In this document: piece by piece, positions 1 through 64,000 of the stretch
How positions within the stretch are numbered: the stretch's first letter is position 1
Layout of the letters: each line of letters opens with the position of its first letter
Assembly (NCBI RefSeq): GCF_003334335.1
Contig: NZ_QOWQ01000026.1
Length of the DNA stretch: 64,000 nt
Source: Escherichia coli
Lineage (GTDB): Bacteria; Pseudomonadota; Gammaproteobacteria; Enterobacterales; Enterobacteriaceae
Strand: one strand, 5' to 3'
Notes under the pieces: generated by a model
The model's input: only the letters and a program-made list of their open reading frames with translations
Told to the model about the DNA's origin: nothing
Database searches by the model: none
Program-made: the position numbers and the translations under genes

Positions 1-77
1 AGTTATCGTGAGAGTAATTCATCGGCACGTTAAATCATATCAGGCGTAATACCACAACCCTTAAGTTAGCGCTTATG
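1..77 (-). mobile_element. insL: IS186-like insertion sequence, terminal ~77 bp only (window begins inside the element); includes terminal inverted repeat and the first 7 codons of the transposase
   Basis: Minus-strand reading of 1-77 gives CATAAGCGCTAACTTAAGGGTTG... followed by ATG (rc of 20-22) encoding MNYSHDN..., which I recognise as the IS186 terminal repeat and InsL N-terminus; abuts a GC-rich GGGG-N4-CCCC flank at 77-90; not verified by alignment. Confidence 0.65.
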
Positions 78-199
78 GGGTAAACCCCCGGGCGCGTTCC
101 TTTATCAAGATGACGTTCGAATATTCCGGCAGGTGCAGTTTGTTTATTCCAGAAAGGCGTTGAGCGCGTATGAATATAATTCTGTGGGATTTGAAGCAT
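78..199 (-). pseudogene. yeaR: yeaR 5' fragment (DUF1971/TehB-like protein), intact for 41 codons then interrupted at the IS186 junction
   Basis: ATG at 199 (minus) encodes MLQIPQNYIHTRSTPFWNKQTAPAGIFERHLDKGTRPGVYP, then the frame runs into the IS end and stops at 34-36; the expected family continuation (RLSVMHGAVKY...) is absent. Confidence 0.6.
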
Positions 200-265
200 C
201 CTTTTCCCTCCTTCGGTGAATGCGCTGAAAACGGTTTATTCCAGCCGTTTCAGGGTACGCCTGAT

Positions 266-288
266 AATTTGCATTTTAAATACCATTT
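266..288. promoter_or_regulatory. NsrR-like 11-1-11 inverted repeat in the yeaR promoter region
   Basis: AATTTGCATTTTAAATACCATTT resembles the NsrR consensus AAGATGCATTT-N-AAATGCATCTT; lies ~70 nt upstream of the yeaR start. Confidence 0.4.
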
Positions 289-371
289 ATTGGTTACTTT
301 TTAGCACCATATCAGCGAAGAATCAGGGAGGATTATAGATGGGAAGCCCGCGACAACGCGGGCTGAAAGCA

Positions 372-1079
<708 letters not shown>

Positions 1080-1136
1080 TTAGAAAGGAGAAAATCAGGT
1101 TTTAACCTGATATCAACCCGATAATTGAATCATTAA

Positions 1137-2060
1137 TCAGGCATGCTCCAGTGAAAAATTCGGGTAGTGCTCGGCAAAATACTGGCGTAAAAATTCTACC
1201 GTTATCCGCACTTTCGCTGACGTCGCCAGCCTTGAAACATAAACGGCCCAGACGTTCGCTGGCTGGTAATATTCCGGTAGCACTTGCACTAAATGACCAC
1301 TGGCAATGTTTTCGCTAACATCCCACCAGGAACGCAGAGCAATCCCCTGCCCATCGAGACACCACTGATGGACAATTTCTCCATGATTAGACGACAGTGG
1401 GCCGGTGACTTTAATCGCATGGGGGCCTTCTTTATTGCGTAATTGCCAGACACCAAAAGGATGATCGCGCTCTTTAATGACCAGGCACGGCAATGCAGAA
1501 AGATCGGTTAAATGTTTCGGCGCGCCATGTTGCGCAATAAATTCCGGCGACGCGCAGAGAATACGGTAATTGGTCGCCAGTTTGCGGGCGATTAAATTAG
1601 GGGCGATGTCATCGCCAATGCGAATATCGAGATCGACACCTTCATTGACCAAATCGACCAGTCGGTCTTCCACATCAAAACGTAATTCCAGTTGCGGATA
1701 CGCCTTCGCCAGCGCTGATAACGCCGGAGCCACCACCTGTCGTCCAAAACCAAAGCTGCTGATAATACGCAGCATCCCCTGCGGCACCTGACGCACGTCA
1801 GAAAGTTCGTCCATCATCTGACCGACATCCTGCAAAATCCGCTGCGCCCATTCATAAATCCGCTCTCCTTCTTCGGTAATGGTGACGCGGCGGGTGGTGC
1901 GGTGTAACAACACCACGTTTAGCGTTTGCTCCAGCAAGGCGATGCGCTTGCTGACGAACGCCGGTGAAACGCCCAGTTCTTCCGCCACGGCGGCAAAACC
2001 AGCCCGGCGAGCCACCAGCATAAAGACGCGCAAATCATTCAGCAGCGGTAAATTATTCAT
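1137..2060 (-). CDS. dmlR: LysR-family transcriptional regulator of dmlA
   Basis: ORF track 1137..2081; N-terminal HTH; start trimmed to the internal ATG (MNNLPLL...) giving 307 aa; divergent from dmlA. Confidence 0.9.
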   Translation of the reverse strand: MNNLPLLNDLRVFMLVARRAGFAAVAEELGVSPAFVSKRIALLEQTLNVVLLHRTTRRVTITEEGERIYEWAQRILQDVGQMMDELSDVRQVPQGMLRIISSFGFGRQVVAPALSALAKAYPQLELRFDVEDRLVDLVNEGVDLDIRIGDDIAPNLIARKLATNYRILCASPEFIAQHGAPKHLTDLSALPCLVIKERDHPFGVWQLRNKEGPHAIKVTGPLSSNHGEIVHQWCLDGQGIALRSWWDVSENIASGHLVQVLPEYYQPANVWAVYVSRLATSAKVRITVEFLRQYFAEHYPNFSLEHA

Positions 2061-2162
2061 GATTCGTGTTTTATGTTTCACCAGTTACGGGGATTAATTC
2101 CTTTTCAGTCAATTATAGGATGGTGATGTTGTCAATTTTGATGGTCAGGAAGTGAGAACCCA

Positions 2163-3248
2163 ATGATGAAAACGATGCGTATTGCTGCGATCCCGGGAGA
2201 CGGGATTGGCAAAGAAGTCCTTCCTGAAGGGATTCGCGTGTTACAGGCTGCCGCTGAGCGCTGGGGCTTCGCCTTGAGTTTTGAGCAAATGGAGTGGGCG
2301 AGCTGCGAGTATTACAGCCATCACGGTAAAATGATGCCGGACGACTGGCATGAGCAACTTAGCCGTTTCGACGCCATCTATTTTGGTGCCGTCGGCTGGC
2401 CGGATACCGTTCCGGACCATATTTCGTTGTGGGGTTCGCTGCTGAAATTTCGTCGTGAATTCGACCAGTACGTCAACCTGCGCCCGGTTCGTCTCTTTCC
2501 TGGCGTTCCCTGCCCGCTGGCGGGAAAACAGCCTGGCGACATCGATTTTTACGTGGTCAGGGAAAACACCGAAGGCGAATATTCCTCGCTCGGCGGTAGA
2601 GTGAATGAAGGTACAGAGCATGAAGTCGTCATTCAGGAATCGGTATTTACCCGCCGTGGTGTCGATCGCATTTTGCGTTATGCCTTCGAACTTGCGCAAA
2701 GCCGTCCACGTAAGACACTAACTTCTGCCACTAAATCGAACGGTTTAGCCATCAGCATGCCGTACTGGGATGAGCGAGTGGAAGCAATGGCCGAGAATTA
2801 CCCGGAGATCCGCTGGGACAAGCAGCATATTGATATTCTCTGCGCGCGTTTTGTGATGCAGCCGGAACGATTCGATGTGGTGGTGGCGTCCAATTTGTTT
2901 GGCGATATCCTTTCCGATCTTGGCCCGGCCTGCACCGGCACCATTGGCATTGCCCCATCCGCCAACCTGAATCCGGAACGCACTTTCCCGTCGCTCTTCG
3001 AGCCTGTCCACGGTTCCGCGCCGGATATCTACGGGAAAAATATTGCTAACCCTATCGCCACGATTTGGGCCGGGGCAATGATGCTCGATTTTCTCGGCAA
3101 TGGCGATGAGCGTTTCCAGCAAGCGCATAACGGTATTCTGGCAGCAATTGAAGAAGTGATTGCTCACGGGCCGAAAACACCTGATATGAAAGGCAATGCC
3201 ACCACGCCACAGGTTGCCGACGCGATTTGCAAAATTATTTTGCGTTAA
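2163..3248 (+). CDS. dmlA: D-malate dehydrogenase (decarboxylating), isocitrate/isopropylmalate dehydrogenase family
   Basis: ORF track 361 aa; IPMDH/tartrate dehydrogenase-type sequence. Confidence 0.95.
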   Translation: MMKTMRIAAIPGDGIGKEVLPEGIRVLQAAAERWGFALSFEQMEWASCEYYSHHGKMMPDDWHEQLSRFDAIYFGAVGWPDTVPDHISLWGSLLKFRREFDQYVNLRPVRLFPGVPCPLAGKQPGDIDFYVVRENTEGEYSSLGGRVNEGTEHEVVIQESVFTRRGVDRILRYAFELAQSRPRKTLTSATKSNGLAISMPYWDERVEAMAENYPEIRWDKQHIDILCARFVMQPERFDVVVASNLFGDILSDLGPACTGTIGIAPSANLNPERTFPSLFEPVHGSAPDIYGKNIANPIATIWAGAMMLDFLGNGDERFQQAHNGILAAIEEVIAHGPKTPDMKGNATTPQVADAICKIILR

Positions 3249-3267
3249 GGTCAAACCAGTTTATTTG

Positions 3268-3294
3268 AACCGCGTCACTGACGCGGTTTTTTTA
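3268..3294 (+). terminator. rho-independent terminator after dmlA
   Basis: Hairpin ACCGCGTCACTGACGCGGT followed by an 8-T run. Confidence 0.65.
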
Positions 3295-3438
3295 TTCGTT
3301 CTTTGCAGTAAATAACCTGCGTCATTTCACCTTTTATTGTTTCCGTTTCGTGTTTTATGGCTTTCCGTATTCTTAATTGTTTAATTTATGTAACATGCAA
3401 ATTTTGTTACGCGTACGTTAGGTTCCGCCGTACAGGTA

Positions 3439-4884
3439 TTGGTTTTGCTGGCAATGGGACTGGTGATTTATTTAGCCACCAGTAAATACGGCAATATTCG
3501 TCTTGGCGAAGGAAAACCGGAATACAGCACGCTCTCCTGGCTGTTTATGTTTATTTGTGCCGGTTTAGGTTCTTCTACGCTTTATTGGGGGGTTGCTGAA
3601 TGGGCCTATTATTATCAAACACCTGGATTAAATATCGCACCGCGTTCACAACAGGCACTCGAATTTAGCGTTCCCTACTCTTTCTTCCACTGGGGCATCA
3701 GCGCCTGGGCAACTTATACGCTGGCCTCATTAATCATGGCTTATCACTTTCATGTGCGGAAAAACAAAGGTCTGAGCCTTTCCGGCATTATTGCTGCTAT
3801 TACCGGCGTTCGCCCGCAAGGCCCATGGGGAAAACTGGTCGATTTGATGTTCCTGATCGCCACTGTCGGCGCACTGACCATTTCCCTTGTTGTTACCGCA
3901 GCAACCTTTACCCGTGGGCTTTCCGCGCTGACCGGTTTACCCGATAACTTCACCGTGCAGGCATTTGTGATCCTGCTTTCCGGCGGCATTTTTTGCCTAA
4001 GCTCGTGGATTGGTATCAACAACGGTTTGCAACGTCTGAGCAAAATGGTTGGCTGGGGCGCGTTCCTGCTGCCATTACTGGTGCTGATTGTCGGCCCAAC
4101 CGAATTTATTACCAACAGCATCATCAATGCCATCGGCCTGACCACGCAAAACTTCCTGCAAATGAGCTTATTCACCGATCCGCTTGGCGATGGTTCATTT
4201 ACCCGCAACTGGACCGTTTTCTACTGGCTGTGGTGGATCTCATACACCCCTGGCGTAGCAATGTTTGTCACCCGCGTTTCCCGCGGTCGTAAGATTAAAG
4301 AAGTTATCTGGGGACTGATCCTCGGCAGCACCGTCGGTTGCTGGTTCTTCTTTGGCGTAATGGAAAGCTATGCCATTCATCAGTTTATCAATGGCGTAAT
4401 CAACGTCCCACAGGTGCTGGAAACACTGGGCGGCGAAACAGCTGTACAGCAAGTTCTGATGTCGTTGCCAGCCGGTAAATTGTTCCTCGCCGCATACCTG
4501 GGCGTGATGATTATTTTCCTTGCCTCGCATATGGATGCAGTGGCCTACACCATGGCGGCGACCAGTACGCGTAATCTCCAGGAAGGTGACGATCCTGACC
4601 GTGGGCTGCGTCTTTTCTGGTGCGTGGTGATCACTCTGATCCCGCTTTCCATCTTGTTTACCGGTGCTTCGCTGGAAACGATGAAAACCACCGTCGTGCT
4701 CACAGCCCTTCCCTTCCTCGTCATTTTACTGGTGAAAGTCGGCGGGTTTATTCGCTGGCTGAAACAGGATTACGCCGACATTCCGGCTCATCAAGTTGAA
4801 CATTATCTCCCGCAGACACCGGTTGAAGCCCTGGAAAAAACGCCAGTGCTCCCTGCAGGAACCGTATTCAAAGGCGACAACTGA
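3439..4884 (+). CDS. yeaV: BCCT-family transporter (betaine/carnitine/choline type)
   Basis: ORF track 481 aa, polytopic membrane protein; immediately upstream of yeaW/yeaX. Confidence 0.9.
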
Positions 4885-4915
4885 GCGCCATCATCCTAAC
4901 GATAAAGGTATCCCT

Positions 4916-6040
4916 ATGAGCAATCTGAGCCCTGACTTTGTACTACCCGAAAATTTTTGCGCTAACCCGCAAGAGGCGTGGACCATTCCTGCCCGTTTTT
5001 ATACCGATCAGAACGCGTTTGAACACGAAAAAGAGAACGTCTTCGCCAAAAGCTGGATTTGCGTCGCTCACAGCAGCGAACTGGCGAATGCCAATGATTA
5101 TGTGACGCGTGAGATCATTGGCGAAAGCATCGTGCTGGTACGCGGTCGTGATAAGGTTTTGCGCGCGTTCTATAACGTGTGTCCGCACCGTGGTCATCAG
5201 TTGTTGAGCGGTGAAGGAAAAGCAAAAAATGTGATTACCTGCCCGTATCACGCATGGGCATTCAAACTCGATGGCAACCTGGCCCATGCACGTAACTGCG
5301 AAAACGTCGCCAATTTCGATAGCGACAAAGCGCAACTGGTTCCGGTGCGTCTGGAAGAATATGCCGGATTCGTCTTCATCAACATGGACCCCAACGCCAC
5401 CAGCGTAGAAGATCAATTACCCGGCCTGGGCGCGAAAGTGCTGGAAGCCTGCCCGGAAGTCCACGATCTGAAACTGGCGGCCCGCTTTACCACCCGCACG
5501 CCTGCCAACTGGAAGAACATTGTCGATAACTATCTCGAGTGCTATCACTGTGGTCCGGCGCATCCAGGTTTCTCCGACTCCGTACAGGTTGATCGTTACT
5601 GGCACACCATGCACGGTAACTGGACGCTGCAATACGGTTTCGCCAAACCGTCCGAACAGTCGTTTAAATTTGAAGAGGGTACGGATGCGGCATTCCACGG
5701 TTTCTGGCTGTGGCCGTGCACGATGCTGAACGTCACCCCGATCAAAGGGATGATGACGGTCATTTATGAATTCCCGGTGGATTCTGAAACTACCCTGCAA
5801 AACTACGATATTTACTTCACCAATGAAGAGTTAACCGACGAGCAAAAATCGCTGATTGAGTGGTATCGCGATGTGTTCCGTCCGGAAGATTTACGTCTGG
5901 TTGAAAGCGTACAGAAAGGGCTGAAATCGCGTGGCTATCGTGGTCAGGGGCGCATCATGGCCGACAGTAGCGGTAGTGGCATTTCCGAACATGGTATCGC
6001 CCATTTCCATAATCTGCTGGCGCAGGTGTTTAAGGACTAA
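4916..6040 (+). CDS. yeaW: Rieske [2Fe-2S] non-heme iron oxygenase subunit (carnitine monooxygenase-type)
   Basis: ORF track 4796..6040 trimmed to ATG 4916 (MSNLSPDF..., 374 aa) with AAAGG SD; CxH...CxxH Rieske motif visible (CPHRGH...CPYHAW). Confidence 0.9.
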   Translation: MSNLSPDFVLPENFCANPQEAWTIPARFYTDQNAFEHEKENVFAKSWICVAHSSELANANDYVTREIIGESIVLVRGRDKVLRAFYNVCPHRGHQLLSGEGKAKNVITCPYHAWAFKLDGNLAHARNCENVANFDSDKAQLVPVRLEEYAGFVFINMDPNATSVEDQLPGLGAKVLEACPEVHDLKLAARFTTRTPANWKNIVDNYLECYHCGPAHPGFSDSVQVDRYWHTMHGNWTLQYGFAKPSEQSFKFEEGTDAAFHGFWLWPCTMLNVTPIKGMMTVIYEFPVDSETTLQNYDIYFTNEELTDEQKSLIEWYRDVFRPEDLRLVESVQKGLKSRGYRGQGRIMADSSGSGISEHGIAHFHNLLAQVFKD

Positions 6041-6095
6041 TGACATCGGCGGCGGTATTTTCCGCCGCTGGGCTGATTTTTGATGGAGTACAGCA

Positions 6096-7061
6096 ATGTC
6101 AGACTATCAAATGTTTGAAGTACAGGTGAGCCAGGTTGAACCCCTTACCGAACAGGTGAAACGCTTCACGCTGGTGGCAACCGATGGCAAACCATTACCT
6201 GCGTTTACCGGAGGAAGTCACGTCATTGTGCAGATGAGCGATGGTGATAACCAGTACAGCAATGCGTATTCACTACTGAGTTCGCCGCATGACACCTCTT
6301 GTTATCAGATTGCCGTTCGGCTGGAGGAAAACTCGCGCGGCGGTTCCCGCTTTTTGCATCAGCAGGTAAAAGTGGGCGATCGGTTAACGATTTCAACGCC
6401 TAATAACCTGTTTGCGCTAATTCCCTCAGCCAGAAAGCATCTGTTTATCGCGGGCGGTATTGGTATCACCCCTTTCCTGTCGCACATGGCAGAGCTGCAA
6501 CACAGCGACGTCGACTGGCAGCTACATTACTGCTCGCGAAATCCAGAAAGTTGCGCATTTCGTGATGAGCTAGTCCAGCATCCGCAGGCTGAGAAAGTCC
6601 ATTTGCATCATTCATCAACCGGAACACGACTGGAATTAGCGCGATTATTGGCGGATATCGAACCTGGCACACACGTTTATACCTGTGGCCCCGAGGCGCT
6701 AATTGAAGCGGTAAGAAGTGAAGCTGCGCGTCTGGACATCGCCGCCGATACGCTGCACTTTGAGCAATTTGCTATCGAAGACAAAACCGGCGATGCATTT
6801 ACCCTGGTGCTTGCCCGTTCCGGAAAAGAGTTTGTGGTGCCGGAAGAGATGACTATTTTGCAGGTTATTGAAAATAATAAAGCCGCGAAAGTGGAATGTT
6901 TATGTCGTGAAGGGGTATGCGGAACCTGCGAAACAGCAATACTGGAAGGTGAAGCTGACCATCGGGATCAATATTTTAGCGATGAAGAGCGTGCCAGCCA
7001 GCAAAGTATGTTGATCTGTTGTTCGCGTGCGAAGGGTAAACGCCTGGTGTTGGATTTGTAG
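6096..7061 (+). CDS. yeaX: oxidoreductase/reductase partner of YeaW (FMN/FAD-NAD binding plus C-terminal 2Fe-2S ferredoxin domain)
   Basis: ORF track 321 aa; C-terminal CxxxxCxxC...C ferredoxin motif (CREGVCGTCE...C). Confidence 0.9.
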   Translation: MSDYQMFEVQVSQVEPLTEQVKRFTLVATDGKPLPAFTGGSHVIVQMSDGDNQYSNAYSLLSSPHDTSCYQIAVRLEENSRGGSRFLHQQVKVGDRLTISTPNNLFALIPSARKHLFIAGGIGITPFLSHMAELQHSDVDWQLHYCSRNPESCAFRDELVQHPQAEKVHLHHSSTGTRLELARLLADIEPGTHVYTCGPEALIEAVRSEAARLDIAADTLHFEQFAIEDKTGDAFTLVLARSGKEFVVPEEMTILQVIENNKAAKVECLCREGVCGTCETAILEGEADHRDQYFSDEERASQQSMLICCSRAKGKRLVLDL

Positions 7062-7065
7062 TTTG

Positions 7066-7108
7066 CCGAAGCCGGATGTGGCGCTGAGCGCGCCCAGTCC
7101 GGCTTCGG
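7066..7108. repeat. REP-like palindromic element between convergent yeaX and rnd
   Basis: Inverted repeat CCGAAGCCGGA ... TCCGGCTTCGG with GC-rich loop; resembles REP (GCCGGATG...) motifs. Confidence 0.5.
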
Positions 7109-7114
7109 AAGATT

Positions 7115-8242
7115 TTACTGCGGATATTCCTGCAATAAATTGTGTAATGCTTCCGCCATCAGCTCACCACGCCAGCCGGAAATCAGCTCCGGCAAATTGT
7201 TCTGCGGTTTCAGTTTCCAGTGCCAGTTCAGCAGTTGGTTGATTTGCCGACGCGATGCCAGCAATTCGGCGCTGATCTTATGCGTTTCGCTCACGTCAGT
7301 AATCAGCGACTTAATCGCTTTAAACGCTTTACGATAACCCGGCATGTCCATCAGGTTAAGCATCGGCTGCGGTAAGGCATCTTCCGGCAATGTCTGCGCT
7401 TTTTCCACCAGCGCTAGCAGCGTTTTACCGTGAAAGCGGATTTCGCTACCGGATAAACCCAGGCTGTCCAGTTCGCCTAAACTTCCCGGCATATAACGCG
7501 CTACCGACCACAAATGCTCTTCACGCACGACAAAGTTCACCGCCAGATCGCGCTCTCGCGCCTTGCGCAGTCGCCAGTCGGCTAACAGTTGCAGACAGGC
7601 CAGTTGGCGTGTGCGTAATTGCCAGGCATTGGTGATATCACGCCAGGCATCTTCCGGCGCAACGACTTCCTGACGACGCATTTGCATCAGGCGGCATTCA
7701 TCCAGCGCCGCAGGTAGCCAGCCGGAGGCCTCCGTTTCTACCATAAGCTTGGCGGTGATCGGTAACAGATACCAGACATCCGCCGCTGCGTATTCACACT
7801 GACGTTCGGTCAGCGGTCTGGCCAGCCAGTCGGTGCGCGATTCACTCTTGTCCAGCGTAACGCCGGAATACTCTTCCACCATGGAAGCGAAACCCCATGA
7901 CATCGGGCGTCCGCAGAAGGCAGCAAGGATTTGCGTGTCAATCAAGGGTTGTGGTAATTCGCCAAAGACATTGAGGAACACTTCCAGATCTTCACTGCCT
8001 GCATGGAGAAATTTTGTGATGGACGGATCGCGCAGGATCGCTTTCAGCGGTGACCAGTCGGTGATCCCGAGTGGATCGATTAGCGCCAGATGCTCGCCAT
8101 CGAAAAGTTGAATCAACCCCAGCTGCGGGTAATAAGTGCGCGTACGAACAAATTCAGTATCCAGGGCTATCGCCGGAAAGGCACGGACGGCTTCACACAA
8201 AGAAGCCAGCGCATCGTCCGTGGTAATCATTTGGTAATTCAA
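7115..8242 (-). CDS. rnd: ribonuclease D
   Basis: ORF track 375 aa; start codon is TTG (rc of 8240-8242), as reported for E. coli rnd. Confidence 0.9.
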   Translation of the reverse strand: MNYQMITTDDALASLCEAVRAFPAIALDTEFVRTRTYYPQLGLIQLFDGEHLALIDPLGITDWSPLKAILRDPSITKFLHAGSEDLEVFLNVFGELPQPLIDTQILAAFCGRPMSWGFASMVEEYSGVTLDKSESRTDWLARPLTERQCEYAAADVWYLLPITAKLMVETEASGWLPAALDECRLMQMRRQEVVAPEDAWRDITNAWQLRTRQLACLQLLADWRLRKARERDLAVNFVVREEHLWSVARYMPGSLGELDSLGLSGSEIRFHGKTLLALVEKAQTLPEDALPQPMLNLMDMPGYRKAFKAIKSLITDVSETHKISAELLASRRQINQLLNWHWKLKPQNNLPELISGWRGELMAEALHNLLQEYPQ

Positions 8243-8266
8243 ATTGTTTTCTCTTTAGTGGGCGTC

Positions 8267-8291
8267 AAAAAAAACGCCGGATTAACCGGCG
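8267..8291 (-). terminator. rho-independent terminator downstream of fadD, in the rnd leader
   Basis: Minus strand CGCCGGTTAATCCGGCG hairpin followed by T8. Confidence 0.65.
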
Positions 8292-8311
8292 TCTGACGAC
8301 TGACTTAACGC

Positions 8312-9997
8312 TCAGGCTTTATTGTCCACTTTGCCGCGCGCTTCGTCACGTAATTCTCGTCGCAAAATTTTTCCGACGTTAGATTTCGGTAACTCATCAC
8401 GAAACTCCACCAGCTTCGGTACTTTGTATCCCGTGAGCTGACGGCGGCAAAAAGTCACCAGTGACTCTTCGGTAAGCGATGGATCTTTTTTCACTACGAA
8501 GATTTTCACCGCTTCACCACTGGAGCCGGAAGGTACGCCAACAGCCGCGACTTCCTGTACGCCAGGATGCTGCATGACGACATCTTCAATCTCGTTGGGA
8601 TAGACGTTAAAACCGGAAACCAGAATCATGTCTTTTTTACGATCGACAATGCGCAGGAATCCTTCTTCATCCATTACCGCGATGTCGCCGGTGTGTAACC
8701 AGCCATTTTTGATGATTTCATCGGTAGCATCGGGACGCTGCCAGTAACCCAGCATCACCTGCGGTCCTTTGACACAAAGCTCACCCGGTTGACCTGGTGG
8801 TACTTCATTATCATCATCATCCACCAGTTTGGCTTCCGTCGACGGCACCGGCAAACCGATGCTACCACTATGATAATCAATATCATATGGGTTAACGCTG
8901 ACCAGCGGCGCACACTCGGTAAGGCCATAGCCTTCCAGCAGATACTGTCCGGTCAGTTTCACCCAACGCTCTGCCACCACTTGCTGCACTGGCATCCCAC
9001 CGCCTGCGGAAAGATGCAGACTGGAGAAATCCAGCTGCTGGAACTCTTTATTGTTCAGCAACGCATTGAACAAGGTGTTAACGCCCGTGATAGCGGTAAA
9101 CGGATATTTCGCTAACTCTTTTACCAACCCTGGAATATCGCGCGGGTTAGTGATAAGCAGGTTCTGCCCACCCAGTTCGATAAACAGCAGGCAGTTAATG
9201 GTCAGGGCAAAAATGTGATACAGCGGCAGCGCCGTCACCACCAGCTCTTTGCCCGGATGCAACAGCGGACCATAGGTCGCGTTAACCTGTTCCAGGTTCG
9301 CCAGCATATTGCGGTGAGTCAGCATCGCGCCTTTCGCCACACCAGTGGTGCCGCCGGTGTATTGCAGAAAAGCTAAATCTTCCGGCACCAGTTCGGGTTT
9401 GACGTACTGCATCCGGTAGCCGTTATGCAGTGCGCTACGAAATGAAATGGCATCTGGCAGATGGTATTTCGGCACCAAACGCTTGATGTATTTAACAACG
9501 AAATTGACTACCGTGCCTTTTGCCGTAGATAGCTGATCGCCCATACGGGTCAGAATTACGTGCTGAACGGCGGTTTTATCAACCACTTTTTCCAGTGTGT
9601 GAGCAAAGTTAGACACGATAACAATCGCCGATGCGCCGCTATCGTTAAGCTGATGCTCAAGCTCACGCGGGGTATACAACGGGTTAACGTTTACGACGAT
9701 CATCCCGGCACGCAAAATGCCAAACAGCGCCACCGGATATTGCAATAAATTAGGCATCATCAACGCAACGCGATCGCCTTTCTTCAGCCCCAACCCTTGT
9801 TGCAAATAAGCGGCAAACGCGCGACTGCGTTCTTCCAGCTTGCGGAAGGTCATTACCTCCCCCATATTCACAAACGCAGGTTGATCGGCGTAGCGCGCGA
9901 CCGACTGCTCAAACATATCTACCAGAGATTGATAACGGTCAGGGTTGATCTCCGTCGGAACGTCCGCGGGATAACGGTTAAGCCAAACCTTCTTCAA
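8312..9997 (-). CDS. fadD: long-chain fatty acid-CoA ligase
   Basis: ORF track 8312..10063; trimmed to TTG start at 9997 (read as [10 protein letters not shown]..., 561 aa) with GAGGTGA SD; AMP-binding motifs. Confidence 0.9.
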
Positions 9998-10069
9998 TTC
10001 TTCACCTCTAAAATGCGTGTTCGTCGTCATCGCAACCCCAAATGATATACATGCCGTTAACATAATATT

Positions 10070-10086
10070 AACTCATCATACCAGCT
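10070..10086. promoter_or_regulatory. FadR operator in the fadD promoter
   Basis: Minus strand AGCTGGTATGATGAGTT matches the FadR box (ANCTGGTCNGACCNGNT-type) ~75 nt upstream of the fadD start. Confidence 0.6.
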
Positions 10087-10201
10087 TGATAATTACCCAA
10101 CGAAAAGGTTGCGAAGCGCGTCACTATTTATTTTTATCTTTACCGTAAGAATGCAGAAACAGCGGACCAGCCGCTGTTTCTTTTTCTTTAAAAACAAGCA
10201 A

Positions 10202-10783
10202 TTATTCAGTTACAACTGTTTGTACTCTCGCGGGGCCGGGATTATACCAGCCCCATCCGCCGTAGCCATAGGGCCAGCCACGACCGCCATAAAACCATGG
10301 ATCAATCGGCTGAGGCGGCATAATCACCTGCTGGGTTAAATGCCAACGTTTGTAACCCGTTACTTGCATCACCATAAATTTATAGGGCGTATTGCCGATT
10401 TTGCCGTCAACCGCACCAGTGATTGGCCCGACTACCGTAACCAGTTGTCCACGGAAATCCACCGGGTCCAGAAAACCGTTCACATCGGCATAAATGCGAC
10501 CGCGAGAAAGTTCTCCCAGCGTCGGTCTGGCTCCGCTGTCCAGCGGTACGGTAGCAATTTCCAGGCGAGTTTTCCCTTGCTGGTTTTGTACCGCAACCAC
10601 TTTGCCACCAAAGCGTGCCTCCTGACCAACGTACAGCTGCGGCGCACTCATCACCCGAACTAAATCTTGTTGCGGCGTGGGACTGCTGCCTTTAATGGCG
10701 TCCGGCACAGTGACACAACCGCTCAGCATTAGCGCAAACGTACCTGCCAGTATGCCTTTGATAACATTCTTTTGAACCGCCAT
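10202..10783 (-). CDS. yeaY: Slp-family outer membrane lipoprotein
   Basis: ORF track 193 aa; signal peptide with lipobox LSGC. Confidence 0.85.
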
Positions 10784-10822
10784 GGTGCGACTCCTTTTTT
10801 TCTCAGGGCATACTCTTAAGAT

Positions 10823-11518
10823 TCATTCTTTGCCCGGAAGTTTCTTCCATGCGACGTTGTTACGTAAATAAACCGGTTCGGCATGTTCCACCGCCACCGT
10901 TTTACCCTCAGCAAACATCTGACACGCAATCGGCAGCATATCTTCAGCAGCAGGCAGTAACACTTCGCCATCGCGCAAAACCAGCCCGCTCTCTTTACCG
11001 AGATCCGGCCAAGCTTGCCAGCCCGTCCCTACCGTCACCCATTCGCCGGAAAGCTGTTGCATTCGTTCATGGACGATTTCGGGTTTGAGTACGGCTTCGG
11101 TTTCTTCACCGTGCCAGATACCGTTTTCATCACGCTGATATTCGGCCCAGTAAACTTCGCCCATTCGCGCGTCAATGGCTGCCAGCACGCGGGTTGCGCC
11201 GTTTTTGCGCCACGCCCCTTGCGCCATCGTCATTAGCGTGGAGACGCCAATCATCGGTAATTCCGCGCCAAGCGCCAGCCCTTGCGCGATGCCAATACCA
11301 ATGCGCACGCCAGTAAAGCTACCGGGGCCGCGCCCGTAAGCCAGAGCGTTAATATCAGTCAGGGAAGTTCCGCTGGTGGTCAGGATATCCTGCACCATCG
11401 GTAAGATTCGTTGAGTATGTTCACGAGGGCAAAGCTCAAAATGAGCGTTGACAGTACCGTCGTTCCACAGGGCGACAGAGCAGGCCTCTGTCGCGGTATC
11501 GATAGCCAGAATTCGCAT
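10823..11518 (-). CDS. tsaB: tRNA threonylcarbamoyladenosine biosynthesis protein TsaB
   Basis: ORF track 231 aa; YeaZ/Kae1-family fold. Confidence 0.95.
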
Positions 11519-11575
11519 GGGTCTTCGTGCTTAGATCAATAAAAAGGCGCGCATCATACCATACTCCGTAACAAA

Positions 11576-13486
11576 TTACCTGGAGGATGGTATCGCAAGG
11601 AAACGAACCGCACGGGCAATGTCACGGGTGCGTGGCGCGGGCGGCAGACTGGCGAGAAACGTCGCGCCGTAAGGACGCATCACCAGCCGATTGTCACAAA
11701 TCACCAGCACGCCACGATCGTCGGCGTCGCGAATCAGTCGCCCTACCCCCTGTTTGAGAGTAATGACGGCATCTGGTAGTTGCACTTCATCGAACGGGTC
11801 GCCACCGCGCAAACGACAATCTTCCATGCGCGCTTTTAACAGTGGATCATCCGGCGAGGTAAACGGCAATTTGTCGATAATTACCAATGACAATGTATCG
11901 CCACGCACGTCCACCCCTTCCCAGAAACTGCTGGTTGCCACAAGAAGCGCATTACCGGCGCTGACAAATTGCTGCAACAGTTGCCCTTTGCTGGTTTCCC
12001 CCTGCAACAATACAGGAAGCGTCATGGTAGCGCGGAACTGCTCGGCCAGATCGCGCATCATGGCGTGCGAGGTACAAAGCATAAAACAACGACCGTTGTT
12101 AGCTTCGATGATCGGTCGCAGCATTGCCGCTAACTGGCGAGCAGAACCTGGCTGGTTGGTTTGCGGCAGATTGCGCGGCACACAGAGTAACGCCTGGCGG
12201 CTGTAATCAAATGGGCTGGGCAACAGCAACGACTCGGCCTGTTCGATGCCAAGCCGCGAGGTGAAATGATGCAGATCGTCGTTCACCGACAGCGTTGCTG
12301 AGGTGAAGATCCAGCTACCGGGTTTTTGCGCCATTAACTCTTTGAATTTATCCGCCACGCTGAGCGGCGTGAGAGCCAGAGTAAAATGGCGCGAAGTGCA
12401 TTCGTACCAGTAGCTGTAGCCCGGCTGATTGATCTCTTTTAGCCGCTTCAGCCGTGTGCGATACAACGTGGCGCGCTCAAATGCCGCATCCAGCAAGGCG
12501 GAACGCCCCAGTGACAGTTTCGCCACGTCATAACAAAGTTCCAGGGTGTCATCGAGCAGTAAAAATGCCCGCTGAATTTGCGGATTAGCTAACAGCTCAC
12601 GCAGGTTACCGCGATAACCTGGCTCACCGAGTTGCAGACGAAAATCCTGCGCACTCTGGGCAAGACGATCAGCGCACTTTTGTAACTGCTGGGTGTCTTT
12701 TAATTCGGTGCGGTAGGCGATGGTGATGTCTTTTGCCAGGTCGAGCAGTTGTCGACTGGAGAGTGACTGACCAAAATACTGGCTGGCAATGTCCGGTAGC
12801 TGGTGGGCTTCGTCGAAGATCATGACGTCCGCTTCCGGGATCAGTTCGCCAAATCCACTCTCTTTAACCACCATATCCGCCAGAAAGAGATGATGGTTTA
12901 CCACCACCACATCGGCGTCCATCGCTTTTTTACGTGCTTTGACCACAAAGCAATCTTTATACATCGGGCAGTCGCTGCCAAGACAGTTGTCGTTGGTGCT
13001 GGTGACCAGCGGCCACGCCTGTGAATCTTCCGCCACGCTGACGCAGGTGCTGATATCACCATCGACTGTTTGATTAGACCAGGAGCGCAGCAGGATCACA
13101 TCGCTTAAGATTTGTACCGGCAGATCGCCCCCCGCCAGCGCCTGCTGTTCGAGACGTTCGAGGCAGAGGTAGTTTGAGCGCCCTTTCAGCAGCGCCACGT
13201 TGCCCGTATATTTCAATGCCTTTGAGACTGTTGGCAAATCGCGGCTGTAGAGCTGATCCTGCAACGCTTTTGAGCCGGTCGAGATAATGACTTTCTTTTT
13301 CGCCCGCAGCGCAGGAGCCAGGTAAGCGTAGGTTTTGCCCGTACCGGTTCCTGCTTCCACCACCAGCGGCTGGCCTTTTTCTATCGCCTGGGTGACGGCT
13401 ACCGCCATCTGTCGCTGTGGTTCTCGCGGCTTAAAGCCTGGTATCGCTTTCGCCAGCTGACCGTCTGGTGCAAAATCGTCCGTCAC
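11576..13486 (-). CDS. yoaA: DinG-family ATP-dependent helicase YoaA
   Basis: ORF track 636 aa; GTG start; Walker A GTGKT and DEAH box. Confidence 0.9.
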   Translation of the reverse strand: MTDDFAPDGQLAKAIPGFKPREPQRQMAVAVTQAIEKGQPLVVEAGTGTGKTYAYLAPALRAKKKVIISTGSKALQDQLYSRDLPTVSKALKYTGNVALLKGRSNYLCLERLEQQALAGGDLPVQILSDVILLRSWSNQTVDGDISTCVSVAEDSQAWPLVTSTNDNCLGSDCPMYKDCFVVKARKKAMDADVVVVNHHLFLADMVVKESGFGELIPEADVMIFDEAHQLPDIASQYFGQSLSSRQLLDLAKDITIAYRTELKDTQQLQKCADRLAQSAQDFRLQLGEPGYRGNLRELLANPQIQRAFLLLDDTLELCYDVAKLSLGRSALLDAAFERATLYRTRLKRLKEINQPGYSYWYECTSRHFTLALTPLSVADKFKELMAQKPGSWIFTSATLSVNDDLHHFTSRLGIEQAESLLLPSPFDYSRQALLCVPRNLPQTNQPGSARQLAAMLRPIIEANNGRCFMLCTSHAMMRDLAEQFRATMTLPVLLQGETSKGQLLQQFVSAGNALLVATSSFWEGVDVRGDTLSLVIIDKLPFTSPDDPLLKARMEDCRLRGGDPFDEVQLPDAVITLKQGVGRLIRDADDRGVLVICDNRLVMRPYGATFLASLPPAPRTRDIARAVRFLAIPSSR

Positions 13487-13494
13487 ACTACCCC

Positions 13495-13510
13495 CTGTTG
13501 ATTTGAACAG
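13495..13510. promoter_or_regulatory. LexA-box-like CTG-N10-CAG element just upstream of yoaA
   Basis: CTGTTGATTTGAACAG, 9 nt from the yoaA GTG start. Confidence 0.35.
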
Positions 13511-13617
13511 GGATTATGTCAGGATGAGGGCGCTTTCGCCAGTTGAAGTGGTGACGGCGACCTCACATTGTGGCAGTCTTTGCAGCACGAAAATGGAAGT
13601 ATAATGAGGACAAAATG

Positions 13618-13962
13618 ATGACTATCGTTCGTATCGATGCTGAAGCCCGCTGGTCTGATGTAGTAATCCACAACAACACGCTCTACTACACTGGTGTACC
13701 GGAAAACCTCGACGCCGATGCCTTTGAGCAAACCGCCAACACGCTGGCACAGATTGACGCCGTGCTGGAAAAACAGGGCAGCAATAAATCGAGCATTCTG
13801 GATGCCACCATTTTCCTGGCCGATAAAAACGACTTCGCGGCGATGAATAAAGCGTGGGATGCCTGGGTTGTCGCGGGTCATGCGCCGGTGCGCTGCACGG
13901 TACAAGCGGGTTTGATGAACCCGAAGTATAAAGTTGAAATTAAGATTGTGGCTGCGGTGTAA
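13618..13962 (+). CDS. yoaB: RidA/YjgF-family protein
   Basis: ORF track 13570..13962 trimmed to ATG at 13618 (114 aa, MTIVRID...); GAGGA SD upstream; tandem ATG at 13615. Confidence 0.85.
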   Translation: MTIVRIDAEARWSDVVIHNNTLYYTGVPENLDADAFEQTANTLAQIDAVLEKQGSNKSSILDATIFLADKNDFAAMNKAWDAWVVAGHAPVRCTVQAGLMNPKYKVEIKIVAAV

Positions 13963-14383
13963 GCTTTATCGAAGCAAAATAAGTCAGACGATAATTTATC
14001 GATAATACTGGTCGGTTTTACATAAATCGACCAGAGAATAAGATATTACTGTTGATGCTTCTGCTAATTCATTATTTATATTTATAATTTCAATTTTATC
14101 TATAAAACTAACTATATAAATAAACATAAACATGCCGTTGTGTTCGCCCTTTGATTAGCAACTCTGGTTTTCTTTCTTAGCTGAACAATCTGGTTATAGC
14201 GTGCGGACTGACCGTTAAATTTCTCCATCTTACTGGATAACACACCATGAGCTGCTACCTTTAAAACACCTGAATGTCAACAGGTTAACTCGTGCCATAT
14301 CGTTATAATCCCTTTGATATTAGATGCAAATTAAGGTCATATATAGCCTTATCGATAACATGGTTAATTTTAAGGATAAGAAT

Positions 14384-14683
14384 ATGCCTGCTGTAATAGA
14401 TAAAGCCCTGGATTTCATTGGTGCCATGGATGTATCAGCGCCAACACCAAGTTCGATGAATGAAAGCACGGCGAAGGGAATCTTTAAATATTTAAAAGAA
14501 CTGGGAGTACCCGCGAGTGCCGCTGATATTACGGCGCGAGCTGACCAGGAAGGCTGGAACCCTGGGTTCACGGAAAAAATGGTTGGATGGGCAAAAAAAA
14601 TGGAGACAGGTGAACGTTCTGTGATTAAAAATCCTGAATACTTTTCAACATATATGCAGGAAGAACTAAAAGCACTGGTCTGA
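14384..14683 (+). CDS. yoaC: uncharacterized protein YoaC (DUF1889)
   Basis: ORF track 14324..14683 trimmed to ATG 14384 (99 aa) with AAGGA SD. Confidence 0.8.
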   Translation: MPAVIDKALDFIGAMDVSAPTPSSMNESTAKGIFKYLKELGVPASAADITARADQEGWNPGFTEKMVGWAKKMETGERSVIKNPEYFSTYMQEELKALV

Positions 14684-14711
14684 GTTAAATTTATATCAGC
14701 ATAAATGGGTC

Positions 14712-14749
14712 AGGACGCTTTTAATCACATATAAAAAGCGTCCTTTTTC
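14712..14749. terminator. bidirectional intrinsic terminator between convergent yoaC and yoaH
   Basis: Perfect stem AGGACGCTTTT / AAAAGCGTCCT with 10-nt loop, flanked by T-tract. Confidence 0.7.
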
Positions 14750-14802
14750 TCACAATCAAATGATCATCGGCTTCTATAACGAAATCGATACGGATTAGTG
14801 TG

Positions 14803-14982
14803 TTACTCGTCTTCATCCTCAAAACGCGCCACGATTCGCTCGCCGGAGTGGTTGGCACGCAGCTCTTCTGCCACCAGCGCGATTGCCTGGCCGCTGCTCA
14901 TCCCTTGTGCCATCAGTTCCTGGATCCGCTCGACAGCTTTTTGCTGCTGTTCATGGGTGAGTGAAGGTAAACCTGCAAACAT
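14803..14982 (-). CDS. yoaH: UPF0181 small protein YoaH (59 aa)
   Basis: Not in ORF track (below 60 aa); minus-strand ATG at 14982, translation [65 protein letters not shown]. Confidence 0.85.
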
Positions 14983-15055
14983 TGTTAACTCCTGCTAAAT
15001 TGTTGGCGCTAATTATTTCATGCTACCCGGCACATAGCCAGTAGAGTCAGGACTG

Positions 15056-16417
15056 ATGAAGACGTTATCTCCCGCTGTGATTACTTTACCCTGGCGTCAG
15101 GACGCCGCTGAATTTTATTTCTCCCGCTTAAGCCACCTGCCGTGGGCGATGCTTTTACACTCCGGCTATGCCGATCATCCGTATAGCCGCTTTGATATTG
15201 TGGTCGCCGAGCCGATTTGCACTTTAACCACTTTCGGTAAAGAAACCGTTGTTAGTGAAAGCGAAAAACGCACAACGACCACTGATGACCCGCTACAGGT
15301 GCTCCAGCAGGTGCTGGATCGCGCAGACATTCGCCCAACGCATAACGAAGATTTGCCATTTCAGGGCGGCGCACTGGGGTTGTTTGGCTACGATCTGGGC
15401 CGCCGTTTTGAGTCACTGCCAGAAATTGCGGAACAAGATATCGTTCTGCCGGATATGGCAGTGGGTATCTACGATTGGGCGCTCATTGTCGACCACCAGC
15501 GTCATACAGTTTCTTTGCTGAGTCATAATGATGTCAATGCCCGTCGGGCCTGGCTGGAAAGCCAGCAATTCTCGCCGCAGGAAGATTTCACGCTCACTTC
15601 CGACTGGCAATCCAATATGACCCGCGAGCAGTACGGCGAAAAATTTCGCCAGGTACAGGAATATCTGCACAGCGGTGATTGCTATCAGGTGAATCTCGCC
15701 CAACGTTTTCATGCGACCTATTCTGGCGATGAATGGCAGGCATTCCTTCAGCTTAATCAGGCCAACCGCGCGCCATTTAGCGCTTTTTTACGTCTTGAAC
15801 AGGGTGCAATTTTAAGCCTTTCGCCAGAGCGGTTTATTCTTTGTGATAATAGTGAAATCCAGACCCGCCCGATTAAAGGCACGCTACCACGCCTGCCCGA
15901 TCCTCAGGAAGATAGCAAACAAGCAGTAAAACTGGCGAACTCAGCGAAAGATCGTGCCGAAAATCTGATGATTGTCGATTTAATGCGTAATGATATCGGT
16001 CGTGTTGCCGTAGCAGGTTCGGTAAAAGTACCAGAGCTGTTCGTGGTGGAACCCTTCCCTGCCGTGCATCATCTGGTCAGCACCATAACGGCGCAACTAC
16101 CAGAACAGTTACACGCCAGCGATCTGCTGCGCGCAGCTTTTCCTGGTGGCTCAATAACCGGGGCTCCGAAAGTACGGGCTATGGAAATTATCGACGAACT
16201 GGAACCGCAGCGACGCAATGCCTGGTGCGGCAGCATTGGCTATTTGAGCTTTTGCGGCAACATGGATACCAGTATTACTATCCGCACGCTGACTGCCATT
16301 AACGGACAAATTTTCTGCTCTGCGGGCGGTGGAATTGTCGCCGATAGCCAGGAAGAAGCGGAATATCAGGAAACTTTTGATAAAGTTAATCGTATCCTGA
16401 AGCAACTGGAGAAGTAA
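15056..16417 (+). CDS. pabB: aminodeoxychorismate synthase component I
   Basis: ORF track 453 aa; chorismate-binding enzyme family. Confidence 0.95.
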   Translation: MKTLSPAVITLPWRQDAAEFYFSRLSHLPWAMLLHSGYADHPYSRFDIVVAEPICTLTTFGKETVVSESEKRTTTTDDPLQVLQQVLDRADIRPTHNEDLPFQGGALGLFGYDLGRRFESLPEIAEQDIVLPDMAVGIYDWALIVDHQRHTVSLLSHNDVNARRAWLESQQFSPQEDFTLTSDWQSNMTREQYGEKFRQVQEYLHSGDCYQVNLAQRFHATYSGDEWQAFLQLNQANRAPFSAFLRLEQGAILSLSPERFILCDNSEIQTRPIKGTLPRLPDPQEDSKQAVKLANSAKDRAENLMIVDLMRNDIGRVAVAGSVKVPELFVVEPFPAVHHLVSTITAQLPEQLHASDLLRAAFPGGSITGAPKVRAMEIIDELEPQRRNAWCGSIGYLSFCGNMDTSITIRTLTAINGQIFCSAGGGIVADSQEEAEYQETFDKVNRILKQLEK

Positions 16418-16420
16418 GAC

Positions 16421-16999
16421 GTGGAATACCGTAGCCTGACGCTTGATGATTTTTTATCGCGCTTTCAACTTTTGCGCCCGCAAATTAACCGGGAAACCCT
16501 AAATCATCGTCAGGCTGCTGTGTTAATCCCCATCGTCCGTCGACCGCAACCGGGGTTGTTGCTGACTCAGCGTTCGATTCATCTGCGTAAACACGCTGGA
16601 CAAGTGGCATTCCCTGGAGGTGCAGTCGATGACACGGACGCATCAGCTATCGCCGCCGCGCTGCGCGAAGCTGAAGAAGAGGTCGCTATACCGCCTTCCG
16701 CCGTTGAAGTTATCGGCGTGCTGCCGCCCGTCGATAGCGTCACTGGCTACCAGGTAACCCCAGTGGTCGGCATTATCCCGCCCGATCTGCCGTATCGCGC
16801 CAGTGAAGATGAAGTCTCGGCGGTGTTTGAAATGCCGCTCGCCCAGGCATTACATCTGGGTCGTTATCACCCTTTAGATATCTACCGCCGTGGTGATTCA
16901 CATCGGGTATGGCTGTCCTGGTACGAACAGTATTTTGTATGGGGAATGACCGCAGGCATAATTCGTGAGCTGGCGCTGCAAATTGGTGTGAAACCCTGA
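16421..16999 (+). CDS. nudL: Nudix hydrolase (CoA pyrophosphatase type)
   Basis: ORF track 192 aa, GTG start; Nudix box GG-x5-E-x7-REAAEE. Confidence 0.9.
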
Positions 17000-17182
17000 C
17001 TATACTTATCTTTACATCTACAAAACACTACTTGAGACAATCATCGCAATATTAGTTAAATCGCGGTTTTTGATTAGTTTAATTCATGTGAATAGTTAAG
17101 CCAGTCGCCGCGTTCCCTCTTACACTATGCGCTGTTATTAGTTCGTTACTGGAAGTCCAGTCACCTTGTCAGGAGTATTATC

Positions 17183-18547
17183 GTGATTAGTCTATTCGAC
17201 ATGTTTAAGGTGGGGATTGGTCCCTCATCTTCCCATACCGTAGGGCCTATGAAGGCAGGTAAACAGTTCGTCGATGATCTGGTCGAAAAAGGCTTACTGG
17301 ATAGCGTTACTCGCGTTGCCGTGGACGTTTATGGTTCACTGTCGCTGACGGGTAAAGGCCACCACACCGATATCGCCATTATTATGGGTCTTGCAGGTAA
17401 CGAACCTGCCACCGTGGATATCGACAGTATTCCCGGTTTTATTCGCGACGTAGAAGAGCGCGAACGTCTGCTGCTGGCACAGGGACGGCATGAAGTGGAT
17501 TTCCCGCGCGACAACGGGATGCGTTTTCATAACGGCAACCTGCCGCTGCATGAAAACGGTATGCAAATCCACGCCTATAACGGCGATGAAGTCGTCTACA
17601 GCAAAACTTATTATTCCATCGGCGGCGGTTTTATCGTCGATGAAGAACACTTTGGTCAGGATGCTGCCAACGAAGTAAGCGTGCCGTATCCGTTCAAATC
17701 TGCCACCGAACTGCTCGCGTACTGTAATGAAACCGGCTATTCGCTGTCTGGTCTCGCTATGCAGAACGAACTGGCGCTGCACAGCAAGAAAGAGATCGAC
17801 GAGTATTTCGCGCATGTCTGGCAAACCATGCAGGCATGTATCGATCGCGGGATGAACACCGAAGGTGTACTGCCAGGCCCGCTGCGCGTGCCACGTCGTG
17901 CGTCTGCCCTGCGCCGGATGCTGGTTTCCAGCGATAAACTGTCTAACGATCCGATGAATGTCATTGACTGGGTAAACATGTTTGCGCTGGCAGTTAACGA
18001 AGAAAACGCCGCCGGTGGTCGTGTGGTAACTGCGCCAACCAACGGTGCCTGCGGTATCGTTCCGGCAGTGCTGGCTTACTATGACCACTTTATTGAATCG
18101 GTCAGCCCGGACATCTATACCCGTTACTTTATGGCAGCGGGCGCGATTGGTGCATTGTATAAAATGAACGCCTCTATTTCCGGTGCGGAAGTTGGTTGCC
18201 AGGGCGAAGTGGGTGTTGCCTGTTCAATGGCTGCTGCGGGTCTTGCAGAACTGCTGGGCGGTAGCCCGGAACAGGTTTGCGTGGCGGCGGAAATTGGCAT
18301 GGAACACAACCTTGGTTTAACCTGCGACCCGGTTGCAGGGCAGGTTCAGGTGCCGTGCATTGAGCGTAATGCCATTGCCTCTGTGAAGGCGATTAACGCC
18401 GCGCGGATGGCTCTGCGCCGCACCAGTGCACCGCGCGTCTCGCTGGATAAGGTCATCGAAACGATGTACGAAACCGGTAAGGACATGAACGCCAAATACC
18501 GCGAAACCTCACGCGGTGGTCTGGCAATCAAAGTCCAGTGTGACTAA
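17183..18547 (+). CDS. sdaA: L-serine dehydratase 1
   Basis: ORF track 454 aa, GTG start; iron-sulfur serine dehydratase family. Confidence 0.95.
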
Positions 18548-18677
18548 TACTTCTTACTCGCCCATCTGCAACGGATGGGCGAATTTATACCCGCTTTCTC
18601 GTCTGCTGTAATATTCCCCACTACACTTCCACTGTTGCGTCAGGCGTTTGTCGCCATACGCTTACAGGGTGGCCCGC

Positions 18678-20276
18678 ATGCAAAAAGCACAACGGATCAT
18701 TAAAACCTATCGTCGTAATCGAATGATTGTTTGTACGATTTGCGCACTCGTTACGCTCGCTTCGACCCTGAGCGTGCGATTTATTTCACAGCGTAACTTA
18801 AATCAACAACGGGTAGTACAATTCGCCAATCACGCTGTAGAGGAATTAGATAAAGTACTGCTTCCCCTACAGGCAGGTAGCGAAGTCTTGCTTCCGCTGA
18901 TTGGTCTGCCCTGCTCTGTCGCCCATTTGCCATTACGTAAACAGGCGGCAAAACTCCAAACTGTGCGATCCATTGGCCTGGTGCAAGACGGCACACTTTA
19001 TTGCTCCAGCATTTTTGGTTATCGCAATGTGCCCGTCGTGGACATTCTGGCTGAACTTCCTGCACCGCAACCACTTTTACGCCTGACGATCGACCGTGCC
19101 CTGATTAAAGGCAGTCCGGTTTTGATTCAATGGACGCCTGCAGCGGGCAGTAGCAATGCTGGGGTCATGGAGATGATTAACATCGACTTACTGACGGCAA
19201 TGCTGCTTGAGCCACAACTGCCGCAAATCAGTAGCGCCAGCCTGACGGTGGACAAACGGCATTTGCTCTATGGTAATGGGCTGGTAGATTCCCTTCCGCA
19301 ACCTGAAGACAATGAAAACTATCAGGTTTCTTCGCAACGCTTTCCTTTTACCATTAACGTTAATGGTCCGGGGGCTACGGCGCTGGCATGGCACTATCTT
19401 CCAACACAATTACCGCTGGCGGTGCTGCTAAGTTTACTGGTGGGCTACATCGCCTGGCTGGCGACCGCTTACCGAATGAGCTTTTCCCGCGAAATCAATC
19501 TGGGCCTGGCGCAACATGAGTTCGAATTGTTCTGTCAGCCTTTGCTTAATGCGCGCAGCCAGCAATGTATTGGTGTAGAGATTTTGCTGCGCTGGAACAA
19601 TCCGCGTCAGGGCTGGATTTCACCGGATGTGTTTATTCCTATCGCGGAAGAACATCATTTAATTGTGCCACTGACCCGCTATGTGATGGCAGAAACCATT
19701 CGTCAGCGCCATGTTTTCCCGATGAGTAGTCAGTTTCATGTTGGCATTAACGTCGCACCCAGCCATTTTCGCCGTGGTGTGCTGATAAAAGATCTCAATC
19801 AGTACTGGTTTAGCGCTCACCCGATTCAGCAACTGATCCTCGAAATCACCGAACGCGATGCCTTACTGGATGTTGATTATCGGATTGCCCGCGAGCTGCA
19901 TCGTAAAAACGTCAAACTGGCGATTGATGACTTCGGCACCGGCAACAGCTCGTTTTCCTGGCTTGAAACATTACGTCCTGACGTGCTGAAAATTGATAAG
20001 TCATTTACCGCAGCTATAGGTTCTGACGCGGTTAACTCGACGGTGACCGATATCATCATCGCGCTGGGGCAAAGACTGAATATTGAACTGGTGGCGGAGG
20101 GCGTGGAAACGCAAGAACAGGCGAAGTATTTGCGCCGTCATGGCGTGCATATTTTGCAAGGGTATTTGTACGCACAGCCGATGCCGCTACGTGATTTTCC
20201 CAAATGGCTGGCGGGCAGCCAACCGCCGCCCGCCCGGCATAATGGACATATCACGCCCATTATGCCGTTACGTTAA
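18678..20276 (+). CDS. pdeD: c-di-GMP phosphodiesterase with periplasmic CSS domain and EAL domain
   Basis: ORF track 18648..20276 trimmed to ATG 18678 (532 aa); EAL-domain signature (EITER... DDFGTG). Confidence 0.9.
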   Translation: MQKAQRIIKTYRRNRMIVCTICALVTLASTLSVRFISQRNLNQQRVVQFANHAVEELDKVLLPLQAGSEVLLPLIGLPCSVAHLPLRKQAAKLQTVRSIGLVQDGTLYCSSIFGYRNVPVVDILAELPAPQPLLRLTIDRALIKGSPVLIQWTPAAGSSNAGVMEMINIDLLTAMLLEPQLPQISSASLTVDKRHLLYGNGLVDSLPQPEDNENYQVSSQRFPFTINVNGPGATALAWHYLPTQLPLAVLLSLLVGYIAWLATAYRMSFSREINLGLAQHEFELFCQPLLNARSQQCIGVEILLRWNNPRQGWISPDVFIPIAEEHHLIVPLTRYVMAETIRQRHVFPMSSQFHVGINVAPSHFRRGVLIKDLNQYWFSAHPIQQLILEITERDALLDVDYRIARELHRKNVKLAIDDFGTGNSSFSWLETLRPDVLKIDKSFTAAIGSDAVNSTVTDIIIALGQRLNIELVAEGVETQEQAKYLRRHGVHILQGYLYAQPMPLRDFPKWLAGSQPPPARHNGHITPIMPLR

Positions 20277-20279
20277 CGC

Positions 20280-21836
20280 TTACTCATCTTCATCGTGCGC
20301 CGGTTGCTCTTTAACAATGCGAACCAGATCAACACGATAATCATTGGCTTCAATGATGGTGATATGCAGTGGCCCTACATCAATCACATCGCCCACACGG
20401 GGAATGTGACCATTTGCCGAGATCACGAGGCCCGCGACCGTCGCGATATCATCGTCATCGGCAAGGTGCTCAACATCAAGCGCCTGCTGCAAGGCATGCA
20501 AATCTGTACCGCCTTTTACCAGCCAGCCGTCACCATCAGTAATGATTTCCGGCGTTTCGTCAGCGTCCGGGAATTCACCCGCAATGGCTTCCAGCACATC
20601 CAGCGGCGTGACCAGACCTTGTACCACACCAAACTCGTTGGTCACGATAACAAAGCTCCCGCGAGCACGACGCAGCACGCCCAACAGGTTGATCGGATCG
20701 AGGGTTTCCGGGACGATAATCGCCGGAGACGCCGAAGCAATCGCCGCCACATCAACGCCCTCTTCCAGCGCCACCAGCAGTTCTTTAGCACGTACAATAC
20801 CGATGATTTCATCCAGTTCACCGCGACATACCGGGAACAGACTGTGCGGTGAAGAGAGCAGTTGCTCGCGGATTTCATCGACCCCGAGATTAGCGTCAAC
20901 CCAGCTTATTTCACCGCGCGGCGTCATGATCCCGCGCAGAGAACGCGACGCCAGCGTCAGTACGCCGTTAATCATGTAACGTTCTTCTTCGGCAAATGCA
21001 CCTTCCGGGATCGGCATCGGCATCGGGTTATCGGCATCGTGCTGAACATTGGCCTGACGTTTCCCGCCCATCAAACGCAGGATGGCATCGGCAGTACGCG
21101 CTCGCAGCGGCAAAGTCGACTGGTGGCGAATAAAGTTGCGACGCGCAATCTGGTTAAACACTTCGATGATGATCGAGAAGCCAATCGCGGCATACAGGTA
21201 ACCTTTCGGAATGTGGAAACCGAAACCTTCTGCCACCAGACTCAGACCAATCATTAACAGGAAGCTCAGACAGAGCACCACCACCGTGGGGTGCTGGTTA
21301 ACGAATCGCGTCAGCGGTTTGGATGCCAGCAACATAACCGCCATCGCAATCACTACCGCCGCCATCATCACCGGCAGATGGTTAACCATCCCTACTGCAG
21401 TAATTACCGCATCCAACGAGAAGACGGCGTCAAGGATGACAATCTGTGTGACGACCACCCAGAAACTGGCGTAGCCTTTACCGTGGCCGGAATCATGATC
21501 GCGGTTTTCCAGCCGTTCATGCAGTTCGGTTGTTGCTTTGAACAGCAAGAATATCCCCCCGAACAACATAATCAGGTCGCGTCCGGAGAAGGAGAAATCC
21601 ATGACGGTAAATAGCGGTTTGGTCAGCGTGACCATCCATGAAATCAGCGACAGCAGCCCCAGACGCATAATCAGCGCCAGTGATAACCCCAGCAAACGCG
21701 CTTTATCGCGTTGTTTTGGCGGCAGTTTGTCAGCAAGAATGGCGATGAAGACCAGGTTATCGATACCCAGCACAATTTCGAGAACAACAAGCGTGAGTAG
21801 CCCCGCCCAAATTGAGGGGTCCATTAAGAATTCCAT
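20280..21836 (-). CDS. yoaE: TerC-family membrane protein with CBS and CorC/HlyC domains (UPF0053)
   Basis: ORF track 518 aa; stop lies 3 nt from the convergent pdeD stop. Confidence 0.9.
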
Positions 21837-22298
21837 GACAAGCTCCTGCTTAAGGAATAGCTATTCGACGCCAGAAATAATGCAGGCGTAACGACAAAAT
21901 GCAAACGAAAGGTGCGGCATAGAGTGCCAGAAAGGCAGGCGTTAAAAGGCCTGATGCTGAAATGACGTCGGTGACGATCCATACTGCGGGCTACTGCCCT
22001 ATACTCCATGGTTGTTAAACGGGAGTTAAACATATCAGAGACGCCTCTGATTTGGCAAAGATTTACCTTCCTTTGCAAACGAATGTGACAAGGATATTTT
22101 ACCTTTCGAAATTTCTGCTAATCGAAAGTTAAATTACGGATCTTCATCACATAAAATAATTTTTTCGATATCTAAAATAAATCGCGAAACGCAGGGGTTT
22201 TTGGTTGTAGCCCTTATCTGAATCGATTCGATTGTGGACGACGATTCAAAAATACATCTGGCACGTTGAGGTGTTAACGATAATAAAGGAGGTAGCAA

Positions 22299-64000: not shown

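Follow-up and report, generated by a model that had tools for sequence, protein, structure and literature searches.

IS186 in yeaR of an Escherichia coli strain, at an apparent natural insertion hot spot

An IS186 end within yeaR

The window analysed here is the whole stretch of 64,000 nt from contig NZ_QOWQ01000026.1 of Escherichia coli assembly GCF_003334335.1, and its features are collected in Table 1. At its left edge the minus strand holds the start of yeaR, abutted by one end of an IS186 element. From the ATG at 199 the first 41 residues encoded, MLQIPQNYIHTRSTPFWNKQTAPAGIFERHLDKGTRPGVYP, are residues 1–41 of MG1655 YeaR (b1797); their 122-nt coding sequence matches b1797 without a difference, and leuE, dmlR and dmlA come next, as in K-12. 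In MG1655 yeaR is intact, with 119 codons, and is followed by yoaG; the initial annotation had assumed an intact yeaR-yoaG operon in the reference, and NC_000913.3 confirms it. No full-length 119-aa YeaR ORF is present in the window, where the frame departs from yeaR after codon 41. The match to MG1655 yeaR covers 78–199 and ends at 77, which bears out the proposal that the gene is interrupted after 41 residues by an IS186 end and excludes that full-length YeaR reads through positions 1–77.

Past the junction the yeaR frame continues for a short distance into the element, and the resulting hybrid ORF stops 12 nt ahead of the insL ATG. Public assemblies contain 2485 blocks in which the exact 54-aa hybrid product has been called as a gene. 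RefSeq treats the fragment in relatives as a pseudogene ("DUF1971 domain-containing protein", incomplete, missing C-terminus), and the insertion explains the pseudogene annotation of yeaR in the source genome. Precomputed matches assign the distal YeaR fragment to PF09313, TehB-like; full-length YeaR matches the TehB N-terminal model NF008992 weakly, at 42 bits, below the cut-off.

Table 1. Positions of features in the 64,000-nt window
Feature	Position	Strand	Remarks
IS186 transposase-proximal (left) end	1..77	-	100% identity to MG1655 IS186A bases 1-77; window edge cuts the element
insL transposase gene start	1..22	-	ATG at 22-20; MNYSHDN, first 7 codons, then window edge
Hybrid 54-codon ORF	35..199	-	41 YeaR residues + 13 IS-encoded residues ISANLRVVVLRLI; stop 37-35
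IS186 23-bp terminal inverted repeat CATAAGCGCTAACTTAAGGGTTG	55..77	-	exact match
One copy of 10-bp target-site duplication GGGTAAACCC	78..87		direct repeat in relatives, single copy in MG1655
yeaR 5' fragment, codons 1-41	78..199	-	100% identical to NC_000913.3 1879827-1879948
Predicted NsrR operator of the yeaR promoter AAATGGTATTTAAAATGCAAATT	266..288	-	exact match to the yeaR site in Table 4 of PMC5320621; intact
Rfam RNAs (sroD, cspA-type thermoregulator leader, RyeA/SdsR pair)	8268-8353, 27402-27862, 43350-43494		Rfam

The identity of the element could be tested in the window for 77 of its 1339 bp. On the minus strand these matched bases 1–77 of the annotated MG1655 IS186A at 77/77 positions, and they were also 100% identical to the 1339-bp copies at yeaR in CV601gfp and BL21(DE3). 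Searched across 5426 complete E. coli genomes, the 77-mer turned up 8459 times, in 2188 of them, so that it is the end of a repeat element and not a chance match. Reading down the minus strand from 77, we find CATAAGCGCTAACTTAAGGGTTG, 32 bases, and then ATG AAT TAC TCT CAC GAT AAC (MNYSHDN), the ATG at window position 22 being position 56 of the element. An exact copy of CATAAGCGCTAACTTAAGGGTTG lies at both ends of every full element examined, including MG1655 IS186A, B and C. The earlier reading of this end, as an IS186 terminal inverted repeat followed by the start of insL, is upheld by the identity to IS186A and by the placement of the insL ATG. In relatives the full-length insL product has 370 aa; it scores 133.3 bits on the IS4 family transposase model NF033592 of NCBIfam (cut-off 115) and also matches Pfam PF01609 DDE_Tnp_1.

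The three native elements of MG1655 (IS4 family, under the NCBI PGAP name "IS421 family") have the same inverted repeat and insL start as the window. Full copies at the yeaR site are 1339 bp long and 100% identical to all three, and are likewise flanked by a 10-bp duplication; the yeaR copy differs in location only, its target having GTGG rather than GGGG on one side. The remaining ~1262 bp of the element would lie to the left of the window.

The window starts with exactly 77 bases of the repeat, and 77 is a common largest k-mer length of short-read de Bruijn assemblers. It probably begins at a draft contig end caused by a break in IS186, and the insertion accounts for the likely contig break at yeaR. 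The same number could be taken as a mark of misassembly, with an IS186 read end chimerically joined to yeaR at the contig boundary, since it suggests a short-read contig end in a repeat. We regard such a join as almost certainly not what happened here: the identical junction recurs in thousands of public assemblies and in 197 complete genomes that were finished independently, relatives carry the expected 10-bp duplication at the other end, and a contig that ends k bases into a repeat is the normal sign of a real repeat junction.

Target site, intactness and strain background

The uninterrupted site in MG1655 reads GCGT GGGTAAACCC CCGGG. Both copies of GGGTAAACCC flank the 1339-bp element in CV601gfp, BL21(DE3), O157:H16 98-3133 and O169:H41 2014EL-1345-2. 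All three native MG1655 copies, IS186A, B and C, lie in cGGGG-N6-CCCCg with 10-bp duplications (GGATCACTCC, GGAGTAATCC and GGATAATTCC). Set in the register of these native K-12 sites, the yeaR target is cGTGG-GTAAAC-CCCCg, that is GTGG-N6-CCCC, one base off the published GGGG(N6/N7)CCCC, with 7 of the 8 clamp bases matching. Lee et al. 2016 (PMC5009759), who described that motif, found insertion in either orientation and up to 16 independent insertions at one site in mutation-accumulation lines; 7 of their 59 IS186 sites departed from the motif by one or two bases. A GGGG-N4-CCCC site had been proposed for the junction. The GC-clamped palindromic target of IS186 type holds, and the motif itself is to be corrected to GTGG-N6-CCCC with a 10-bp duplication; the former reading arose because the last IS base, a G, abuts GGG in the window.

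A side observation concerns IS186C of MG1655 (2514273–2515617), where 31 nt of the left flank, outside the IS, resemble the yeaR flank. In a megablast comparison the IS186C flank plus IS end aligned to the yeaR flank over 81 nt at 88.9% identity. This likeness could be chance, or a target preference that reaches beyond the GGGG/CCCC clamps.

IS4-family DDE transposases act by cut-and-paste, with staggered cuts in the target. We put at roughly 95% the probability that an IS186 of 1339 bp, with its 23-bp inverted repeats and insL, transposed into the yeaR coding sequence with insL in the yeaR direction. The proposed course of events is that the IS186 transposase would target GC-clamped palindromes (GGGG-N6-CCCC) and cut with a 10-bp stagger; insertion at cGTGG-GTAAAC-CCCCg would have duplicated GGGTAAACCC, and either orientation would be possible because the target is palindromic.

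We infer a complete element in the source genome. The window itself, with 77 bp of the element and one copy of the duplication, fits intact and altered cases alike, and the IS186 at yeaR might have been truncated or interrupted in the source, or followed by an IS-mediated deletion or rearrangement. Derivatives of this kind do exist among genomes with the same 54-aa hybrid ORF: one carrier (L022) has IS1 genes within IS186, another (L028) has an IS3-family (rve) transposase gene there, and in a third (L024) IS186 is reduced to a 51-aa transposase stub joined directly to yoaG, with the distal part of yeaR lost. A further carrier (L027) has an IS1 in dmlR. Strain 14EC047 (NZ_CP024155.1; locus L015, 3051–4386) has at the yeaR site, in the window's orientation, an IS186 of 1336 bp annotated as frameshifted; its far-side junction is kept, and the IS then continues directly into the middle of yeaV, joining at window position 4311. 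The IS-adjacent deletion, from yeaR to yeaV, comprises ~4.2 kb, and the 5' part of yeaR, leuE, dmlR, dmlA and the start of yeaV are gone. Among the complete genomes as a whole, near-side and far-side junction counts for the window's orientation agree at 196–197 (196 records in 197 genomes on the near side and 197 records on the far side), so nearly all carriers keep both ends, and the full copies examined directly were 1339 bp and identical. A remnant in the source is thus quite unlikely, and a complete element remains the preferred reading.

The insertion is, as had been noted, the only structural departure from the K-12 map in the window: positions 78–64000 run collinear with MG1655 1879827–1943750 from end to end, apart from a gap of 1 bp. 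This sole indel is a 1-bp deletion of C at window position 29483 (NC_000913.3 1909233), in the yobH-kdgR intergenic region. Of the 338 mismatches in the alignment, the first 29 kb hold 6 and the remaining 35 kb 332 (~0.95%); the change is sharp, a mosaic boundary close to 29,000 near yebO-mgrB-yobH, the earliest clustered mismatches lying at 29029–29455. Such a boundary would be typical of homologous recombination between E. coli lineages. An Rfam scan of the whole window returned only the RNAs expected for the K-12 region.

The insertion had also been taken to mark the source as a K-12 derivative or relative. The derivative part of that claim fails against the 338 mismatches and the presence of the insertion in 452 of 5426 genomes of many backgrounds; K-12 ancestry is not to be deduced from an insertion that complete genomes of so many backgrounds carry. 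Sequence comparison instead points to a related non-K-12 strain whose haplotype from yeaR to yebO is K-12-like.

Occupancy of the yeaR site among complete genomes

The 5426 complete RefSeq E. coli genomes were queried with 100-bp junction sequences. IS186 was found at the yeaR site in the window's orientation in 197 genomes (196 records), and in the opposite orientation in 255 genomes, including REL606, BL21(DE3), E. coli C and ATCC 8739; in 4963 genomes the site was uninterrupted. The empty-site search gave exactly 452 records with two separate half-matches, in agreement with 197 + 255. The yeaR site is thus occupied in 452/5426 genomes (8.3%), about a fifth of those bearing IS186, and accounts for ~5% of all IS186 copies; the 8.3% is not a population frequency, the collection being rich in clonal laboratory strains (E. 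coli B, K-12 derivatives) that inflate these fractions.

Queries with the far-side junctions gave raw counts of 271–295 and 472, versus the 197 and 255 expected from the near side. The excess, of 74 and 217 records, consisted of cross-matches at 80–90% identity to another IS186 locus (for example at 2.499 Mb in DH1) with a flank like that of yeaR, the likeness noted above for IS186C, and after their removal the far-side counts were 197 and 255. Structures with the same IS end on both sides of yeaR had been considered for the excess, and were rejected once it was traced to the other locus.

The opposite-orientation group uses the same nucleotide position and has the same duplication as the window-orientation group. 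As carried by REL606 and BL21(DE3) (E. coli B), E. coli C and ATCC 8739, yeaR::IS186 occupies the site seen in the window, with the same 10-bp duplication and an identical element, and differs in that insL is antisense to yeaR, whereas in the window insL runs in the yeaR direction.

Local haplotypes were compared with the state of the site. Six genomes were listed at 100.0% identity to the window over 28–52 kb; five are empty at yeaR and the sixth, EC416, has the opposite orientation, so that none of the six (0/6) carries the window's allele. In the 2.8 kb beside the junction, the window's exact haplotype occurs with every state of the site: 5 genomes have it with an empty site, O157:H16 98-3133 has it with IS186 inserted the opposite way (as does EC416 on a haplotype one SNP removed), and the carrier L024 has it with IS186 oriented as in the window. 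The window's orientation also occurs on haplotypes that differ by 11 SNPs (O169:H41) and by 39 SNPs (L023 and L030), the nearest SNPs lying 48–57 nt from the junction. Within K-12, CV601gfp carries yeaR::IS186 at the very nucleotide and in the orientation seen in the window, and the MG1655 site is empty; CV601gfp is 100% identical to MG1655 over 8 kb in which the window has 133 mismatches. The copies at the yeaR site of CV601gfp, BL21(DE3), O157:H16 98-3133 and EC416 show 100% identity among themselves and with IS186A, B and C.

Since both orientations and the empty site occur on one haplotype, and the window's orientation occurs on several, we interpret the yeaR site as a recurrent hot spot. 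On these comparisons it appears to have been hit many times independently in E. coli, as a natural hot spot for IS186.

A different account would have a single ancient insertion at yeaR, later flipped in place through the 23-bp inverted repeats (by recombination or transposase), and spread or lost through homologous recombination and precise excision. Both orientations do share the exact position, the 10-bp duplication and an identical IS, which one event plus inversion would equally give, and the first 29 kb of the window are a widely shared K-12-like haplotype, a sign that recombination moves the region between lineages. However, all IS186 copies are 100% identical, and the identity of the yeaR copies is therefore uninformative on common descent. 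In K-12 the insertion was acquired during laboratory history (the site is empty in MG1655 and occupied in CV601gfp and PFM2), and de novo insertions arose in evolved MG1655 lines (PMC6307192). IS186 has been documented to enter its palindromic target either way, in one case up to 16 independent times (PMC5009759), and a single orientation is found at yeaR on flanks with SNPs only 48–57 nt from the junction. We consider a single origin very unlikely, and repeated insertion the better account of the yeaR site.

Published cases comport with repeated insertion. Lee et al. 2016 (PMC5009759) reported an extra IS186 in yeaR of PFM2, an MG1655 derivative, and Hoeksema et al. 2018 (PMC6307192) reported IS186 insertions in the gene from several MG1655 lines evolved under antibiotics. 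These alleles share element and gene with the window and differ from it in background, which in the window is non-K-12. The allele described here is in this sense ordinary: yeaR::IS186 is already known and published, and is here found in a non-K-12 background. A parallel in behaviour is the lon promoter hot spot, where a new IS186 insertion was found with position unchanged and opposite orientation (PMC3045373). There, as at yeaR, insertions fall repeatedly on one position of a GC-rich palindrome, in either orientation. The lon insertion differs in being intergenic and clearly selected, with a strong phenotype (Lon deficiency), whereas the yeaR insertion is intragenic, in a gene without established function or phenotype.

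Probable consequences for yeaR-yoaG

In CFT073, yeaR and yoaG are NsrR-regulated and ~160-fold nitrate-induced (PMC5320621). The operator-like sequence upstream of the interrupted gene in the window is intact and corresponds to the yeaR site of Table 4 of that study, which is a published predicted NsrR operator. The nitrate/NO-responsive yeaR promoter would now drive the 54-codon hybrid ORF and continue into the IS on the insL sense strand, and the 78 remaining yeaR codons (42–119) together with yoaG would be displaced by 1.34 kb from that promoter. To judge from this arrangement, the most likely outcome is a null allele of yeaR together with polarity on yoaG. A loss of yeaR-yoaG function had been suggested in the initial annotation; the interruption after codon 41 is plainly seen, and the loss itself may reasonably be supposed.

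The yeaR site might also be more than a passive hot spot, either because IS186 inactivation of yeaR-yoaG is repeatedly selected or because the yeaR promoter couples insL to nitrosative stress; we hold this to be unlikely. Bearing on selection, such inactivation was reported as enriched in enrofloxacin-selected MG1655 lines, and a fifth of the IS186-bearing complete genomes are occupied at the site. Bearing on the promoter, the NsrR/NarL-controlled, nitrate/NO-induced yeaR promoter would read straight into insL in the window's orientation. The predicted fold of the yeaR-to-insL read-through RNA contained no IS10-like fold-back hiding the insL start, and was no more stable than shuffled sequences (z = +1.41). 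A scan of window positions 1–420 for consensus promoters and terminators found none, a result that is uninformative for an activator-dependent promoter. If the promoter coupling were real, genome-wide IS186 activity could be coupled to nitrosative stress.

As a recurrently used insertion site, yeaR offers a clean natural illustration of IS186 target specificity, with a one-base variant of the motif, both orientations and multiple haplotypes. Its three states, empty, forward and reverse, can also be typed by PCR and so serve as a cheap strain marker. For the strain itself, the insertion means the probable loss of an NO/nitrate-induced operon without known function.

Follow-up and report, generated by a model that had tools for sequence, protein, structure and literature searches.

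The dmlR-dmlA-yeaVWX locus of Escherichia coli K-12 is very probably an aerobic carnitine catabolic cluster eroded by the loss of msadh and by a 225-bp deletion in yeaV

How can a species that encodes a carnitine monooxygenase be regarded as unable to use carnitine? The question is raised by yeaV-yeaW-yeaX, the E. coli carnitine-to-trimethylamine operon, which is already known and published. It was analysed here in a window of 64,000 nucleotides (the whole stretch of DNA under study), in which positions 3000-7500 were found by sequence comparison to match E. coli K-12 MG1655 with 100% identity. In our reading, the locus is very probably the E. coli aerobic carnitine catabolic cluster, eroded by the loss of the malic-semialdehyde dehydrogenase gene (msadh) and by a 225-bp deletion in yeaV. 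Direct reading of the sequence confirmed the tight linkage described in the initial annotation, with a gap of 31 nt containing an AAAGG Shine-Dalgarno sequence between the end of the yeaV stop codon (4884) and the yeaW ATG (4916), and a gap of 55 nt between the end of the yeaW stop codon (6040) and the yeaX ATG (6096). The protein families assigned there (BCCT transporter, Rieske oxygenase, ferredoxin-reductase fusion) were likewise recovered by profile and domain matches. The features of the locus are:

1137-2060, minus strand: dmlR, LysR-type regulator, ortholog of Acinetobacter carR (RefSeq annotation)
2063-2075, plus strand: first copy of the TTCGTGTTTTATG motif, followed by TTTCACC, in the dmlR-dmlA divergent control region
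2163-3248, plus strand: dmlA, D-malate dehydrogenase (decarboxylating); TIGR02089, 565 bits
3267-3296, plus strand: intrinsic terminator after dmlA, 10-bp stem and T7 run
3347-3359, plus strand: second copy of the TTCGTGTTTTATG motif, ~60 nt 5' of the transcription start predicted for yeaV; candidate DmlR site
3377-3405, plus strand: predicted yeaV promoter remnant (-35 TTGTTT at 3377-3382, 17-nt spacer, broken -10)
3401-3402: junction of the 225-bp deletion, with 1-nt ambiguity, from alignment with O157:H7
3403-4884, plus strand: yeaV remnant, homologous to codons 44-536 of full-length yeaV
3439-4884, plus strand: conventional yeaV ORF, TTG start, 481 aa
4904-4908, plus strand: AAAGG, Shine-Dalgarno sequence of yeaW, 7 nt 5' of its ATG, read from the sequence
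4916-6040, plus strand: yeaW (cntA), oxygenase subunit of carnitine monooxygenase, ATG start, 374 aa
6046-6088, plus strand: conserved intercistronic element, comprising a hairpin (6046-6071), a T-run (6077-6081) and the yeaX ribosome-binding site GGAG (6085-6088)
6096-7061, plus strand: yeaX (cntB), reductase subunit (FMN, NADH, plant-type [2Fe-2S]), ATG start, 321 aa
7066-7108: long GC hairpin between the convergent yeaX and rnd, bidirectional terminator-like, -37.2 kcal/mol, z = -6.4

In regard to the enzyme, YeaW holds Rieske and Ring_hydroxyl_A domains (Pfam), matches the CntA structure PDB 6y8j with E = 9e-197 and shares 73.1% identity with Acinetobacter CntA over 368 aligned residues. 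Alignment with CntA and CntB and inspection of the substrate pocket had been suggested in the initial annotation as the check on a carnitine monooxygenase architecture, with low identity and a divergent pocket as signs against it; identity proved to be high, and all 19 published CntA residues that were compared (Rieske ligands, 2-His-1-Asp iron site, bridging Glu, substrate pocket and inhibitor contacts; residue list in PMC7948474) are identical in YeaW. The Rieske [2Fe-2S] ligands of the form C-x-H...C-x-x-H (CntA C86, H88, C106, H109) correspond to YeaW C89, H91, C109 and H112, and the 2-His-1-Asp site of the mononuclear iron (CntA H208, H213, D323) to H211, H216 and D325. The bridging CntA Glu205, which replaces the usual Asp and is described as a signature of CntA-type (group V Rieske) oxygenases (PMC5433236), is E208. 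In the quaternary-amine pocket, 7 of 7 residues are kept, CntA Y203 (pi-cation), Y225, N270, Y295, F258, Y315 and F319 being YeaW Y206, Y228, N272, Y297, F260, Y317 and F321, respectively.

A syntenic cntB follows 55 nt downstream in the form of yeaX, whose product is 52% identical to A. nosocomialis CntB over its full length. YeaX contains FAD_binding_6 (9-103), NAD_binding_1 (117-207) and Fer2 (240-313) domains (Pfam), a GGIGITP motif at 120 and the cysteine pattern C270-x4-C-x2-C...C (cysteines 270-309). This is the class IA order of FMN-binding, NAD-binding and C-terminal plant-type [2Fe-2S] domains, shared with phthalate dioxygenase reductase (PDB 2pia, class IA), which YeaX matches end to end (residues 9-321, E = 2e-56), although that reductase partners an aromatic-ring oxygenase and YeaX a quaternary-amine oxygenase. 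Both proteins are named carnitine monooxygenase subunits in RefSeq, and K-12, O157, SE11 and REL606 share one YeaW protein accession. E. coli YeaW and YeaX have been purified, their cofactors identified and their activity on carnitine demonstrated in vitro, where they are interchangeable with CntA and CntB, accept both carnitine and gamma-butyrobetaine, depend on the reductase for any oxygenase activity, and cleave L-carnitine in an O2- and NAD(P)H-dependent reaction to trimethylamine (TMA) and malic semialdehyde (PMC9508527). The earlier remark that substrate specificity is debated is therefore out of date for the enzyme, as it has been characterised in vitro (PMC9508527) and as YeaW of DH10B is identical in sequence to the CntA of E. 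coli SE11 (PMC6200775). The identity and the chemistry of YeaW/YeaX are shown by published biochemistry together with the orthology measured here.

The adjacency of yeaVWX to dmlR and dmlA, already pointed out in the initial annotation, is meaningful, since dmlR-dmlA-yeaVWX is one conserved five-gene carnitine-to-pyruvate cluster, with gene order maintained from Acinetobacter to Escherichia. The Acinetobacter baumannii cluster carR-mdh-bcct(aci01347)-hyd-cntA-msadh-cntB (Zhu 2014; Breisch 2018; Piskol 2024) shares the five genes in the same order and orientation, with identities of 45-49% for the regulator, about 72% for mdh/dmlA, 54% for the transporter, 73% for CntA/YeaW and 52% for CntB/YeaX. 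The regulator range comes from tblastn of DmlR against the correspondingly placed gene of about 30 Acinetobacter loci (a DmlR-CarR identity of 45% is given by Piskol 2024), and DmlA is 69-74% identical to the mdh products of Acinetobacter clusters. Several differences accompany these similarities. The Acinetobacter cluster has hyd and msadh whereas the E. coli cluster lacks both; the dmlA-yeaV interval of E. coli contains a terminator and a predicted promoter of its own, compared with a mere 57-nt gap in Acinetobacter; a conserved hairpin precedes cntB in E. coli but not in Acinetobacter; and, compared with the Acinetobacter transporter gene, the copy in the window is 5'-truncated.

According to the pathway that we propose, YeaV as a 12-helix BCCT secondary transporter would import L-carnitine and probably gamma-butyrobetaine. 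YeaX, with FMN and a plant-type [2Fe-2S] centre, passes electrons from NAD(P)H to the Rieske cluster of a YeaW trimer, which uses O2 at the mononuclear iron to hydroxylate carnitine at C4. The hydroxylated product breaks down to trimethylamine and malic semialdehyde, the latter would be oxidised to D-malate, and DmlA, regulated by the LysR-type DmlR, would convert D-malate to pyruvate and CO2. A carnitine pathway via D-malate has been demonstrated, with the DmlA-type step as the last one to pyruvate (PMC11353897).

The step from malic semialdehyde to D-malate is the one affected by the first erosion. In Acinetobacter, many Citrobacter and many Xenorhabdus, msadh separates cntA from cntB; in Citrobacter sp. 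R56, the gene at this position has 8s33 as its top PDB match and is 64% identical to the Acinetobacter gene. In all four Escherichia loci sampled, from three named species, neither msadh (in the 55 nt between yeaW and yeaX) nor hyd (in the 31 nt between yeaV and yeaW) was found. The Citrobacter clusters dmlR-dmlA-bcct-cntA-msadh-cntB (Citrobacter sp. R56, C. youngae CCUG 30791) adjoin rnd as in E. coli, have YeaV and YeaW identities of 88-94% to E. coli, and share the E. coli leader, the promoter hexamers and the hairpin/T-run/GGAG element before cntB, but clusters of the Citrobacter sp. R56 type retain an msadh of 488 aa that E. coli does not have. The 55-nt yeaW-yeaX spacer is homologous to the Citrobacter msadh-cntB intergenic region and carries a 'GGCTGTAA' scar. 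Judging from these comparisons, Escherichia has lost msadh, and the spacer is the former msadh-cntB intergenic hairpin element. Independent msadh losses, with an 8-nt msadh tail left behind, were found in C. portucalensis, C. braakii and C. youngae ATCC 29220.

Such a loss invites the explanation that the E. coli cluster, devoid of msadh and hyd, is not catabolic at all, and either trims intracellular carnitine and gamma-butyrobetaine in compatible-solute homeostasis, or clears gamma-butyrobetaine derived from the anaerobic Cai pathway when oxygen returns. Piskol 2024 proposes a non-catabolic role for clusters without msadh, and the absence of the gene from the four sampled Escherichia loci, the acceptance of gamma-butyrobetaine besides carnitine by YeaW in vitro and the rarity of cntA transcripts in gut metatranscriptomes are all in its favour. 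However, dmlA and dmlR, sensible only downstream of malic semialdehyde, remain tightly linked to the operon and subject to purifying selection (11 synonymous substitutions, 1 nonsynonymous), the negative growth data come solely from strains with a truncated yeaV, and the missing step could be filled by GabD, which is 62% identical to MSA-DH (Piskol 2024). We consider a non-catabolic role unlikely, while still giving it some weight.

The second erosion of what we take to be a catabolic cluster concerns the transporter gene. The initial annotation was right in placing a BCCT transporter gene at 3439-4884, but the gene is not intact: it is a 5'-deleted allele without ribosome-binding site, ATG, TM1 and part of TM2. 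The protein matches the YeaV equivalog profile NF007412 with 968.8 bits against a cutoff of 647, yet the ORF in the window covers profile positions 56-536 of 536 whereas O157 YeaV covers 1-536, and the full set of 12 BCCT helices including TM1 and TM2 is not present. Alignment with O157:H7 identified the DNA missing from the K-12 allele as L002:3403-3627. This segment comprises the remainder of the predicted -10 box, a ~90-nt leader, the ribosome-binding site GGAG and codons 1-43 with the ATG, and its loss removes TM1 and a third of TM2. TTG 3439 is codon 56 of full-length yeaV and the first start codon surviving the deletion, the natural start being elsewhere, and reading of the sequence showed neither TTG 3439 nor ATG 3454 to be preceded by a suitably spaced Shine-Dalgarno. 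Counted from that TTG, hydropathy and the structure model place TM1 and about two thirds of TM2 outside the annotated K-12 ORF. Mapped on the AlphaFold model of full-length YeaV (pLDDT 80, pTM 0.80; H1 at residues 10-29, H2 at 31-69), H1 is absent and H2 cut.

The difference is read as a deletion in K-12 because the N-terminus encoded by the 225-bp segment is conserved across genera (Citrobacter, Xenorhabdus, Shimwellia, Acinetobacter) and completes the 536-position profile, and an insertion in O157 was rejected on the same grounds. Of 5426 complete E. coli genomes, 1438 (26.5%) contain the exact 40-nt junction, BL21 and REL606 among them. The deleted segment is present, as an intact allele, in 2930 of 5426 (54%), including SE11 and O157, and the block is absent in about 1057 of 5426 (about 19.5%), which lack the cluster. 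A laboratory artefact was rejected, as the 1438 genomes come from humans, livestock and wild animals.

The closest solved fold to the YeaV model is that of CaiT, the L-carnitine/gamma-butyrobetaine antiporter (PDB 2wsx, 2wsw; TM-score 0.84-0.91, 27-28% identity). CaiT and YeaV alike are LeuT-fold members of the BCCT family, but YeaV scores 346 bits on the CaiT equivalog, below its cutoff of 541, DddT is the nearer solved relative by sequence, and CaiT is an exchanger while the Acinetobacter YeaV ortholog is a pmf-dependent importer. For this ortholog, Aci01347, carnitine transport has been shown and is essential for growth on carnitine; from its 54% identity to YeaV, the YeaV substrate is probably carnitine as well.

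The deletion also reaches into the control region. The 13-nt repeat TTCGTGTTTTATG is exact, has only its 2 matches in the 64 kb at up to 1 mismatch (0.13 expected) and is conserved in Escherichia, Citrobacter and Shimwellia; its second copy is a candidate DmlR site. The terminator after dmlA is invariant across Escherichia and Citrobacter; in Acinetobacter, with an mdh-bcct gap of about 57 nt, no equivalent was found. The predicted -35 and -10 hexamers of yeaV do not vary among 8 intact sequences from Escherichia and Citrobacter, and the K-12 junction falls inside the -10, which reads AATTTT in K-12 and AATAAT in intact alleles. A consensus sigma-70 scan upstream of yeaV returned no promoter in either allele because the hexamers score 8/12. 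The yeaV promoter, its transcription start and the control of yeaV by DmlR are predictions, the promoter being drawn from cross-genus conservation. An Rfam search of the intact locus gave no riboswitch and no sRNA, the sole match, isrK, being at chance level (19.8 bits, gathering score 50).

Because of the deletion, K-12, B and BL21 are expected to be severely impaired in native carnitine uptake and probably also in yeaVWX transcription. In the K-12 allele, yeaW and yeaX still code for a fully active enzyme. The opposite reading, that the 481-aa YeaV from TTG 3439 given in UniProt and GenBank is functional, the deletion phenotypically neutral and the three-gene operon intact and working, seems improbable to us. 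The truncated ORF does span the entire generic BCCT core (TIGR00842 positions 7-452 of 452), differs from O157 by 22 synonymous and 0 nonsynonymous substitutions, and is found across many hosts in the quarter of genomes counted above; furthermore, serum was reportedly depleted of carnitine when the K-12 ORF was overexpressed, an indirect metabolomic signal (PMC10971958), so K-12 YeaV may retain activity under forced expression. Against this stand the lost helices, the start codons lacking a Shine-Dalgarno, the broken predicted -10 box, the conservation of the missing N-terminus as far as Acinetobacter, the RefSeq annotation of K-12 yeaV as a pseudogene with 'missing N-terminus', and the K-12 derivative MKH13, which accumulates no 14C-carnitine.

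The GC hairpin noted in the yeaW-yeaX gap proved to be real. It consists of CGGCGGCGG-TATTTT-CCGCCGCTG at 6046-6071, followed by TTTTT at 6077-6081, and the 65-nt stretch folds at -27.5 kcal/mol compared with -15.6 +/- 2.6 for shuffles (z = -4.5, 0 of 200 as good). Across 16 loci, pairing is kept in 93% of cells, compared with 34-51% in slid controls, with compensatory changes in 6 of 10 stem pairs; a chance GC palindrome was rejected by both the shuffle z-score and the covariation. The hairpin most likely acts as a partial terminator or an mRNA-stabilising stem setting the oxygenase-to-reductase ratio. That it is a full terminator, with yeaX as a separate transcription unit outside the operon, is very doubtful: a terminator scan does flag it as terminator-like (10-bp stem with 8 GC pairs, T5 run), but in E. 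coli the T-run starts 5 nt beyond the stem, only 24 nt with no promoter-like site separate the hairpin from yeaX, 16 loci retain the element along with the ribosome-binding site of yeaX, and the reductase is obligatory for activity (PMC9508527).

What do these alleles mean for E. coli? Growth on carnitine is not seen in BL21, B or K12, no activity was detected in BL21 extract, and the claim that the E. coli cluster 'serves a different function' is based on these strains (PMC11353897). The listing of K12 as a 'confirmed' carnitine degrader (Jameson 2018) was rejected, being traced to Rath 2017, where K12 DNA was only a qPCR standard. K-12, B and BL21, that is, every laboratory strain behind the conclusion that E. 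coli cannot use carnitine, carry the same 225-bp yeaV defect, whereas yeaV is intact in SE11, reportedly the strain originally cited for native carnitine conversion. The failure of the laboratory strains could stem entirely from missing msadh or missing induction and not from the yeaV deletion. We nevertheless suggest, tentatively, that the lesion and not a property of the species explains the lack of native carnitine uptake, monooxygenase activity and growth in these strains, and that the 54% of genomes with the intact allele may carry a DmlR-controlled, inducible yeaVWX turning carnitine or gamma-butyrobetaine into TMA where oxygen is available, for example in the inflamed gut.

The operon itself is textbook-level in the TMA/TMAO field, and the practical value of our findings lies in the truncated-allele caveat. 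As a consequence of the deletion, the standard 481-aa YeaV entry, the Keio deletion and the ASKA clone are models of a truncated protein. Given three allelic states, strain choice and cntA-based gene counting are not neutral. Among the carriers of cntA in the human gut, E. coli predominates (PMC5433236), and if the lesion does explain the laboratory phenotype, cntA gene counts in microbiome studies would mix functional and crippled loci.

Between window positions 3000 and 7500, the sequence is 100% identical to that of MG1655 (E. coli K-12), and a partial or full match to this stretch was found in 5426 of 5426 complete E. coli genomes. The features relevant here, with the genes as in the RefSeq annotation of the same stretch, are:

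dmlR, minus strand
dmlA, plus strand
3439-4884, plus strand, yeaV, BCCT transporter
4916-6040, plus strand, yeaW, CntA-type oxygenase
6046-6071, plus strand, stem-loop CGGCGGCGG/TATTTT/CCGCCGCTG, from direct reading
6096-7061, plus strand, yeaX, CntB-type reductase
rnd, minus strand

The ORF coordinates of the initial annotation agree with the ORF calls. Its description of the gaps also holds: the 31-nt yeaV-yeaW spacing carries an AAAGG, located 7 nt upstream of the yeaW ATG, and the junction sequence and its folding place a GC hairpin in the 55-nt yeaW-yeaX spacing. Likewise, for the proposed CntA/CntB-type identity, neither low identity nor a divergent pocket was found. YeaW aligns over its whole length with Acinetobacter CntA, as given by crystal structure PDB 6y8j (E = 9e-197), with 73.1% identity in the alignment carrying the functional residues from PMC7948474. 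All 19 residues mapped from that set are identical in YeaW, comprising the four Rieske ligands, the His-His-Asp iron site, the signature bridging Glu, a Cys pair, seven pocket residues including the pi-cation Tyr, and two inhibitor-contact Phe. YeaX is 52% identical to A. nosocomialis CntB over the full length, and its domain order (FMN-binding, NAD-binding, plant-type ferredoxin) is that of phthalate dioxygenase reductase. RefSeq already names both proteins as carnitine monooxygenase subunits. Piskol et al. (2022, PMC9508527) worked with purified YeaW and YeaX of E. coli: they determined the cofactors, assayed activity and inhibition, and obtained active YeaW/CntB and CntA/YeaX chimeras; the residues critical in that work were all found in the window proteins (YeaW R83, K104, K117 and E330; YeaX R271, K313 and D320). 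As the substrate range has been measured in vitro (carnitine and gamma-butyrobetaine high, glycine betaine medium, choline very low; PMC9508527), the debate on substrate specificity referred to in the initial annotation concerns physiology and not the enzyme. The enzyme identity is thus nothing new, and the operon is real, rightly identified and already known.

What was overlooked is that yeaV is truncated in the window. The coordinates are right for the ORF, but the start at 3439 is artefactual, the gene being truncated at its 5′ end; RefSeq flags K-12 yeaV as a pseudogene with "missing N-terminus". The YeaV equivalog profile NF007412 is matched by the window ORF only over positions 56-536 of 536, and by the 536-aa O157:H7 protein over positions 1-536. 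Alignment of K-12 with the intact O157:H7 allele revealed a clean 225-bp deletion in K-12 (junction 3401/3402, 1 nt of ambiguity). The lost DNA comprises yeaV codons 1-43 and the 96 bp preceding the ATG, among them the GGAG ribosome-binding site. The first in-frame start codon remaining is the TTG at 3439, equal to codon 56, and reading of the sequence upstream disclosed no usable Shine-Dalgarno for it. In an AlphaFold model of YeaV from 18 orthologs (mean pLDDT 80, pTM 0.80), whose best structural matches are CaiT carnitine transporters (TM-scores 0.84-0.91), helix 1 spans residues 10-29 and the long helix 2 residues 31-69, in concurrence with hydropathy. With a start at codon 56, TM1 is therefore missing, and of TM2 the annotated K-12 protein retains no more than the final 14 residues. 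The deleted N-terminus is conserved in Citrobacter, Xenorhabdus, Shimwellia and Acinetobacter, where the alignment begins at residue 2, and this conservation indicates that the lost part is ancestral.

A simple "dead gene" reading of this allele is opposed by two observations: the truncated ORF still covers the entire generic BCCT core in the profile search, and a metabolomics screen of K-12 knockout and overexpression strains recorded carnitine depletion on yeaV overexpression. On the balance of evidence, native expression and uptake are crippled in the K-12 allele, while the truncated protein may retain partial activity when its expression is forced. In Escherichia whittamii Sa2BVA5 (L008 7448-8969), yeaV is present as two overlapping ORFs (7448-8032 and 7965-8969), an apparent frameshift that is possibly an independent transporter inactivation or an assembly error.

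In regard to published phenotypes, Piskol et al. (2024, PMC11353897) already recognised the five-gene orthology and the missing hyd and msadh genes, saw neither carnitine monooxygenase activity in BL21 extract nor growth on carnitine by BL21(DE3), B or K12, and raised the possibility of another function for the E. coli cluster; truncation or a pseudogene is not mentioned there. All three of these strains have the 225-bp deletion. In Acinetobacter, growth on carnitine requires the transporter, and accumulation of 14C-carnitine is absent in MKH13, a K-12 derivative. The "confirmed" K12 entry of Jameson 2018 was rejected as a phenotype, its source being a qPCR standard.

Among the 5426 complete genomes, the locus is present in 4369, the 225-bp segment in 2930 and the exact K-12 junction in 1438, so that the two alleles (4368 genomes together) cover practically every locus-positive genome. 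Junction carriers come from humans, pigs, poultry, dogs, opossum, bear, frog and sediment; an identical 43-nt junction is common to MG1655, BL21(DE3) and REL606, and SE11 has an intact yeaV with the same protein accession as O157. A few genomes hold other lesions at the deletion spot: HS-02 has just 125 of the 225 bp, and in ET734 the junction is matched with yeaV unannotated. The remaining genomes, about 1057 of the 5426, match at the rnd end only. In one of them, ST131 strain 5506 (L003 8652-9003), the dmlR-dmlA-yeaVWX block is reduced to three decayed scraps, one of dmlR (168 bp) and two of dmlA (170 bp at 92% and 37 bp at 86% identity), and the sequence picks up again 24 nt upstream of the yeaX stop. 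Judged from these remnants, the ST131-type absence represents an old, multi-step erosion of the ancestral block. The 225-bp deletion may follow phylogroup A, and the loss of the cluster phylogroup B2. Between K-12 and O157, synonymous and nonsynonymous differences number 22 and 0 in the shared part of yeaV, 8 and 0 in yeaW, 16 and 5 in yeaX, and 11 and 1 in dmlA. The cluster has therefore been under purifying selection, with no further decay of the K-12 yeaV remnant. In the E. coli B lineage (BL21(DE3) and REL606; L005 44270-45382 and L006 1-234), yeaR, which lies four genes ahead of the cluster, is split by an IS421 (IS4-like) insertion. In SE11 (L088 584-2225), the interval from yeaQ to the yoaG homolog contains a TnpB/InsQ gene as well as a partial IS200/IS605 transposase gene.

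When E. coli proteins were mapped onto 80 loci, one genome per species, the order dmlR(-) dmlA bcct cntA cntB was found to be conserved from Acinetobacter to Escherichia, with the block adjoining rnd in Escherichia and Citrobacter. In all Acinetobacter, many Citrobacter and many Xenorhabdus, cntA and cntB are separated by a further gene of roughly 1.5 kb. The copy in Citrobacter sp. R56 encodes an aldehyde dehydrogenase of 488 aa, with 8s33 as top PDB hit and 64% identity to its positional counterpart in Acinetobacter; it is thus the malic-semialdehyde dehydrogenase of the pathway (PMC11353897). This gene, msadh, is absent from all four sampled Escherichia loci, some Citrobacter, two Xenorhabdus and Shimwellia. 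Citrobacter braakii ATCC 51113 has, on two contigs, one cntA cluster with msadh (L021, 88% YeaW identity) and another without it (L018, 92%).

The 55-nt E. coli spacer has its homologue in the stretch between msadh and cntB of those Citrobacter that carry msadh ("...CGGGCTGATTTTTAAGGGAG...ATG" versus "...TGGGCTGATTTTTGATGGAG...ATG"), and msadh-less Citrobacter retain the final 8 nt of msadh, GGCTGTAA. The stem-loop in this spacer is followed by TTTTT and then by GGAG, 7 nt upstream of the yeaX ATG. Its fold (-27.5 kcal/mol, z = -4.5) rejects a chance origin. Across 16 Escherichia and Citrobacter loci the stem sequence varies while pairing is maintained, with 93% of cells paired against 34-51% with slid partners, compensatory changes in 6 of the 10 stem pairs and a covariation score of 0.50 against 0.09-0.17. 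The hairpin is therefore a conserved RNA element directly upstream of the reductase gene, most likely acting in partial termination or mRNA stabilisation that would hold the oxygenase above the reductase. A second, long GC hairpin (7066-7108; -37 kcal/mol, z = -6.4) separates the convergent yeaX and rnd and resembles a bidirectional terminator; ST131 retains a shortened form of it despite the loss of yeaX.

The dmlA-yeaV spacer is strongly conserved between Escherichia and Citrobacter and contains the dmlA terminator, a GTGTTTTAT box and the hexamer pair TTGTTT-N17-AATAAT, a predicted promoter invariant in all eight intact sequences. A consensus scan missed this predicted yeaV promoter because the pair scores 8/12 against the consensus; promoters that depend on an activator typically have a weak -35. 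Transcription is predicted to begin roughly 7 nt past AATAAT (L002 3401-3406). In K-12, the deletion begins within the predicted -10 (AATAAT to AATTTT). Furthermore, the 64-kb window contains exactly two copies of the 13-mer TTCGTGTTTTATG, with 0.13 expected by chance and TTTCACC nearby. One copy (2063-2075) sits beside the start of dmlR, in the region between the divergent dmlR and dmlA, and the other (3347-3359) precedes the predicted yeaV transcription start by about 60 nt. The box upstream of the transporter gene is conserved out to Xenorhabdus. Such an upstream position is typical of a LysR-type activator site, so TTCGTGTTTTATG is a candidate shared operator through which DmlR, the CarR ortholog, may control both the dmlA and the yeaV units. 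In Acinetobacter, bcct follows mdh after about 57 nt without a terminator, whereas one is present between dmlA and yeaV in E. coli. Its T-run reads TTTTTTT in K-12 (3289-3296) and most relatives and TTTTGTT in O157:H7 (L002 3290-3297), where the change might allow more read-through into yeaV. A genomic SELEX study of CRP has yeaV on its list of predicted targets. The intact yeaV leader, missing from the window (L002 3452-3500), holds two small conserved stem-loops, CTGGCAAAAGCCAG and GGGC-loop-GCCC, directly upstream of the ribosome-binding site in Escherichia and Citrobacter, with constant stems, varying loops and no matching Rfam family.

Three things are added here to a known system: the truncated yeaV allele is described and counted across genomes, the intercistronic hairpin is traced to its origin and its conservation established, and a testable hypothesis of a shared operator is put forward. 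They refine that system and do not amount to a new kind of system.

Follow-up and report, generated by a model that had tools for sequence, protein, structure and literature searches.

Genomic organization of the fadD-rnd locus

The window, a 64,000-nucleotide stretch of Escherichia coli DNA, carries fadD and rnd, the gene encoding RNase D, one after the other on its minus strand. All coordinates given below are window positions, with sequences written as they run on the minus strand. The corresponding MG1655 genome coordinates are obtained by adding 1879749 to the window position, an offset taken from the RefSeq annotation of that genome, in which rnd occupies 1886864-1887991 and fadD 1888061-1889746, both on the complement strand. 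The genes and the known, predicted and candidate elements considered here are as follows, in the order in which they are transcribed.

8312..9997, minus strand: fadD coding sequence as annotated in RefSeq, with a TTG start at 9997-9995 and a TGA stop at 8314-8312
8268..8353, minus strand: SroD, matching Rfam family RF00370 (115.2 bits, E = 7.4e-24, model positions 1-86 of 86)
8344..8349, minus strand: candidate -35 hexamer GTGACG, 17 nt upstream of GACAAT, in the CGTGACGAAGC block
8321..8326, minus strand: candidate -10 hexamer GACAAT in fadD codons -4 and -3, ending 7 nt before the rnd start site
8314, minus strand: rnd transcription start site from SMRT-Cappable-seq, coinciding with the first base of the fadD TGA and giving a 72-nt 5' UTR
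8294..8298, minus strand: 5' strand (CGUCA) of the predicted outer helix in the minimum-energy fold of the E. coli leader
8272..8294, minus strand: intrinsic terminator hairpin AGACGCCGG-TTAAT-CCGGCGTTT, with nine pairs (six of them G-C) and a 5-nt loop, from the terminator scan
8267..8274, minus strand: U8 run, which is the terminator U-tract, holds the 3' ends of SroD and fadD RNA, and is the published translational enhancer of rnd
8263..8267, minus strand: 3' strand (UGACG) of the predicted outer helix, a GC box (U)GGGCG in most other genera
8251..8255, minus strand: Shine-Dalgarno-like AAGAG, 8 nt before the rnd TTG, by direct reading
7115..8242, minus strand: rnd (RNase D) coding sequence, 375 codons plus stop, with a TTG start at 8242-8240, from the open reading frame list and RefSeq

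Both genes begin with TTG, as the first-pass annotation had stated. For rnd, direct reading, the open reading frame list and the MG1655 RefSeq annotation agree on this codon, and for fadD it is given by direct reading and by RefSeq, the open reading frame list instead placing the start at an in-frame ATG further upstream. Direct reading also bears out the 69-nt length assigned to the spacer (8311-8243), which lies between the fadD TGA and the rnd TTG. The same annotation had described this spacer as almost entirely hairpin plus U8, which overstates the case, as the two together occupy 28 of the 69 nt (8294-8267), with 17 nt of spacer on their 5' side and 24 nt on their 3' side. Downstream of the T8 tract follow GACGCCCACU, the AAGAG element (8255-8251), 8 nt and the rnd TTG. 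Of the proposal that the ribosome-binding region of rnd is embedded in or lies next to terminator structure, only the second half holds, AAGAG beginning 11 nt past the last U. In the GAGA core of this element, G, A and A are invariant and the fourth base is nearly so among 68 aligned sequences.

The locus was found in all 5426 complete E. coli genomes, in 5338 of which the 139-nt leader region shows 99% identity or more, and the stretch is part of the core E. coli chromosome. For wider comparison, 80 Enterobacteriaceae loci were collected, 78 of which include the ends of both genes; the order fadD followed by rnd is kept in each of these 78 species.

The rnd promoter and its candidate footprint in fadD

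In the SMRT-Cappable-seq data (PMC6131387), an entry of Supplementary Data 2 presents b1804 as an operon of its own, starting at 1888063 on the reverse strand. This position corresponds to window position 8314, upstream of the hairpin, so that the entire spacer is the 5' UTR of rnd and the hairpin lies inside rnd mRNA. The first-pass annotation, which had proposed a comparison with published mapping of the rnd 5' end, overlooked that the promoter of rnd is located upstream of the hairpin, within the coding end of fadD.

Candidate promoter elements at the appropriate distance from this start site are GTGACG and GACAAT, each of which matches the consensus at four of six positions, or eight of 12 together. 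A promoter scan with a threshold of 9/12 called no promoter in the 3' end of fadD; with four matches per hexamer, the combination GTGACG-17-GACAAT was missed by such a consensus scan. In the 68 aligned sequences, two blocks are invariant, namely CGTGACGAAGC at 8350-8340 and ACAAT at 8325-8321. Across the 78 species, synonymous variation collapses over the last 15 codons of fadD: normalised synonymous entropy is 0.63-0.69 for codons -150 to -21 counted from the stop, 0.28 for codons -14 to -1 and 0.13 for codons -14 to -10. Codons entirely without synonymous variation in this set are CGA, GAA, CGT, GAC, GAA, AAA, GAC and AAT, the zero-variation codons including -4 (GAC) and -3 (AAT), which hold the candidate -10 hexamer. 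This footprint at synonymous sites would provide comparative support for a promoter embedded in fadD. For CGTGACGAAGC, which overlaps the 5' portion of SroD, conservation could be due to SroD instead or in addition. A single promoter of rnd was reportedly mapped upstream of the hairpin in 1989.

The terminator hairpin and SroD

The hairpin ends in T8 (8274-8267) and combines a G+C-rich stem, a short loop and a U-tract, as expected of an intrinsic terminator. Folded in isolation, it has an energy of -14.4 kcal/mol, and the 69-nt spacer as a whole (8243-8311), the fold proposed in the first-pass annotation as a check, is more stable than 200 of 200 shuffled sequences (z = -3.3). The terminator scan found four terminator-like sites in the region against 4.3 expected by chance, and the case for the hairpin is built on its strength, its conservation and published 3'-end mapping, the scan being left out of it. 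In Term-seq data (Adams et al., PMC7815308), RNA 3' ends are located at MG1655 positions 1888017, 1888018 and 1888020 on the minus strand (window 8268, 8269 and 8271), where they are annotated as the primary 3' end of fadD/sroD, at a distance of 27-29 nt before the rnd open reading frame. These ends fall within the U-tract in three data sets, and the terminator is therefore active in vivo; the identification of hairpin plus U8 as the fadD terminator, made originally from the sequence, is confirmed by them.

The terminator stem is paired in 99% of alignment cells. Compensatory changes include G-C to A-U in six sequences (Kluyvera) and C-G to U-A in three sequences (the Cedecea group), and the architecture in Salmonella is identical. 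Two distant relatives with an acyl-CoA ligase gene upstream of rnd keep a hairpin and a U-rich tail, whereas two others with different upstream genes have no hairpin and yet begin rnd with a non-AUG codon, which makes the weak start codon the older trait. The hairpin thereby travels with the upstream fadD gene, as would be expected if it is primarily the fadD terminator.

SroD is represented here by a full-length match to RF00370, far above the 50-bit gathering score of that family, and comprises the final 42 nt of the fadD coding region and 44 nt of the spacer, with its 3' end in the U-run. The first-pass annotation had put this small RNA around the 3' end of fadD and left its ends unplaced; they are 8353 and 8268. 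No further Rfam family was detected in 7000-10400 at E-values up to 1. SroD has been reported to increase in the transition phase (PMC4676190) and to be generated from the fadD 3' UTR and repressed by FadR (PMC8313858), and no phenotype was seen for it when biofilm formation and motility were screened. Since SroD begins 39 nt before the rnd transcript does, it is not an attenuated rnd leader; most simply, it may be a stable 3' fragment of fadD mRNA.

It can be argued that the end of fadD and the hairpin are conserved mainly for a trans-acting SroD, with UUACGUGACGAAGC as its seed, and that the roles in rnd expression are secondary. The invariant block at 8350-8340 does lie within SroD and, at 11 bases, exceeds what a -35 hexamer needs, and the accumulation of SroD at the transition to stationary phase (PMC4676190) also speaks for this reading. 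However, SroD is listed without known function (PMC8313858) and the screens consulted gave no phenotype; the two upstream helices of the RF00370 model, internal to SroD, are paired in 71.3% of cells as against 70.8% in shuffles and show no covariation; and GACAAT, the other invariant block, coincides precisely with -12 to -7 relative to the mapped rnd start. A primarily trans-acting role is accordingly judged unlikely, while deserving more weight than any of the other alternatives considered below. It is also compatible with the preferred reading, in which the spacer is the 5' leader of rnd and the hairpin with its U-run serves several purposes.

Far less credible is the idea that hairpin and U8 act as the fadD terminator only, rnd having no promoter of its own and being expressed by read-through within a fadD-rnd operon. 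The gene order and the short spacer, conserved in 78 of 78 Enterobacteriaceae, would suit such an operon, as would the empty result of the promoter scan in the 3' end of fadD. Against it stand the monocistronic rnd operon starting at 1888063 and the fadD transcripts without rnd among the SMRT-Cappable-seq entries listed, together with the collapse of synonymous variation over blocks that are spaced like -35 and -10 elements and end 7 nt before the start site.

Transcription through the leader

The preferred reading, an rnd leader that begins at the fadD stop codon, places the terminator at about +21 to +47 of the rnd transcript. Given a start site at 8314 and terminating 3' ends at 8268-8271, expression of rnd needs read-through, and the recovery of this start site with a transcript covering b1804 means that read-through occurs.

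A functional terminator within a 5' UTR, in an arrangement that is conserved, invites the alternative that the leader is a regulated attenuator, in which a riboswitch, a leader peptide or a protein antiterminator tunes read-through into rnd. Several observations weigh against it. No Rfam family other than sroD is matched at E-values up to 1, and the first 17-20 nt at the 5' end are the least conserved part of the leader among the 68 aligned sequences. The best folds formed without the 3' arm of the terminator average -4.7 kcal/mol and vary between species, and these alternatives are on average about 8 kcal/mol weaker than the terminator fold (range 2.4-10.9). Short reading frames past the U-run are conserved neither in frame nor in length. 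Regulated attenuation is therefore rated as highly improbable, on a par with the operon reading. As no conserved antiterminator or sensor was found, attenuation in the rnd leader looks constitutive.

One upstream open reading frame was considered separately and rejected. In E. coli, a UUG at 8268-8266 opens a frame of nine codons (LTPTKEKTI*) whose UGA overlaps the rnd UUG, and this frame is not conserved; in other genera, an AUG past the U-run is either in frame with rnd or followed by a stop after four codons.

The U-run as a translational enhancer

The U-run is located inside rnd mRNA and shortly 5' of the Shine-Dalgarno element, the transcript starting at 8314 and running through the U-run at 8274-8267 to AAGAG at 8255-8251. 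It is also retained in evolution, with at least five consecutive T in 78 of 78 species and T8 or T6AT in most of them. According to Zhang & Deutscher 1992, as cited in PMC7769764 and PMC5934652, the U-run of rnd is a translational enhancer that binds 30S subunits, and PMC7769764 names rnd, with its UUG start, as a gene that has such an enhancer. In the same work, as described in PMC5934652 and PMC7769764, removal of the U residues lowers translation and 30S binding but not the mRNA level. The first-pass annotation overlooked this published role of U8. A comparable effect has been described in a synthetic setting (PMC3575828), where a U8 terminator tail immediately preceding the ribosome-binding site raised reporter output from 31 to 100 units, a gain that disappeared once U8 was moved further from the ribosome-binding site.

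In the folded E. coli leader, the unpaired probability of the U-run is only about 0.3-0.4. This predicted value fits awkwardly with the notion of a simple single-stranded landing pad for the ribosome. Deletion of the hairpin and U region reportedly cuts the amount of RNase D protein by more than 90%, with the mRNA little changed.

A candidate outer helix in read-through RNA

In the minimum-energy fold of the leader of most species, the terminator is enclosed by an outer helix, which joins the nucleotides directly preceding the stem to a GC box directly following the U-run and which RNAalifold predicts as well. In E. coli, its pairs are C8298-G8263, G8297-C8264, U8296-A8265, C8295-G8266 and A8294-U8267. 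In an unedited MAFFT alignment, the five outer pairs are formed in 86% of cells, as against 27-49% when the partner strand is slid by one to three columns. The covariation score of the helix is 0.303 versus 0.190 +/- 0.016 in shuffles, none of 500 shuffles reaching 0.303, although this control leaves a phylogenetic signal (sequence kinship) in the score. Re-alignment with a covariance model left the helix statistics unchanged.

Changes on both sides are seen in four of the five outer pairs, and the haplotype table contains at least five separate double changes. One pair is U-A in E. coli as opposed to U·G in E. albertii and C-G in Enterobacter, and is U-A again in strain RIT714. The outermost pair is U-A in three Kluyvera species and U·G in sister species. 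The second pair is A-U in Citrobacter MGH106 and, separately, in Silvania, the nearest relatives of each having an A-C mismatch. The outer helix is not uniformly strong: in E. coli, its pairs reach probabilities of only 0.34-0.38 within the leader, and in Citrobacter and Kosakonia it is imperfect, shifted or weaker. Judged from these comparative patterns, the outer helix is probably real. No mention of it was found in the literature on the locus that was consulted, and the Rfam model ends before its 3' strand.

SroD and terminated fadD mRNA do not contain the 3' strand, and the outer helix can thus form only in read-through RNA. It is tempting to suppose that a clamp of 5-6 bp in this RNA bulges the U-run out near the Shine-Dalgarno element and is part of the enhancer or contributes to leader stability; this is a speculative proposal, with the odds leaning against it. 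If true, one sequence would adopt two conformations set by the fate of the transcript.

Two other pairings were tried and set aside. A more distal outer helix formed by GCGUUAAG and UUUGACGC belongs to the minimum-energy structure of the bare spacer but has a probability of about 0.1 in the full leader, and it is restricted to the Escherichia, Citrobacter and Salmonella lineage. By inspection, the terminator's 3' arm GGCGU could pair with a downstream GACGCC in E. coli, but not in other genera.

Conservation of the non-AUG start

Among the 78 Enterobacteriaceae, rnd starts with TTG in 74, GTG in four and ATG in none. The next three codons (N-Y-Q) vary almost only synonymously (AAT/AAC, TAC/TAT and CAA/CAG), one lineage having Thr at codon 2. 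Codon 5, the in-frame ATG at 8230-8228 in E. coli, is ATT in Enterobacter sp. RIT418. An exhaustive representative search yielded four more distant relatives (46-54% identity), whose first codons are GTG, GTG, GTG and TTG and which all have Leu at codon 5. The solved RNase D structure (PDB 1YT3, chain A) contains 375 aa beginning MNYQMITT, identical to the TTG-initiated open reading frame, and a review (PMC7769764) names UUG as the initiator of rnd. The fadD gene is similar in this respect, its start being TTG in 57 and GTG in 18 of 75 species and never ATG, with a strong AGAGGTGA upstream. Replacement of the rnd UUG by AUG reportedly raises expression.

Many database entries for RNase D comprise 371 residues, one such cluster having 4349 members; these look like automated calls of the ATG at codon 5. 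Since this codon is not ATG in one Enterobacter and in the four distant relatives, translation from it is not supported. The view that RNase D begins there and that the TTG is an annotation artefact, which the first-pass annotation had named as the finding that would overturn its own start, has the many 371-residue entries in its favour and may be dismissed almost outright in the face of codons 2-4 conserved in 78 species, ATT in RIT418, Leu5 behind a GTG or TTG in the relatives, AAGAG 8 nt before the TTG, the 375 aa of 1YT3 and a literature that names UUG as initiator. For annotation, the rnd TTG should be kept, as the many automated entries starting at codon 5 drop four residues.

An integrated view of the rnd leader

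The observations are best explained by regarding the spacer as the 5' leader of rnd, in which a single hairpin with its U8 run has several roles; a probability of about 85% is assigned to this model as a whole. Published mapping shows that rnd is transcribed from a promoter within the end of the fadD coding sequence, its first nucleotide being that of the fadD stop (8314), and that the hairpin with its U-run ends fadD mRNA and sets the 3' end of SroD. Transcripts from the rnd promoter thus meet an intrinsic terminator, and RNase D is encoded by read-through RNA only, in which the U-run, according to the literature, promotes binding of the 30S subunit. The weak promoter (candidate hexamers GTGACG-17-GACAAT), the terminator in the leader, the short Shine-Dalgarno element and the UUG codon may jointly keep RNase D synthesis low and constitutive, with the U-run rescuing enough initiation. 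The conserved 5-bp helix, present in read-through RNA only, may loop out the remaining U residues beside the Shine-Dalgarno element.

It follows from this view that the hairpin merits a threefold annotation, as the terminator of fadD, the 3' end of SroD and a part of the rnd 5' UTR. The locus itself is already known, being the long-known upstream region of rnd together with the known small RNA SroD. What is new is modest, namely the comparative evidence for the promoter, the finding of how deeply the non-AUG start is conserved, and the candidate helix in read-through RNA, and these points leave the established picture unchanged. As for the first-pass annotation, the observation it recorded is real and mostly accurate, and its interpretation was half right.

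Comparison with known systems

The closest counterpart is the rnd upstream region studied by Zhang & Deutscher (NAR 1988; JBC 1989; PNAS 1992), which is the very same sequence, with a UUG start, a GC hairpin and eight U residues between promoter and Shine-Dalgarno element, and a U-run acting as enhancer. There is no difference in kind between that description and the present one. Added here are the window coordinates, the agreement with modern maps of start sites and 3' ends, conservation across 78 species, evidence from synonymous sites that points to the embedded promoter, and the candidate outer helix.

SroD (Rfam RF00370; Vogel et al. 2003) is matched over its full length, and its 3' end falls on the Term-seq ends; the Rfam model halts in the U-run and omits the GC box and the outer helix. 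Small RNAs derived from mRNA 3' ends, such as CpxQ, SroC and MicL, share the terminator of their parent gene, and SroD is listed beside them (PMC8313858). Like them, SroD is described as a product of processing at the 3' end of a longer RNA, and its regulation is that of fadD, by FadR; it differs from CpxQ, SroC and MicL in being listed without a target or function.

A/U-rich enhancers that depend on S1, such as that in the fepB leader with its GUG start, likewise place a U-rich tract a few nucleotides 5' of a weak non-AUG initiation region. Unlike enhancers of the fepB type, the U tract of rnd doubles as the functional U-tail of an intrinsic terminator. Synthetic terminator riboswitches (PMC3575828) arrived at the same overlap by accident, their U8 tail raising expression about threefold. 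The fadD-rnd locus is a compact natural case of this arrangement, in which one U-tract serves both transcription termination and translation initiation.

Short reading frames and the rnd start codon

The stretch between the U-run of the fadD terminator and the UUG start of rnd, the gene for RNase D, contains short reading frames that were recorded in the leader comparison as follows:
window 8239-8268, (-) strand, post-U-run short frames
Enterobacteriaceae comparison loci L024-L035 (own coordinates), at about 2975-3000, post-U-run short frames

In most genera, AUGGGCGC directly follows the U-run on its 3' side, and the fate of the resulting frame varies. The AUG of this element in Enterobacter shares the rnd frame 27 nt upstream with no intervening stop, which makes a 9-residue N-terminal extension of RNase D or miscalled starts possible in that genus. 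The corresponding frame in Klebsiella ends after 4 codons, while E. coli carries a 9-codon frame that opens at UUG 8268-8266 and whose UGA overlaps the rnd UUG. Because these frames are not conserved between genera, they are probably non-coding.

The rnd start codon itself is predicted to lie in a small hairpin (window 8229-8244, (-) strand), in which AUUUG (8244-8240) pairs with CAAAU (8233-8229), and the codon has an unpaired value of 0.04 in the predicted ensemble. RNAalifold retains three pairs of this predicted structure, a hairpin that covariation is unable to judge since its 3' strand is coding. In the protein database, RNase D entries of 371 aa form large clusters from E. coli, Citrobacter and Salmonella (P0001, P0002 and others); these are entries whose start was called at the ATG of codon 5 rather than at the TTG. 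Within the coding sequence, Term-seq places an ORF-internal RNA 3' end at MG1655 position 1887883, equivalent to window 8134 on the (-) strand, in one data set (Adams et al., PMC7815308), about 108 nt inside rnd.

Insertions in the fadD-rnd spacer

The spacer is expanded in three loci of the comparison:
L011 2770-3000 and L021 2771-3000, long spacer insertion, Citrobacter amalonaticus-like
L009 2893-3000, shorter spacer insertion

The long form comprises approximately 160 nt of hairpin-rich sequence with a copy of the terminator stem-loop on either side, and the rnd-proximal of these two copies keeps its hairpin, T8, GC box and Shine-Dalgarno sequence intact. The insertion in L009 amounts to only about 40 nt.

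The fadD 3' end and the upstream hairpin

Counted back from the fadD stop, codon -15 is CGA and codon -14 is GAA in all 78 species compared, and they may mark an element close to the promoter or a site for RNase E (GAA|UUA). The two codons are situated immediately 5' of both the candidate rnd -35 box and the SroD 5' end (8353). Codons -16/-15 (window 8357-8362, (-) strand) read CGA CGA, two rare arginine codons in succession close to the fadD C-terminus.

The terminator scan also returned a structure upstream of fadD:
window 10155-10181, strong hairpin of 11 pairs, AGAAACAGCGG-ACCAG-CCGCTGTTTCT

This hairpin lies between an slp-like ORF (10202-10783, (-) strand) and the fadD promoter region. 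With an A-run at one edge and a T-run at the opposite edge, it resembles a two-way terminator placed after the upstream gene.

Follow-up and report, generated by a model that had tools for sequence, protein, structure and literature searches.

A palindrome in the intergenic region between the divergent genes yoaA and yoaB of Escherichia coli very probably serves the yoaA promoter as its only LexA operator. This operator is real but weak, and it is not new: it was predicted in 2001 and borne out by mutagenesis in 2021. The LexA-yoaA link being already established, the finding brings no new biology. What is added here to the published operator is a conserved extended -10 register, a family-wide footprint, and a weak matrix score.

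The window, the whole 64,000-nucleotide stretch of DNA analyzed here, comes from the E. coli chromosome: a 501-bp query spanning the site matched many complete E. coli genomes at 100% identity, and yoaA and yoaB are annotated at the matching locus (RefSeq). Positions 13487 to 13617 are exactly the 131-bp divergent yoaA-yoaB intergenic region, with yoaB starting at 13618 on the + strand (RefSeq). Reading of the sequence and pattern searches agreed that CTGTTGATTTGAACAG, at 13495-13510 on the + strand of the window, fits CTG-N10-CAG, as originally predicted, and its core is complete with CTGT-N8-ACAG half-sites. The full 20-mer, CCCTGTTCAAATCAACAGGG, occupies 13493-13512. Relative to the GTG start of yoaA at 13486, the box spans -24 to -9, with 8 bases (13487-13494) between the two. 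The proximal base, at -9, bears out the predicted distance of 9 nt, and the distal base, at -24, agrees with the published "LexA box at position -24" (PMC8378479). The order of elements on the yoaA strand is TGACATAAT-CC-CTGTTCAAATCAACAG-GGGGTAGT-GTG (Table 1). Overlap of the box with the ribosome-binding region, also part of the prediction, was found as well, and CAGGGGG is kept in most of the yoaA orthologs in the 80-locus comparison described below. YoaA is a DinG/XPD-family helicase; among the matches listed, homologs of at least 87% identity carry DEAD and Helicase_C_2 domains.

Table 1. Features of the yoaA-yoaB region in window coordinates
Feature	Coordinates	Strand	Description and basis
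LexA (SOS) box	13495..13510	-	CTGTTCAAATCAACAG on the yoaA strand; pattern searches; same as the box mutated in PMC8378479
Shine-Dalgarno-like AGGGGGT	13490..13496	-	first two bases (AG) are the final two of the LexA box
Predicted yoaA extended -10, TGaCATAAT	13513..13521	-	conserved at 80/80 loci; hexamer CATAAT at 13518..13513
Predicted weak yoaA -35, TGGCGA	13536..13541	-	17 bp upstream of CATAAT; inferred from conservation
yoaA CDS	11576..13486	-	636 aa, GTG start at 13486; ORF list and RefSeq annotation
yoaB -35, GTGACG	13551-13556	+	conserved block; fits the mapped start
yoaB extended -10, TGgCAGTCT	13571-13579	+	conserved block; fits the mapped start

LexA dependence, induction by damage, and derepression upon mutation of the box are all shown in the literature. 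Sutera et al. (2021, J Bacteriol 203:e00228-21; PMC8378479) fused the 132-bp intergenic region to luxCDABE and observed rapid induction by AZT, most of which was lost in lexA3(Ind-). Changing CTG(N)10CAG to CCC(N)10GGG resulted in constitutively high expression with no further induction. The (N)10 of that study, TTCAAATCAA, exactly matches the box in the window, and the mutagenic primer is identical to window positions 13479-13534 except for the designed changes. In a 2024 PNAS RNA-seq study (PMC11228462, Table 1), yoaA is listed as a classical SOS gene with 4.0-fold induction by AZT, 1.6-fold lexA dependence, and a heterology index (HI) of 13, a value for which that paper cites Courcelle et al. 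2001. A 2024 multi-omics study (PMC11002266) found yoaA induction to be rapid, weak, and transient (log2 change of 0.5 to 0.7), and a 2025 review states that YoaA is LexA regulated. No report of direct LexA binding to the yoaA box by EMSA, footprint, or ChIP was found in the literature searched. The lexA3 and box-mutant data (PMC8378479), together with the RNA-seq data (PMC11228462), uphold the original prediction that a LexA box puts yoaA under SOS control. The accompanying claim that the position of the box would block initiation very tightly is at odds with the weakness of the operator (HI of 13, and 7.6 bits on the matrix described below) and with the small size of the induction reported in both 2024 studies.

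As a bare pattern, the yoaA box is no better than chance. CTG-N10-CAG occurs 28 times in the window, compared to 12.0 ± 3.7 expected from dinucleotide shuffles, none of which (0 of 100) reached 28. Abundant CTG and CAG codons, rather than LexA sites, presumably account for this excess; the three other copies examined in the window all lie inside ORFs. The more stringent CTGT-N8-ACAG occurs twice as opposed to 0.67 times expected, and 14 of 100 shuffles reached 2.

The window was also scored with a symmetrised weight matrix trained on 18 E. coli LexA boxes from the literature (PMC3009722, Table 4). The LexA box of yebG ranked first in the window, with 21.9 bits, thus validating the matrix. The yoaA 20-mer scored 7.6 bits and ranked 20th among 63,981 window positions, whereas 8.7 ± 2.8 positions per simulated 64 kb scored at least as high. 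Its heterology index on the 18-box matrix was 15 to 17 versus the published 13, which itself is at the weak end among accepted operators, and neither measure separated the box from background. The same test fails for polB, an accepted weak operator that scores 8.9 bits when left out of the matrix. Since functional operators such as polB fail likewise, separation by the matrix is not decisive for the yoaA box. A low matrix score had been put forward as grounds for refuting the site; the score was indeed low, yet the site is functional according to the published experiments, and such a rule would wrongly reject it. Two CTG-N10-CAG sites that outscored the yoaA box, at 49649 and 41208, are both inside ORFs. 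Among the sites scoring at least as high as the yoaA box, the only CTG-N10-CAG matches outside ORFs were the yoaA and yebG boxes. It is position and conservation that raise the yoaA box above chance, not the pattern alone.

The same matrix gave 12.2 bits for AACTATATAAATAAACATAA, located at 14110-14129 in the long yoaB-yoaC intergenic region. This sequence has neither the CTG nor the CAG and is probably just AT rich.

We evaluated conservation of the box at the best 80 loci of a genome scan for YoaA, which come from different species of Enterobacteriaceae. The set covers Escherichia, Salmonella, Citrobacter, Enterobacter, Klebsiella, Raoultella, Kosakonia, Kluyvera, Atlantibacter, Siccibacter, and other genera, with intermediate Enterobacterales such as Yersinia, Serratia, and Proteus outside the sample. 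In these closest loci, the CTG and the CAG were invariant in 80 of the 80 orthologous yoaA promoters, which contained 23 distinct 20-mers. Position 6 of the box was always G or T and position 15 always A or C, the same alternatives that accepted LexA boxes show. The spacer varied at 8 of its 10 positions and was AT rich throughout. Across the 80 orthologous promoters, the positions contacted by LexA are kept and the spacer is free.

The match in the window could in principle be fortuitous, with the derepression of the published mutant arising from a changed promoter strength rather than from the loss of LexA. The chance-level matrix score and the 28 copies of CTG-N10-CAG agree with such a view. 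Moreover, the mutagenic primer alters 10 bases, some of them directly after the -10 element, and thereby touches both the discriminator and the initially transcribed sequence; for this reason, part of the high expression of the operator mutant could be a promoter effect (PMC8378479). However, lexA3 blocks most of the induction of the wild-type fragment and the mutant is not inducible (PMC8378479), lexA dependence was also seen by RNA-seq (PMC11228462), and six LexA-contact bases invariant at 80 of 80 loci next to a spacer varying at 8 of 10 positions are unlike neutral sequence. We therefore consider a chance match practically negligible as an explanation and the site a LexA operator.

The register of the box relative to the promoter was also conserved. 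All 80 loci contain TGACATAAT; in 78 of them the box begins 2 nt further downstream, and in the remaining 2 the distance is 3 nt; in the E. coli window, it starts 2 nt downstream of TGaCATAAT. The distance between the box and the aligned start codon varied, with the box placed anywhere from -24 to -63, while the -10 register stayed the same. In several genera, the changed distance corresponds to in-frame N-terminal extensions, and a genuine 47-nt gap separates the box from the GTG in Entomohabitans (L081). Because the -10 register is constant while the distance to the start codon varies, the box appears to be anchored to the promoter and its predicted start site rather than to the ribosome-binding site. 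The geometry that matters would then be that of the promoter, instead of the overlap with the ribosome-binding region on which the original prediction had relied. Judged from the alignments, the conservation pattern is what one would expect of a LexA operator held in fixed register with a sigma-70 promoter that has a weak -35 and an extended -10 element.

A functional LexA operator may thus score at chance on a weight matrix. Such an operator is recognizable by two features: a CTG and a CAG that never change on either side of a variable spacer, and a fixed -10 register.

Seven loci, L074, L075, L077, and L079 (Atlantibacter and one "Citrobacter freundii" record) as well as L023, L026, and L027, have GGGGGTAGTGTGACGGAC beside the box. 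After this segment come 5, 6, or 10 codons inserted in frame, then another start-like codon and ACGGACGAT. In these taxa, YoaA may be slightly extended at its N terminus, with the order of box, Shine-Dalgarno sequence, and GTG retained.

The strength of the box differed among genera. Several had better boxes than E. coli, up to a maximum of 17.3 bits in Enterobacter soli; the Enterobacter version is CCCTGTGTAAAAATACAGTG. E. coli shares with part of Citrobacter one of the weakest versions in the 80-locus set, and scores in E. coli, Citrobacter, and Salmonella were 7.6 to 8.9 bits, whereas Enterobacter reached up to 17 bits. Of 5,416 E. coli genomes, 5,275 matched the 48-nt module between the -10 element and the start codon at 99% identity or more.

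More distant relatives were sampled by a representative search, which returned yoaA orthologs of 38 to 56% identity, and four of these (47 to 56% protein identity) were examined upstream. Between -400 and +40, none of the four contained CTG-N10-CAG or a matrix match above 8.1 bits. In three of the four, tsaB was still found downstream of yoaA. Since these four orthologs are without a box, the link between the box and yoaA appears, by this comparison, to be family-wide and not universal.

One of the distant orthologs (L082; 56% identity, GC content of 43%) contains between -50 and -20 the sequence TGGCATAATATTCGCCTGTTTATCAATGAGA, which resembles the enterobacterial module. An extended -10 element is followed there by a CTGT half-site, and the second half-site reads GAG instead of CAG. 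This sequence may be a decayed or diverged operator.

We infer the promoter elements and the start site of yoaA from conservation rather than from a consensus scan. A stringent consensus scan of positions 13300-13800 found no promoter because the yoaA -35 element matches the consensus at only 3 of 6 positions. In 63 distinct upstream sequences, however, the T-G-G of the predicted -35 is 98 to 100% conserved and its fourth base is 90% conserved, with fixed spacing to the -10 element. Two other interpretations of the conserved blocks were dismissed. A sigma-54 promoter built on the conserved TGGC blocks was rejected on spacing by eye, the blocks fitting the yoaA -35 and the yoaB extended -10 elements. 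The sequence at 13574..13566 is accounted for better by the mapped yoaB promoter on the opposite strand than by a second yoaA promoter.

The sole yoaA start recorded by Kim et al. 2012 (PMC3415461) is a distant one at window position 13995 on the - strand, with 12 reads and a 509-nt leader. A proximal yoaA start was not found in the start-site data of Kim et al. 2012 or in the Cappable-seq and ROSE supplements, the latter two of which do not mention yoaA. The part of the Kim et al. 2012 tables that was searched contained no start-site entry for the Klebsiella yoaA ortholog. That only the distant, 12-read start is on record is in keeping with repression of the yoaA promoter in normally growing cells.

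The distant start lies just past the yoaB stop codon at 13962, and its transcript would cross yoaB in antisense. A palindrome, CTGGTCG...CGACCAG, is located just upstream of it.

The operator's palindrome might instead act as RNA, forming a hairpin in the yoaA leader that hides the Shine-Dalgarno sequence and provides translational control in place of, or besides, a DNA operator. When fully transcribed, CCCUGUU and AACAGGG would form a 7-bp stem over the first Gs of the Shine-Dalgarno sequence (MFE of -13.5 kcal/mol, 13512..13460), and transcripts from the low-level start at 13995 would include this stem. The fold is, however, no better than that of shuffled sequences (z = -0.39). Pairing at the CTG/CAG positions and at 1/20 is all that the 23 distinct versions of the box have in common; most of them cannot form pairs 2/19, 7/14, and 8/13, and some combine different half-sites (CTGT...CCAG). 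These failures point to selection on independent protein half-sites and not on a stem. In addition, the predicted start is within the palindrome, RNA folding indicates that the leader from there is unstructured, and the published effects came from transcriptional lux fusions (PMC8378479). On the basis of the pairing counts and the fold statistics, we rejected the hairpin, which is very unlikely, and retained the DNA operator.

The operator lies in an intergenic region of 131 bp shared with yoaB, which appears in one compiled SOS gene list (PMC11002266), and could for these reasons also, or mainly, govern the divergent gene. The yoaB start was mapped at window position 13587 with 448 reads and a 31-nt leader (Kim et al. 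2012, PMC3415461). This start explains the other conserved blocks of the intergenic region (Table 1) and places the yoaB promoter back to back with the yoaA -35 element. A TATAAT at 13601-13606 is downstream of the yoaB start and is probably not a promoter. The box is located 77 to 92 bp upstream of the mapped yoaB start, beyond its -35 element, and the yoaB transcript was not induced (log2 change of 0.03 to -1.0; PMC11002266). Control of yoaB through the box is consequently extremely improbable, and the operator serves yoaA only.

Repression of yoaA is transcriptional and modest, and its steric mechanism can be proposed as follows. A LexA dimer would contact the half-sites CTGT and ACAG. Transcription is predicted to start near 13506, inside the box, which would then cover about -4 to +12. 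Operators are commonly placed in this way, and a repressor bound there can occlude RNA polymerase. LexA on the box would block either open-complex formation by the polymerase or its escape from that complex. RecA, once activated by DNA damage or by AZT-induced replication gaps, would cause LexA to cleave itself, and the operator would empty. The derepressed yoaA mRNA is expected to have a short leader of about 20 nt with the Shine-Dalgarno sequence AGGGGG and the GTG start. The overlap of the box with the ribosome-binding site would follow from the shortness of this leader and would not itself be a means of control. The poor match to consensus in the flanks and the spacer should make repression partial and induction modest.

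A slow second phase of AZT induction survives lexA3, in which expression at 180 min was ~30% of the wild-type level and 6-fold over untreated cells (PMC8378479). That study proposes an alternative way of relieving LexA repression. The late phase, absent from the box mutant, could be explained by a second, LexA-independent factor or process acting through the same site. A weak operator (HI of 13) might also be the first to empty if LexA activity drops. On the other hand, the spacer and flanks vary freely among genera, leaving little conserved sequence for a second specific protein, and there is no known candidate. The box mutant, moreover, is already fully derepressed, and hence its failure to be induced is uninformative. 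We regard a second factor at the site as rather unlikely. A related and equally doubtful proposal concerns LexA occupancy itself: in E. coli, Citrobacter, and Salmonella, the operator may have been kept weak and fused to the start region so that it senses small, cleavage-independent falls in LexA occupancy, for instance upon entry into stationary phase. If true, sensing by a weak operator would explain why late induction survives lexA3 and yet depends on the box, and it would point to relief of LexA repression at weak operators by a route that does not depend on RecA.

The published yoaA operator and the site described here are the same in sequence, position (-24 to -9 from the GTG), gene, and species, and nothing differs between them. 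Among other operators, that of polB (dinA), GACTGTATAAAACCACAGCC, is similar in being functional, single, and poor in consensus, with an HI of 13 for both (PMC11228462). The two are also close in matrix score (8.9 bits leave-one-out for polB and 7.6 bits for yoaA) and in their modest induction (4.7-fold and 4.0-fold, respectively). They differ in that the polB operator has an AT-rich spacer and one good flank, whereas yoaA has GC flanks (CC/GG) and a C and a G in the spacer beside the half-sites. The paralogous helicase gene dinG is likewise repressed by LexA through a single nonconsensus operator, TATTGGCTGTTTATACAGTA. The dinG operator is asymmetric, with TTG instead of CTG in one half-site; yoaA, by contrast, has both the CTGT and ACAG half-sites but poor flanks and a poor spacer, and the two sites are not homologous.

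The YoaA-chi helicase contributes to the removal of blocked 3' ends at stalled replication forks, but too much of it is toxic, and control of yoaA by LexA therefore matters for the balance between repair and replication.

The yebG operator in the same window, located at 51015-51034 on the - strand (TACTGTATAAAATAACAGTT on the yebG strand), resembles that of yoaA as a single box near a start codon. Its CTGT-N8-ACAG core is at 51017-51032, and 17 nt separate the box from the ATG at 50997, within a short leader or promoter region. Unlike the yoaA operator, it is strong: it tops the matrix ranking, has a published HI of 6.3, and confers 9.7-fold lexA dependence compared to 1.6-fold for yoaA (PMC11228462). 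A single base distinguishes the yebG box TACTGTATAAAATAACAGTT from the K-12 version given in PMC3009722, TACTGTATAAAATCACAGTT, so that window and published K-12 sequence are not identical here.

Follow-up and report, generated by a model that had tools for sequence, protein, structure and literature searches.

According to our analysis, the DNA between yoaB and yoaC of Escherichia coli is very probably a composite of non-coding control elements, comprising the yoaB 3' end, a regulator-bound tract, a filler and the promoter and leader of yoaC, and the minus-strand open reading frame (ORF) that lies in it is not a gene. Conservation across this spacer follows a four-part pattern. In this arrangement the yoaB transcript extends 76 nt beyond its stop codon, as far as a conserved stem-loop, and the left edge of the spacer doubles as the end of that transcript. 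The AT-rich tract, bound by YhaJ, would probably serve H-NS as well, with nucleation at tCGATAAATT. About 100 bp of fast-evolving filler follow, and a conserved proximal promoter with a leader of about 66 nt would drive yoaC, as its conservation suggests. Any functional link from the distal YhaJ site to the proximal yoaC promoter is putative.

The feature is real but ordinary, and its components are already in the literature. The analysis also yielded, as a useful by-product, a map of the region that controls yoaC, a gene of no known function. The map places yoaC together with its upstream DNA in an AT-rich segment that is found at this position only in Escherichia, and it puts the published YhaJ peak far upstream of the conserved yoaC promoter. 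The locus could serve as a small and tractable case for studying joint control of a recently acquired gene by a core regulator and H-NS; its importance beyond the tidying of annotation is slight. The features of the spacer are given below in the coordinates of the window, that is, the whole 64-kb stretch of DNA that was analysed.

13963-14038, plus strand: yoaB 3' untranslated region (UTR), which extends past the stop codon to the mapped 3' end of the RNA
13993-14002, minus strand: H-NS high-affinity motif tCGATAAATT, exact at 10/10 positions, in the yoaB 3' UTR
13996-14005 and 14349-14358, no strand: palindrome TTATCGATAA, with a one-mismatch copy at 14096-14105
13996-14133, minus strand: 45-codon ORF with the peptide MFMFIYIVSFIDKIEIININNELAEASTVISYSLVDLCKTDQYYR, a chance ORF
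14008-14034, plus strand: stem-loop ending the yoaB transcript (11-bp stem, 5-nt loop, -15.5 kcal/mol)
14015-14145, no strand: AT-rich core (101-bp windows of at least 78% A+T), which takes in 14040-14140
14090-14105, minus strand: T-N11-A box TTATAGATAAAATTGA, reported for EHEC and UPEC as the YhaJ motif closest to the ChIP peak (PMC6765310)
14112-14243, minus strand: 43-codon ORF, spurious
14120-14131, no strand: direct repeat of two ATAAAC units, polymorphic
14146-14250, no strand: poorly conserved filler, in which most E. coli SNPs lie
14251-14383, plus strand: genus-conserved block, the candidate yoaC promoter and leader, near-invariant from E. coli to E. albertii
14304-14309, plus strand: candidate -10 element TATAAT (a perfect -10 with a weak -35)
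14372-14376, plus strand: yoaC Shine-Dalgarno (SD) sequence AAGGA, in a leader of about 66 nt

Composition and evolutionary setting of the spacer

The E. coli locus has the gene order yoaA-yoaB-yoaC-yoaH-pabB. The yoaB stop codon ends at 13962 and the yoaC ATG lies at 14384, which leaves a spacer of 421 bp (13963-14383) with an A+T content of 67.5%, in agreement with the AT-rich spacer of this length described in the earlier note. Over 6 kb the window shows four differences from MG1655, none of them within the spacer, and a window position x corresponds to x+1879749 in NC_000913.3. No feature is annotated in the gap between the two genes in MG1655, nor by PGAP in five other strains.

The region 14040-14140 is indeed AT-rich, at 79.2%, just under the figure of more than 80% that had been claimed for it. 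The AT-richest 101 bp of the entire 64 kb begins at 14033 (82.2% A+T), and one other locus in the window reaches 78% A+T per 101 bp (25569-25704, 81%). The repeated motifs noted earlier are also borne out: TTTATA occurs at 14075 and 14081 and TATAAA at 14101 and 14115, which makes four copies against 0.72 expected from composition (P about 0.006). This repetition is real and arises from short slippage-type repeats. In E. coli strain 61, a deletion of 6 bp lies inside or adjoining the ATAAAC repeat, and the deleted unit may be ATAAAC itself. The description of the tract as curved promoter DNA was not supported. In a simple phasing test on 150-bp windows, AA/TT periodicity at 10-11 bp was unremarkable (59th-85th percentile of the window) and gave no sign of intrinsic curvature by A-tract phasing; the conserved candidate promoter lies outside the tract, at a distance of about 200 bp downstream from the AT-rich core.

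The genes yoaB and yoaH converge in Salmonella enterica, Klebsiella and Enterobacter, where only 0-11 bp lie between the two stop codons; in Escherichia these stop codons are separated by 840 bp (13963-14802). This segment consists of the 421-bp spacer, yoaC and a 119-bp terminator region. It has a GC content of 37.1% against 50.3% for the window (62.9% against 49.7% A+T), and equally AT-rich windows of 840 bp make up 0.6% of the window. The homologues of yoaC in Citrobacter, Buttiauxella and Lelliottia sit at unrelated loci. These comparisons show that the segment is specific to Escherichia at this position. The spacer thus belongs to a short lineage-specific stretch of DNA that brought its own control region along. 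When the spacer was compared with plasmids by blastn, the only matches were four E. coli records (96-97% identity); three are of chromosome size (4.8-4.9 Mb) and one is of 420 kb, and no link to a mobile element emerged.

The minus-strand ORFs and the filler

The 45-codon minus-strand ORF is present as the earlier note described, and it is a chance by-product of the sequence, not a gene. Among 2000 dinucleotide-preserving shuffles of the spacer, 24% held a complete ORF with an ATG start and 45 or more codons, so the length of this ORF is no more than chance gives. The remark that it lacks a good SD also stands: in the sequence 5' of its ATG (CTAATCAAAGGGCGAACACAACGGC) there is no usable SD 5-10 nt upstream of the start, and the sole G-rich run lies about 15-17 nt from the ATG.

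Within E. coli, a +1 C insertion, seen in O104:H4 and in E. coli strain 61, shifts the frame of the ORF. This allele was found in 1378 of 5426 complete E. coli genomes with a 50-nt probe that was built so that each 28-mer spans the insertion. The strains CFT073, Z0117EC0055 and FCI29 carry the same allele, in which codon 32 is an in-frame stop. The substitutions at codons 2, 4, 18 and 25 are all nonsynonymous in a small sample of seven alleles, and every substitution within the first 28 codons in this sample changes the amino acid. In five other Escherichia lineages, including E. whittamii and E. albertii, the start codon is absent and tblastn of the peptide gave no match; most of the ORF region is missing from one of the five. 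Given the frameshifts, the stop at codon 32 and the loss of the start outside E. coli, the frame is not conserved in relatives; this is the refuting outcome that the earlier note had named, and it bears out the doubt about the ORF expressed there.

That the ORF encodes a real small protein of the K-12/O157-type lineage, as a young de novo gene, seems to us hardly credible. Such a reading could appeal to the frame, which is intact in K-12-type and O157-type alleles, and to the label "hypothetical protein" that some automated annotations give it; the exact peptide occurs in databases only under that label, in some automated E. coli and Shigella records. Against it stand the chance-level length, the missing SD, a frame that is shifted or truncated in most lineages, and first 28 codons that carry nonsynonymous changes only. 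Furthermore, the minus-strand promoter-like site would begin transcription downstream of the ORF ATG, neither the coordinates of the ORF nor the gene names have an entry in the supplement of the one ribosome-profiling study of small ORFs that was searched, and the ORF overlaps the regulator-bound region, with the reported YhaJ box falling inside it. In its presence in some automated records, its restriction to one species, its lack of an SD and its unconserved frame, the ORF resembles the spurious "hypothetical protein" ORFs of AT-rich intergenic DNA, from which it shows no notable difference. Neither this ORF nor the neighboring one of 43 codons, both of which are "hypothetical proteins" in some records, should be treated as a gene.

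The 43-codon ORF lies largely in the filler, which can be aligned only in patches in other Escherichia species. Escherichia sp. MOD1-EC7003 and E. coli XJ5.2 have shorter spacers of divergent sequence, from which the filler and the AT-rich core are largely missing. A six-frame comparison of the filler across species found no reading frame that is kept, and a pseudogene remnant was therefore rejected. When six peptides from the spacer and its relatives were compared with NCBIfam, nothing was obtained beyond a sub-threshold match of the 43-codon ORF to the YciY family (E = 0.017, 15 bits against a cut-off of 30), which was taken as chance. A search of the spacer against Rfam at a permissive threshold yielded only eukaryotic snoRNA noise (E above 3).

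The yoaB transcript end and the AT-rich tract

The yoaB mRNA ends at 14038, at a conserved hairpin, as the published 3' end and the covariation of the stem establish. In the Term-seq data of Adams et al. (2021, supplementary file 1, three growth conditions, PMC7815308), a 3' end is listed twice at MG1655 1893787 on the plus strand. It maps to window position 14038, 4 nt past the stem, and the yoaB message thus extends 76 nt beyond its stop codon. The stem-loop folds in all 10 Escherichia sequences examined. Pairing in the stem was found in 90.5% of cells, against 22-43% when the partner was slid (nine sequences), and two stem pairs show compensatory changes, one from GC to AU and one from UA to CG in three sequences, in a set of only nine.

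In its GC-containing 11-bp stem just 5' of a mapped 3' end, and in its compensatory changes, the structure resembles other stem-loops that end mRNAs. It differs from classical intrinsic terminators in that the E. coli stem is followed by AGAGAAUAAG and has no U-tract, and a scan for Rho-independent terminators found none in the spacer. Because the hairpin is without a U-tract in E. coli, the yoaB 3' end may come from non-canonical termination or from exonuclease trimming to the stem-loop once transcription has terminated farther downstream. The sequence of Escherichia sp. E1V33 has an A-run on one side of the stem and a U-run on the other, an arrangement like that of a bidirectional terminator.

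Published ChIP-seq shows that YhaJ, a regulator of the LysR type, occupies the AT-rich tract in vivo, and the evidence for this is the peak, not the motif. Peaks were assigned to yoaC in both EHEC and UPEC, and yoaC was named among the known YhaJ-regulated genes (Connolly et al., SI Tables S3 and S4, PMC6765310). The EHEC peaks at yoaC, with peak-shape scores of 10.4 and 21.1, are among the stronger ones in that strain (PMC6765310). When the CFT073 coordinates were mapped, the peak centers at 2045445 and 2045463 fell at 14024 and 14042 and the peak window at 13814-14243. The tabulated box TTATAGATAAAATTGA is the reverse complement of 14090-14105, and its tabulated distance of 66 bp from the CFT073 peak center was reproduced. 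On a YhaJ weight matrix built from 16 other reported sites, this box scored 6.1 bits, below all 16 training sites (8.4-17.3 bits); scores like this occur about 3.25 times per kb of the window on both strands, and the matrix found no strong site anywhere in the spacer. The box retains one good half-site (TAG-N7-TGA against TCA-N7-TGA). It is invariant in six E. coli alleles, and its TTGA half-site is lost in other Escherichia species.

A LysR-type box usually lies at about -65 relative to the promoter that it regulates. The center of the reported box (about 14097) is about 220 bp upstream of the predicted yoaC TSS (about 14316). In EHEC and UPEC alike, yoaC resembles the YhaJ targets yqjF, yhhW, ybiJ and yhaK in having a ChIP peak close to a T-N11-A box; at ybiJ and yhhW, as at yoaC, the peak is hundreds of bp upstream of the start codon. 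The yoaC box differs from those targets in its chance-level score and in its distance of about 210 bp from the predicted -10, rather than a position of about -65. The YhaJ transcriptome supplement does not mention yoaC, and we found no published footprint or reporter data for this gene. The best matches to the YhaJ matrix in the window lie at 13213-13225, inside yoaA, and at 61728-61740 (13.7 bits); they are near-perfect TCA-N7-TGA palindromes (TCAATGCCTTTGA and TCAAAACCATTGA), and the one in yoaA is outside the published peak window.

Binding of H-NS to the spacer, which the earlier note had proposed, is plausible in view of the AT-rich segment restricted to Escherichia and of the exact match to tCGATAAATT, a motif taken from Lang et al. 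(2007, PMC2094087). This match is the sole exact copy in the 64-kb window, and it lies in the yoaB 3' UTR, not in the tract at 14040-14140. The motif is exact in E. albertii and at Escherichia locus L012 and has one mismatch at Escherichia loci L009 and L010. With one mismatch allowed, seven matches were found in the window against 5.2 expected, which is at chance level. Our search found no literature linking H-NS and yoaC. The spacer resembles acquired DNA silenced by H-NS, such as proU and bgl, in being a lineage-specific segment of low GC content with an exact tCGATAAATT site, flanking AT-rich DNA and many TA steps; it differs from such DNA in that the segment is just 840 bp long, has one exact site and shows no A-tract phasing.

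The 64 kb contain only two exact copies of the palindrome TTATCGATAA; both belong to the spacer and are separated by 353 bp, one toward each end. Its one-mismatch copy overlaps the reported YhaJ box. With one mismatch allowed, 11 matches were found in the whole window against 1.7 expected. Taken together, the motifs could be read as a counter-silencing switch, in which H-NS would shut off yoaC and YhaJ and/or YeiE would relieve this silencing, a model that we regard as unlikely. H-NS would nucleate at tCGATAAATT beside the yoaB terminator and spread over the acquired segment, and YhaJ and/or YeiE would act 200-300 bp upstream of the promoter with no direct activation of RNA polymerase. The TTATCGATAA palindromes at 13996 and 14349 could then anchor a bridged loop.

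The candidate yoaC promoter and leader

The genus-conserved block combines a perfect candidate -10 with a poor -35, which would make it the kind of promoter that needs an activator. Owing to the poor -35, the candidate was not called in a promoter scan, and no coordinates matching a yoaC TSS were found in the Cappable-seq supplement. In ChIP-exo and expression data, the LysR-type regulator YeiE binds upstream of RNA polymerase at yoaC and activates this gene (Gao et al.). Inside the block, the predicted TSS is preceded at about 50 bp by a T-N11-A box (TTAAAACACCTGA, 14261-14273). This box matches the YhaJ autoregulatory site TCAAAATTCCTGAATG at 13 of 16 positions, scores 5.4 bits on the YhaJ matrix and is outside the published ChIP peak window. 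It may be the YeiE site or a second LysR-type site.

Most yoaC loci of Citrobacter, Lelliottia and Buttiauxella retain two leader motifs in slightly varied form: the leader-start motif C[CT]CTTTGA[TA]AT, which the Buttiauxella loci are without, and the SD-proximal GGTTAATTTTAAGGATAAGA. The latter lies within 30 nt upstream of yoaC and shows at most a few substitutions across these genera, in which YoaC is 66-75% identical. The remaining DNA upstream of yoaC is unrelated across Citrobacter, Lelliottia and Buttiauxella. Because GGTTAATTTTAAGGATAAGA is more conserved than an SD alone needs, it may be the site of a translational regulator.

The comparison supports the annotated start at 14384 (the 99-aa YoaC of RefSeq), because neither of the in-frame upstream ATGs, at 14324 and at 14361, is kept in other Escherichia species. 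A 119-aa YoaC from the unconserved ATG at 14324 was rejected as the true product. This longer form appears in many database records, in a cluster of 961 members, and accounts for the "distance to gene" value in the YhaJ ChIP table.

An alternative to the composite control region is that the AT-rich tract and the filler are inert remnants, that the YhaJ signal is opportunistic and that yoaC is controlled entirely from the proximal 130 bp. The chance-level score of the reported YhaJ box would agree with this, as would the rapid evolution of tract and filler, which tolerate indels and are largely missing in one Escherichia lineage and in one E. coli strain keeping yoaC; so would the presence of a box of comparable score, close to the YhaJ autoregulatory site, in the conserved block. 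We nevertheless consider this alternative improbable, for the YhaJ peak recurs in two pathotypes and ranks with the stronger peaks of EHEC, its center at 14024-14042 is separated from the proximal block by more than 200 bp, and that block falls outside the peak window; in addition, the H-NS motif and the hairpin region are conserved genus-wide.

Another reading invokes a minus-strand transcript, either a small RNA or a spurious one silenced by H-NS, which would start in the AT tract or at a perfect TTGACA inside the conserved block (14280-14275, minus strand) and end at the hairpin. AT-rich acquired DNA carries spurious promoters, and here the promoter-like sequence TTTATA-16-TAAAAT runs from 14120 to 14093 on the minus strand. 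On that strand the yoaB hairpin is followed by a T-rich run, and the E1V33 hairpin has U-runs on both strands. Promoter-like sites are, however, not enriched over shuffled sequences (2 found against 3.4 expected), no minus-strand Term-seq 3' end falls in the spacer, and the nearby minus-strand ends are only those of the yoaH terminator and of a Rho region inside yoaC (PMC7815308). With no Rfam match and poor conservation of 14040-14250 as well, a transcript of this kind is highly improbable. The composite control region thus remains the reading that we prefer.

Deletion of yoaC gave the strongest sensitivity to boric acid in one screen (PMC11502571). In E. coli 98215, an IS1 interrupts the yoaC leader downstream of the predicted -10 and upstream of the SD; its two flanks have 14327-14337 in common, which would fit a short target-site duplication. 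In E. coli XJ5.2, an IS1 element removed most of yoaC, and the spacer allele that is left is divergent and closer to the cryptic-clade sequence L008 than to typical E. coli.

The yoaC-yoaH spacer (14684-14802) contains a bidirectional terminator with the hairpin AGGACGCTTTT...AAAAGCGTCCT. This hairpin is flanked by the Term-seq ends at MG1655 1894497/8 on the plus strand and 1894457 on the minus strand, that is, window positions 14748/9 and 14708, and a region of Rho-dependent termination antisense to yoaC is located at MG1655 1894397 on the minus strand (PMC7815308).
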